DNA of 64,000 nt from Cystobasidiomycetes sp. EMM_F5 (GCA_051047955.1 JBPGPT010000013.1:62001-126000); one strand, 5' to 3'; shown: positions 1 through 64,000, counted from the first letter of the stretch. Notes: a model not told the origin generated them from the sequence alone. Numbers and translations: made by a program.

Positions 1-685
1 CATTGCGTTTGCAGAAGGGGGAATGACGATAGGATGCGAGTGGGGAACGGCACCAGCTGCCACCAACGACGCAGACAGAGGAGGCAGTCTGATGGACGGG
101 AGTCGGCTAGATGCATCTTGCTCGTGCGAAAAAACTGGTCGCACTGCACCACTTGCCATCCCTGGTGCAGATTGCTGGTGAGGGTAGATTGGGAATGCAG
201 GGCTCGAGGAGCGTGTCGAGGATACGGCACTCGCATAGTCTTGCTGTAACTCCAGCATCGACACTTCAGACGATGGGCTGATTGTCCTCTCCTCTCCTAC
301 GCCGGCGTTTGCCAGCTTTACTCCATCAGCGGTATAGCTCGTTGGCTTCCACTTGCCAGCGTCCTTCTTTTCCTTTTGGCTGTCGGAGCGCGGTGTGAGT
401 GGTGTGCAATTAATACACTGTATGGTGAGAAATAGCTCACCGCCTGTTCTGCAACCACACCTGCAGCTTCTTCATCGTCATGTTTACCTGGTTGCAGACG
501 TGTTGACGGGCCTCCAGGGACGGGGTGCGCGACTGCGAGCAGGGGAGAGAGCATTAGCAATGTACCACTCCGTCTTTCAGTCAGCGCACCTCTGCAAACA
601 GCTGCTCGAGTATTGCCAGCTCGTTCTTTGTCGTCCTTCTCCTGCGCTTGATGTCGTTTGCGTGGTGGTCTGCCATTGTGTCCAT
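1..685 (-). CDS. Homeodomain transcription factor, Yox1/Yhp1-like (3' end runs off the window)
   Basis: Splicing two GT-AG introns gives MDTMADHHANDIKRRRRTTKNELAILEQLFAE|SRTPSLEARQHVCNQVNMTMKKLQVWLQNR|RQKEKK, a homeodomain with helix-3 W-x-QNRR, followed by a low-complexity S/P-rich tail. Confidence 0.8.
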
Positions 686-1644
686 GGATGGGTGATGATA
701 GTCGATGCTGATGATGCTGATGATGATTTAGAGCAGTGCAAGCAGAGAGCAACACCAAACCAGTGTTGACCTGTTCAATGACACGGCGTGTTTGTTTGAA
801 ATGTTCAAATGGCTGACCCCTGCGAGCCTCTGCAAATTGAAATAATGCAATCGGGCTAGCTACCCCGGAAAACAAAACAGAAAAATACACTGCAACTTTA
901 CGCGAATAGCAGTCGCGTCGGGGCATGCTGATGACTAAGCAGGTTGCACAATGGGCAGACGCAGCGGAATGGAGTGAGCGAGTGGCCAGCGAGCAATGTG
1001 AAGAGGGGAGAGAGTTGTGGTAGAGACAGCAGCGGAGGCATGGAGTGGATAGCGAGACGGGCATATAAACACTGTATGTATGTACTGGAACGAAAGCATC
1101 TTCTGATGGGACTGAAAGACTTGCACTCCAGAGTAGACCCCTACATGTACATACAGTGAGCACATACACATCACTCCTCTGCGGTCAGGCACGCGTAAAG
1201 ACAACTTGAAAATCTCCGCAAACACCGACATGGCCGTACAGCGAGGATATCAGCAACAAGCGAGATTATTGTCGGATTACACTTGCATACGCAAGCAACA
1301 TCTGCAGACTCCCGGGCAGCTGTATGAAGTGTGTTGTCCAATCTTGCAGTCGTCCCATCTTGTCCATCCAGTAATATCAGTTGAACACGCATGGACCATA
1401 CCACGACTACTCCCGTTGTATATGTGCATAATAATGCTCTTGTCTCCTCATTCAGCCATCCAAAGCCCCCCGACGGACATTCTCGGTGCCATACCCATCC
1501 GCCCTCACGGGAATTTACCGGGTGAACCGCGAGCCAGCCAGCCAGCAGTTTATCCCAAGCACCGACAACCAAGCAAGCGTTGAGCATCTGCATACAATAC
1601 AAGCAAATAACAACGCCAACCACGTACACTGCATACAATACACA

Positions 1645-3266
1645 ATGGGCCTCCTAGATTCTGTCCCCGTACGTCCTCTCACTCTTGAAGTGCCTGCGAC
1701 TTCTCCACTGACTGTGGTTGAGGTGTGCATCCAAACAGGCGTGAGCTGCAGCTTCGATACAAGCAGTATTGTATACCATTGCAACGACTAACCTCGTACC
1801 GTCATCTCATCTAGCGGAGTCGTCACTGGTGAAAACTGCAAGAAGGTACTGCAGTACGCCAAAGACCATGGAGTGAGTTGCGAAGGGTAGGACTAGTTGC
1901 ACAGAGATCACACACTGACTCTGCTTATCTCTCGCAGTTTGCGATCCCGGTATGTCTTCAAATGTGGTAGTGTCCGACTTGCGACTGCTGATTCGCTGAT
2001 ATGTCGCATCTCCGTTCAGGCATTCGTGAGTATAGATTCAGCGGCAAGTGTCTAATTGTCCATCGGCTAATGCCTTGTACCTGTCATAGAACGTCACCTC
2101 GTCATCCACCGTCGTAGCCTGCCTCGAGGGAGCTCGGTGGGTGTCCACTCCTGCTATCGCACGCAGCCCACCAAACTGACAGGCTGTATACAACAACAAC
2201 AACAACAGCGATTCCAAGTCGCCCGTCATCCTCCAAGTCTCACAAGGAGGTGCTGCCTTCTTTGCGGGCAAGGGCGTAAAGAACGGCAACCAGGAAGCGT
2301 CAATCGCAGGGGCAGTAGCAGCGGCTCACTACGTCCGCTCCATTGCACCGACCTATGGCGTCCCAGTCATCATGCACTCGGACCACTGCGCAAAGAAGCT
2401 GTTGCCCTGGTTTGATGGCATGCTCGATGCCGACGAAAAGTTCTTCAAGGAGCACGGCGAGCCCCTCTTCTCGTGCGTCTTTAATACAGACAGACGTCAG
2501 AGCGGGAGCCAACGATGTTTTGACTTTATAATGCGCAGCTCCCACATGTTGGATCTGTCTGAAGAGTCCAAGGAGGAAAATATCGAAATCTGCGAAAAGT
2601 ACTTTAAGCGAATGGCAAAGATCAACCTCTGGCTCGAGATGGAGATTGGCATTACCGGTGGTGAAGAAGATGGCGTCAACAACGAGTCTGTCGACAATGC
2701 ATCTCTCTACACTCAGCCCGAAGACATCTGGGAAATCTACTCTGCCCTGTCCAAGATCTCGCCCATGTTTTCCATTGCCGCCGGATTCGGAAACGTTCAC
2801 GGTGTCTACAAACCAGGTAATGTACAGCTCCGCCCGGAATTGCTCGAGAAGCATCAAGCCTATGCAAAGGAACAACTCAAGACGGACGACCCCCGTCCGG
2901 TCTTCCTCGTCTTCCACGGTGGTTCCGGCTCGACCAAGCAAGAAATCACTACGGCAGTAAAGGCCGGTGTCGTCAAGATGAATGTCGATACCGATCTCCA
3001 ATGGGCATACTGCACAGGCCTCCGTGACTTCTTCAGCAAGAACGCAGACTACCTCAAGGCCCAGGTCGGAAACCCAGATGTGAGCTGTGATACAATACGT
3101 TATCCTGTCAAATTTCTCGCTGATGCGTGTGTTTTACGTACAGGGCGCCGACAAGCCAAACAAGAAGTACTATGATCCGCGCAACTTTATCCGTGAGGCA
3201 GAAAAGACAATGACAGCTCGCGTAAAGGAGACATTCCAGGATCTCCTCACTACGGATCGTCTCTGA
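1645..3266 (+). CDS. FBA1: Fructose-1,6-bisphosphate aldolase, class II
   Basis: Spliced product MGLLDSVPAGVVTG...FAIPAFNVTSSST...HSDHCAKKLLPW...EMEIGITGGEEDG...FGNVHGVYKPG...VFHGGSGS...KMNVDTD, all class II FBA motifs. TGA at 3264-3266. Confidence 0.97.
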
Positions 3267-3564
3267 ATGCAGTAGAATATCGGTTATGTCAGGGCAAGAT
3301 CTGTGACAAACACATTTGGTGCCCTAGGTGCATAAAGGGAATCCAAAGAGCGGTCTGTGACGGAGGCAAGGCATTGATTTTTGGGGAAATCATTGACGTT
3401 CTATAACAAAGCTGGCGTGCTCGCGGAACGATACGCTAGCTTGCTCCTTGCTGATGATATGCTGGCTTACTGACCAACATGCTAAGTTCAAAGAATGGTC
3501 ATAGACCCCCTTCATTCTGGCAACCTTACGACACACTAAGCTTCATATGGCTGGTACTTGCTGT

Positions 3565-4282
3565 TCAAAAGCTCCACTTGAGGTCTGCCCAAAAGTGCAT
3601 GGATGATCAGCGTCCGTGTCTTGCTGCCGCATCTCGGAAAGGCATGCGCACTTCAGGGTACCTTCACTGGCATTCTCGGCGAAGATCTGTTTGGTCAACT
3701 TGACCTTCTTGTGGCATTCCAGCGCTCCGACCTTGATGAACGTCTTTCCTGGCATGGCATCTGCGAAGTTACCAACGTAAGCAATTTTCATTGTGTCGTA
3801 CTGACATTCAAGGTGAACAAACCTGGGCTTGACCACAAAGGACTGCCACACTGGTTGCAAAAGTTGCGATGCACAGTCTTGCCGGATTTCGTAGCTTTGT
3901 CTTCATACACTGACGGCTGGCCCTTCGTGATTTTGATTTTATCGAGGTCCACGGGCTGTCATTAGGAATTAAAGGAATTCAGCACGATAAAGAGCATCAG
4001 TAGTAAGGCGGCAAGAGCCCACGTTAGTGTTGTAGCTGGCTCCACTGTATTCGATCGCAAGAAGATTAGATTATAATCGGGAACGGCTGTGTTTCGAGTA
4101 TGGACTTATTGAAGCGTTCTTGCAACTGCCGCAATGGCACAGAGTCCCCTCCAACAGCTGCTCCTCCGGGACATTCACCTCGTACTGCACGTTTCCTGCG
4201 TGGGCAATGATCAGACAAACATTGAGATGCAATCTGGACATGTTCTCTTCGGCCTACCACACAAACAAGATCCCTTGACCAT
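3565..4282 (-). CDS. GFA / Mss4-like (CENP-V family) zinc protein
   Basis: Spliced MVKGSCLC|GNVQYEV...LCHCGSCKNAS|SGASYNTN|PVDLDKIKITKG...HRNFCNQCGSPLWS...FIKVGAL. The CxC, CHCxxC and FCxxCGS motifs are typical of GFA proteins. One junction needs a non-canonical intron (see findings). The 3' exon is approximate. Confidence 0.85.
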
Positions 4283-4725
4283 GTTGATTCGCTAACGGGA
4301 TGCCGGATGGACAGGTCGTGGTATAAGCAAAAGCTGCCCTACCTCGCTCTTTCTTTCCAGCGCGTTTGTTGCCACTGCGTCACTTCTTCCTCGTTAGCGC
4401 GGCAATGCGGACCCGCACACCTTGCTGAGCATGGAGACATTTGGAAGCACAATATCGTCGTTGACTACAACGTATGTTCTCCAAACTGTGCATGGCGCGT
4501 CCGACAGGCAAGCGCAGTGTTCTTGCCAATGAGCATCTAAACTGACAAGAGAGCGGCAAGTTTTTTGAGGGCTCTTTACTGATATTGAGGGCTCTTTTCG
4601 AGGACTTTCAACATTCCAGTCCGGTTTTTTTCTTTTGGTTTCTTGATCTCTTCCATTATCTCTTCCATTATCCATTCCCTTTCCCCTCATCCCATTAAAT
4701 GACGGCGTTCGCAGAAATCTATACC

Positions 4726-5672
<947 letters not shown>

Positions 5673-6072
5673 TCTGGGCTTAATAACGGCTAGTGGGTGG
5701 CACCTTTGTTTTTATTTGTCTGTTGATAGAATGAGAGAAAACAGCTGAGGCGACAGTCTGTTTTCGAAAACAAAACCCGTCAGGGGATATAAGGGGGTCC
5801 GTGCGTCAGGGGTATTGCATCGCGTCCCGACGCGTCATTTTGCCGTATCGTCAGCTCAGCGACGGCGCAGAGAGGCTCATTGCGAGTAGGAGATAAAGAC
5901 TGCACATGCGTAGTACTTGTCAATAACGAATCACCATTTGATCACGCCGTAAACACTGGTCTTTTAGATTTTCGCAAAACCCTGCACTGAGAGACTGCTT
6001 GTCTTGGCTCTTCCATTACTACTGCTACTACTGTGCACGTTCACGAGACTTGCTGCGTTTAATCTCGCCGGA

Positions 6073-8223
6073 TCAGTGACCATGTCCATCGTCGCCACCG
6101 CCGCCTGGCAAACCTGTCAGCAGTGGTTTGATGCAAGATGCTCCGCTAGCACCTACCCTTCTGTTCCCTTGGCACAGTGATCTGATCATCGATGCGCAAC
6201 AAGCTTGTACACGCCTCGAGAGCGCTCTTCAAGCTTCTGATCTTGCTGACTGTTGGCTCAAGAACGCCTGCTCGAACGTTATCGCGGACAACGCCATTGA
6301 GTAGATCGAGTCCATAGAAGCGTAGCTGTCGCTTCGGGTCATCCGCAGGACATGTTTGCGCAGCATTATGGTATGCTCGTAATTTCGCCACGAGGTCAGT
6401 CGAGTCCTTTGCAGCATTCACAGCTAGAGTCTTTGGGATGACCAGAAGTGCTTGTGCAAATTCTGCTATTGCCAGTTGTTCTCGCGAGCCGAGAGTCGTG
6501 GCGAAGTTTTCGAGGTAGATGGAAAGCGCAGTCTCGACGGCACCTCCGCCTGGAACGACACGACCGGATTCGAGTGTCCGCTTAATGACGCTCAGAACAT
6601 CGTGAAGTGCTCTTTCCATTTCGTCAAGCATATAGTCTGCAGACATTTAATGAGCATGTTTTCACCACGTGTACGGAGCATAGCTCACCATTTGCACCTC
6701 GCAGGATGATTGAGCTAGAGCTGACGACTTTTGTGCCCTTGACGAGGATAAGTTCGTCGTCTCCGACACGAGACTGCACGACTTCTTCTGCCGTTCCAAG
6801 ACTGCTCGCCTCGAAGCTCTCGTCTCCGTCCAAGTTGGCGAGACTCGACAATAGAGTGGCACCTGTAGCTTTTGCAATTCTTCTGAGATCCTCCTTTCTA
6901 CACCTCCTTACTGCCATCGCACCCGCTTCTACAAACTCCTTCAAGCACATCTCGTCGATGCCTTTTGTGGTGAATACGACGTTTGCGCCAGCAGCGAGAA
7001 TTTTGCGGATCCGCTCGAGGGTAATGTCACTCTCCCGTTTGCGAATAGCCTCCAGTTGTTCCGGATCATCAATCGTCACATGCACGCCAAGGTTCATCCG
7101 CGTCTTCTGCAGGTTGATGTCGAGACAGGCAATCTTTGCTTTCGTTATACGCTTCTTCATGGCTGTCAATGGTTCATTGGGATGTGAGCCGCACACATGA
7201 GCTAGCGTATTCCTTTATAACCCACCCTGAGACGCAACGGTGACGTTGATGGCGTAGCCTTTGACAAAAACAGACTCTGTGGCAGATTTGCCGTGCGCTT
7301 TCAAAACGTTGACAGCTTTCACGGGATACTTGATCTCGCCGCGCGCATTTGTGCTCTTTACCGCCAGCATTGCATCGACAGCCATATTTGAGAAAAAGTC
7401 ATCGTCGCTGTTAGAACGAGAGACCGATAATGATGCAGCGATCATTGCAAAACGAACGCATTAGATATGAATGTGTCGGATCAGCTGATGAGAATGGTCT
7501 TGCATGACGCGGCACACGCACCTTCCGATAATCTTGCTAGCCATACTCGTCTTTGCAATGTTGACTAGCGAATCTCTGGCCAGGGCATCGACCTTGAGAC
7601 TCAGTTGCGCCTCCATGAACCGTACTGCCTCTCTGCAGGCGAGTCTGTAGCCGCTGATGACGGTCGTTGGGTGAATCTTGTTTTTGACGAGGTCGTTTGC
7701 TCGCCTGAGCAGCTCGGATGCGACAATGACGACCGACGTCGTTCCATCTCCTACTTCCTTGTCCTGCTGCTGTGCCAACTCTACGAGTATCCTGCCCGCC
7801 GGATGCTCGACGCTGATCAGTTTGAGAATTGTTGCACCGTCGTTGCTGATGGTTACTTCCTGCAGATGGCGGCCGTGAAGTCAGAGTGATGTTCTGTTGC
7901 ATGTTGTGCAAGATGCACATACTCCCACATCGTCGACCAGCACTGCAAAATGCGCAATATTTGTGAGTGGATTTGACAATGTATACCATTCATTCCCTTC
8001 CACTCACTCTTATCCAGCCCTACTGGCCCGAGGGAGCTCTTGACGACGTTTGCAATCTGGAATGAACGCACTTAGACGTTAGAAGCGCAGAACCACTCAC
8101 TGACCATCCACCCACCGACAATGCCGCTACAACGTTGGCGTCCCGGACAGACTGCCCAGATATCCGTTCACCCCCGCCGAGCATGAGGTTGGCTCGCGGG
8201 TCACTCTGGAATATGGACGCCAT
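6073..8223 (-). CDS. TCP1: Chaperonin CCT/TRiC alpha subunit
   Basis: [48 protein letters not shown] and LLRIDD across multiple exons. The N-terminus [15 protein letters not shown] is alpha-subunit-like. Confidence 0.95.
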
Positions 8224-8708
8224 GGCTCGAGTTCTGCGGGCAGTATGTGGTGGAGCGGTTTACGACTTCAAGGGCGAATGGAAATATTGCAAGGCCGTAC
8301 ATGGCTGATCGAGTGAAAGACTGAATGCAAGTCAACGACAAGCAAGACACGGTGAGCAGTTGGCAGAGCCTTGTGGAAGCCCACAGATAGGTTTGGAATA
8401 GTCAAGTCTTTCAAACGAGCCTCGAAGCTGCTTGGAAGCCTGGATGATGTTGCAATTGGGTCAGGATGACTGCTACAAAGTCGGGCTAGACTGTATTGAT
8501 GAACGCAGAATGTGCTGCTAGTATTGTGTAGTAGTGATAATGATGCCCTTCTAGTCCATAACTGCGCGACATTATCCACTTTTATTACTTCGAGGTATGC
8601 TCGACTACGCGCCTCATTGACGGCAACGCGTTCAGATCCGCAACAACAATCAACAAAGTACATTTACAAACAGGACACGCAGCACAACAAATCAAACCCA
8701 CACCACAC

Positions 8709-10431
8709 ATGGCACCACGGCGTCGACGGTCTTCGAGCAGAGGCAGGTCGCCCGGTCCAGTACAGCGGGAGCACGCCCTGCCCGTCGAAGCAGCAAACGA
8801 TCTGCTGCCAGGGTTCAGAGGAAAGCTGCACACCGTCAAGGTGGGATGAGACCAGGCTTCTGCCTTTGTGCAGTGCATACCGCTGACTCGTTGTTTGCTT
8901 TACGCGCCTGTTCCGATGCTCCTCCAAATCCCGCCTCCCCGGATGCTTGCATCGCAAAACAGACCCAAGAACTCAACCTCGAGGATGGGTCTGTCATCGT
9001 TATTGCCAGAGTAAAGGTCCCAGTCCCGAAAGGCGTGTCTGGGTAGGTAGTCTGTCGACCAGTCGCCGGATATACCTTGGACAAGTACCTGACGCCAAAC
9101 AACCAGCCATCTCATAAAGCGATTCGATACCGGCGCAATAAGTGCCAGCAGCTTGTTCAGAGCTGCATATCCTAAAGCATCCGCAGAGGTAGAGTGCGTG
9201 GAGATGATTTCATGCACCCGCACAATCGTCTAATTTCGGCAAATGGGCTGGACTTGCAGGCTCGCGGAAATGTCATACATTGCCAAGCGATGCGACACGA
9301 AGCGCGCTGGAGATGAAGATGCAGAGGGAGCGGGAAAGCTGACGGGCACATGGTGCGTTCAAACTAGGCCATGTTTTATTGCCGATCTCTTGCCGACTGA
9401 CCGACCGCATTTCTAACACAGGGTTCCCGTTGAAGACGCAGAACAGCTAGCAAAGGAATACAATCTCCTTAAGTTCGCTTCCGAGCTCGTAAGGCCCGCC
9501 TTCTTACAAGTTGCCAGTCTCTGACGATGTATGCGCGCAACAGTTTGAATTCGAGCAGACTCCAGGCGAAGCACATGGGGCTGTCTCTTCACCTGCAGCA
9601 CCGACGCCTCGTAAGATGAGCAAGTCGCCTGCTCCTCCAAGTTCAGCATCATCTAGATCTAAACGCGCCCGCCATACTTCGCCACCCGCACAGGCGCCCG
9701 CTCCTGCAGTACCCGCTTCCGCGCCGGCCGACGCACCAGCTGCATCCACTAGAAGTGCAACGTCTGCATCGCAATCTCTGGCACCGCCTACGCCGTCCAA
9801 GCCTGCATCGAGAAGAAAGTCTACCAAACCAGCTTCGTCGAGCGCTGCTACCGAGACTGCTTCGACAGATGCGCAAAGCACAACGGATGAGCCGACAGGT
9901 GGAATACAGGTTACTCAGGAAACGATTGTTGACGAGGCAACTGGAGAAGTCGTCGAAAAGACTGAAGTCACATTGACGGGATCAGAACTGCCCCCTAATG
10001 GTCTGATGGGATCTGATGAACAAGCTCGTCAGGCAGTCGAGGAGGCTCGCAAGTTGATCGATTCTCTCAAAGAGGATGGAGTGCTGTCGAGCTCTACTTC
10101 AAAGAAGCGCAGTCGACCACTTACCGATGCCGAAGAAGAGGAGGATCTCCAAGCAGAGGAAGCCAAGTTTGAGCAAGAGGAGTCGCAGAAACAAGGCTTT
10201 GTCGGTCGTTTCTTCGGAAGGAAACGGGGAGCAGCCGCACAACGAGCGAACAAGTCGAGAGGAGCAGACATTGGCCAGCTTCAGCTCATGCAGAGCCTAG
10301 ATGGAGCGCAGGTCCTCGTTGCTCAAGCTCCTGCTCCACAACCCACCGCTGCGAGACGCAGATATATCGCAATGGCTGGAATGGTAGTGATGGGCGCTGC
10401 TACCGCAGCCGCTCCATACTTTTTCGGTTGA
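8709..10431 (+). CDS. Bqt4-like KilA-N/APSES domain protein with C-terminal membrane anchor
   Basis: Exons encode KRFDTGAISASSLFRAAYP and GKLTGTWVPVEDAEQLAKEYNL (APSES/KilA-N fold), then an S/P/T-rich disordered region and a terminal hydrophobic helix RRRYIAMAGMVVMGAATAAAPYFFG*. This architecture matches S. pombe Bqt4. Confidence 0.75.
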
Positions 10432-10986
10432 AGCCTGCGTAACGAGCTTCGCAATCTGCGCAGAGACTGGGTAAGAGGCAGACGTATGGCGAGAAGTACG
10501 GCAAGAGGCAGAATTGGCGTTCCGTGCTTATTCTATTTCCGCATGCATGTATGTATTATACTCTATTTCGGTATAGCTATGGGGCAAATGGTAGACTAGT
10601 CACTATTCATGTCTGTGCGTGTGTCGAATACGTCGCTCGCCTACCATTATAGCGTCTTCACATACGAGTCTTTGCGTCCTTTTTAGAGATTGCCCATCTC
10701 TCGCTCTTCGTAAAAGTAACCCGGCGTTGAGCTGCCGCTCTTTGGCCTCGCCGATGTCCTGCAATGCTATGAATGACTGATCTGGTTTGACTTTCCTAAT
10801 GCCAGTCCGGTCTCTGGCTTGTTCTGCGTGATCCGTCTCCTCTGAGGAGACAACCACTGGGAGCATACTTGACAAATCGATGGGCTTACAAATGCAGAAG
10901 AATATAGCGACAATGCTCAAACACGCTAATGACTTGCCCTTTCCTCTGTCGCTGCCCCTGCGCTACCCCTCTGATCCGCCCAGCGA

Positions 10987-12701
10987 ATGGCCGAGTTTCG
11001 ACGAATGCTGATGTCGTACAAGTCTGTACATGCGCAGTGACTGGTATGAAGACATGGATGCACTCGCTAAGGCTGATGCGGACATCGTCCCGCATGCCCG
11101 CGAACCGCTGCAAATGAGTGCTGATCTCGCTCGGCACATCCTCGACTACCTGGACGAGTACCCGAACAATATGAATGTCCGACAACATTGGGCATACTAC
11201 TGGCTAGCTAGAAAGGATGGATGCGCCTACTGTGGCAGATGGACCAAGGATGGCCTAGTGTTGCAGTGTCGATGCGAGCAGTGCCGCGGTATGTTTCCCT
11301 AAAGACCGTCAGCGCAGGATCCGATACTCACTATGCTTCGTATTGTTCGATGATACCAGTTGCCAAATACTGCGTAAGCTCGGCTCACCCTCGACGGTAA
11401 CAAACCAGAGCTAATTACCCGGCGTCAGGATATCGTCTGTCAAAGCAGACACGAGGACGCCCATGCTACCAGAGTATGTCCATCGCCAACATACGAGCCC
11501 GTTTCTGATTGCATCGGCGTAGTGTGGCATATATGTTCAGAACAGGGAATCGACGGAGCAGGATCTAGGCAACGATGTGTACAAGAAGGAGCGCGAGCTG
11601 TTTGCTCAGTGGAACGCCATAAAGGACGATTACTTCAAATTTGAAGGCGAGAAGGTGACAGTGGATGAACTATGGAATTGGATGACAGACAGTCTCTGCG
11701 AATGGCTGGCCATGTGGACCGACTATTTCGCTCTCATGACCCAACACCTGTATCTCGGCGACCTGGTCGAAGACGACATTAGCGTCGCAAAAGGATATAT
11801 TTCCTTATACCTTACTCCTGCTGTCGATTGGCGCAATACGAGCCTCATGTATGCGTTTCGCGTCGTTGCCATGCACTTTACCAAGTCTGAAGAGGAGCCG
11901 GCGCGTGCTGTCAATTCGGGCATCGTGGAGGAGTACAAAGCGATACCCGGAATATGTGGCATTGGCAGGCTTCGCGTAACTTTTCTGCACGCTGCGCAAG
12001 CCTACCGTGTCACCGTCGGCCAAGAGATGGCCACTGCCGAGATGGGTTGTTACACCCAAGTCATGCTCATTTACCTGAAGGATTCGTTGAGCGATCCAAC
12101 TGCGCACTGTCATTGGAATGGTCCAGCATACCAGCAAAACCTACTCAGCCTCATTACACGCGGTGTGACGTTTGATGGACTTCCGATTGCCGATGCCACT
12201 GCGCGTCTAGTGGATCTTACCAATATAAAAAGCCTAGACATACTCCACAAACTACATCAAGAGTGTTTGGACGCCTATCCTGGCCTGATGAAAGATGTGG
12301 CTGAAGGGATCATAACCTTTGACTCTGATAGCAACAATGAGGACAATGATGCCGACAGCGATGTAGCCACTGGCGTTACCCTTGCGACTACTCCATCTCG
12401 TCGGAAGAAGAAAAAGAAGGGTGGGAAAGGGAAGAAGAAGAAATCGGTAGCATTGGAGCAGCAGGAAGCCGATATCGGACCGCCCTTGTGGAGTCGTCCC
12501 CGCTCATACTCTGTCCATCTCGCTACGGTCAGAAGAGTAGGTCTGCATAAAGCTATCTCGTCAAGAGCAAGGACGACGACGTTTCACGGACACGATTGTA
12601 GGGTCTGGTATCGAGAGCAGTACACTCCTGGGTGGTCACCTCTGAGCGCTTCTCATGTCCGTTTCAAGTCCTACTCATCGATAGAATCAAACGACGTTTA
12701 A
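10987..12701 (+). CDS. MYND-type zinc finger protein with an uncharacterised C-terminal domain
   Basis: CAYCGRW...CRCEQCR|VAKYC|DIVCQSRHEDAHATE|C across small exons fits MYND spacing. It is followed by a long open exon (11577-12701) with an acidic patch and RRKKKKKGGKGKKKK. Both ends are uncertain. Confidence 0.65.
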
Positions 12702-12841
12702 TCTGCATCATAGTCATTGTGTCTAGAGGAAATGAGGCAACGACTTGTGCTGGCTCGTGTACGTCTCGTGTTGCCCGGCTATTGATCGGATATCGAGAGG
12801 GACTGTTGCATCCAGCCGGCACCTCTTGCGCTGGTATCAAT

Positions 12842-14041
12842 ATGCCCCCGACAGTAATTCTGATTCGACACGCTCAGGCCAAACAGCAAGTCTGCGATAT
12901 CCTCGAGCATTGTCGACACAGAAGAAAGAGCTGATGTTTGCACGCTGGCCTCTTCGACGAACGATCGATGACCGCGAAACCCATGTTTACCCGGAATCCA
13001 CTCTGCTGCACCGTTACGACAATAAACTGACAGTAATGTTGCGCGCGACTGGTCTATTCCGGACCCTCACTTGACTCCGCTTGGCGAAACGCAAGCAAAA
13101 TCATTATCCGTCGCATACCCGAAACTGTACGATTCAAGCGATGTCATACTCACAAGCCCGTTAAAGCGGACCATCCAAACGACTCTGTTTGGCTTTCCGA
13201 AACTGCCAGAGGGCAAGAAAGTGGTGGAAATAATGCCAGATCTGTGAGAACGAATTGTCTTCGGATCGTACTAGCCATGCTGATAGCTTTCAATCGCACA
13301 GCCAAGAAACGCAAGATTTACCTTGTGTATGATACAGAACACGTCGTTGACTCTGAGCGTACTGATGATGAGCTATAAACAGGATACAGGCTCGTCGCGA
13401 GACGTGTTAGAAGCGGAGTTTACCGAACCATTCTTGGACTTTTCGCGGTGTACGGAAGGATGGAACTCGAAAACGGGCAAGTGTGTACCATACTCGCTAC
13501 TGTGTTTGCTAATGTTTATCAGGCAGGGCGTTATGCTCCAACGTAGGATCAGCAAGCATGTTGAGCAGCGTGCATCATCCGCTGACTCGCGCATCCACAT
13601 TGCAGTAAGGAGGCATTCGATGCGCGAGCCTTGAGCGTGCGCAGGATGCTACGGGGGCGAAGCGAGAAGACGGTGACTGTGGTCTGTCATGCTGTAAGCA
13701 ACCTTCCAGCCATACGCCTTTATACGCATCGGTTGATATGCAATTTTGTCAGGGCTTCCTCAAACACCTCGTCATGTTACCACATGTGCATGTAAGGCAG
13801 GCTTGGATATAATATTCAGCACAATCTAACACGCTTACCCGTAGGTGTGGAAGAATGTTGAAGCTCGAAGTGAGCCTGGGTCGCAATAGAGTATGAAACA
13901 CGCTTATGACTGCTCTATACAGTATATCGCTTCCCTACTGATGACCCAGATGACGAGGCTATTCTCGAGCAGCTTCCGCCTGAAGTAGAGGCAGAATACT
14001 TTGGCGCTCGAAACGAAGATATCCTGTCTCCTACGTGGTAG
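12842..14041 (+). CDS. Histidine phosphatase / phosphoglycerate mutase family protein
   Basis: MPPTVILIRHAQAKH|NVARDWSIPDPHLTPLGETQA...TSPLKRTIQT...LPC|DTGSSRDVLEAEF...VVCHA|GFLKHL. Shows the RHxxxxHN, SPLxR and second His motifs. Confidence 0.88.
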
Positions 14042-14496
14042 CGGGAGAGGGTGTAGCTCTTCGCCATGTTGTTTTCATAGTGTATCCGTTACTCTCTTCA
14101 AGGCATCTCCACTCTTTGCAGTCTGTCTGTCGACATTATTTGACTCTGTGCCTCTTGTTGCTTAGGCGACCCTGAGTGCCATCCTGAGAATGAAAATGCA
14201 AAAGTCCCTGCGAGGGTCTGAATGAATGTCTGATATTCCTGGCCATTGACCAACTTGCGATACACTTACTGCTGCCAGCTGACTGCTGCTGCTGCTGCTG
14301 ACACTCTTTCGTCACGATGATATCCACGGAGGGTCTGTGAGAGCTGGGCTGACGGCCCGACAGACTGACGCGTTCCGAGGTTGGGTCAGCTCTGAACAGA
14401 TGCTTGATATCTTCGAGTAGACACCAACTCCTATTGTGTTTATTGATTCATCTTGCTTCCTCCCTGGTCAAGTCTGGCCAGCGATACCCAAATACA

Positions 14497-17400
14497 ATGT
14501 AGTATGTCCCGGTCCAAGCTAGACGCAACGATGCGGCAGCTCATTGACTACGAACCTCTACAGTGTGCCTCTCAAGACTACTCCCCAAGAAGAACCTCGG
14601 TTCATTCGCCCTTCGGAGCGCTTTGCCAATACTGGCATATTCGGCTCACAGGGCATTTACGGTCAAGGCGGTTCCCTTAATCCGTCACGGAGAGCCAATG
14701 CTACCCTAGACATCGCAGTAACTCCAGTCAGCCAGCCCTCGGGGTCCACGGCAGAAGTGGTTGGTACCCCCAGGCAGCGCAGAACGAGCCTGCCCAGCTC
14801 GGCTGCACCTTCATCTATTCCGTCCTCTTCGGTACAGCGAATATCGCAGAAGACAGCTCTACATGATGTCCATGACGTGCCAGCTACCCCAAGCCGTCGA
14901 GGCATCTTCGCCTTCGGATCGAAGAGCAAGGCCACAAAAGCTAGACAGGCTGCCGACAAGAAGCAGCAGAACAAGCATTCTCATCGAAGATCAATGTCTG
15001 TAGACGATTCTAGGCTCCTGACTGAGGTTTCGCCTCAATATCGGATCAAAGATGAGCGCCGGCCGAAGCCTGCTGTGTCTGATGTAGACTCTAGCTTCCA
15101 CTCGGAGGCGTCAGATGCAGATTGGACCGTTCTCAATCGCTCAGACGGTAGCATATCTGGCTCGTCACAAAACAAAGCCCCGGTCACTCCTAGCAAGTTT
15201 GGTACTCTAGCAAGACTGCCAATGTTCTCCGTCTTCAAAGGAAGTGTTCAAAGTGAAGTAGCCAGCATGTCCACACCTCCCCAAACTCCAGTCAAGGAGA
15301 CGGACGCCAAGTCCAAATCCTCTACCGTGACTGTTAGTGTCGCATCCTCTCCGAACACACCAGCTCGTAACGGTAATGTGCCCTTGAAGGCCGTGCAAAT
15401 GACGCAAACGCCGGAGCTGGGTCAACGGCAGTATCGATCAACATACTCACCTCCTTCTCCACAAAATACACGTGCTCATGCACTGCTGGCAACCCCTCCT
15501 GCGTCACGATCGAAATCCAGATCACCCTCACCAAGTGAGTCTGTTAGGTATCGTTTCTCTACCCTCGCGCTGACTCGTGATATCTGGTCAATTAGATGTG
15601 CCACAGACACCACAACGTGATCACGGCGTTCCATCTTTGACGGCAGCCACTTCAAGCACGAGCCCTCCGAGAACTCCTACAGCTCCTGCCAGACCGTCGC
15701 CGCCAGTTGACTCACGAGCCACATTGTTCAGCCCTCCTCGGACTGCACGACCTGTCCAAGCAGGAGCAGATGTATTTCTCAAGGCTGCCATGGCTCAAAC
15801 AGTGATCCGAGCACAACACCGTCAATCTGGCATGCCCAATTTGAGCAACATTAGAACGCAGCCTGGTCATCCTTCTTCTGTCCGCCATAGCCCAATCCCT
15901 TCCCCATTTGATCATCTTCTGGCTGACCCAAATCAAAATCGATCTCGCTCGCCAAATAGGCAAGTGTCGCCCCCACAGCAGGTAGCACAACGGTCTGTTT
16001 ACAATGCGTCTACGGACACCACGCAATCGCCTGACCACGCGGGGTTGGGTCGTCGTCGAGATGATAGTACTTTGGCGGTCACAAACGCTGCGCATGTGGC
16101 CGCGATACGGCCTGTTTCACACGCCGAGACTGTAACGTCCGATGACTACGGGACTTCGCCAACAGATACGATACCTCCGCGATCTCCTCGCATTCCCCAG
16201 CGAGCAGAACAGGTCTACACTGGCAAAACTCGCTTCATTGACGCAATTTGCAGTTATCCCTACGGTATTTTAGCTACACTGCTAGATTTTCTAGACTACG
16301 ATACCTTCAGATCGCTCTATTGTGTAAGCAACAAGGTTCGCAGTACCGTCAAGGAAGGCAACGCAAAGCGGATTGTACTTGAACGATACTTGGGTGCCAT
16401 TGGATATCGGGAGCATCGAGATTCTGCGCTGGACATATCGCTTCAGGATCTGCATGCATGTCAAGCAAGCAAGTATTACTCGCTATCAGAATATGCTCTA
16501 TTAGCTGCCGAGCATAAACGACGCCCGCTGGAATTAACGACACTGCGCATGCTTCGTGCATCCTCTCGAGCTTACAGCAAGCTAGTGGCGCGACTTCGTT
16601 TGCAGCCTCCTGATCTACCCATATCTAGAGCGACTTGGGCGACTCCATCTGGACAAGCGTCTATGTATAAGATTGGAAGGGCGGCATCATTCAGAGTGTG
16701 GATACCCTGCGAGAGCCAATGGATGACGGATGCCGAGCTGATGGAGTGCGAGAGGTACGACAAGGCTGATTGAGCTAGTATTTGCTTCGCTGACAACGCA
16801 ATCCTGTAGAGAATTGCATCGATCTGGTGTGTGGCAGCTGCTTAAAAAGGGTGATCTCGTACGCAACATCGCAGTGGGAGATATAGCGAACGAAGGTCTG
16901 TCCGTTTTGATTTGGTCGCCTCCACACGCCACTGAATCTCCCCGGCATAGGCGTAGTCATATTCGATGGCAAATATTTGAGGGATCTGGCGTATACTCAC
17001 GATGCTGTCGGGCACCTCCCTGCTTGGCTGGATGTGTTAGCATGGTCTCCTTCGTATTGGCACAATCTACTGGCCTCCTCGACCGATCAGCCGGTAGTGT
17101 TCATGGATATCACGCCGTTCTTGTCTACGCTTCAGAACAACATGTCGCTTTGTAAGGATCGCATCGCTGTCGAGTCGCCCAGTGGAGATCGCCACCTCGT
17201 CAACCGGTTCGTCTACAGAGCGACTATCTCCATCAAAAGAGGAATGTCGCTAGGCATTGATGATGAACAAATGGAAGGCGGAGGCGTAATTCACCACGAA
17301 TGGATCGGCCAAGTGATCATTGAGGTCGACGGTACAAGCGAAGCTACGAAAGCATTGCTTGACCGAGCAACGCGTAAAGTTACTCCTGCAAGCGGCTTGA

Positions 17401-17516
17401 AGTCGGTCAGTCTTAACAGCTACCCCTATAAATTGATGCGAGCTGCATCGCGACCTGGGCAAATTTGGGTGAAGCCGGTCGAGGTAGCTACCTCGAGGCA
17501 GACAAGGCGCATGTAA
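14497..17516 (+). CDS. Hypothetical protein: long S/P-rich disordered N-terminus, F-box-like motif and folded C-terminal domain
   Basis: Consecutive long ORFs 14544-15620, 15577-16773 and 16977-17516 can be joined by GT-AG introns. YGILATLLDFLDYDTFRSLYCVSNKVR resembles an F-box. Confidence 0.6.
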
Positions 17517-17809
17517 GAGCCCGCAACCCTTTTTGTCAACAATTTTTATCATCATGTGCTGTCTTTGGTGCAGTATTGCTGTCTTGCCCTTTCATGTCTA
17601 TAATACAGTGTATCGTTACGAACTGCCACGTATCCTTAAAAGGCGGTAAAATACAGTATCTCTCGCTATTCTCAAGCTACATTCTGTGACGGAATTGTCC
17701 ATATTGTTTACGCTGAGCATTTTATTGTCAGAACAGGCACGTAATATGAAACGTTCTTATCTAGAGCACCAAAGTCGGCCAAATCCTAAGCTACCTCCAA
17801 ATAGGCGGA

Positions 17810-20634
17810 TCAGACCACCCTTAAAGTGAGTTTGGCAGGCGCCAGTCCGATGGTAGTCTTCCAGTCGTCGTCGTCCTCAATTTGAACCAATTCTTTGAGG
17901 CTTTTCGCTTCAAAGATTTTTGTGGCAGTCTTGCTGCTACCCGCACCAGCCGAGCAAGCTACAGCGATATACCAGTCGCCTTCCGGTAGATCGATACCTG
18001 AAGAAATGCATTTTTCTGCTATGCGATCCCGAGCTCCGAGCAAGGAGAGATCTCGTGGAATCTTTAGCAAGAAATTTGACGAGTCCGTCATTATCTTCAG
18101 CGTGATAGTGCTAGACTCCTGAATAGCTTTATGTAATGACCTTGCAGCTTTCAGTGTGCGCGGTGTAGGCTGGAGTGGGGTCGTTTCAACATCGTTACTA
18201 TCAAGCCGAGGGGATGCGAGAATTGTTTCGAGCACCGGAGTATGCAGAGATGACGTGCGTCGCCTATGCACTCTGAGTGATCGTCGACGGCCATGGTTCT
18301 CACTGATGGGGGATGAAAGAGGGCTGATAGGATCGCATTCGTTCATAATGACAGATGGAGTCGGCGAAATGGGAAGATCCTTGTCGACTGCTGCTAGGCT
18401 TAAGCCTGTGTATAGTTGAGGCAGAGCAGGTCTAGTATATGCAGACTTCTGAAGAGACGTTGTGTGAGCACCGTATGTCATCGCAAGGCTTTGCGGAACA
18501 TCTTCCAACAAAGGCGCTGGCGCCGACACAGAGGCATCCCGGTAAAATCCTTCGAAAGCAGCCGGGCAAGACATCATTGGGGAGCTCGTGGAGACGAGGG
18601 AGTCCACAGATGGATTGGAGCCAACACTAGTTGACGATGAGAAATCGAAGCCCAGACCTGCGAACGATCCGGACCTCGAACTCGTTGCGCTGATTGGCGT
18701 CGTGAAGCCGTTGCTAGCTGATGACGAATACTCGAGCGAAGCGATGCTACTGATTGACGAGTTGTGGGTGTGTTCTGACGTTGGCGAGATAGGAGATCCT
18801 AGTCCGACGGCATTCGGCGCCCTTCGGAGCGAAAGATAAGCCGGACTCGGTGTCGCCGCTGTCGATGCAGACACAGGAGGAGCACTGCTCTTACTCGCAG
18901 AGGTGTAATGCTTGCGTAGATTTGACAGACTCGGTCGTTTGAACTTAGGCGTGCTGTGAGGCAGAGGCGGACTCGCCGTGTCGCTCTCCGCACTCGATGA
19001 TCCAGCAGCTCGCTTGAACAAGTTTTTAAATGACTTGCTTTCAGCCAGAGCCGGACTGGAACGCAAAGATCCTATCGGAGATGGGTGTGCTGTACTAGTC
19101 GCCGAAGACATCGCTGAGTCGTCATGGAGTGGCTTGAGAGACGGCCTTCGAAGAGATGGTGTTTGATACGCTGTCGGTGCATCGTAAGCCTCGAGAAAGC
19201 TGCCGGAAGGCATTTCAGGAGGCAGAGACGGATGTGGCTGCAGAGCATGCCGCAGATCCTGCAAAGAGCGGAAATGCTTCATCCCGCCTAATCCGCCACG
19301 GCTTGTCTTGCGAGGAGTCACTGCTGGCATGTTTGTCGTTGCAAGAGGTCGCACACCATCTACATTGCCCGTGGTGTCCACATGTGGCTCGCCGAAACAC
19401 CCCTCTGGAGTGGGTGCATCTCGATGGTAAATCGGAGAGGCAGGAGATACTGCTCTTGAGGAGCTGGCAGTATTGCCAGCACTATACAGGACCGTAGAGC
19501 CCGAGGGCGTACGATTGCGACTGCCGGGACGTGCTGTAGATTCCGTCCTGAGAGAGGCAGTATCTGAGCACGCGGAGGTCGAACCAGCTGTATTGCATCG
19601 CGCACCAGTAGACGAGGATCTCAATGCATTGTTCAATGCAGATGCAAGATGGAAGGACGATGAGGGTGATCGCGGAGGGTAGCTTCTGTATTGATTGACG
19701 TCTGTATTTTCAGCGTCAGGACTCGCGACGGGTACGCATGTCGATGGAATCGCTGGTGCTGCGCGCGGAAACTTGAAGTCTAGGTGTGCTGGATAAGCAG
19801 GTCTGGCTAGGCTAGAAGAGCGTTGAGGTATTTGATTGTATCCGTTGAAGCCATCCTGATGTGCAGCAGCCAATCTCCGAAGGTCCGGCGTGGAGCGCTG
19901 TGTGGCAAGTTGAGCGCGTACACTCAAGTTTCGAGGAGAGTTGTCTGCGTCGAGTCCAGCTGGCCGTGAGGGCCTTCTGACCTGAGTTAGGGGTGAAGCT
20001 ACACCCTCTGGAGAGCGCTCTCTGATACCCGGGTAAGCTAACTGCATGCCTTCAGACTCGCCAGCAAACCTGGCATTGGCAATTGCAGCTGCGACTGCAA
20101 AAGCATTTGAGCTCTGACCGAGAACAGGACTAGGAGGAAGAAGTCCGTCGAGTCCGTTGTCTTTGATTTCGAAAAAGTCGCGTACTAGAGGAAACGAAGT
20201 GACTGCTCTGGGCAATACGAACAGATGTCGCATAAATTGATCAAGCTCGTCGCGTCTATTGGCATGTGTGGTGGCAGTGACAAAGAGAATGACTTTGCGC
20301 GAGAGGCGAGGTACGTTCTGTACCGCTGCGTCTGGATCATCGAAAGCGACGGGAGTGAGTGGAAATGCCAGGCTGAGTCTGTTCCGCAGAATTATGCGTC
20401 AGAAGAATGAATTTTATGCATGGCAAGGACGGCCGCTCACTTTGTACTGAACTCGGTAAACTCATCCCATCGACGGTATATGGTATAGGGTTCGTTGCCC
20501 GTGTCGTTCGAGTCCGTTGCGTCATCCGGAGTATGCGGAACAGTGGATGGAAAAGGGCAGACACGGACTGCATATATCACCTTGCCGCCTACTTTTGAAA
20601 AGTGTGGAACGGCAGCCGACTTGATCTGAATCAT
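17810..20634 (-). CDS. PX-domain and PB1-like domain scaffold protein
   Basis: The N-terminal exon KVIYAVRV...YTIYRRWDEFTEFSTK plus LFVLPRAVTSFPLVRDFF are PX hallmarks. A long S/P-rich linker leads to C-terminal ITLKI...LLKIPRDLSL...IEDDDDWKT...KLTLRVV, with the PB1 basic Lys and an acidic OPCA-like motif. Confidence 0.7.
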
Positions 20635-21809
20635 GGTGGCGAGGCGGACGGGAGTGGGTCGAGAGGTCGACCGGACTCAAGGTAGACGGAAGAGAGACCA
20701 GCGACAGTGACGAAAATTGTGAACGTGATCCTGTTTCAATAGGCGCAGGACAGAGTTAGTGACGTGCTTGACCGAGCTCACGCACAGGTGCGCGCCGTGG
20801 CGAAAGTTGAGCTTGACTTACGTGAGGTCCGGGGACCTACTTGACGTGAGATGGCTTGTTGACTTTGCGTGATACGGGGTTGCTTTGTTCGTGATGAATG
20901 TATGCTTTGCAGTCCCAGCTATCGAGCGTTTCCGGCTGTAGTCTAAAAGTCAGTTGGTTGCCGACGCCCGAGGTTGCGAGTGTGCGGGCGACGGAAAGAA
21001 GAGGGAGGGGCGCGATAGAAGTATTTGAACAGAGAGTACGCAGAGGCGGGCACTGCGATGACCTTTCTGATTCATGCAGGAAATGAGTAGAATTTCGAAT
21101 AACCGAGCCAGCCTTCTGACGTCGGCGGTGTAAGGCTGGTCAAGGAAGACGCGACCAGAGGTGTGCGAGCGCTTCACCGACGTAAACGGTGGAAGCAGGA
21201 CTGAGCTCGAGGTCAGAATATCGACCGTGCGCTTACAATCACTTCACCCGTGAAATGGGTGTGCTCGATCGCGTAGATGGGGCCGACCGCGCGACGGTGA
21301 AAGAGATGGGGGTAAACTCACAGCAGAGCAGATTATAATACGAGATGGACAAGAGCAGTGATGGACGCGCTGCAGAGGTTAGTGGAAGAGCGCGTTGATT
21401 TGAGATTTGAGATTTAGAGGCTGCCGAGGTGAGGGACCTCAAGGGCGCGTGGAAGGGGAGGGTCTGCAGCGAGGAGGGCCGTGTCAAGAGTCAGCTGAGG
21501 GCCATCAATGGATTGGCAACTGGACAAGCAGTTATCGAGAACAATAATGATTCCCCAGTCCTGGCAAGCGAGCCCATCTTCCGAACCCGCTCCGTGTTTT
21601 GGTAAACAAGTGGTCTTGTACAACGCAAAACAGAGCTAGAGTGTGGAGAAGACGCGACGTGTAGAGATGGTCAGTCGAAGACGGGAGAAGATGCGCGCGA
21701 CCGTCGTCTGTGTAGTTGACAGCCGTACGCAAGGTTTGGTTGGCGACCACGTCTCCGCAATGGACACTCCGTCCCTAATCAGCTGCCAGTGCACCCCCTC
21801 CCACAGCTA

Positions 21810-22154
21810 TCAATTGAAGAGGAATACCGCATGTTTGCATCTCTGACAGACCTTTTTGAACATGGCCGGCTTTGGTGGATACTCGTGCTGACCTCCAGCA
21901 CATCCCAAGCCTCTCCGTGTCGTTTCATCGGATCCGGACCCGGATCGAGCAAGGTTTGCTAAAGCCTCGGCATTTCTCCGGTGATTCGCGTAGCTACTCA
22001 CGACAGGCCTGACACGCTTCTGTCCCGAGGTCGCACAAGAGCTGACTCTCGTATTGCTGGTTCTGCCTCTCTTGGAGATTTTGCCTGACACAATAGCTTG
22101 AGTTCCACTTACTCGCTTGGATGCTGCTGAAGTGTTTGCATTGCGAGATGACAT
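21810..22154 (-). CDS. Small basic protein with C-terminal CHCC zinc-ribbon-like motif (copy A)
   Basis: Intronless ATG-initiated 114-aa ORF ending CAGGQHEYPPKPAMFKKVCQRCKHAVFLFN*. The motif is shared with the two adjacent ORFs. Confidence 0.55.
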   Translation of the reverse strand: MSSRNANTSAASKRVSGTQAIVSGKISKRGRTSNTRVSSCATSGQKRVRPVVSSYANHRRNAEALANLARSGSGSDETTRRGLGCAGGQHEYPPKPAMFKKVCQRCKHAVFLFN

Positions 22155-22495
22155 TGGATGAGAGCAGATTACTAAAGATTCAGGCGATAGGCGAATGGAT
22201 GCCGCCTTGTGTGTTGTGTGATAGCGGAATCAAGAGGAGCCGGTGCGACCAAATACCGTCGAATTTCACATTGGCACTGCACTCGGCCACGCAGTGCTGT
22301 TGTGTGTCTCTCCTTTGTGGCCGGGAAAGGTATCCGCAGGGTTCACATTGATAGTTTAACAGCACAAAATGTACAATGCGCAGTACAATCTCTCGTTGTT
22401 CAACAACAAGAACCAACTTCAAAGTTCTGTTGATGCACATCGCCTTCTACCGCACGCGCATCTGCATCTAAATTTTACACCGCGACCCTTCAAGT

Positions 22496-22783
22496 TTACT
22501 GACTGGCTCCGCCGCACTTCGCGCAGAGCTTGTAGTTGGCTGGTCCAGCAGGCCCTGGGCTAAACTCATGCTGACCTCGAGTACATGCATTAGAGCGACG
22601 CACGGGCGCAGGCGCACTCGACATCTGATATAGCTGGATGGCATTACTGAAATGTTGGCCATACATTGCAGCCCGTGGAGGACCTCCCTGAAACGGTTGC
22701 GTTGACAACGCAGGGCTTTGCGATCTACGCGGAGGACTAGGTGCGGCTTGACGGTTTTGGAAGGGAGATCCACTGTTCGGCAT
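22496..22783 (-). CDS. Small protein with C-terminal CHCC zinc-ribbon-like motif (copy B)
   Basis: Intronless ORF from ATG 22783 (MPNSGSPF...) ending CTRGQHEFSPGPAGPANYKLCAKCGGASQ*. Confidence 0.55.
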   Translation of the reverse strand: MPNSGSPFQNRQAAPSPPRRSQSPALSTQPFQGGPPRAAMYGQHFSNAIQLYQMSSAPAPVRRSNACTRGQHEFSPGPAGPANYKLCAKCGGASQ

Positions 22784-23033
22784 GTGAGGTAAGACGAGCC
22801 TTTTCACAAGACAGAATTTGAAGAGGATCTGGATATGAAGGTTTGCGTTTCAGATTTTAGAAGTGGTGCTTGGGAAGCGAAAGAGCACTGGAGACTGCAG
22901 GTATGCAATTTTCTCATACATGGCTCTGCTTGGGGAAAAGGTAGTGCTGTGCTAATCTCACAGCAACAACCTGTGTCTTTTGCCAGTCCACACTTCACAG
23001 CCTAGCACCGTAGTTCTCCTACGTCACTTCTAC

Positions 23034-23188
23034 TTCAGTTTTGTTAAACTCTGTAGCATGCTGTAAATGAAATCGCGCTAGTTTAGCAGTGAGAATACCA
23101 CACCGCAGTTCAGTTTTGTTGAACTCTGTAGCATGCTGTGAATGAAATCGCGCTAGTGCAGCAGTGAGAATACCACACCGCAGTTTTG
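23034..23188. repeat. Direct tandem duplication, 2 x 75 bp
   Basis: TTCAGTTTTGTT(A/G)AACTCTGTAGCATGCTGT(A/G)AATGAAATCGCGCTAGT(TT/GC)AGCAGTGAGAATACCACACCGCAG starts at both 23034 and 23109, with 4 mismatches. Confidence 0.95.
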
Positions 23189-23455
23189 ACACTTTCGTGA
23201 TATCATCGACATCCGCTGACCTGCTGGAACTGAGCGGATATGACCGCCCAATCTACAGAGGTCGTTCGCGTTCTGCCTGTGTTGCCCGGCGGAGGTGATG
23301 CGGCGCTTGTGCGGTTTTTGGCCTTTTAGCTTTTGGAAGACAGGAGAGTGCGATAGGGTCTGAGCGCTGCCAGGTTGCGCTCTTGCAGGATTCACGGGCG
23401 TAAAGTTGTTGACGTGCACAAGCGTTGGGGGCGCGGACTGCTGCCTGGTGGACAT
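23153..23455 (-). CDS. Small basic protein with C-terminal CHCC zinc-ribbon-like motif (copy C)
   Basis: Intronless ATG-initiated 100-aa ORF ending CRLGGHIRSVPAGQRMSMISRKCQNCGVVFSLLH*. Confidence 0.55.
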   Translation of the reverse strand: MSTRQQSAPPTLVHVNNFTPVNPARAQPGSAQTLSHSPVFQKLKGQKPHKRRITSAGQHRQNANDLCRLGGHIRSVPAGQRMSMISRKCQNCGVVFSLLH

Positions 23456-24011
23456 GAAGATGTGGTTCGGCTTTTAGTCTCCAAGCGTAATGTCGCTTGT
23501 AAGCGCTTTCTGAAAGCGAGCGTGTGGTCGACGTGCAGAAGAAAAGGCCCACGTCAGGCGATGTATACCTGTGAATGGCACTTCAAGCTGTGCACTAGCA
23601 GTGCATGCAGTGCATACAGTGATGCACCATGCAACGCAATTGTCACTTTCCGGCGTGCGAACGGCTCTGCGGCACTACTGAGAGAGTAGTAGTGTCTCTG
23701 TAAGACAAAGTCGCAGGAAGACAGTCTTGCAGTCGCAAAAGTGATTGATGGAGCAGCCTTTCAAACGGTGATTTGCGGGTGGTAGAGACCGTTTGCGGAT
23801 TTCTGAAGATAGAATCGACGGGACAGTGCCAGATGTCAGCTGGCGGTACGGAGGTTGTCTGAATTCAAACGTCAGTAAGCAGCTCTCGCTGTATTTAGTG
23901 CGCCTCATTGAATTGTGACGCGTTCGAGGCACTTGATGCCTTTGATATCCGTCGACCTGTCATACGATACTCCTGGAGGTAGATCCGAGCTGGGATTTGT
24001 ACACATTCGCC

Positions 24012-25600
24012 ATGGCGATGGACGGACTAGGCATCGATACATCTGGTGGTGGGCTGAAGGATAGCAGGAAGTTGAGCAAAGGCAAGGCAGCCGAAACGTC
24101 GCAGCAGCAACAACAAATATCAGCGGCCACGAGCTATGTGGTGTCCAAGATTGATGCTGGACAGGCTGTGCTTATCTCGGACGCAGTGAGTGAAGGGCGT
24201 GACAGCTGTGACTATCCATCGCTGATGGCCAATTTGTTGCTCAGGTTCACTGCATCGAATTCCCGTCAATACTCCTACCACCAGGCTGCACGCAAGGCAG
24301 TGTGGTGTCCATATCATGCTCCAGAAATGCTCCAGAGGAACGGCGCCGCGCAGATGACTTTTGGGACCTTCAGGACGATATACTCGCAGCTTTCGGTGAA
24401 ATATCGCCTGCTCCGCCAGCCTTGCGACTACGCAATGTGACTCAGACGTCCGTTACACTGGAGTGGAACAAGCTAGAGCTCGCGACATCGAAACTGCTGA
24501 GCTTGACAATCTGGAGGAATGGCCAGCGCCTTGCGGCGATACCCAATCCGCTCAACAATACGTCTACGAAAGTGTCTGGGTTGGAGGTGGACAAAGACTA
24601 CTCGTTCCATTTAATGATGCGGACAACTGCTGGTAACTTCGCTTCGCAAACCATCAAAACGCGAACACTCACCTTGACCGATACGAGTGGGATAGCTGTA
24701 TGCTTTGGCACTGTCGAGCCTCCGGAATTGTTAGAAGAAGCCAAGGAAGCTCTGTCAGTAATGCAAGCGCGATGGTCGAATCGCATACAGATCGAGACAA
24801 CGCATTTCGTTTGCACTCACCCATCAAATGGAGCAACCCAAAGTTATCGTTCAACTGCCACACAGGCAGCTGGAGGAAGCGATGTACCGAATTCTGCTAT
24901 CGAATACCAAAGGGCTATGCAGTTATCTATTCCAGTCGTGGCGCCCAGCTGGGTTCTATCCTGTCTATCGGAGCGCAAGATGGTGAACATTTCCGCACAT
25001 CCAGTAACAGCGAGTTCATCAGCTGCGCAATCTCAGCCAATGTTGAGCCGCGGAAGCTCGTCTCGAACTTCTCAACAACATCAGGCGCAAGTCCCCCGCA
25101 ACGCGCCGCACCCGCCGATTCAATTACAGAACCCGCCTCCGCCCCGTAAGGCGTCTGTCAGCAGTGTAAGCGGTGCAGCAGCAGCGTCGAACGTTGGCGT
25201 CAAAGAGAACGTTGCGGCTACAGAAACGACCACCAAGGACAATTCCATCTCCGCGACTCCTTCTCAGACGGAAGTGGTCGACCGCCCGAGACCTGAAAGT
25301 CAACCGGTGGTAGTACCGTCTGTAGTCGCGGTCCAACAGGTCGTCAACGTAGACGAGTCCGCTAATCAGGATCAAAGAGTCTCTACGCCCCCTCAGCCGT
25401 CAAAACAGGATACTGCTTCTGTGAAGCCGTCATTCCCTCGACTTCAAACTCAGGCTGAACCTGAGACGCCATCCAAGGAGCGGAAGGAGCTGATTACGGC
25501 TGAGGAGGTGCCCTTGCCGACGGAGGATTCAACTGAGCTCGCAAAGGAGCCTGATGACGCGGAATTGGCAAATGCAAGCATGGAAGATGTGAAGTTATAG
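24012..25600 (+). CDS. CHS5: Exomer subunit Chs5 (CHS5_N, FN3, BRCT)
   Basis: VSKIDAGQAVLISDA|VHCIEFPSILLPPG, LRLRNVTQTSVTLEW...RNGQRLAAIPNPLNNTSTKVSGL (FN3), and TTHFVCT...LSIPVVAPSWV (BRCT). Confidence 0.93.
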
Positions 25601-25772
25601 TTTTAATGGGTAGCTGTCACTGTGCAACGAGAAAACGGAATGTGAAGCGGCGTCAAGGACCGAAGCGAGCTTTTAGTCGAACTGTTGTGCTGCGATTGCA
25701 GTGTCATGATAAGTATGTGCAGTAGTCAATCTTCTAAAAGACATTCGCTCTTTGGTTACTATCAGCCAGGCC

Positions 25773-27808
25773 ATGGCCATTGCGCTCGCAAAGTCAGCAG
25801 TACCAATAGCCAACGGCAGACCGTCATCCGCACGCAATACATCTTCAGCAGATGCCAAAGCTGGTCTTCGCGCTTCGACGGCTGGTGTCCTGCCGCCGGA
25901 AATATGGGAAGCCGTGCTGTCTCAGCTTCCGCAAAGCGATGTCCAGCATACGGCGCTCAGCCTGTCCCGCGCACTTCCAGCAGCTGGAGTGACGCTCAAG
26001 CATCTGTTTCGAGATATTCGCTTGACTCGCGATGTGCAGGCTGCTCAGCTTGTACGTCGTCTGGGTCCAAGATTCGATGATGCAATGCAGGCAAAGGAAG
26101 TCGCAGAAACCTTTACAGGCCTGGCTTGGAGGTGCGATGCAGCCTCTACAAGAGTGCGTACAACGTTGTCTGAGTGCTTCTTCGTCGCAGGACCGACTCC
26201 GACGTGCTTGTCAATATATTAAACGAGCTGCAACATCTAAAATCCATCGTGATTAATGTGGGACCGCTATTTGCGCCTGAGCACCTGGAAGAGCTTGTGG
26301 AAAAGCCGAGAAACAATCTTGAGACCCTCGCACTGCGCTTCAACCCGTACGTCGACAAAGCGTCGTACACCATCTTCCTGAAAGGGTTGTATTTCGATAC
26401 GGGCATTCTCCGCTTGGCTCGCTGGCCAATAACGACAGCATTCCGCCATCTTTCGTTGATTCAAGATCCCATACCATCTCATCGTGACCTGGTCGCCGCA
26501 GCCATCGAATCTAATTCTACAGTACCCAAACAAGCTCATGCGCAACCTATCGTATTTTTTCAGCTGTCTTGCCTGTCAATTCTGGCAATGGCGCCAGTAG
26601 CGTCGCAAATCTCGCATGTTCGGTTGCGTGTCCCTGGTAGGAGCCTGCTTACGGCCCTCACAAACGCCTCAACCTCTTCAACCACCATTCCCGCTACCCA
26701 TTCTGCAGTACTACCGAAGCCATTTCCGGCTCTCGAGCATTTGGACATTTCTACGACATATGTTGCTTGTGATGGAGCTTTCCAAGCTCTGTTGAAACGA
26801 CATGCCAGCCTGACACACCTGGTAGTTGATCGTACTGGGCTCATTCGCTTCGGGCAATCTGAAGAAGCTGTCAGGCTGCTTGGTAGCGTAGTTTCGAGCG
26901 TAGGAAATGCGAGAGCGAGCGAAGCCATGAAAGTGTACCGGGCTGCTGCTCGTTCCCTTCTTGCGAGAAAGAACGCGGAGAAGGCAGCTAGGGAAGAAGC
27001 ACTTGCTCAAGCTCAGGGTGCTGCGACAGGGTCTACTGGACCGCGAACCGAGCTTCAACAGTTGATTGCTAGGGACATTGCGACTTCTGCTAGACGTGGC
27101 AGATCTAGCTACGCTACCGAGCGACGAGTCCGGACGAATCTTAGCACGTCTACTGTGGACGGTGCTGCTGACGCTTTCGCAAACATGTCCCTGTCTACGA
27201 CACACTTCCGACCCGTGATCCTACCAGCTGCGCCCGTCCTCGTCTCGCTGGCTTGCGGGGTGTCTGATCATCCCGATCTTGACGATGCCCTACGGGTAGA
27301 ATGGGAGTATGAGTTTCAGCAGGGATGGAAGGAGGGACTACGCAAAGTCTGTGCGACTATTCGGGAGAAATTGGAAGAATATGCCAGATTCGAGGTTAGA
27401 GCCCGCAATGCCACTCACAAAACGCCAGTTGAAGATCGTGCCATACCGAAGCTGTACCGCTTTCGTACGGCAGCTGAACGGAAGTCTAGAACCAAGCTAG
27501 CAGCCTCTTTAGGCATTACCGTCGACGACATGGATATCGATGAAGACGGAGAAAAGGACATAATGTCCACACTAGATCTGGTCGAATGCTCAATCGCGGA
27601 TGCAAAATTACTGGAAGCCACGATCAACGAGGCAGTGTGCACTTTGTGCACGTTGCCAGACTGTCCGAAAGCCGGCAGGATAGCTTTCACTGATGCGGGT
27701 GACAAAGAGCGAAACGAAGCTAGTCAGTGGCGAAAGCCAGCGAGTGCACACAAGTCCGGCTGCGCTCATCTCATCGGTAGAGCGAAGTGGGAGGAGCAAA
27801 GTCAGTGA
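25773..27808 (+). CDS. F-box / LRR-like hypothetical protein
   Basis: LPPEIWEAVLSQLPQSDVQHTALSLSR (F-box-like), LEHLDIS and LTHLVVD LRR-like strands, and a C-terminal CxxCxxxxC...H..GCAH motif. One intron near 26132-26190. Confidence 0.65.
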
Positions 27809-27943
27809 GAACACCTTGATCATACGTGAGTAGCGCAGCGGAATCCTCAATGTAGCATATATTCTTTTATCGTATCACCTCGTGTAACACTATTCTCGAC
27901 TCGGGCACTGTCACTAAAGCTGCTCATGGCTACAATTGTTGGC

Positions 27944-28814
27944 TCACGCAAGCAGCATTACAACGCCAGACACGCCTGCTAGAACTGACGCAATAGCCGA
28001 CAGTTGCTTGCCAGAGACAGCCGCGCCAGTGACGGTAGTAGGAGTAGCTGCTTTAGCGGATGCAGCTTCAACGGCCGCGGAAAAGGCAGAGGATGCCGCT
28101 GCACCAGACAGAGTTGTAGATCCTCGTCCAGCAGCGCCTGCACCTGTCGCAGTAGGCTGAGAATAAAAGCAGGATCAGTGATGTGCAGCTCGGAGCTCTG
28201 ATACCTTCACATACCACCACGGTTCCGAGCGCTGGTCCTGTGCTAGCTGCGGCTGGCGAAGATGCCACTGCAAGTGCCCTAAAATCGCTAAAAGTCTTGT
28301 TACCTGTCAGAGCAGCGTTGATGGACCCAACCATGCCCGATTGACAGTGGTTGCCCTGTCTGCAGTAGAACCATATCGGTGTTGCAACTTCGAGCTGGAT
28401 GGTCCAGGCGGGGAACTCCGTAGCGTTGGCTGCTACTGGCACAAAGCTGGAGTCGAAGCCCACAGTCTGCGAGTGAACATCATCAGTCGATGTCTGAGGT
28501 GCTTGTATATGGACAGCCGTACCTGCGCGGTCGCGTTCGCCAAGAGCTCACACGGTTTAGCAAACGCGGACTGAGTGACGCTATGATTCTTCGATTGGTA
28601 TACGAAGGTGACTAGAGGGCAAGAAGTCAGCCCAACATCGGATAGGGTCTGTGGGTATGGCAAGGGACGTACCAAAGTCTCCGACGGCAGCCGATATATT
28701 GGACGGTGTAAACACCAAGCCTGCTGCACCGCCGACGAGAATGGTGTGATTGGCTGCCCGTACTGAAGACGCGGCGAATAAGGCGAGGGAAGTGATGGTA
28801 GCGAATGCCAGCAT
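27944..28814 (-). CDS. Secreted, probably GPI-anchored cupredoxin-domain protein
   Basis: Signal peptide MLAFATITSLALFAASSVRA. KNHSVTQSAFAKPC and WFYCRQGNHCQSGMVGSIN provide the His, Cys, His and Met type-1 Cu ligands. An A/S/T-rich stalk precedes a hydrophobic C-terminus. Confidence 0.85.
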
Positions 28815-29320
28815 TCTGGAGGTGCCTTGGAATTAAAGTGGATATGGAAGAAGTCCTGATTGAAAGCGTATATGGAAGGCTACCAGAGCCGAAGTGATGA
28901 GTGGATTGCAGAATAAGAGGAGACGAGCTGTTGAATGAATCAGCTTTGCGACTGAGAACAATGGTGGCGAATATCGACATGGACGCCGTCGCGCTGTCAA
29001 CGCAGTCAGTCCAATCGTCCAGGTGACAGCAGAAGCGCAGTCAGCTAGTGTGGGAGTCCGTCAAGGCAGCGTTAGCATCAGTGTGTGGGCTGGAGCAGGC
29101 TGCATGTCCCGTATTTCAGCTGTCGCAAAGGGTGCTTTGAGCCTTCAGAAGAGTAAGTCAACTGGAAAGCGTAACGTCAAATGCGCCTTATCCACGCAAA
29201 CACACAATGTTGCGCATTCATATTATCCTGGATTGCTGCAGTGTTTCGAATGGATAATTGTCGAGTCCAGACTGACAGCTGCCAGTGTCGGCTTGCCGTC
29301 ACACCCAAAGCTGCGCAACA

Positions 29321-30611
29321 ATGGCTCCACCACCAGCTCCCGTCATGCAGCTGACAGCGTACGTCCAGTTATGCTGTTCATTGTGTGCCCAGCTGCTCAC
29401 ACTGTCGACATTTGCAGAAAACCAAAGACGGCGCGGTCAAAGAGGGCCATGCTGGCGAAAGAGCCAAAAATGAAGGAAAACGCAAAGACGGCGATATTTG
29501 TTCGAGGCCAGAACACGAGCGAGTCTGTACGCATGGCTCTGTCAGAGCTGGTGAGTTGCAAACTACTCACACTCAAGCTGGATCTGACCAAAAATTATGA
29601 CCATTTCGATCACCTGCAACGCTCGCACGCAGATGATGCTCAAGCGACCAGACGCAGTGTCCTTCAGCAAAGCGAATCCTATCCATCCTTTTGAAGACTC
29701 GACATCCCTCGCATTCTGGTCGAAAAAGAATGACGCTTCCCTCTTTCTTGTCGGACTACACAGCAAGAAGCGACCGAACAACCTCGTATTCGCGAGAATG
29801 TACGATAATGAACTGCTCGACATGCTCGAGCTGGGCGTAGAGTATGCCAAGAGCTTGAATGATTTCAAGGTGTGTTTATGTCCTGCACATCATGGACTCA
29901 TTACTGAAATTTATGTTCAAGGGCGCAAAACCGGCTGTCGGACAGAAACCCCTATTCCATTTTTCTGGCGAACTCTTCGACACGCACCCGCTCTATCAGC
30001 AATTCAAGTCACTTCTCCTTGACTTTATGCACGGCATCGAGATTGAACGGATCAATCTGGCAGGATTGAGCCATGTCATTTCGTGCACCGTCGGGCCGCA
30101 AGCCGACGAGCTTGGACAAGCCAACGGCGCAGCAGTACATTCGACTGTCTCGGACGTTACTCAAGCGTCTACTTCCGCTTCTACATCAGCTTCGTCCGGC
30201 TTGCCGGTTGTTCACTTTAGAACGTACGCCATCTCCCTTCTCGCATCAGGGTCACGCACCCCGCTCGTTTCCCTTACACCTTGTGGACCGTCGTTTGACT
30301 TTCGACCGCGAAGAGCACAGCCTGCAGAAGCGGACAGATGGAAGGCAGCGACAAAGAAGGCAGCCAAGAAGAAGGCGCTCGAAGGCGGGGCAAAGAAGAG
30401 AAAGGATAGAAATGTCGATATCGATGACATGGGAGACACGATTGGACGCATTCACGTCGGAAGACAGGATCTTGACAAGCTACAGTCGAGAAAGATGAAG
30501 GGACTGAGAAAGAGTCGGGACGAGGTTGCGGAAGAGGGTCAGGCGGATTCGGTAGCGGATGAGCTGGTTGAGGATGGGACGTCGAGGGGATCGAAGAGGC
30601 TAAGAACTTGA
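29321..30611 (+). CDS. RPF2: Brix-domain ribosome biogenesis factor Rpf2
   Basis: KPKTARSKRAMLAKEPK, IHPFED, HSKKRPNNLVFAR, GPSFDFRPRR and GRIHVGRQDLDKLQSRKMKGL. Confidence 0.95.
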
Positions 30612-30862
30612 TTCCACATCACGATTATGTACTGGTATTGACAGATATCTGTTTGTTGTGCTCGCTTCAGCCAATTTCCTTCGATACTCCCTGCCTCGCA
30701 TTGGCCCACGGCTGATTCGGCCTTGATCTACGTCACGGTCGCCGCTTTGCAGATCCCCTTCGCCACCATCAATGCGGCCACAACATGAAATATCGCAAGC
30801 CAGACGAGGATATCTGACTTGCTTTTACATCGACCTACTACTATACCACCGACAATACAAAA

Positions 30863-33547
30863 ATGGCACCAGGAATAGGAGACTACACTGTAGGGATGCC
30901 AGGCAAGTCGGCAATGGCAAGCGCAAAAGCTGCAATGACCCCGAGCGAGAAGATCAAGCAGCTCGAGCAGTACATCATGGACATGGAGGGAGGAGACCAG
31001 GTGAGTAAAGTTATTTCAACCCTGTGCTTTTTCAAATATCCGTGTTGACACGTTCGCCAGGCTATCCGGACTACATATGGAGCAAAGATTGAGCATGGCG
31101 CAAACGATACCTGGCAAAGAGCTGGTCCTCGTGGACCTCTGACTCTCAACGATCATTACGGTCGTGAAAAAATTCATGCCTTCGACCACGAACGTATCCC
31201 GGAGCGTGTCATACATGCTCGTGGGGCAGCTGCTCATGGAACTTTCACGCTACACACCCCCATTCCGGAGTTCACACATGCCAAGATACTTTCAGAGCCA
31301 GGTGCTACTTGCCCTGTTTTCTTGCGCTTCTCCACCGTGCAAGGCTCGCGCGGATCGGCAGATACCGTTCGCGATGTACGGGGTTTTGCTGTGCGGCACT
31401 ATACAGACGAAGGAAATTGGGACATTGTCGTACGTGCACTCGTTTCGCTCAAGCTATCGATGATTTTTCTAAACTTCTGGGCATATACAGGGCAACAACA
31501 TTCCAGTCTTCTTTGTTCAAGACGGGATGAAGGTGAATGCAAGCCGCGCTGACACGAATTCATATACTGACGTACGTATGAGCAGTTCCCGGACCTGGTC
31601 CACGCAGTCAAACCAGAGCCTATGCATGAGATCCCGACGGGACAGTCAGCAGTGAGTCGCATGTTTTTAACTTAGAGCAGTCTCAGAGAGACGCCTGTGT
31701 ACTGAATGACTGTATGTTCACTTATCGCCATAGCACGATTCTTTCTGGTATGACCATGTTTCGATCGGCAAGATTGCTGAACTTACTGACTCTTAATACT
31801 CTCAAAGGGACTTCATATCCTTAATGCCAGAGTCAACCCACATGATAGCCTGGCAGCTTTCTGACCGCACTATTCCAAGATCCTATCGAATGATGCAGGG
31901 ATTTGGTGTACACGCCTTTGTATTTGTCAATAAGGAGGGAAAGCGAACCTACGTGAAATTCCATTATACCCCACACCTCGGAACTCATTCATTCGTTTGG
32001 GACGAGGCCCTGAAGCTGAATGGCCAAGATCCCGACTTCCACCGCCGCGATTTATATGATTCGATTGTGAGCCTTACTTCGCTCTCTTGAGCGCTAGTAG
32101 CACTGAGAAACGTGCTGCAGGTTGCCGGAGCATATCCCAAGTGGGAACTTGGTGTTCAGATGATCGTACGACGTCTTCGCTACCGTTTCATGCATTCATA
32201 CTGATTTGCCGGCTATAGCCAATCGAGGACGAGGATAAACTGGACTTCGACATTCTTGACTCTACGAAATACGTGTCAGAGGAGTTGTATCCTATCAAAA
32301 ATATCGGCACCATGGAGCTTAACCGCAACGTCACAGATTACTTTGCGGAGACTGAGCAGGTGGCGTTCTGCACCTCGCACATTATTCCTGGCATCGATTT
32401 CAGCGATGACGCCATGCTGGCTGTAAGGAACTTCAGTTACCTCGACACACAGCTCAGTCGAGTTGGCCGCAATCACAAGCAGATTCCGATCAACCGGCCC
32501 GTCTGCCCTTACCGGAACTTGTTGCGAGATGGACAGATGCAGATGGAGATTCCCAAAGGTTTCAACTATGCACCCAATCGTAAAGATACTCCAAGAACGT
32601 CGTCCATCGAAGAGGGCGCGCTGCATCAGCCCCCCGTCAAGGTGGAGGGCACCATTGCTCGTCAACGCCCGCCAAAAGCTACCAACGAGGGAGATCAGCC
32701 TTACAATCAGGCGACCATGTTCTACAATTCGATGAGCGATGTAGAGAAGGAGCACATGATTTCTGCCGCTCAGTTCGAGCTTGGTCACTGCCAGACTCGC
32801 CTCATTCAGGAGCGTATGATGACGCGCTTTGCACAGATCCACCCAGACTTTGGCAAGGCTGTCTCTGAAGGCTTCGGTATTGCAATACCCGAAGGTGTTA
32901 TCGAGAAGCGCAATTACACCACTGCCAAGTCCGATCTCTCACAATTGTCTAAGAACAACACCTTCACCCCCGTGGGTCGCAAAGTCGGTGTTCTCGCCCT
33001 TGATGGATGTGACGGCGCACAGGTCACTGCTCTCATGAAGTCGTACACTGCAGCTGGCTTGATTGTCATGCTCGTCGGTTCTCGCCACGGACCAGTCTTT
33101 GCGTCTGGCAACGAGGAACATGACGAAGCAAAAGCTGGAAGTCTCAGAGCAGACTTCACCCCAGAGTCTTGCAGAAGCACCTACTTTGACGCCCTTGCGT
33201 TCTTGGGCACAAGCGATGAGTACCTGAAGAACCTCAACAAGGGTCGTCTCATTCACTTTGCTCGCGAGGCATATGGTCACTACAAGCCTATTGCCGCAAC
33301 TGGAGCAGCAGTAGGATGGCTCGCGCACACTGTCCTGCCTGGATGCACAGATATCAAGGCCGACCGTGCGGAAAGCTATTCTGAGAAGAACGGTGTGGTA
33401 TTAGGAGCAAATGTCGTCGGCAGTGATAACTCTGCCTGGGAGAAACTGACCGGAGCAGCCAGTGCTGCAGGATTTGGAAAGGCGTTCCTGGATGCTATAG
33501 GAGCGCACAGACATTGGGGACGCGATGTGTCGATGATTGCATACTGA
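30863..33547 (+). CDS. Large-subunit monofunctional heme catalase with C-terminal DJ-1/PfpI-like domain
   Basis: [15 protein letters not shown] (distal His), [31 protein letters not shown] (proximal Tyr), and a C-terminal GRKVGVL...FDAL...[10 protein letters not shown]...HRHWGR domain. Confidence 0.96.
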
Positions 33548-33705
33548 CTGGCGACTTCGAAATTAGATTAATTCGCGAAACGTCGTTGTGGTTTCAGTGC
33601 AGGTACATTGCCAGTATCTGAATGCAAACAACTGAAAATGCCTGCAAGCGGATGAAGAATGAAGGAAGGGGACACTACTTATGCGATTCCGAAGTTGACT
33701 CAGTC

Positions 33706-34526
33706 CTATGACGACAAGAAAGTATAGACAGTATAGACAAGGTACACCAGGATCAACGAACCAAACACTCTAATAGGTGGCTCCAATTTGTTGAACTTCT
33801 CCACCAGCCCAAGCACTGATTCCATTGGAGCGGCTGCAACAGGCTGCGATGGTGTAGTCGAATCGCCCAATGTTTGACCAGCGCCCCACACTACTCATTT
33901 GTCGCGCGTAAGTTTGATTCAAGCGCTATGAGTCTCTGCGAGCTACTCACCGTGACCAGATGACGCATTTTGCGACGGTGGTCCAGCATGTGTGCGAATT
34001 GCGTTCTCTAGCTCGCGAGCATTTGCACCTTGGACCTGACGAGCCTTGTCAGCGCAGACTTGTAGCACAGCGACGTGTCTCCACTTACGGTCGCAACCTT
34101 CTTGCCTCCCTTGTAAATGTTGAAGGTAGGCATTGCTCGCACGCCAGCAGATTGCGCCACATCTTGCAGCTTGTCGACGTCAACCTTGAGGAACGTAGCT
34201 TGCTTGTACTCTTGCGATAGCTTCTGATACGCCGGTGCGATTACTTTGCACGGTCCGCACCTGTGCGACCATGATTGTCAGTCATTGTCATACACGTTGT
34301 TTTCTGCAATCACTGACCATGTTGCATGGAAATCGACGACAGTCACACCGCGGGACTCCACGGCGCTGTAGAAATGATATCGAGCAGTAGTGTTTACAAT
34401 CCGTCGTTGTGTAAATCAGTAATCAGCAAGTTGGCATGACTGTCTCGGCCCGGCCAGACGACGTAAACGAGCAGTCAGCAAAACATACGAATTGAACTCG
34501 GACAGCGTAGCGACTTCCTTGACCAT
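33706..34526 (-). CDS. Thioredoxin with C-terminal extension and tail transmembrane helix
   Basis: MVKEVATLSEF...VVDFHAT|WCGPCKVIAP...FLKVDVD...VRAMPTF, then the extension WGAGQTLG...IRVFGSLILVYLVYTVYTFLSS*. Confidence 0.9.
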
Positions 34527-34927
34527 TGTATGGGTTGAGGCTGCAGCAAATGTTGGTCTCAGCATAACAGTTCTCGGTACTCAGTCCCGATTGATGGGAC
34601 ATGCTGCGCCTTTGCTCCGCCCAAACATATTGAAACATGACTTCTAAATGAACACTGCGCGTATGTATGTGCTGCGGTAGAAACAGTTGGCAGAAGCCAG
34701 GCCATACAGAGTCTAGAAGGTCGGCAACCAAGAAGGCCGATGCGCGTTGCTGGCCGCGAAGCATCAAGCTTGCAACAAACAGTATCGCAGTTGGAAGGAC
34801 GCGCCAAACGCATGCAGCTGGCTTCATACACGCGCATCGTCTGGCTAGAATCGTTCCGTGACGAACAGCATTTCTGCAAAGGCTTCGGGCTATTCGGCCC
34901 ACGTATATGCTCCTGCTGCAAGTCGAA

Positions 34928-37586
34928 ATGTCAGATAGTATCGACGGTATGTCGGGAAATTCCTCAAACGGACAGTCAAGCAGCTCCGCAGTCTTTCGGG
35001 ACCGTTCGCCTGGACGACCGAGCCCACACATACTTCCTGAGGGAAGTAATTCCAAATCTCGGGTCGATTCTATTCTCTTTCGATCCGTTCGCCCTTCTGC
35101 ATCTTCGACAATCCACAACGATGCTTCTTCTTCTTCACCTAGGCCTAATCTGAGCGTCGCTGTCGAATCGCCGCTCGGGCTCAGCCCTGCTTCGGGCAGT
35201 GGTCAGCCATGGCAACAGCCATACAGCGATTTATCGCGCTTCCCCTCTGGTTCATATCGATTTCGAGGGCCAGGTGGTCCCCATCCCTCGACTGGCGTAC
35301 AAAGTGGCCGGGACTGGGGTGCCGAAGGATCATCGAAATTCATGTCGCCTCTACCTAGTCCGCTTGACGGCAGATCGAGGACACTGAGTGACGCAGCAAG
35401 TGACGTTTCATCGCTTGGCAATGATAGTCTTGCTGCCTCAACCGCTGGCCGTAGTGATTTACCATCACAGATCTCTGACAGAACTGCTCCAGCGCGATCG
35501 CGCACTCGGGATTTCTTTGCAGCCATGGATTCCGCATTCAGTCCTCCTCCACCGCCTCGCATGCCATACATGAACGGATCTCTTCACAGTTCACGAAACA
35601 GCGATGATGGCAACACACTGTCCAATTCCATCGGGCCGACCTCAACCTCAGCGCCAGACAGCCTCGTAATAACTACGACTACCTCTGCACCTCCATCAGC
35701 TCAGCCGGACAGAGCAACGTTTGAGCACTTCGACGCCCTGCCGACTGCATTCTCGACAGCTACCGTACTAGACGCTGTGTACTCCGATCCACACCGCCGG
35801 TCGATGTCTGCAGGCACGTCAACTACGCCAACAGTAAACACATCATTCGTAACTCAGAGTTCAGTACACGATTCCCCAGCACCTAGCCCCACCGAGTCTC
35901 AGGCAGCTCGTTGGGCGCGAGAACCGCCACAACGGCTGCCTACTTTGCCAGCTAATATGCCAGAGAATGCAAAGGAGCCGTCTTCCGTGCTCGCGAGTGA
36001 CGTATCACGGTCTCGCAGTCGATCCGCCTCCAATTCGACTGCTTTGGCGTCTGTAAATGATAGAGATGCGCGTCCACGCACAGTAAGCTCAGCCAATACG
36101 ACCTTGAAACCGATACGCGAGACAGAGCCTGGTAGTATTCTGTGCAACAAATACTTGATAGACAAATGCATCGGTCTCGGAGCCTTTTCCCGAGTACTTC
36201 TGGCGCGGAGTATTAAGGGGAAAGAACGGGCAACCGTGATAATTGACAGCGAGGACGATACACAGAATCTACTGCAGCAGAATCTGTCCGATCGAAGCAG
36301 TATAGGGAATGGGAAGCCGCCCAATCTTTCCAGTCCCAAAAAGTCACATTCGCGTACGCGATCGCTTGGCAGATCAAGCGGTACCAGCACACCAAGCAAA
36401 TTGCAACACAGTCTCGCGTTTAGCGATGACAACGAAGACGACAATGTGCCTGCAGAGCCGCCTGATCCGCCGGACACGGGTGAATCCGTTGCCATTAAAA
36501 TGATCAGCAGATCTCATGTAAAGAAGAATGATCGCATGCGAATAAGTATACTGCGAGAAGTCGAGGTACTGAAGGTATGTGAGAGAACGATAGTATCCGT
36601 CTAGACTATTTTGACGGATATGTACTCTAGCACATTCGCCATCCCTCATTGGTCCGACTCATCGAATCTTTCGATAGCTTGTTTCATACATGCTTAGTTT
36701 TGGAGTATTCCTCGGGCGGAGAACTATTCGAACTCATTGCCAACCACCATGAGCAAATGTCAGAGGCATTAGTGCGCAGAATATTTGGCGAAGTGGCCGA
36801 TGTTTTGGGCTGGATGCATTCTATTGGACTAGTCCATCGCGACATCAAGCTAGAAAGTGGGTGACAAGGTTGATCGGTAAAGGTCAGATGCTGACTGCTA
36901 CATACTCAGACCTTATCCTCACATCGAGGCCGTTTCAGGGCCTTTCTGATACGTTTTCTGCTGTATATCCACAGTCTGACAACATGCCAGACATCCCTTC
37001 TCCTTTCGTAAAATTGACTGACTTTGGTCTGTCACGCTTCATCGACCCCGCATCGCCTTATCTCGAGACGCGTTGTGGTTCTGAAGAGTACGCTGCACCT
37101 GAACTCATCATGGGTAAGCGCTACGATGGTCGACAAACGGATGCATGGGCGCTCGGAGTCGTTTTGTATTCTCTCATTGTTGGCCATCTCCCTTTCAGCG
37201 AGGGTCAAGAAAACCTGGGCGCTGGCATATCGCCATCAGTCAAAGGCAGCACGAAATCACGTCGAAGCTATCTCATCCGCATAGCAAAAGGTCAGTACAG
37301 CTGGCCGATAGCAAAGACAGCCGCCGATGGCAGTACCGTCATCGACGACTCTACCCGCTTGATCAGCGAGGACTTGCAAACACTTGCTGCAGCTTTACTC
37401 TGTCGAGAACCTAAGCATCGATTGCGCGTAGCAGATGTGTGGAATTACGCGTGGATGGACGGTGTCGGCAAGCCGGAAAAGCGATCTATTGCTGGCGGAG
37501 GCTTGGAGGGCGTGTCCGTGACAGCTTTCGAGGGCGAAGACGTGGCGGTCGTGCGAGCGGAAGTACCAGAATTTGGCAGTATATAA
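34928..37586 (+). CDS. Ser/Thr protein kinase (CAMK group, Prr1/Nnk1-like)
   Basis: IGLGAFSRV, VAIKMI, HRDIKLE, DFGLSRF, RCGSEEYAAPE and DAWALGVVLY, with a long disordered N-terminus. The subfamily assignment is tentative. Confidence 0.9.
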
Positions 37587-37653
37587 TACCATTTGTATCG
37601 TCATCATTTACCAATATCATCGTCTAATCAAACATCTTGCAATGAATGGCGAT

Positions 37654-39802
37654 TTACGACCAGTCATCGGCTCTCCAATAGTATACTCGTCCTCCTGCTC
37701 CGCCGCCAAATATGACAGGATGCGTCGAGTGTGTACATGTCACAGCTGGCACATTTGCCGTGTCAATGAGGGAGCGGATAGGTTTACCGTCTTTTGTGTA
37801 GATGTCTACACCCTTATGGTCTTTCTTCCTCCTGCCCATGTTGCCGACAGTGAAGAATGGGTCGACGTCGGGATTACTCGACCATGTTGCCTTGAATACC
37901 GATACGTAGGCGCCCGAATCGTTATCATGCTCGACGGTAACGTCCGGCTGGAAGCCGCCTAATCCTTCAGTAGAGAGATCGCGAGGGTCCAGGTTCCAGA
38001 CTGTTGAGCTGCAGTCAATGTCCATGCACCATCCCAACGACCTGCACTTTTCTCACCTCGAATCGCGTCATCGTAAGATGTCGAAAGCATGTGCTTCCCA
38101 GAAGGATCGAAGTATGTGGATGAGCAAGCTCTGCCTGTGTCGTAGTTTGCGACGCAAGCCTGCTCGAAGGCTGTATCATAGTCTGTCACGCTCTCCAATC
38201 TGGAAACCATGCGCGCATCCCACAATCGTATTTCGCGGTTCAATTGCGAGGTCACAAAGTAGTGCTGATTGGCCGGATTGACAGATATGCATCCAATCTT
38301 GCTTTCTGACAGCTTCCATCGCTTGCCTTTCATTTTGTCTTCTCGCAGATCTGCATGCAACACACCGCCTCTATTATCGGACACTGCATACCAGGAGCTC
38401 AGCCAGTAGCTATCGATAGTGGATCGGAAGTGACATACCCCAAATGAGATTCCCGTCATGACTCAACTCAAAAGCACTTGCTAAGGCTTCGCCTTCGCCT
38501 TCTTGATCTGCGGCGAATAGATCTATATCCACCTCCTCTCGCCAAACGCCTGTTTCAAAATTAAGCGACCGGATTGTGCAATCGTATGAGCTGGTATATA
38601 TACTGTGCATACATTCAGCTCCAGTCGGTGTAAGGCACGTCTGATAAGAAGCCTTACGTGTGTGCTTTGACGGGATCTAGGCGCATGCAGGATATGGTGC
38701 CATGGTCGTTAAAGACGCGCTGAACGAAAGCGTTCTTGTCAATTGGGTTTCCATCCTCGTCTTCGTCGCCATCGTCATCCTCCTTGTCAATATCAGCGAC
38801 ATCTTGGGAGGCATCCCACATGCCAAGCCAGCCTTTTCTGTCACCAATAAAGACCAAGTCTTTATGGGTGGTAGGATGTGCTACAAGAGAATATACCCTG
38901 TCTGGAGTGATGCGCTTGGTTGCTCTCATAGTCATAGCGGCCATGGTCTTCCGGAGTCTCTCGACGCTGACACTCTCGCGATGACTTTCACCATTGATAT
39001 ATCCGTTGGCGTTATTGTCGACTGCATCTTCCTCTTCCTTCTTCACTCGCCGTTTACTCCGCGGAGTTGGCCGACCAGCTTCACGCTGCGGAGTATCTGG
39101 ATCGGCTTTGATGCTTAGACCTTCGGCTTGTATCGTATGATGTAATCGGCGAGGCCAAGTGCCCGAAGTAGCCAGACCCTCCAGATGTCTCTTGAGATGT
39201 ATGACAGCCTGAGGAATTATGTATTTTCCAGTCGGATTCCAGGCTTCAATCTCGCGAGTACTATTTGGCGAGCAGCGGAGACGAGACGCGGTTGGTATGC
39301 AAATCGCTTGGACGAGAGGAATACTCCAGGCCTACCCGTGCTTTGCCCTTTTCTTCTCCTCCATAGCCTCCAACTCGAGTCTCTCATCCTCCTCGCGTTT
39401 GCGTTTCGCTGCTTCAGGATCCTTCATCACCAGGGCAGCAGTACGGGCGGCATTTGACCGCGTAGCTCGCGCAATGACGGGATTGCCGTCATCGTCTATC
39501 AGATTGGACCTTGCTTTTGCCCTAGGCCTCGGCGCTGCTTTCTTTGTTTTGGGTTTGATCTCGGGTGTATAATCCCGTGCGACCGTTCTTTTGGGTGCGT
39601 CAATCTGGAGCGAAGCAAGGAGTTCTGCAATGTCAATGTTCAGTCGTCAGTATTCAGCAAACACTACGGCCGTCAGCTCCAGACTGGGTTCACGATGCGG
39701 TTGCCCATCTAGGCGTTTCCTGACGTCGCCCGCCCAAAACTTGCCTTGATTCTTTGCAATCCGCTCCAACCGAGCCTTTTCGTAGTCTGTCAGCTGCGAC
39801 AT
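37654..39802 (-). CDS. CMR1: WD40 DNA damage-binding protein Cmr1/WDR76
   Basis: N-terminus MSQLTDYEKARLERIAKNQ|ELLASLQI, ITPDRVYSL, YTSSYDCTIR, TSYDDAIR and FTVGNMGR...VPAVTCTH. Confidence 0.88.
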
Positions 39803-40418
39803 GGTCAGGCAGTGTTTCAGAGCATCCAGCGGGTCATAAGATGCGACTTGGCAGGCGTGAAATGCAATCAAGTCACATTCAATGGCGGGAATCTAAACTC
39901 AACGCGGCCATCGATGATCAAGCGAGACATTGTTCGGATATCGCTACATGGACATGCAAAGCGCCAGTCGATGTGCAGTAACTCACTGGCTGACTGACGA
40001 TTCTCCTGGCTTTGTCGCTTGGGAATGCCTGACTGGGCAGTTCGAGCTCGAGGCGACCAGAATCGACTGACATGGCCATGACCCACAAGGTTGCGATGCA
40101 CCTCTGCTGACACTGACGGTGTTCCTGTTTCGACACTGCCACGCTTTCACCTCGCTCTGATCCCTGCCCAGTCGTCATAACCTATTTCCGTCCAAATCAG
40201 GCAGCCGCACAGCAAATCCGTCCATCAACTGCTGATGGGCCTCCTGTGGGCCGCTCGGGTGTCTGAAAGCGTCATGGAGCGTTGGTAGTGGCCAATTTGT
40301 GCATAAATACCTGCTTGTTCGTCTTTCTCGTCCTTTCTTCCGCATAAACAGCCCAATCCAACATCTCCGCACATTCATTCTCGAGCGAAGCTCATTCCCT
40401 ATTTCAGCTCCGTCAAAA

Positions 40419-41790
40419 ATGTTCGCAACTATAGCTCTCATGTCGGCTCTGGCAGCCGGCGTGAGTGCCGCTCCAACAGCCAGCAGTGCTGGCAAAACCA
40501 ACGTCTTCACGCCGACCAGCTATTCCGTAGTATCTGGTATATTTATCCAGGATAGCGGTCAGTGAAACGGCTTGTATCATGAATGACACAACACTTACGT
40601 TTACCATGCAATGTTAGCCGCCTACAATAGTCTGCCCAGCAACTACTCTATGCTCACGGATTCATTCGGACTCATCGATAAATCCACAAATGCTTGGCAG
40701 AATCTGACAAGCTACATCAACAATCTGAATGCCCAAGCCGACAGTCAAACTGCTTACAAGCTTATGTGGATGGCTCGACACGGCGAAGGCTGGCACAATT
40801 ACGCCCCAACCGTCCTTGGCGATGAAGCGTTCTCCTGTGTAAGCCTGCTTTCATCTAGATCCGCTTCACGTTCTGACATGAATCATATCCCGAAGTACTG
40901 GGGAACCGTCAATGGCAACGGTAATCTAACATGGGGTCCTGATGCAGCATTAACACCCAACGGAACCGCCGAGGGACTCGCCAACAACGCTGCTTGGAAA
41001 CAGCAAATTCAAGCTGGTATTACCTTGCCACAGTCCTTCTACTCTAGTCCCATGCAGCGATCTATGCAGACTCTCAATTACACCTGGTCTGACATTGTCC
41101 TCAATCAGGTAATTATGCAACCCTCAAATGTTCACGCATGGTGCTAACACAGATCTTCAGAATGTCAAGCCTATGGTCAAGGAAAATCTTCGCGAGACGT
41201 GAGTATACAAGGTGTCTCGCCTCATGCGTGCCGTCAAACTTACCAGTTCGAACGCAGTATTGGCCTCTACACGTACGAGCAACGCTTCAATCAGAGCACT
41301 ATTGCTGCCACTTTCCCATGGAACTTCGAGGTGCTTACGAGTGTACTGTAGAAATCCTTATACTTGCTAAAGGTCCTGTCTACAGCCTGGCTTCTCCCAA
41401 GTCGACCAGCTTTGGAATCCATTCTACAGCGAAGCGCCCTCGCAGCAAACGTTGCGAACGCTAGGCGTACTCAATCAGATCTTCGCCACAGACTCTTCTT
41501 CAATCATCAGTATCACCGCACATAGTGGTACTATCTACGCGGCATACGAAGTCTTCGGACATCAGTATGTTGGCATAGGATATGGCGGCTTCATACCGAT
41601 CCTAGTCAAGGCTACCAGCAACCCAACTGCAACGCAGAGTACATTTGTCGGTGGACCGAGCGGAACACTCGGGGCCTGCTCTTCTAAAGCCAAGGGACTC
41701 CCTAACCCGTTGCCGACTCCCACCCCTAGTGGATACGTCTACTGCGCTTCAACCGAATGCGTGCCAATGACCACGGCAGGCTTCACCTGA
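40419..41790 (+). CDS. Secreted Pmu1-like histidine phosphatase
   Basis: Signal peptide MFATIALMSALAAGVSA, YKLMWMARHGEGWHN, WGPDAALTPNG, FYSSPMQRSMQT and ISITAHSG. Confidence 0.85.
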
Positions 41791-42059
41791 TCCACCGACT
41801 ACAAGATAGAGGTCGGGATGTCTGCATTTCTGTATCCAATCTATAACTTGTGTTGTTATGTAAATCGAATGTGCAACTGCGAATGATCCTCTGGCCCATC
41901 GATCCTATCCTGTCCGACATTTCGAAAGTGCAGTTGAAAGCGAGTACAAATGACTTTCCGATGCTTCCATGAATATAACAACGACACATGCTCATTCGAA
42001 ACTTGCAATAACGCGGCTGTTATACAATGCGGACTAGAAATGGGCTTGAGGGAATACCT

Positions 42060-44115
42060 TCATCGACCAAGCGGTTTATACAGCGGTAATTCGGATCGCA
42101 GCGATTGAGAACGGCTATATGAGAGATTGTGAAACGACGAGGGAGTAGAACCTGCTTCGAGTTGACGTGTCCTTGCAACCTTCTCGTGGGTGTGAAACTT
42201 TTCGTGAGCAGCACTATTGGTCGTTTTCCGAGCTTCTTCCGTCAGTCGCTCCTCCTCCTCGAGATCCGCTGCAGTCATCGCTTCGCCTGTAGTGGGAACA
42301 AGGGTTACCCGAATAGTCTACTACGATGCCGATGAGTCCGTACCTGTTTCATCATCCTCCTCGGTCACGCTGGTTGATGCGGAAAGTGGAGAGTCCGGAT
42401 CGTCCGTACCATCTGCCGATGCGGCATCAGAGTGCGCGTTCTCGATAGCAACAGGCGCTCTGTCATCTGTAAGAATGTCTCTCGTCGGAAAGTCGTCACG
42501 AGGGCCAGACTCAATGTCACTTGACATGGCAGTAGCCAGCAAAGGTTTGTCATTCTTGACTGAGTGTGCGGTCGTAGCGGTCTCCTCCCTTTCCTTATCC
42601 GTTTGCTGCTCCGCGGCTAAGCGTTCTCGCTCCTGTCTTCGCTTTCTCACCCAAGCCATACCAGAACCATCATCCTCGTCTATGCTGGAAGGTCTGCTGC
42701 CCAACGACCCTCTGGACGTGTAATTACCCCACTCCACAAACTCTGGCTCATCGTTTCGCGAGGCCTCAATGGCTGGTGTAAACCTGGAACTGGACGACCG
42801 TTGCGCGACCGATGGATACACGATTTTACGCCGGCTGTTGACGCTGGATACAGAGTCATCCGTCTTGACTTTGCGCAGCGGTATGCCTGTTCTGCGACTA
42901 CCGCTATCTGATCCCGAAGCTGAAAGACTTTTCGACAGTCCGAACCCGCCAAACAGGCCGCTGCCTGTCGTGGGCGAGTCCTCGGAGAGTGTAAAGCCAT
43001 CTCGCGATGATACAGAAGAAGATTTCTTTCTGCGAAACAGCTTGGACGCGAACGACATGCCGCCGGTCTTTGTCACTGGTGAGGTAGGAGCGGACATAGC
43101 ATGCGTGCTCCACTGTCCGACCGACGTTGCCGGACTCATTGCCTCTCCTACGCCATCTGACGCGGGCGAGACTGCAAGGAAAGGCAGATTTCCCGGTGTT
43201 GAAGGAGCTTTGAGCAGAGAATCGCCGCCCGACGTACCAGCCATAGTGAGGGACCCGTCGGTACTCCATGATCCGACATCTGCACTGCGACCATCTGCAG
43301 CATAGACATGAACCTGATTGCCGTCTCGATCGGTCAGAATGTCTCTGCCAGTACTGTAGCGTCGAGGTCTAGGATCTGGTAAGGGTGCGAAGCGTATCTT
43401 TGGTCGAGGTGAATTGGCGACTGTCGGTATTTGACGGTCCAAGCTGTCTGCGGATTGTGCACTACGAAATTGAGGACGCGAGAGGGCGAGGTAAGACTTT
43501 TGATAAGGTGATAGACTCGGTGCAGCTCCTTCTGATGTGCCCGTACCGGTCGCAGAAGTATCACGTGCGGCATCAGCGGTCGATACTGGATCTGCCTGTT
43601 TCGTTTCGGACACCGCGTTATCCTGTCTAGTATTCCCTTGGTCAGACTTGGATCTCTGATGTGACATAGGCCGGTGTGCGCTGTTCAAATGCACGATCAG
43701 CTTTGGTCATTTGGGCTGAAAGGGGGAAATGCGAGACATACTTCAACAGTATACCGCGAGACTCTGTCAGGGTGAAGGCTGGATTTGGAGGACTCAGGAG
43801 AGATGGCAGGCTGAGAGTAACACCGTTGGCCTTTGCCGTGTCGATAGCGATTGCATGATTGGCAGCTGACTTCTGTTTGCCCGGTGTTGCTTCATCGCTA
43901 TCAAACACAGGGCTGGCAGGTCTGCTGTTGCGAGCAGCGGTGTTATCTTTCGTCCAGGAGCGCGACAACGAAAGTCTGCGCTTGGGTGACCGGCTACTGC
44001 TGTTTGTTGTATCGGGCGTCAATGGCACTTGTTGACCATCGTCATCTCTGGGCGGCGAACGTGAGCGTGACCTGACGTTCAAGCTGAGACTGAGACGCGC
44101 CAAAGCTCTCGACAT
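42060..44115 (-). CDS. Hypothetical S/R-rich, largely disordered protein
   Basis: ORFs 43642-44115, 42321-43694 and 42060-42278 can be joined by GT-AG introns. Short sequence islands KIRFAPLPDPR, EPEFVEWG and DDGSGMAWVRKRR. Confidence 0.65.
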
Positions 44116-44665
44116 GACTGCTTGGTACGATGAGGATGGTCAGCAGTAGTCAGGGTATAATGTTGGATCAGATCAAGCATCGACAGGTTGTAAAGATGAT
44201 CGATGAGTTGATGGCCGGTTTGAGAGGCTTGCAAGATGGAAGCTCGGACGGCTTGTCGGTGGTGCGCTGGCTGCGAGGACAGAATCGCAGACAAGCCTCT
44301 GCTATCAGTTTGTCTGGAAAGCCGGATTGTCATTGATGTCTGGGCTGTGCATTCGGGGTTTTGCTCTTTTCATGGTCGCGAGACGGTGCAACGCTCGGAC
44401 AGCTTCGACATCTTCATGGACAGCCAACACGTTCATGCTACAGCGAGGCTCTGAACTCGCCCGAATCATTGCGATGCTTTGAACGTGCCAGAGAATGTCG
44501 AAAGCTTCATCATCGCTTTGGTTGGTCAGAAGCAGCGAGAAGTCTAGATTCGATATCCGTTATGCTCAGAATTGCGGGAAACGTCGATACAAGCACAACA
44601 ACGATATTAAGGACAATGCCATGCCTATGCTAATGACGGATACTCGAATGTAAGACTCCAAAGAT

Positions 44666-46362
44666 CTAGTTGCATTGATTGCCATACCGCCGAGTGGTAG
44701 GATCTCTGGGGATCCACCCATACTGTACGCCCTTCTGATAGCTCCATTCTTCCGCCATCCCGCCTTGTGTCTTCCACCTAGTCGATCATGCAATAGCCGC
44801 AATATCAGTGACAACTCCTCAATGAAGTTGGGTATCACTCACGTCCATGCGAACCAACCCGCTCCCTTCTCGAATGTGCTGATCTGCACTTCATATAGCT
44901 TTCCAAGCAAAGTCTTGTACTCGCTAGAAAAGTTTGCCGCCGATCCACTCTTGCCGTTGCAGGAACCCACAAAAGTAGATCCCTCAAAAGTGCCGTCATA
45001 TCGAGCACCTCTGCCTATGCCTGCATCACCGGCGCGAGCGACACACCACTCGCACTTCAGCAGGATTGATACACGCGAGAATTCCGAATACTCACCGTTG
45101 AGATATCTTGCGCAATCTGTCGGCGCTGGTGTCCACTCTCCTGCATAGGTCGGTATTCCCGCAATGGTCATGTTTGCGACAAAGTTGCAAGCAACTTGTA
45201 TGCGCTTCTCGTCGCTCATCGCTACCAACCCATCTGTAAAAATAGAGTAATCTGCGTCGTCCAGTCAGATTGGCTCCGAATTGCGTATATAAAGGTCCTC
45301 ACAGTGTGTGTCGAGCAAAACTTTGGAGAATTTGTCGGGCGGCATGAAGCCATTCCAGGTCGTGAGGAACTGAAAGGCATCGTGTATCCTGCCAATATCG
45401 CTAGAGTGATCAGATGTGTTCTGGCTCAAACGGTATCATACGCTTACGAGACGATCATGTTGGACTGTGCATCACTGCCTTTGATTGGGAAGCGGATCAG
45501 ACCCCATCCATCATAGTAAAACTGCCTGACGACGGTCATCATGGCATCTCCCACGAACCCAGCAGGTTCATTGAGTAATTCGATCGAGGTGACAATGTTG
45601 GCGAATTCCGGAGTATTGAAGTCTGTCATAATCCTGGCAAGAGCCTCCTTCGTCCGTTGCACATTCGTAGGGTCTGTATGCCATAGTATATCGCCTCGCC
45701 TCCCAGAACTGCGTATTCCTAACCATAAGCCCCGTTCCTGTCGAAGATCATTGATTGACGCTCACTTGTCGAACCCATTCTGGCTGCCTGGCGCACCATG
45801 CAGGTCTATAAACATATGTATGCCGTGTTGCCCTGCCCATTGAGCTGCTTTAAAGAGATAAGGGTATTGTCCAGTAGGATACGGTTCTCCGCCGGTGTTT
45901 TCGATTGCCCAGATTCCAATGGGTACGCGGATGTGATTGAGACCGAGTGCAGCAATCTGAGCGATATCATCTTCGACTATCCATGTATCCCAGTGTGGCC
46001 TGAGTCGGTTGGAAGCTTCTACCGAGCCAAACTTTGTGCCGTATGTGAATTCGTCGATGACGCCTGGTCCGGCATCGTCGTAGATGCCGGGCGTGATCCA
46101 AGGCTCGGTCACGACTGCAGATTATCATGACAGCAGCATGTTAGTGTTAGCATCGAGTGAAAACGCAAATCAACTCACGCCAGCCACCCAAGTTGACTCC
46201 GCGGATGGGTTGAGCAGGCGCTCGCTTGGCATGCTCATGCTGTGTGAGATCTAGGGTGCGCCGATTGGCTGTCTTTCTATTATGCGGAGAATGGACGTGG
46301 CTCTTAGCATAGCCGTACGCACTCAATGCGTAAAGGAGGGGAAGAAGTAGCTTGACTTTCAT
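44666..46362 (-). CDS. Secreted GH5 exo-beta-1,3-glucanase (Exg1-like)
   Basis: Signal peptide, KR propeptide site, IRGVNLGGW|LVTEPWITP, DLHGAPGSQNGFD, IELLNEP (acid/base), AGEW (nucleophile) and GWFAWT|WKT. Confidence 0.93.
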
Positions 46363-46820
46363 ATTGCAATGGGAAGGATACGAGGGTGGAGTGGGGAAAG
46401 TAACGGGAACGTGCTGTGGACGATGGATGTGATGTAGACTGTGCGGATGCAGAAAGACGCCGAAAAGAGACCTTGCTTCAACAATCTCTTGATGGTTTGG
46501 CGGAGTATGGCTGGCTCTACAGTACTGTCGGTCGGTGTACGCCGTCGACACAGTATCCGCAGTACCGCACACCGGTCATTCTCGTTGACCGTGGAGATAT
46601 CGAAAGCTCTCAGCGTTGAGCTGCCAGCCCGTCACTCGGACAACGGCACCAACGGCGGTCAGTCTCCATCAGCACAGCATTCCGTCAGCGAGCATCGGAT
46701 GGTCACGTCGTCAAAGGCATGAACGGTTAGCGTATTAGCAGCCAATTAATCACTCAATTGATGACATCGGATCAATATCAATCCCAGCTTCCTTGAACCA
46801 CTCCATCATTATTGGCAACC

Positions 46821-47144
46821 ATGCACCGCACTCATGTCCTGCTCCAACACCTGCCACGCATAACGCTCTACACCGGTGGGCCAGAGTGCAGCCTGTGCGA
46901 GGTCGCCAAAGAAGCGCTGCATCGCGTTGGAAGGAAAGAGGCCTTTGAGCTTGAAACCGTCAACATTCGGGAGAGCAAAGCGGGCAGAGCAGCAGCAGCA
47001 GAGCTCAAGCGATGGAGGAGGTTGTACCAGTACGATATTCCAGTGATACACGTCAATGGGAGGCAGGTCATGAAGCACCGGGTCGACGAGGACGGCCTCG
47101 TTGGGCTGCTGGGACGGATAAAACAGCAAACGAGTGATGATTAA
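46821..47144 (+). CDS. Glutaredoxin-like (DUF836-type) protein
   Basis: ITLYTGGPECSLCEVAK...YQYDIPVIHVNG...KHRVDE, a CxxC thioredoxin-fold small protein. Confidence 0.8.
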   Translation: MHRTHVLLQHLPRITLYTGGPECSLCEVAKEALHRVGRKEAFELETVNIRESKAGRAAAAELKRWRRLYQYDIPVIHVNGRQVMKHRVDEDGLVGLLGRIKQQTSDD

Positions 47145-47677
47145 ACACTGATTACAGCACTCTAGCACACCTGACGCACACTACCCAGCTCTCCCACTCG
47201 CTCCATCCTCCTCGTCGCGTTTATTCCAGCCTCTGTCCGGATACGGCACACCTGCCCGAATAGGCCATAAGATACAGATACGGCCATTCTTGAGCAACAC
47301 TAGCGACTCGGAATAGCAGACAAAGCCATGGCAGTCGAGACAAGACCTCCTTGGGTGCCATATTTTCCTCATCGAGCGGCAATGACCTCACAGTTACCCT
47401 TTTCCGACCTGGTTAGACGAGTAATTACAGTGTGAGCTGGGACTACTGTCCAGTACCTAGGCTCTGCAATCAGGTCGTCCTTCTGCTACGTCTCACCACC
47501 TCTTCATCAAGACGGTCGGCTGGTCCTACGAATTACTGGTCGCACTTCCCAACTTCGCTTGTATCGGAAAGCAGCACTCTCGTCTGGAACGGTTTGCTCT
47601 GCACATAACTCAACGGTTACAAGGGCTTCGCTATTATTGCTGGCATCAATCGCGCTTAATACAGTCTCCAGCCCGAC

Positions 47678-50325
47678 ATGCATACTCCAACACTACTCCA
47701 GACCGCCTTTACGGCCGCATCGCTCATTGCAAGCTCCGCTGCATTACCAGCACGACGGTCGTCAGTGGTAGAGGACTTCATTCCGACAAACTCACCCGTT
47801 GCGCCTTCCTCGCGGCGTGGATCGCTCGCTCCAGATGAACATCTTCCAGGTTCTCGTCGCGGTTCCTTTGTAGAGAGCATGCCGCCATCCCGTCGCGGGT
47901 CGTTTGTCGAAGGAGCTTCAGCACACCCAAATCGAGCTCTGATGGCTGGAAATGAAGATATTGCGAGATCTCGTCGCCGCTCAGTTTTTGATGAATCGCC
48001 AGAATCGCCAGCTAGGCGAGACTCCTTGGCTGCTCCGGAAGACAATGCAAGAGCGAGACGACGCTCACTGGCTGAAGAGCCTGTACACACGCCAGTACGA
48101 AGGAGCTCGTTGGCTGCCCCTGCAGATATCAGCAACGCACGAAGGCGGTCAGCCATTGAAGACTCTGCAAACCTGCCCACATTTCGGAGAAGTTCGCTAG
48201 CAGCGCCTACGGATATTGCAGCAGCACGACGAAGGTCCGTGCTAGACGAGCAGCCCATCCTGCGTCGATCTGCTGGCGCTGCTCCTTCTCCACTCGATAT
48301 CGCGGCAGCTCGTCGCCGATCCGTTTTGCCTGTCGAAGATACTAGCGGCGAGACTTCTCCGTTAAATTTGTCGACCGCTACCTTCAGCGATATTGCAGCA
48401 GCAAGGCGGAGGTCAGCCATTGACGATACGCAACCGGAACGACGCAGTCCAGCAGGCGGTTTCCAGGAGATTGTAAACTCCCGCCGCAGACTGTTCCCAG
48501 AAGTTGTGGAACAACAAGAAAGGCGCCGAAGCTCCCTTGGCGCACCGTCTCCGGTTGATATAGCAAATGCACGACGTCGCTCGGCTTTGGTGCCGGAAGT
48601 TGACGAGGACAGCGAAGCATCAATCCTACGGAGGAGTCAGCGCGCTTCCCCTACGGATATTTCGGCAGCTCGTCGTCGATCATTAATGACTGAAGACGCC
48701 GGTCCAAGCCGTCGTTCGTCTTCGGCTTTGGCGAACGAGGTCCCATCCTTCTTTCCAACATTCACAAACAGCTTTGCTGAAGAGCCAGTCAAGATCTATA
48801 TCGAAGAAGACGTCGCGCCGGAAGATCAAGGCCCGCCGTCAGCATCGGAAGCGCAAGCCGGAGTGGCTATTCCGATTGCGAGAAGGGAAGAAAATCCGCT
48901 TGCTGAGCGAGGTGTGGTAGACTGGGATGCCGCTGAGGTACGTGGTCTTTTTCCTTTTTCACGAGTGCCAGGCCGCTGACGAGTGCTTCTATACGGCAGT
49001 CCCACATGGACAAGATCTCTATCAAATACGAAAAGGGCATCATCGCTTACCAGAAACGCAGTGGTCAAGGCCTGCTTGGTCGGGACCTCATTCCGGACAA
49101 TGAGATTGAAGCTCGCGAAGCCGAGCTGGCAAGAAGGTCGACTGAACGGCTTGCACGATCAAAACGGGCTGTCAATGACCCAGATGATGTCGACGAGGAA
49201 CACAAGATCACCTTCGAAGAGAATTTCATGGAGAGCTTCGCTAGCGAATTCTCGGTCGGTAACCCTGCCCTGGCTTATCATCCGCAGAAACGCGGCAACG
49301 AAGGTGCTTCGGCACTGTCGTCCTACAACAATGATCTACGTAAGTCCGGTATATATAATCCCCTTGCTTGGCTTGACTAATATGAGCGGACTTCAGTCTG
49401 GGCGGGTAATGTGCAAATCGGATCGAATTCTCAGTCCTTCACTATCGACTTTGATACCGGCTCTGCGGACTTGTGGGTACCAGCACCGAATTGCTCCGGT
49501 GGCTGCGACAATCACCATAAGTACGACCCAAGTAAAAGTAACACCGCCAAGAAGGTCAGCAGCGGCGGTCTCAGTATCACGTACGGCGATGGTAGTACCA
49601 CCAAAGGCGACATCTACACAGACTCTGTCACTGTCGGTGGAGTAACTGGCAAAAATGTGGCTATTGGCGTTGCGACGCAGGTCGGCAACTCGTTCTATCA
49701 CGATCCGCAGGACGGATTGATGGGCCTTGCCTTCCAGAGTATCTCTTCAATGAACCAGACACCGTTCATTCAAAGTCTGATGTCGCAGAATTCCATCAAA
49801 AGCGGGCAATTCTCCTTTTCTTTGGGAAAATCAGGCTCCGAGCTATACTTAGGCGGAGCGAACGGCAATAAGTACTCTGGTAACATCGAATGGCACCCTG
49901 TCGTCTCTGAGAGCTACTGGGTAGTCGGAGGTAAAGCCCAAGTCAATGGCAAGGATGCTAGCAAAGATTTCTATGCCATCGTCGATACTGGAACCACGGT
50001 CATCGTGGCTCCCCCCGATCAGGCCAAGGCGTTCTGGGCGCAAGTGCCTGGCGCTGAACCTTACGGTAATGGTTACTACACATTCCCGTGCGACTCCGTC
50101 CCGAAAGTCTCATTCTCCTTTGGTGGCAAACAGTGGAGCGTGTCCAGCGATAACATCAATCTGGGGCGGACCTTTGCTGGCTCAAATGAGTGTATCGGTG
50201 CCGTTGTCGGCATGGATGTTGGCATAGATGCCTGGATCTTGGGAGATTCCTTCCTGAAGGGGGTTTACACAAGTTTCAATTTTGACACTAAGCAAGTGGG
50301 CTTCGCGAACAAGAAGGGCAACTGA
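47678..50325 (+). CDS. Secreted pepsin-family (A1) aspartic protease with a very long repetitive pro-region
   Basis: Signal peptide and a repeat exon to 48937, then an intron to SHMDKISIKY...QKRGNEG...NNDL|LWAGNVQIGS. Catalytic FDTGSADLW and IVDTGTT motifs, and WILGDSFLK. Confidence 0.9.
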
Positions 50326-50450
50326 GCAGTTTATAGGCTATGTATCGATATTAGGATTAGATGGTATCTGTTGGCAAATAGTAGGGAGAGCGACGAATGG
50401 CTATGATTTTCCGCGATTCGGAATACTGGAGGGCATCTCCATATAAGCCT

Positions 50451-52572
50451 TTACAACCGAAGCGCAGAAAGCATGCTTTCAATCTCTTCTGGCGCAGCGG
50501 GCTGTGTTCTTATAGCTTTCTTGATTTGCCATTCTTTCGCGACGAGCTGATTGATCTCAATCATGCCCATGCCTGGATTTTCCATTTTTATGCGCTTAAA
50601 GACTGTCTTCGAAAACGCCGCCCATTCGCTTTCTTTCCTCGCCGAGAGGTTTCCAGCGACTGCGGTAGTATCGGCCTTCGGCAAGCCGTCCTTGCCTAGT
50701 CGTGCGAGACGGCCACCGCACATGCCGCAAGCGTGTTTGGCCGGGTCAATGCTCGCAGAATGCCTTCCGTAGATTTTTGTGCACGTAGCGTTTGTGCACT
50801 GCCATTGAAAATTGTACGCTGACGTAATGATACTGTTGTGAGTGACACCAACGGAAAAACTGCTTTGGGCTCACCAATATCGTAGGAATGCTTCGTAGTC
50901 ACAGTGATGTCCTTTCGTGCCTTCATGATCTTACGGCCCCTATAACAAGCGCGATCAGCCAAGCTTAGTACCAACCTAAACATCAAGCTGTACCAAGCCT
51001 TGAAAGCCGGGCCATGAGCAGGCTTCATCTCCTTGTCGATTGCCCATGCTGCGATGTGACACATCTCATGACTCAAAGTACATTTGAGCTTGTCCTCGCA
51101 GTCGACGACCTTGACAGAGAGTTCGATTTCAGCATCGTGGCCTCCTGTCTCCTTGTTCCGCTTCCACGATGCCCGTCCAGCAGTCGTATTCAAGCGTCCG
51201 TTCCAGACAATCTTCAGATCACTTGGTAGACGACCTTCAAATACCGCTTCGTCCAGCTCCTTGATGAGCTGTTGTGCAAGATCGTCCCTGACTTTCAGAA
51301 AGGCAGTCTTTGCACCACGTTTGTTTGGTGAAGCTTTTGTCGCCGAGGCAGCGGGAGTTGTGAATTTCTTCGCGGAGGGATTGGCTGTAGGAGTTTGAAA
51401 GATTGCTCGCTGTGTATTGACATCCGCTTCCGCATCGCTGCTGCTGCTGCAACTTCGATCGCGTGCGGCTCGTGGCTTGAGTGGAGACGGAGTCAGATGC
51501 GTCGATGCAGTCAACATTATACGCGGCTGAAGGAACGGTCGTCGCGGCGTCAATGTCGTCAACTTTTTCGGAGATTTATGACTGGGAGGATTCCTGCTAA
51601 CAGGCCAGGTCAGCGTGAGTGTGGTCTAGCTTACGATACTTTCGCTCACCAGATCATGACACCGGCTGCCTCTCCATAATCACTATCGTCCGAGTCAACA
51701 TCGATAATGTTGTGTGGCGTGCTAGGCTTTGCGGGTTCTGTCAAGCCTGACGAGTCCGTCTTCCCGGACAGCGGCATGCCACGTCCAAGCGAAGTGGGTG
51801 GCCTTGTGGATGACGTTGGTGGTAAGTTCTCGTCCTCGCTGTCGCTGGGAATTGATATGATGGTGATTCGCCGCTGCTTCTTGGATTGGCTTGTTCTGGG
51901 GAACGGGTTTTGTGTACGTGGCGAGGCTGTGGGAGAACTTTCCTGCGTGCTGTTCAGCAACGTCAAATAAGTGCTCAGGCAGAAGCTTGAATAGAGTGAA
52001 TCATGCGCAACGTACGGGAAAAGTAGCTCTGCAAGATCGTCGTGAGTCATCGCTAGAGGTTTTTCTGATCTTGCTGGGGCAGACGGAGTAGCACGTGGAC
52101 TCTCTGTCCATTGTGATGCGAACATGCGACTCGCCAGGCCTGGTGTTTCGATGAGGTGCTGAGACATCGCCGGCTGACTTGACTCTGTCTCACTATCCTG
52201 GACTTCGACGGAACTCTCGGCGACTAAAACAGGGCAGGTTGGGGTATTGTCGGTATTGTTGGATGGAAATGCTCTCGTTACGACTATAGCGCGTTCTGGC
52301 GCTGTTTTGGATGCTCTCCGGATTGTTGTTTGTGGCGTTGTGACTGTGGTCGGTGTTTGCAGACTCGCACACGACACTGACAGCGACAGCTGTCCACGAC
52401 GCTGTATCCGTGTTTCTGACTCGTCCTGCGCTGCGTTTCTTGCCAATCTGTCCTTGTTTGCTGATTTCAATGGCGATACAGCTGCGTTTCCTTTGGCCAG
52501 CCATGGTTTGAGCACAGAAAGCGGGAGAAGGTCGTCGTCAGAGTCATCGTCGTTGTCGTAGGATCCAGTCAT
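50451..52572 (-). CDS. GCNA/ACRC-like SprT metalloprotease (disordered region, SprT, Zn finger, HMG-like)
   Basis: WNGRLNTTAGRA, HEMCH (HExxH), HGPAFKAW, CTNATC...CGMCGGRL, and a C-terminal HMG-like FKRIKMENPG...VAKEW. Confidence 0.88.
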
Positions 52573-52653
52573 GGCCGTGCGTTAGTCTCGGTTCAGCGAG
52601 TCAGTACTGGTCAGACCCATTTACAGCTCAACCACTTCAGACTTGGGTTTTTT

Positions 52654-54722
52654 ATGCGTTCACTTGCACCGCTGCGCCAACTGCTACACTGCTGCGGTCC
52701 ACGTCCAAGTCCAGCTCTGCGATATGCAAACATGTCGTCCATGTCGCCGTCAAAGCACCCCGTCATCATCCAGCTCGAGCCGCAGGAGGAGCGCGTCCTC
52801 GAGCTCATCGATAGCTTCACTGACCACCTCAGCGCTACACGGAGTGACCTGCCAAAGGTCGAGTGCAGAGTCGCCGGCGGTTGGGTGCGAGACAAGGTGA
52901 TTGAAATGGCGGTAATTTGAAATATTTTGGAACTGGAAACGCTGATGGTTCCAGGAGAATGGCCCAGCTGCTGGGTCTGGCCTGCGAGGATGTCGACATT
53001 TGCATATCGACGCTGACGGGGCACCACTTTGCGACGTTGCTCGAGCAGTATCTGGCGTCAAAGACGCATCGCGGGTCTGACATGTACAAGACGTCAAAGA
53101 TTGCAAAGATTGTCGCAAACCCAGACCAGAGCAAGCATCTCGAGACGGCTCGCATGACCGTCTGGGGTATGGAGATTGACTTCGTCCAATTGCGGAGCGA
53201 AGAGTACGCCCAGGGTTCCAAAGACAGGATACCTACTGCAGTCGTCAGTATGATGCCGCAGACTCCATCATGATTGACAACCTGATGCTCACTCCTCGTG
53301 TTTTCAGAAATTCGGAACTCCACTCGAAGATGCGTTACGGCGAGACATTACAATCAACACTCTCTTCTACAATGTACACACGAGGACCGTCGAAGACTAC
53401 ACTCAAAAGGTATGCCCGCCACACCATTGTGTATGCCTGTCACGCTCACGATCTGGACAGGGCATAAACGATCTCCTGTCCTCGTCTCCCCTAATTCGAA
53501 CTCCGCTAGAACCGCTGCAGACATTCTTGGACGACCCACTCCGTATACTCCGATGTATCCGCTTCGCATCTCGATTCAACTTTCCCATAGACTCGTCCAT
53601 ACCACCAGCAGTGCTAGATGACCGCGTTCGCACGGCTCTGCGCGATAAAGTCAGCAAGGAACGTGTAGGCGTCGAGTTGGAGAAGATGCTCAAAGGCAAT
53701 GACCCTCTACTAGCGCTCCGATTGATCGACCAATTACAGCTATACGACCTCATATTCTGCCCAACTCCCGGCACTATGCAAATATCGGCGCCAATACCTA
53801 AACATGCGGCTTCCCTTGCAGTGGTTTCAGCCGAAATCCTCGCTGGCTTACAGACAGCCTCCGCAGATCAAACGCGTCTCTCCACTTTACTATTGCCGTT
53901 GAAGGACAAAGTCGCAGCGAAACGCTTGTGGCTTGCTGTAGCTACTTTGCCACTGCGAGACATTACCTATTCGGAGAAGAAGAAGACGCTCCCTCTGACC
54001 GAGTACACCGTGAAGGAGTGTATAAAGGTACGTATGGCCGGACGAGACCGAAGAATGCGCATCGCCATCTTACCGCTTGTACCTCACTACAGTGGCCTAC
54101 TTTAGAGAAGATATTCGTGCAGCGTATACACGCGGCCTCCAGGAAACTGGCGCAGCCCACTCCTGAGCGCTTTACTGCGAATGGTATAGAGAAGGAGAGA
54201 TCAAGCATTGGTGTCCTTCTCCGCGATGCAGACGTACACGAGCCTGTACAAGGTCTCGAATGGAGAACAAGCGTCCTTCTTTCTCTCGTCTCAGAACTTA
54301 GCGATCTTTACATGACGCATGCCTATTCGCCAGCTGAAGGTTCACCATCTGCTGCATTCCTGCAGAGCTCGGGCGCTCACGAACTGATCGGGACATATGC
54401 CCGCTTCACACAGCGAGTAGAGGAGCTTGGTCTGGACACATTAGCTTTCGAAAAACCGCGCCTAGACGTAAGTCGTCATCATGATTAACAACAGTCTGCG
54501 GAGATTGATCTGGGTTCATGGCAGGGTACCGAAATATGCGAATTATTGCAGATCCGACCGGGCAAGGTGGTCACGATTCTACTTCAGCGGGTCATTGAAT
54601 GGCAGCTAGACCATCCCGAAGCTACGAAAGAGGAGTGTGCAGAGCATTTGAAGGGAGAATGGGACAGCGGGGTGTTTGCAATAGCCGCAGATCAGCACAA
54701 GGATAAGAAGAGGAAAGGGTAG
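52654..54722 (+). CDS. CCA1: tRNA nucleotidyltransferase (CCA-adding enzyme)
   Basis: RVAGGWVRDK|LLG..CEDVDI, NPDQSKHLETA, DALRRDITINTLFYN, DDPLRILRCIRFASR and KVSKERVGVE. Confidence 0.95.
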
Positions 54723-54889
54723 TTGCATTTCGATTGGGATAGCAGTCCCCATTTGCAGGCAGTGTTGTCGGAAGTCTCGTAGTCTTTCTCGTTGGTAAGC
54801 TTCTTGAACAGGTACATTCGCAGATGTTTGCTCGTCTCTGCGCGCGCGCGTAAACAGCCTTGACTGCTTTTGCCAATCTCCGTCAAGCC

Positions 54890-56484
54890 ATGGATGCCTG
54901 GCTGAAGCGAGCTCCGGGCAACGCGTCCAAAGTCGCAGCTGGAGCTCCAGTCACGGCAGCGAGTCCGTCGACTGCAGCTGCCCCAGGCCCGTCCAGCAAG
55001 GCGAAAGCTGAACCAAAGATTCGCGAAAAGCAAAAGGGAGCTTACATTGGTGGGCGTCGCTGATGATACATTTGGAGACTGAAGACTGATATCTTCGTGT
55101 CCGCGCAGACCAGTCAAAGCAGCCCTGGGTCGAGAAGTATCGTCCTAAGAGTATCGACGAGGTAGCGGCGCAGGACCATGCTGTAGCTGTCTTGCGCAAG
55201 ACTTTGGGGAGCGCGAATGTTGGGGCTTCTTTACAACCCGTCTACACGATATTGCTCTTGCTGACTCAATTACCCTGAATGCCAGCTTCCGCACATGTTG
55301 TTTTATGGGCCTCCAGGCACTGGCAAGACGTCGACAATTCTGGCGTTATGCCGGCAGCTCTATGGCCCCGATTTGATGAAGTCTCGTGTCCTCGAGCTCA
55401 ACGCATCCGACGAACGTGGTATCGCCATCGTACGCGATAAGATCAAGACATTTGCCAAAGTTGCCGTCAGCCCCCCAGATCCGTAAGTTAAGCAGTATCG
55501 CTCATAAAATCATCAGACTTATGTCCACTTAGCAAATTCCCCTCTCCACCCTACAAGATTATCATTCTCGATGAAGCCGACTCCATGACGCAGGATGCCC
55601 AATCCGCTTTGCGGCGGATCATGGAGACCTACTCGCGCATCACTCGCTTCTGCCTCATCTGCAACTACGTGACACGGTCAGTAGGAGATGTCAAACTATG
55701 TCGCGCAATCCATTTCTGACGCTATGTGATGTAGAATCATCGAGCCTATCACTTCACGTTGCTCCAAATTCCGTTTTAAGCCGTTAGATCAAGTAAACAC
55801 AAAGTCACGATTGGAGCACATCTGCAAGGAGGAAGGCATCCACTACAGAGATGACGTAGGTGTTTATCTGTTGGCCTGCGTAGAGTCGGACTGATATTGA
55901 CATGACCAACAGAGCCTTGACGCTTTAATCAAAGTATCCGATGGCGATCTACGGAGAGCCATCACTTTCCTACAATCTGCTTCTCGGCTTCACAGCACAC
56001 CGGATGACCCCATCACTGTGAACAGCGTACAGGAAATTGGAGGCGTGATTCCAGACAGGGCGCTGGCGGATCTGACGAGAGCATTAGGCGTCGAGGTCAA
56101 TGTGAGCGGCAGTACCAATGGGGATTCAGACATGAATGGCGGCGCGAAAAGCAAGCTAGCCGTTTCGAAAACGTCAGGACAGGGTTTCAAACCCGTACAA
56201 ACGCAAGTGGAGAAGATCATTCGCGAAGGGTACTCGTCAGTTCAGATACTCTCTCAGGTAAGCCATCTCAGCCCAAGATTCAAAAGTAGGATTCCATGCT
56301 GATCGACCTGTGTAATCAGCTACACGACCTGCTCATCCTTGATCCACTGCTTTCTTCGCGGACAAAGTCAGGCATTGCACTAGCACTGGCAGAAGCAGAC
56401 AAGTGCTTGAATGATGGGTCGGATGAGGAGCTACAGATACTCAATCTGTGCCTCCAGATTCGAAAGGCAGTATTGCGAGGCTGA
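54890..56484 (+). CDS. RFC2: Replication factor C small subunit (yeast Rfc2 / human RFC4)
   Basis: [63 protein letters not shown] and GDLRRAI. Confidence 0.95.
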
Positions 56485-56740
56485 ATGTTGAATGGGTGCA
56501 AACAAGATACGTTTTCAAGATGCATACGACAGTCAGATCAGTGGACCAATTTCATGATGTTGTGATGGCTTAAACCTCATACTGTACTAGTCTAACACCT
56601 TGTTGATGGCATGTTTGCAGAGCATTGCAAAGTAATCTAAGGGTGTATTCGATGTCACAGAGACCAACACATCGTCGATCCCTGATAGTACTACCTTTGT
56701 ACAAGACATTCGCAAACTAGTGCGGGAGTTCGACAGCTTA

Positions 56741-58044
56741 CTACACCGTATGAACGATCTTTCCACCGTGCTGTCCGCCTGCAAAAGAAAAATACGGGAC
56801 ATCAGACGCTGCGCTGATGCGCGTATAAGCTAGGCCTACTCTTTATAGTGTCCATAGCCTTCTGTACTGTCTCGAGGCCGCCAAAGTCTTCAACCTTGAG
56901 GGGCTTGACAGTGCCTTTCTTGAACCAGTCTGTGACAGCTTTGCACGAATCGACCGTGTTCTGTCTATCCTCCGGAGACGTTTTCAGTACGTTGCCAGAT
57001 CCGAATGATTGGTCCTTGCCCAGACCGGTATAGACGAGAGTCGCCTCCGTCTTGACTTTTGGGTTTGCAGATTCGGCCTTGTCGAAAAGGGTGAGTACAA
57101 GATGGCCACCCTCGGTGCTGAAGGCCTTTTGCGCTTTTTGAACGGAACCGCCTTCGGCAATAGTGTCCATGCCATAAATGATGCCATTGTTGGTGGCTTT
57201 GTTTAGCTTTTCGGAAACTTCGGGATCCTTGTAGTTGAAGACCACCTCGGCGCCCAATGACTTCACCAGGTCGTGCTTGTTCTCGGAAGCTACTGTCGCC
57301 ACGCGAAACCCGATGGCTTTAGCAACTTGGATGGCGTATCTGCGCAGACATGCTTTGTCAGCTCGTTTATAGCGTGCCCTGGCCTTAGCACGTACTGGCC
57401 GACAGAAGAGGAGCCAGACCAGACCAAGAACCACTTGTCGGTGTATTGGCTCTTGTTGCTACTGCCAGCTGGCTTGGGAAGACCCAATCGAAGAAAGAAG
57501 GCCTGGCATACGGTCAACAGTGGGATTGGCGCGCTTGCAGCTTGTTGCGCGGTGATGTTGTCCGGTACTTCGAAAGTAAGATCCCATTCTGCCTTTACGT
57601 ACTCCGCGAAAGCACCATTATCGGATGTGAAGCCACCACGAACGAACCCTCCTCTCAACTTTCCATCAGTGCGTACATCCTGGGGCACTGATGGTCCTGC
57701 CTCTACGATTCGGCCAACAAAGTCACATCCGGAAATATCGCCCGGTTTCCCGATGAAAGCTGCGTGCTTCCAGTCTCTGTAAACGATGTCCAAAGGTCAG
57801 TCACGATACAGGGTTACCCTCGGACCTTGACATACGTGGGATCTTCAGGCGCAGCATGGATGTTGTCAGCATGAGAAGAGTCAGCTACCAGGGGCAATTA
57901 CCTACTCTCTCCGACAGCAACAACCTTGATGAGGACCTCGTTGTCCTTCAAGTCTTTTGGAACAGGCTTCTCTTGCACTTTGACAGTCTTGTCGTCCTGG
58001 ATGACTGCTGCGCGCATCTTGTCTGGGACTGCAGCAGATGACAT
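56741..58044 (-). CDS. MDR-superfamily enoyl-reductase-like oxidoreductase
   Basis: EVLIKVVAVGE|NPT|DWKH...GCDFVG...GAFAEY...LVWSGSSSVGQ|YAIQVAK...SLGAEVVFNYKD...GGKIV. No catalytic Zn cysteines are evident. Confidence 0.88.
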
Positions 58045-58359
58045 AGTCTTCACAAGTGTTGGAGTAGACGTGGAGCGAGCGACGAGGGAGAGCTCAGAGG
58101 TATCACCAATGATCCAAGCCAAATGCTGCGCTCTTTACAGATAATTGGTAAGCGCGTCATCGAATCTCGGCTCGGCATCATTGGTCTTCGGATGCATGGC
58201 TGCGGTGACTTTTAGTTGTTTATTGTCGAGGTTGCAGAGGCAGAGATGCATTGTTATCGGCGACTGCCGTAGTGATACTCGCTGTCTCCGCAAAGGACCA
58301 TATTCATGATCCCCTTGGACGTCAGTGGTTGTCTCTTCTGCATCAATTCGAATGAAAAC

Positions 58360-58772
58360 ATGGCTGATACTGCCAGCGTCAAATCTGAGCAGCCTCTGGA
58401 CGGTCAGCTGTTTGCGTCACTGCTGTGAGCCTCGTCAGCCATAAAGCACCCATCAGCTCATTTGACGCGATATCCATCCCGACCCAGCCCAAGTCTGGTC
58501 AAGCTGTACGAGCTGGCTGCATCCGAGGATACCAAGCAGCTGGACATTGCCAGGCTGGTCAGTGCAGCCGATACGGCCAGCTCGGTATCGCTGAATCATT
58601 CCCTATACCGTCCCAGGCTGCTACTCTGAAAACATCGCTCGAGCAAGCCAAAGAGCAGGCGCGCAGTATGGCGGGCGGAGACCTTACGCTGTCTGAGCAG
58701 AAGGAGCTCATCGCAATCCTCGAAGGCGAGGTTGAGAAGCGCAAGCCAAAGGAACAGCGGGCTCAGAAATGA
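58360..58772 (+). CDS. Small helical protein, possibly Mediator subunit Med9
   Basis: Spliced MADTASV...ASLL|PSLVKLYEL...IARL|AATLKTSLEQAKEQARSMAGGDLTLSEQKELIAILEGEV resembles the Med9 LK..L..A......GG.....EQ pattern. The 3' end is uncertain. Confidence 0.5.
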
Positions 58773-59024
58773 ATGCAGCTGTGAAAGGATCGTTACGCAT
58801 TCACAGAGACGCTCGCTCTCACACAGTACTGCAACACCTGCCAGACCAACGTCGGCAGTATCTCTGTCCATGCACGTCTCCCCGCCAGCACGTCCCGACC
58901 TCTTGCACGACATCGATCGTCCGCCTGGCGCTCTTGCAACCGCACGATGGCTCTTCTTAGCGACCACTCACGCCCACGAGCAATCTAGCCTCGCCACTCC
59001 GCACGGCTTGTCAGGCTGCTTTTC

Positions 59025-59742
59025 ATGACGTCCAGTAAGTACCCACACCGCGAATCTGTTGAATCGCAAGATTGTACCGACTCCTTGTCCACGTAAAGGC
59101 AATGACCCGCGCAAATCAGATTACTCGCTCTGGCTTGCGCCGACTGCCGAAGAAGCAGTATTTAGCGACCTGATACAAGATCTATCGACACGCTCAACGC
59201 CAAACACCATCCCCTTTGCACCACATGCCACGCTACTCCCTAGCTCCATCATTGGTCCAACTATGTCGCTCGACGAGATTACATCACGCACCAAGCAAGC
59301 CGTTGCAAGAGTTTCCGACCGGGTCAAGAGCGTGACATGCCGTTTCGGTCACGTCGAAGCTGGCAATCTCTTCTTTCAATGCGTGTATATTCGTCTCCTC
59401 AAGCACGAATCTCCCGGCCTGATGGACGTACACCGAGCGTTGCTGCGCGCTTTCAAACAGGAAACTGACCTTCTGGGCGATACCTACTTTCCTCACATGA
59501 GTCTGGTCTACGGCGATTTGGACGCGGATGCCAAGCAAGGGTTGATAGACGGGTTGTTGGCAAGAGGAGAAGCTCAAGATGTTCAAGGAGCAAGTGGCAG
59601 ACAGAGCGTAGCCGGCTTTACGGAATTCTCGTCATCCTCGATATTAATCGTTAAAACAGCCGGCAGATCGGACGAATGGCAGATAGAAGCTACAGTGAAC
59701 CTGTCGGACGATGATAAAACATTCTCGCATGAAGAGCTGTAA
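59025..59742 (+). CDS. CPD1: 2H phosphoesterase, cyclic phosphodiesterase (Cpd1-like)
   Basis: YSLWLAP and two HxT/S motifs (FAPHATL, YFPHMSLVYG). A short first exon ATG ACG TCC A|GTAAGT. Confidence 0.82.
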
Positions 59743-59809
59743 TCTCCTGCGCTTGTATTGTAAGTTTATGCAGGTGGCAGCCGGCCAGAATCCCAGATGA
59801 ATCGGAGGG

Positions 59810-62028
59810 TTAATCGTAGAAAATGGCACCCTGCTCGTGCCCCAGGATCCTGACGCCTGCCTTGCTCGGTACCAAGTCGGAGACCCGGTTGTTGCCAAAT
59901 ATAAAGATGCGCTTTAAGGAGGGAAGATTGTCTAGCAAATTTTTGAGGATGAAATCGTCGACCTGAGTTGGATTATCAAAGTTTCAATCTTACCAGTTCG
60001 TCGCATTAACATAGTACTACTCACATCGCGTACAAACGACACGTCCAACTCCGTCAGGTTAGGTGCGCTTTTAGCGAGTAAGTTGAGACTCTTTTCCGTG
60101 ATTCCATCGACGCTGTTAACATCTAGCTTTTGCACCGTTTGCCCAGAATGCGCAATGATGGCCTCCAGCGCCTGATCATCTAGCTGGAAGCACCGGTGTA
60201 GATTGATTCGTACCATACCTTTCGCGTTGATCCAGTCAGCAGCAAAAAGCTCTGCTACGCCAGTCGGCAAGATCTCCCCTAAATTCCGCAGTGATAGCTC
60301 TATCAGTTCTGGACAATTCACTTTGATACCTTCGATGAGCGTGCGGTCGGTCAATAGTAGATTGTCGTCCAATGTGAGCGACAGCAAATGCCTGCCGACC
60401 TGATCGAGTAGGGGAACAACACCGTCGTCCGTGTATGATTCGCCTTTGAGTCCGCCTTTGGAGAGATCCAAATGACGGAGATTCTTGAGCGGATGCAGGA
60501 GATTGAGCGATGCGTCATTGAGCGCTCCCATCTCTGCCAATTGCAAGCTCGTTAATGTATTTGCAGTATTGTTGACCAGGGCTGTGAGGACCGAGTTGTC
60601 GATGCGAGGACTCTGACGAAGCATGAAGGATTCGATTGACCGATGATGTTTGTCGAGTATACTGAAAAACTCGACCCATGCTTCTTTTCGGACGAGGAAA
60701 GCAGCATACAACTGCAGGTGCTTCAGATGCTTGAGACGCTTGGCGTAGTGCGTGATGGTCTCGTTATCCATGAAGCCACACATGGACAATCTCAACGTAT
60801 CCAGATTCGGGCAGTGATTGGCTAGCATCCGTAAAGCCTCCGGCTCTAGACGCGTACAGTCATACAAGTTGAGCGATTTGGTTTCGACATCTAGGAACAG
60901 CTTCATCGTATCCATGGTGAGATCTCGGTTCTTGCAGACAATCTTGCAGATCTTGTCCTTGTTGCTTAGACCAATGTCACCGAAGTCATCTACATCATTG
61001 ACGAGTTGTCCGATAAGCTCAATGCAAGACTTTGCCAGTGTCGGTACGGTAGGCGCTTCACGACCTCCTACATTCTTGTTCTTGACGGCTCGAGATTTCT
61101 TCTTTGCTGCTGCCGGAAGGCTCTTTGCTGCCTTTGCAAAAGCACCTCCTGGACCCGCGGCCGGTCCGATCTCCTTGTCACAGGGTCCACACAGCAGCCC
61201 GCCAATTATGGTCGGATGCGAATTTGTATATCTTGTGATTGTGAACTGAAGATCTCGTTGTATCAGTCCAAGGCAAGCTACTCTTTTGCGATCAACATAC
61301 CTTCTTGTTGCATTCGGCACACATAGCAAAACTGCCTGGCTTGCGGTCAGCATACCGGGCCTTTGGAAGCTTCTTGAGGGCGTCCATTGCATCATTCTCG
61401 TCGTCGGTATCTGGTAGCTTCATCTTCTTTGCAGCTTTGCCTCCACGCGCAGTAGCTTTCCGTTTCGAAGTACTAGCTTCGGCGACAGTTTCCGTATATG
61501 TGACGCTGCCTGATGCATCCTGTCTGCTTATACTGGTGATTCTGTACGAGCTAGACTCTACGTCCTCCTCCAAATCCAAGTCACCGCTGTCATCGCCAGC
61601 CGGTGTGCCAGGCATAGACGAGCTCTGGCGGCCTGCGAGACTCAGTGCATCTTCGCTGTCGTCTACCGAGCCGCCAAGACTGTACAAACCACCCGGTGCA
61701 GGACTGCTCGCGGCGCTGGGCGTTGCAGCGGGTGTACTGCTTCCAGGAGCGTTCGAGGGTCCAGCAGCCGCATTTCGGTCGTCGATATTCCGCGAGAAGC
61801 CATTGCGGATGTTGCGCGGTTGGATGCCTTGGTCCTGAGGGTTTGGGATGTAATTTCAGCTGCGGGCTCGGCATTGCTTGAATAATCCGTCACACCTTGA
61901 GAAAACTAGACGAGACCTTTACAATCAGCTCACGATATCCCAGCTTGATCACACCAGCACACTCACCTCGTCAGCGCAGACGTAGGTCCTCGAACGTCGC
62001 CCGTGCCATTGCCGCGTCGTCGGGACAT
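59810..62028 (-). CDS. RAD7: Nucleotide excision repair LRR protein Rad7
   Basis: N-terminal VRGPTSALT|SFL, a CAEC...FTIT...CGPC zinc motif, VPTLAKSCIELI, DFGDIG...ICKIVCKNR, and an RNI-like LRR array. Confidence 0.9.
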
Positions 62029-62138
62029 GGTGTGGTGTGCGGTCGGGGCAAAGCAGACGCGTAAATGGATATTATCTTTTCTCCACGACAGCTGGATACT
62101 CCACAACTAGTACAACAGTAACGACGTCCTTACCATGT

Positions 62139-64000
62139 TTACTCCCGTGAGAGGTGCGGCACCGGCAACGCTTCTACATCCGATATCTTCTTCTCCAAAG
62201 CCAGCAGCGGGAGTTGCTCGACATCCTGCCGCATCTTGGGCTTCCAGTCAACACTGAGCAGATCCTCAAGCTCCTGAAGATTACTGCCTTGGGATATGAG
62301 GAGATGCGACAATTGCCAGAACCGTCGGAGGTCCGTTTCGACCACTCCGCCAGCAGAGACTTCCAAGCCCTTTGCTCGTTCTGAAGCGACTTCGACTTCA
62401 CTCATTAGCTCTTCAACCCTGTCGTTGATCAAAGGTAGTCCGAGAGGCAGCGGCTGAAGTAACGCTAGAGCAGCACTATGACACCACAGAATAGCAGCTG
62501 TCGAGCTGGAGAACTTGGTGGCGCAGGCCGGAAACTGCGGCGAGATAACCGACCTTATCGGAATGCAGAATGGACCCATCGAGAGGATTCGAGCCCCGAT
62601 GTCGATGCCTGCTAGCACCCTCTGGCAGGCGGCAACTTGGCGAACAAAGCGCTTCGCGCTCCACCCATCGTGCGTGCCCCACTCGGCCTGCGCAGATCTG
62701 CAAGATCCCAAGTTAGCAAGAGATGTCTTCTCCGCGCACATAGAATTGACGTACTCGACATGGCCACCGAGAGCTAACAGGCGTTTCTCGGCTCCTGCGA
62801 TTTGAATACGCAAAGCAGAGCATGCTGTCAGCGCTGCTGCGCTTTCTTCCACGCTGTCGACCATGTATCTTCCGAAGAGCTCGCCAAAGTCGCTCTGTAT
62901 CTTGCAAACATCTCGCATGCTGTCTGCTAGATCCAAGCGCAGTACTTGTCGCGCATTTCTGCGGAGGACCAAGAACTGCAATGGAATCGCAATCCCGATC
63001 GCGATGCAGATGACAATGCAAGAGTTGCCTAGTCCTTCGGCCAAGCTGTATGGCGGATTGCTTTCTCGCAAGTGATACGCTTTATTGGCGTACGCTGCAA
63101 AAGCGAAACAGCCCAGAACACCCAGCATATCGTCCACTTCCCATGCTAGCCTCCATGAGAGACACAGTGTGTACAGTAACTGAAAGAAGATGACACCTGG
63201 ACTGAACAATAGGAAAGTCAGGCAAACATTCTCGCTTCGCGTGTATACAGGCTGCTTACATGCTTACGGTAGCACCTCCGACACCTCGCCAGACTAACAA
63301 TGTTACGAAGGCCCAAATGGCTCCCGAGAAGGTGCCCAGGAGTTCGGCTGTCCAAGCCAGCATGCTACCTCCCAAAGTAGGCATGAGAGCAAGTATGATA
63401 GGGACCGTAGCAGTCTGCACGTTCTTGTCCAAAAAGAAGCCTCGCGATGTGGGACTCCAGAGAATGGCTAGCATGGCGACGAGTGCCATTGTAATCTTCA
63501 GCGAGCTCATGGCTTCGTCGGTAGTGAGGATACGAAGAGCCTTCTGTGCGATAGAAGGAGCGGGTAGGAACGGATTATTAACCTCGGCAGAAGCCAAGAA
63601 ACGATTCCATCTTCGGAGCCTGCCAACATAGTCCGAGAGAGGTTCCATACTCTGTAGTACACGCAGCTGGAGTCCCTTGGGCTTGTGGGCAAATACCGTC
63701 ACCGACGCTGCCAGCGCATTGAGGCTTGTCGCAAGCGGACCTGCAAGCGAGATGCAGTGCGTCGCAATATGTACGTGACCGACGTCTGCGGGATTGCATT
63801 GACGTATGTTTACCAGAGATGCCAACATTTTCTCTGTAAGTCTCGCAGATGCGCTAGTAAATGCGAGCTGAGCAACACTTGCAGGGTCTTCACTGAGTTG
63901 CTTTTGGCCTTCTTGATGGTGAAAGCCGGCTCGAATGAGCTCTACGACCTCGCAGCAAGCTGTTCGATGACATTGATCAGCAATTGAACCGGAGCTTCTG
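62139..64000 (-). CDS. FUSC/ArAE-family multipass membrane protein (partial; 5' end beyond the window)
   Basis: SSLKITMALVAMLAILW...MPTLGGSMLAWTAELLGTFSGAIWA hydrophobic helices, then a TM cluster, RRNARQVLR and a helical C-terminal domain, as in FUSC_2/ArAE_2 proteins. Confidence 0.7.

Follow-up and report, generated by a model that had tools for sequence, protein, structure and literature searches.

The ribosomal protein eS31/S27a is a small basic protein that carries a zinc ribbon of the form C-x4-C...C-x2-C. In the classical single-zinc arrangement, one His and three Cys are combined with a CxxC knuckle and a loop of 12-16 residues. The Pfam family zf-CHCC, which we take to be PF10276, the NDUFS6-type zinc finger, is a conserved single-copy subunit of mitochondrial complex I. 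Basidiomycete lipopeptide pheromone precursors are small ORFs that end in a CAAX box, in which the Cys is fourth from the end. A study of fission-yeast Dcr1 describes a CHCC zinc motif whose ligands are spread through a C-terminal extended dsRBD, after the RNase III domains, and which ends C-X-C (PMC3199388). The same study reports that zinc is needed for folding of Dcr1, that the sequence surrounding the site is poorly conserved and that homology is hard to detect (PMC3199388).

Three ORFs (O1, O2, and O3) of Cystobasidiomycetes sp. EMM_F5 will be discussed here in relation to these systems. They are located in the 2.6-kb gap from a PX-domain gene to CHS5 within a 64 kb window, by which we mean the whole stretch of DNA that was analysed, and they probably represent a tandem family, restricted to one lineage, whose products are small and basic and bear a putative CHCC zinc knuckle. 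A first-pass annotation made from the DNA had listed three same-strand, ATG-initiated ORFs with a spacing of ~630-690 bp. These were found in place, all of them on the minus strand, with the starts of neighbouring ORFs (in the order O1-O2-O3) 629 and 672 nt apart and the ends 686 and 657 nt apart. Each ORF is intronless and runs from ATG to stop without an in-frame stop. The coordinates of the ORFs, of the shared elements within them and of the intervening DNA are included in Table 1.

Table 1. Coordinates within the window of O1, O2, and O3, their shared elements and the DNA between them
Feature	Coordinates	Strand	Description
O1	21810..22154	-	ATG ORF, 114 aa, pI 11.4, first acidic residue at position 63
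O2	22496..22783	-	ATG ORF, 95 aa, pI 10.5, first acidic residue at position 73
O3	23153..23455	-	ATG ORF, 100 aa, pI 11.9, first acidic residue at position 65
O1 Cys/His motif	21837..21902	-	C85-x4-H90-x12-C103-x2-C106, stop after 8 codons
O2 Cys/His motif	22514..22585	-	C67-x4-H72-x14-C87-x2-C90, stop after 5 codons
O3 Cys/His motif	23180..23257	-	C67-x4-H72-x16-C89-x2-C92, stop after 8 codons
O1 shared upstream block (HxxNAxxL)	21942..21995	-	Residues 54-71, predicted helix, low confidence
O2 QHxxNAxxL block	22622..22663	-	Residues 41-54
O3 QHxxNAxxL block	23258..23290	-	Residues 56-66
Spacer O1/O2	22155..22495		GC 0.48, no resemblance to the other spacers
Spacer O2/O3	22784..23152		GC 0.45, includes the larger part of the 75-nt duplication
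2 x 75-nt tandem duplication	23034..23183		Recent, 95% identity

The three ORFs have a common C-terminal motif, C-x4-H-x12/14/16-C-x2-C (O1/O2/O3), and the stop follows 8/5/8 codons later. The C-terminal strings that had been quoted for the three ORFs are correct, and the linker between the two halves of the motif is 12, 14, and 16 residues long. The putative ligands are retained while their codons vary synonymously (CAC/CAT/CAT for the His and TGT/TGC/TGT for the third ligand, a Cys), which speaks for coding. When all six reading frames of the 64 kb were scanned for CxxGxH-x10-18-CxxC, the three occurrences were those in O1, O2, and O3, as compared with a mean of 0.1 and a maximum of 2 in 100 mononucleotide shuffles inside 1-kb blocks; the contrast is optimistic as the pattern was derived from O1-O3 themselves. 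The C-x4-H register of O3 is weakly backed by BLASTP, and MAFFT favours another register in which C-x4-H falls in the linker. O3 is the most divergent copy and does not have the ~17-residue linker that separates the helix block from the first Cys.

Additionally, a second block, QHxxNAxxL, is found just upstream of the Cys/His motif in all three ORFs, and the BLASTP match between O1 and O3 consists of this block and not of the Cys/His motif. The N-terminal parts had been described as dissimilar; this holds only in part, as the QHxxNAxxL block is common to the three. All three proteins are strongly basic, with pI values of 10.5-11.9, and acidic residues are absent from their first 62-72 positions. 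Their N-terminal halves are rich in Ser, Thr, Arg, and Lys, those of O2 and O3 are also Pro-rich, and neither a signal peptide nor a hydrophobic stretch is found at the N-terminus of O1-O3. AlphaFold, given O1 with the three-row alignment, returned a low-confidence model (mean pLDDT 47.9) with a predicted helix at residues 54-71 over QHxxNAxxL and no hairpin. When the C-terminal halves were modelled the result was again of low confidence (mean pLDDT 53.4), with a predicted helix over QHxxNAxxL and predicted strands at residues 49-52 and 59-62 that flank the CxxC.

With these features the trio can be compared to the described systems. It is like a zinc ribbon or knuckle (e.g. that of eS31/S27a) in that four putative ligands are arranged in two short knuckles around a 12-16 residue loop in a small basic protein, and the position of the second knuckle, the CxxC, at a hairpin turn predicted with low confidence (pLDDT 53.4) would also be ribbon-like. 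In contrast to the eS31/S27a ribbon, the first knuckle of the trio is C-x4-H and not Cys-Cys, and no sequence or profile match to such families was obtained. The order of the ligands (Cys-His-Cys-Cys, ending in CxxC, in a small protein) is that of zf-CHCC in all three ORFs, a pattern that alone does not define membership. However, the trio has no match to that profile at E<=10 and is a fast-evolving tandem; the comparison was made on ligand order. Like Dcr1 (PMC3199388), the trio would have a fungal CHCC site, here a putative one, amid poorly conserved sequence; unlike Dcr1, it has no dsRBD or RNase III domain according to Pfam, its ligands are within 22-26 residues, and it ends C-x2-C.

The trio also resembles lineage-specific (orphan) fungal tandem families, as it has no homologues in the collections searched and consists of short, tandemly duplicated intronless ORFs with disordered basic sequence and rapid divergence. 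Unlike wholly disordered orphans it keeps the Cys/His motif and the helix block, which argues for a structured functional core. Pheromone precursors were rejected since the ORFs have no CAAX box and their last Cys is 9, 6, and 9 residues from the C-terminus (O1, O2, and O3, respectively). By analogy, the nearest kinds would be the zinc knuckle or ribbon in its generic form, as carried by small basic proteins, and the generic class of tandem gene families specific to one lineage.

The relationship of the three ORFs to one another was examined at the protein and DNA levels. BLASTP aligned O1 and O2 with E=1e-6 (34% identity over 59 residues), O1 and O3 with E=0.006, and O2 and O3 with E=0.25. 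Leave-one-out HMMs provide an unbiased test that is independent of the motif definition, and the search space was the complete set of 1,608 stop-to-stop segments (six frames, at least 25 aa) in the window. In three of three tests the top non-training match was the ORF that had been left out, with E-values of 0.015 for O3 (HMM of O1 and O2), 5e-5 for O2 (HMM of O1 and O3), and 2.9e-5 for O1. A fourth copy was not found in the window by the three-ORF HMM, for which the next match had E=0.17. It follows from these comparisons that O1, O2, and O3 are paralogs and not chance ORFs.

Little of this relationship is left in the DNA. The DNA similarity found by blastn is a lone 23-nt match between O1 and O2, and in a frame-blind global DNA alignment O1-O2 scored marginally above shuffles (12 of 300 reached its score) with the other two pairs at the level of noise. 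The DNA has ceased to align, and identity by codon position on the frame-blind alignment therefore carries no information. When the codon alignment was guided by the protein, which makes for a biased test, third codon positions had an identity of 0.26-0.33 (the random level) vs 0.37-0.56 at positions 1 and 2. No 7-mers or 8-mers are shared by the upstream or downstream flanks of the three ORFs. As the DNA similarity and the flanks have decayed to noise, the duplication is taken to be old. The first-pass annotation had proposed an old duplication and fast-evolving proteins, and the third-position identity, the single DNA match and flanks without common k-mers are in agreement with this. That a family of small, fast-evolving ORFs, unnamed and uncalled, was triplicated in tandem long ago and has conserved Cys/His positions is well supported.

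Relatives of the family were sought in several collections. A Pfam-A hmmscan with all three ORFs gave no families at E<=10, and the four matches among PDB sequences (E 0.16-1.8) were not meaningful, in line with the earlier statement that no named family was recognised. Word-indexed searches of 5.8 billion proteins gave 4 candidates with O2 as the query and 152 with the three-sequence alignment, none of them at E<=1. In the Atlas, O2 had no usable match and the best score of O1 (0.77) was at the noise level. Metagenome contigs were searched with the family alignment and, for synteny, with CHS5 as the anchor; neither gave a match, and viral contigs had no match to the family. Rfam, run on 21000-24200, gave one sub-threshold match (20.5 bits vs a gathering score of 65.5). 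The single match of an exhaustive HMMER search of 1.84 billion representatives, P0001, was rejected as a repeat artefact. This is a highly repetitive protein of 1,498 aa with 12 weak stretches on profile positions 19-64, which are the low-complexity N-terminal part, and it does not have the Cys/His motif.

The PX neighbour was used as a yardstick for these searches. Its own product, P0002, was retrieved at 100% identity and the next relatives have an identity of only 27-34%; P0002 is an intron-blind single-ORF call that begins at an internal Met. The best named match of the PX neighbour is from Cystobasidium minutum (Cystobasidiomycetes, Pucciniomycotina). Since this neighbour has no relative above 34% identity, no close relative has been sampled, and the orphan status of the trio may in part reflect thin sampling as well as the lack of small-ORF calling.

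Two features of the three ORFs were considered as the mark of coding genes, similarity among the copies that is specific to the reading frame and preservation of the open frames, and both were found. The units (each ORF with its 150-nt flanks) were compared in six frames by Smith-Waterman, and in all three pairs the top score came from matching the two ORF frames (76 vs 34, 44 vs 38, and 46 vs 37 for the next best). At a random non-genic frame position of this window, an ATG-opened frame of at least 66 codons upstream has P=0.047, and three such open frames by chance would have a probability of ~1e-4, assuming independence. The stop is at a homologous place in all three ORFs, 5-8 codons past the CxxC. 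The three frames are still open although the DNA similarity and the flanks are at noise, which argues for long-term selection on the three proteins. What is shown for the trio is that the ORFs are paralogs, that their conservation is specific to the frame and that their reading frames have been preserved over a long time.

Other measures of coding potential are neutral or unfavourable. On a codon-usage score that was trained on 22 long ORFs of the window, with the credit for mere openness removed, the fractions of spurious open frames that score at least as high are 14/79 for O1, 8/79 for O2, and 27/79 for O3, and the fractions of true coding chunks that score no higher (the lower tail) are 7/75, 14/75, and 6/75. 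On this score the three ORFs rank between the two sets, and codon usage does not set them apart from the spurious frames. A first codon-usage test, in which the ORF frame was the best of six in 3/3, was discarded because its negative set held stop codons. GC3 gives no coding signal in this genome. A purine at -3 is the rule for start contexts; the start-codon contexts of the three ORFs do not have it, which counts against the coding-gene reading. No TATA-like or AATAAA-like strings were found near the three ORFs, and no promoter or 3' motifs are shared. The exact products of O1-O3 are absent (0/3) from a 15-billion-protein collection although the PX neighbour's protein is present, and an intron-blind gene caller that called the PX-neighbour ORF did not call O1-O3, which also counts against the coding-gene reading. 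That gene callers would probably miss the ORFs had been anticipated, and both the absence of their exact sequences from this collection and the lack of a family member in the exhaustive HMMER search agree with it.

These measures bear on the alternative that survives best, in which a once-functional small gene was triplicated and the copies are now without function or only marginally functional, either as decaying copies or as young proto-genes with little transcription and without present-day selection. The intermediate codon usage, the failure to find homologues in any of the searched collections or promoter and 3' motifs common to the units, and the high divergence of O3 with loss of its linker are all consistent with it. 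The same is true of the fresh 75-nt duplication, a copy of the last 11 codons of O3 with its stop and 3' flank, which points to an unstable locus. However, all three copies are open from ATG to a homologous stop although the DNA is saturated, and chance openness is as improbable as calculated above. Additionally, the four putative ligands and QHxxNAxxL are kept in all three ORFs, and similarity is detectable in the ORF frame only. Decay or proto-gene status is considered unlikely, with a real chance of being correct all the same.

In the reading that we favour, a single gene unit of ~660 bp would have been duplicated in tandem long ago to give three separate intronless genes. Each product would consist of a disordered basic N-terminal half, a short QHxxNAxxL helix, and the C-terminal C-x4-H-x12-16-C-x2-C module. 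The one His and three Cys of the module may hold one zinc ion between them, with the CxxC placed at a beta-hairpin turn in the manner of a knuckle or ribbon. The partner bound by the basic tail and the metal-stabilised module would be a polyanion, with nucleic acid as the most likely candidate. We infer the zinc binding, the fold, the partner and the expression of the trio; nucleic-acid binding and stage specificity, which the first-pass annotation had offered as possibilities, are read purely from the basic composition. The full reading, in which these are real genes that encode putative zinc-binding small basic proteins, is given an even chance.

It is also conceivable that the proteins are real and that their Cys and His residues do not bind zinc, serving instead as a redox or disulfide site, a site for another metal or an interaction motif, with no role in nucleic-acid binding; mitochondrial import or a function as a regulatory microprotein would be possible. 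Mitochondrial presequences typically have no acidic residues and are rich in Ser, Thr, Arg, and Lys, and the acid-free N-terminal halves of the trio, which are rich in the same four residues, fit this description, whereas the Pro-rich N-termini of O2 and O3 are a poor fit to amphipathic presequences. The lack of a match to a zinc-finger family and the low confidence of both structure models (pLDDT 48 and 53) would also agree with a role other than zinc binding. Against this, the make-up of the motif, in which a CxxC knuckle and a loop of 12-16 residues go with one His and three Cys, is that of the classical single-zinc arrangement, and no signal peptide or hydrophobic N-terminus points to a secretory route with disulfides. 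Such a role is therefore held to be improbable.

The genes on either side of the trio are relevant to a further alternative. The gap had been described as lying between a PX-PB1 gene and CHS5. CHS5 is confirmed by Pfam on the plus strand, with CHS5_N, fn3_2, and BRCT within 24212-25600. The PX identity of the other neighbour, a minus-strand gene with a long open frame at 17810-20398 and an exon-like frame at 20437-20676, stands on a weak partial match (E=0.44) and, in part, on PF00787 as precomputed for its relatives; PB1 was not confirmed. Introns occur in both neighbours, as the PX domain is split across 20437-20676 and the frame at 17813-20398 and CHS5 extends over several open frames.

All three ORFs are upstream of the PX gene and on its strand, and they could be parts of spliced minus-strand gene models (as repeated domains or alternative terminal exons) or long 5' leader ORFs of the PX gene. 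The introns of the neighbouring genes and a GTCAGT string that overlaps the O2 stop are in keeping with this proposal. However, every unit begins with a separate ATG near the upstream stop and ends with a separate stop at a homologous position after the CxxC. The units could only be joined by introns of ~300 nt or more, vs the inter-exon gaps of ~40-110 nt alongside, and the spacers are dissimilar and lower in GC (0.45-0.48). There is also no minus-strand gene upstream, as CHS5 diverges on the plus strand. We consider an origin in spliced or leader sequence distinctly improbable.

The first-pass annotation had called a chance origin unlikely, and the view that the ORFs and their motif are chance products of non-coding DNA, to which the commonness of single ~100-codon ORFs at 53% GC (at the P-value given above for 66 open codons) and the post hoc definition of the motif would lend themselves, is effectively refuted by the sequence evidence (motif count of 3 vs 0.1 expected, O1-O2 BLASTP match, HMM retrieval of every left-out copy, and the strand, spacing, length and stop position common to all three), which leaves it an exceedingly small probability. 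Additionally, a broken multi-domain gene was rejected as the stops are at homologous positions, and a transposon or virus relic was rejected as no repeats or homologues were found.

The widest reading of the trio is that of a new, lineage-born family of zinc-binding microproteins, built from a minimal C-x4-H...C-x2-C knuckle and a basic disordered tail, that underwent tandem expansion in a poorly sampled branch of the Pucciniomycotina. The proteins would bind chromatin or RNA, possibly in a stage- or stress-specific manner, and, as the paralogs diverge under selection, just the metal ligands and one helix would be retained. This wider reading is tentative and somewhat unlikely in its entirety. 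The trio opens no long-standing question and has no link to a phenotype, and unless the genes prove to be expressed and their products to bind zinc, its broader value stays limited. If the family is real, three genes have been overlooked by automated calling; work on how orphan genes are born and better annotation of small ORFs in basidiomycete yeasts could profit from them, and structural studies would gain a minimal CHCC site. They would also be a clean case of a small putative metal-binding module that has outlasted the rest of a microprotein, which has itself evolved beyond recognition.

The three paralogous minus-strand small ORFs O1, O2 and O3 lie beside the PX gene, a neighbor on the same strand whose product is represented in the public protein collection by P0002 (807 aa). 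This entry is an intron-blind single-ORF call that starts at an internal Met. Because the PX domain begins in a separate upstream frame, which holds its N-terminal portion, P0002 falls short of the full length of the true protein. The first-pass annotation had assigned a PB1 domain to the C-terminus of the PX gene, a label that is unconfirmed; the C-terminal ~130 residues (window 17813-18199, minus strand) gave no Pfam match at E<=1.

Repeats, Cys/His string and gene frames located in the window
Feature	Position	Strand	Description
DNA repeat between O1 and O2	21865-21903 and 22548-22586		39 nt at 74%; core 23 nt at 87%
Tandem duplication at O3	23034-23183		2 x 75 nt; 95% identity between copies
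Fourth C-x4-H...C-x2-C string	43286-43357	plus	looser motif pattern; 4 codons from a stop
PX gene frames	17813-20233 and 20437-20676	minus	

In the fourth Cys/His string the Gly is missing, and the profile HMM built from O1, O2 and O3 gives it E=0.59; it is a chance match. A weak secondary BLASTP alignment (E=0.72) pairs the C-terminal block of O1 (residues 93-113) with the region of O2 around the QHxxNAxxL helix block (residues 35-52), and might point to an internal duplication, although the match is at chance level.

At the DNA level, the only repeat between the units of the trio (each an ORF with its flanks) is the one shared by O1 and O2, which spans the codons of the C-x2-G-Q-H-E segment in both ORFs. 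The third codon positions are likewise conserved within this repeat, and this conservation exceeds what protein selection alone requires.

The tandem duplication at the 3' end repeats the final 11 codons of O3, its stop codon and ~40 nt of 3' flank; the second copy of the duplication carries one synonymous change and a His-to-Asn change ahead of its own stop. This duplication is recent and shows that local duplications still tend to arise at the O1-O3 locus.
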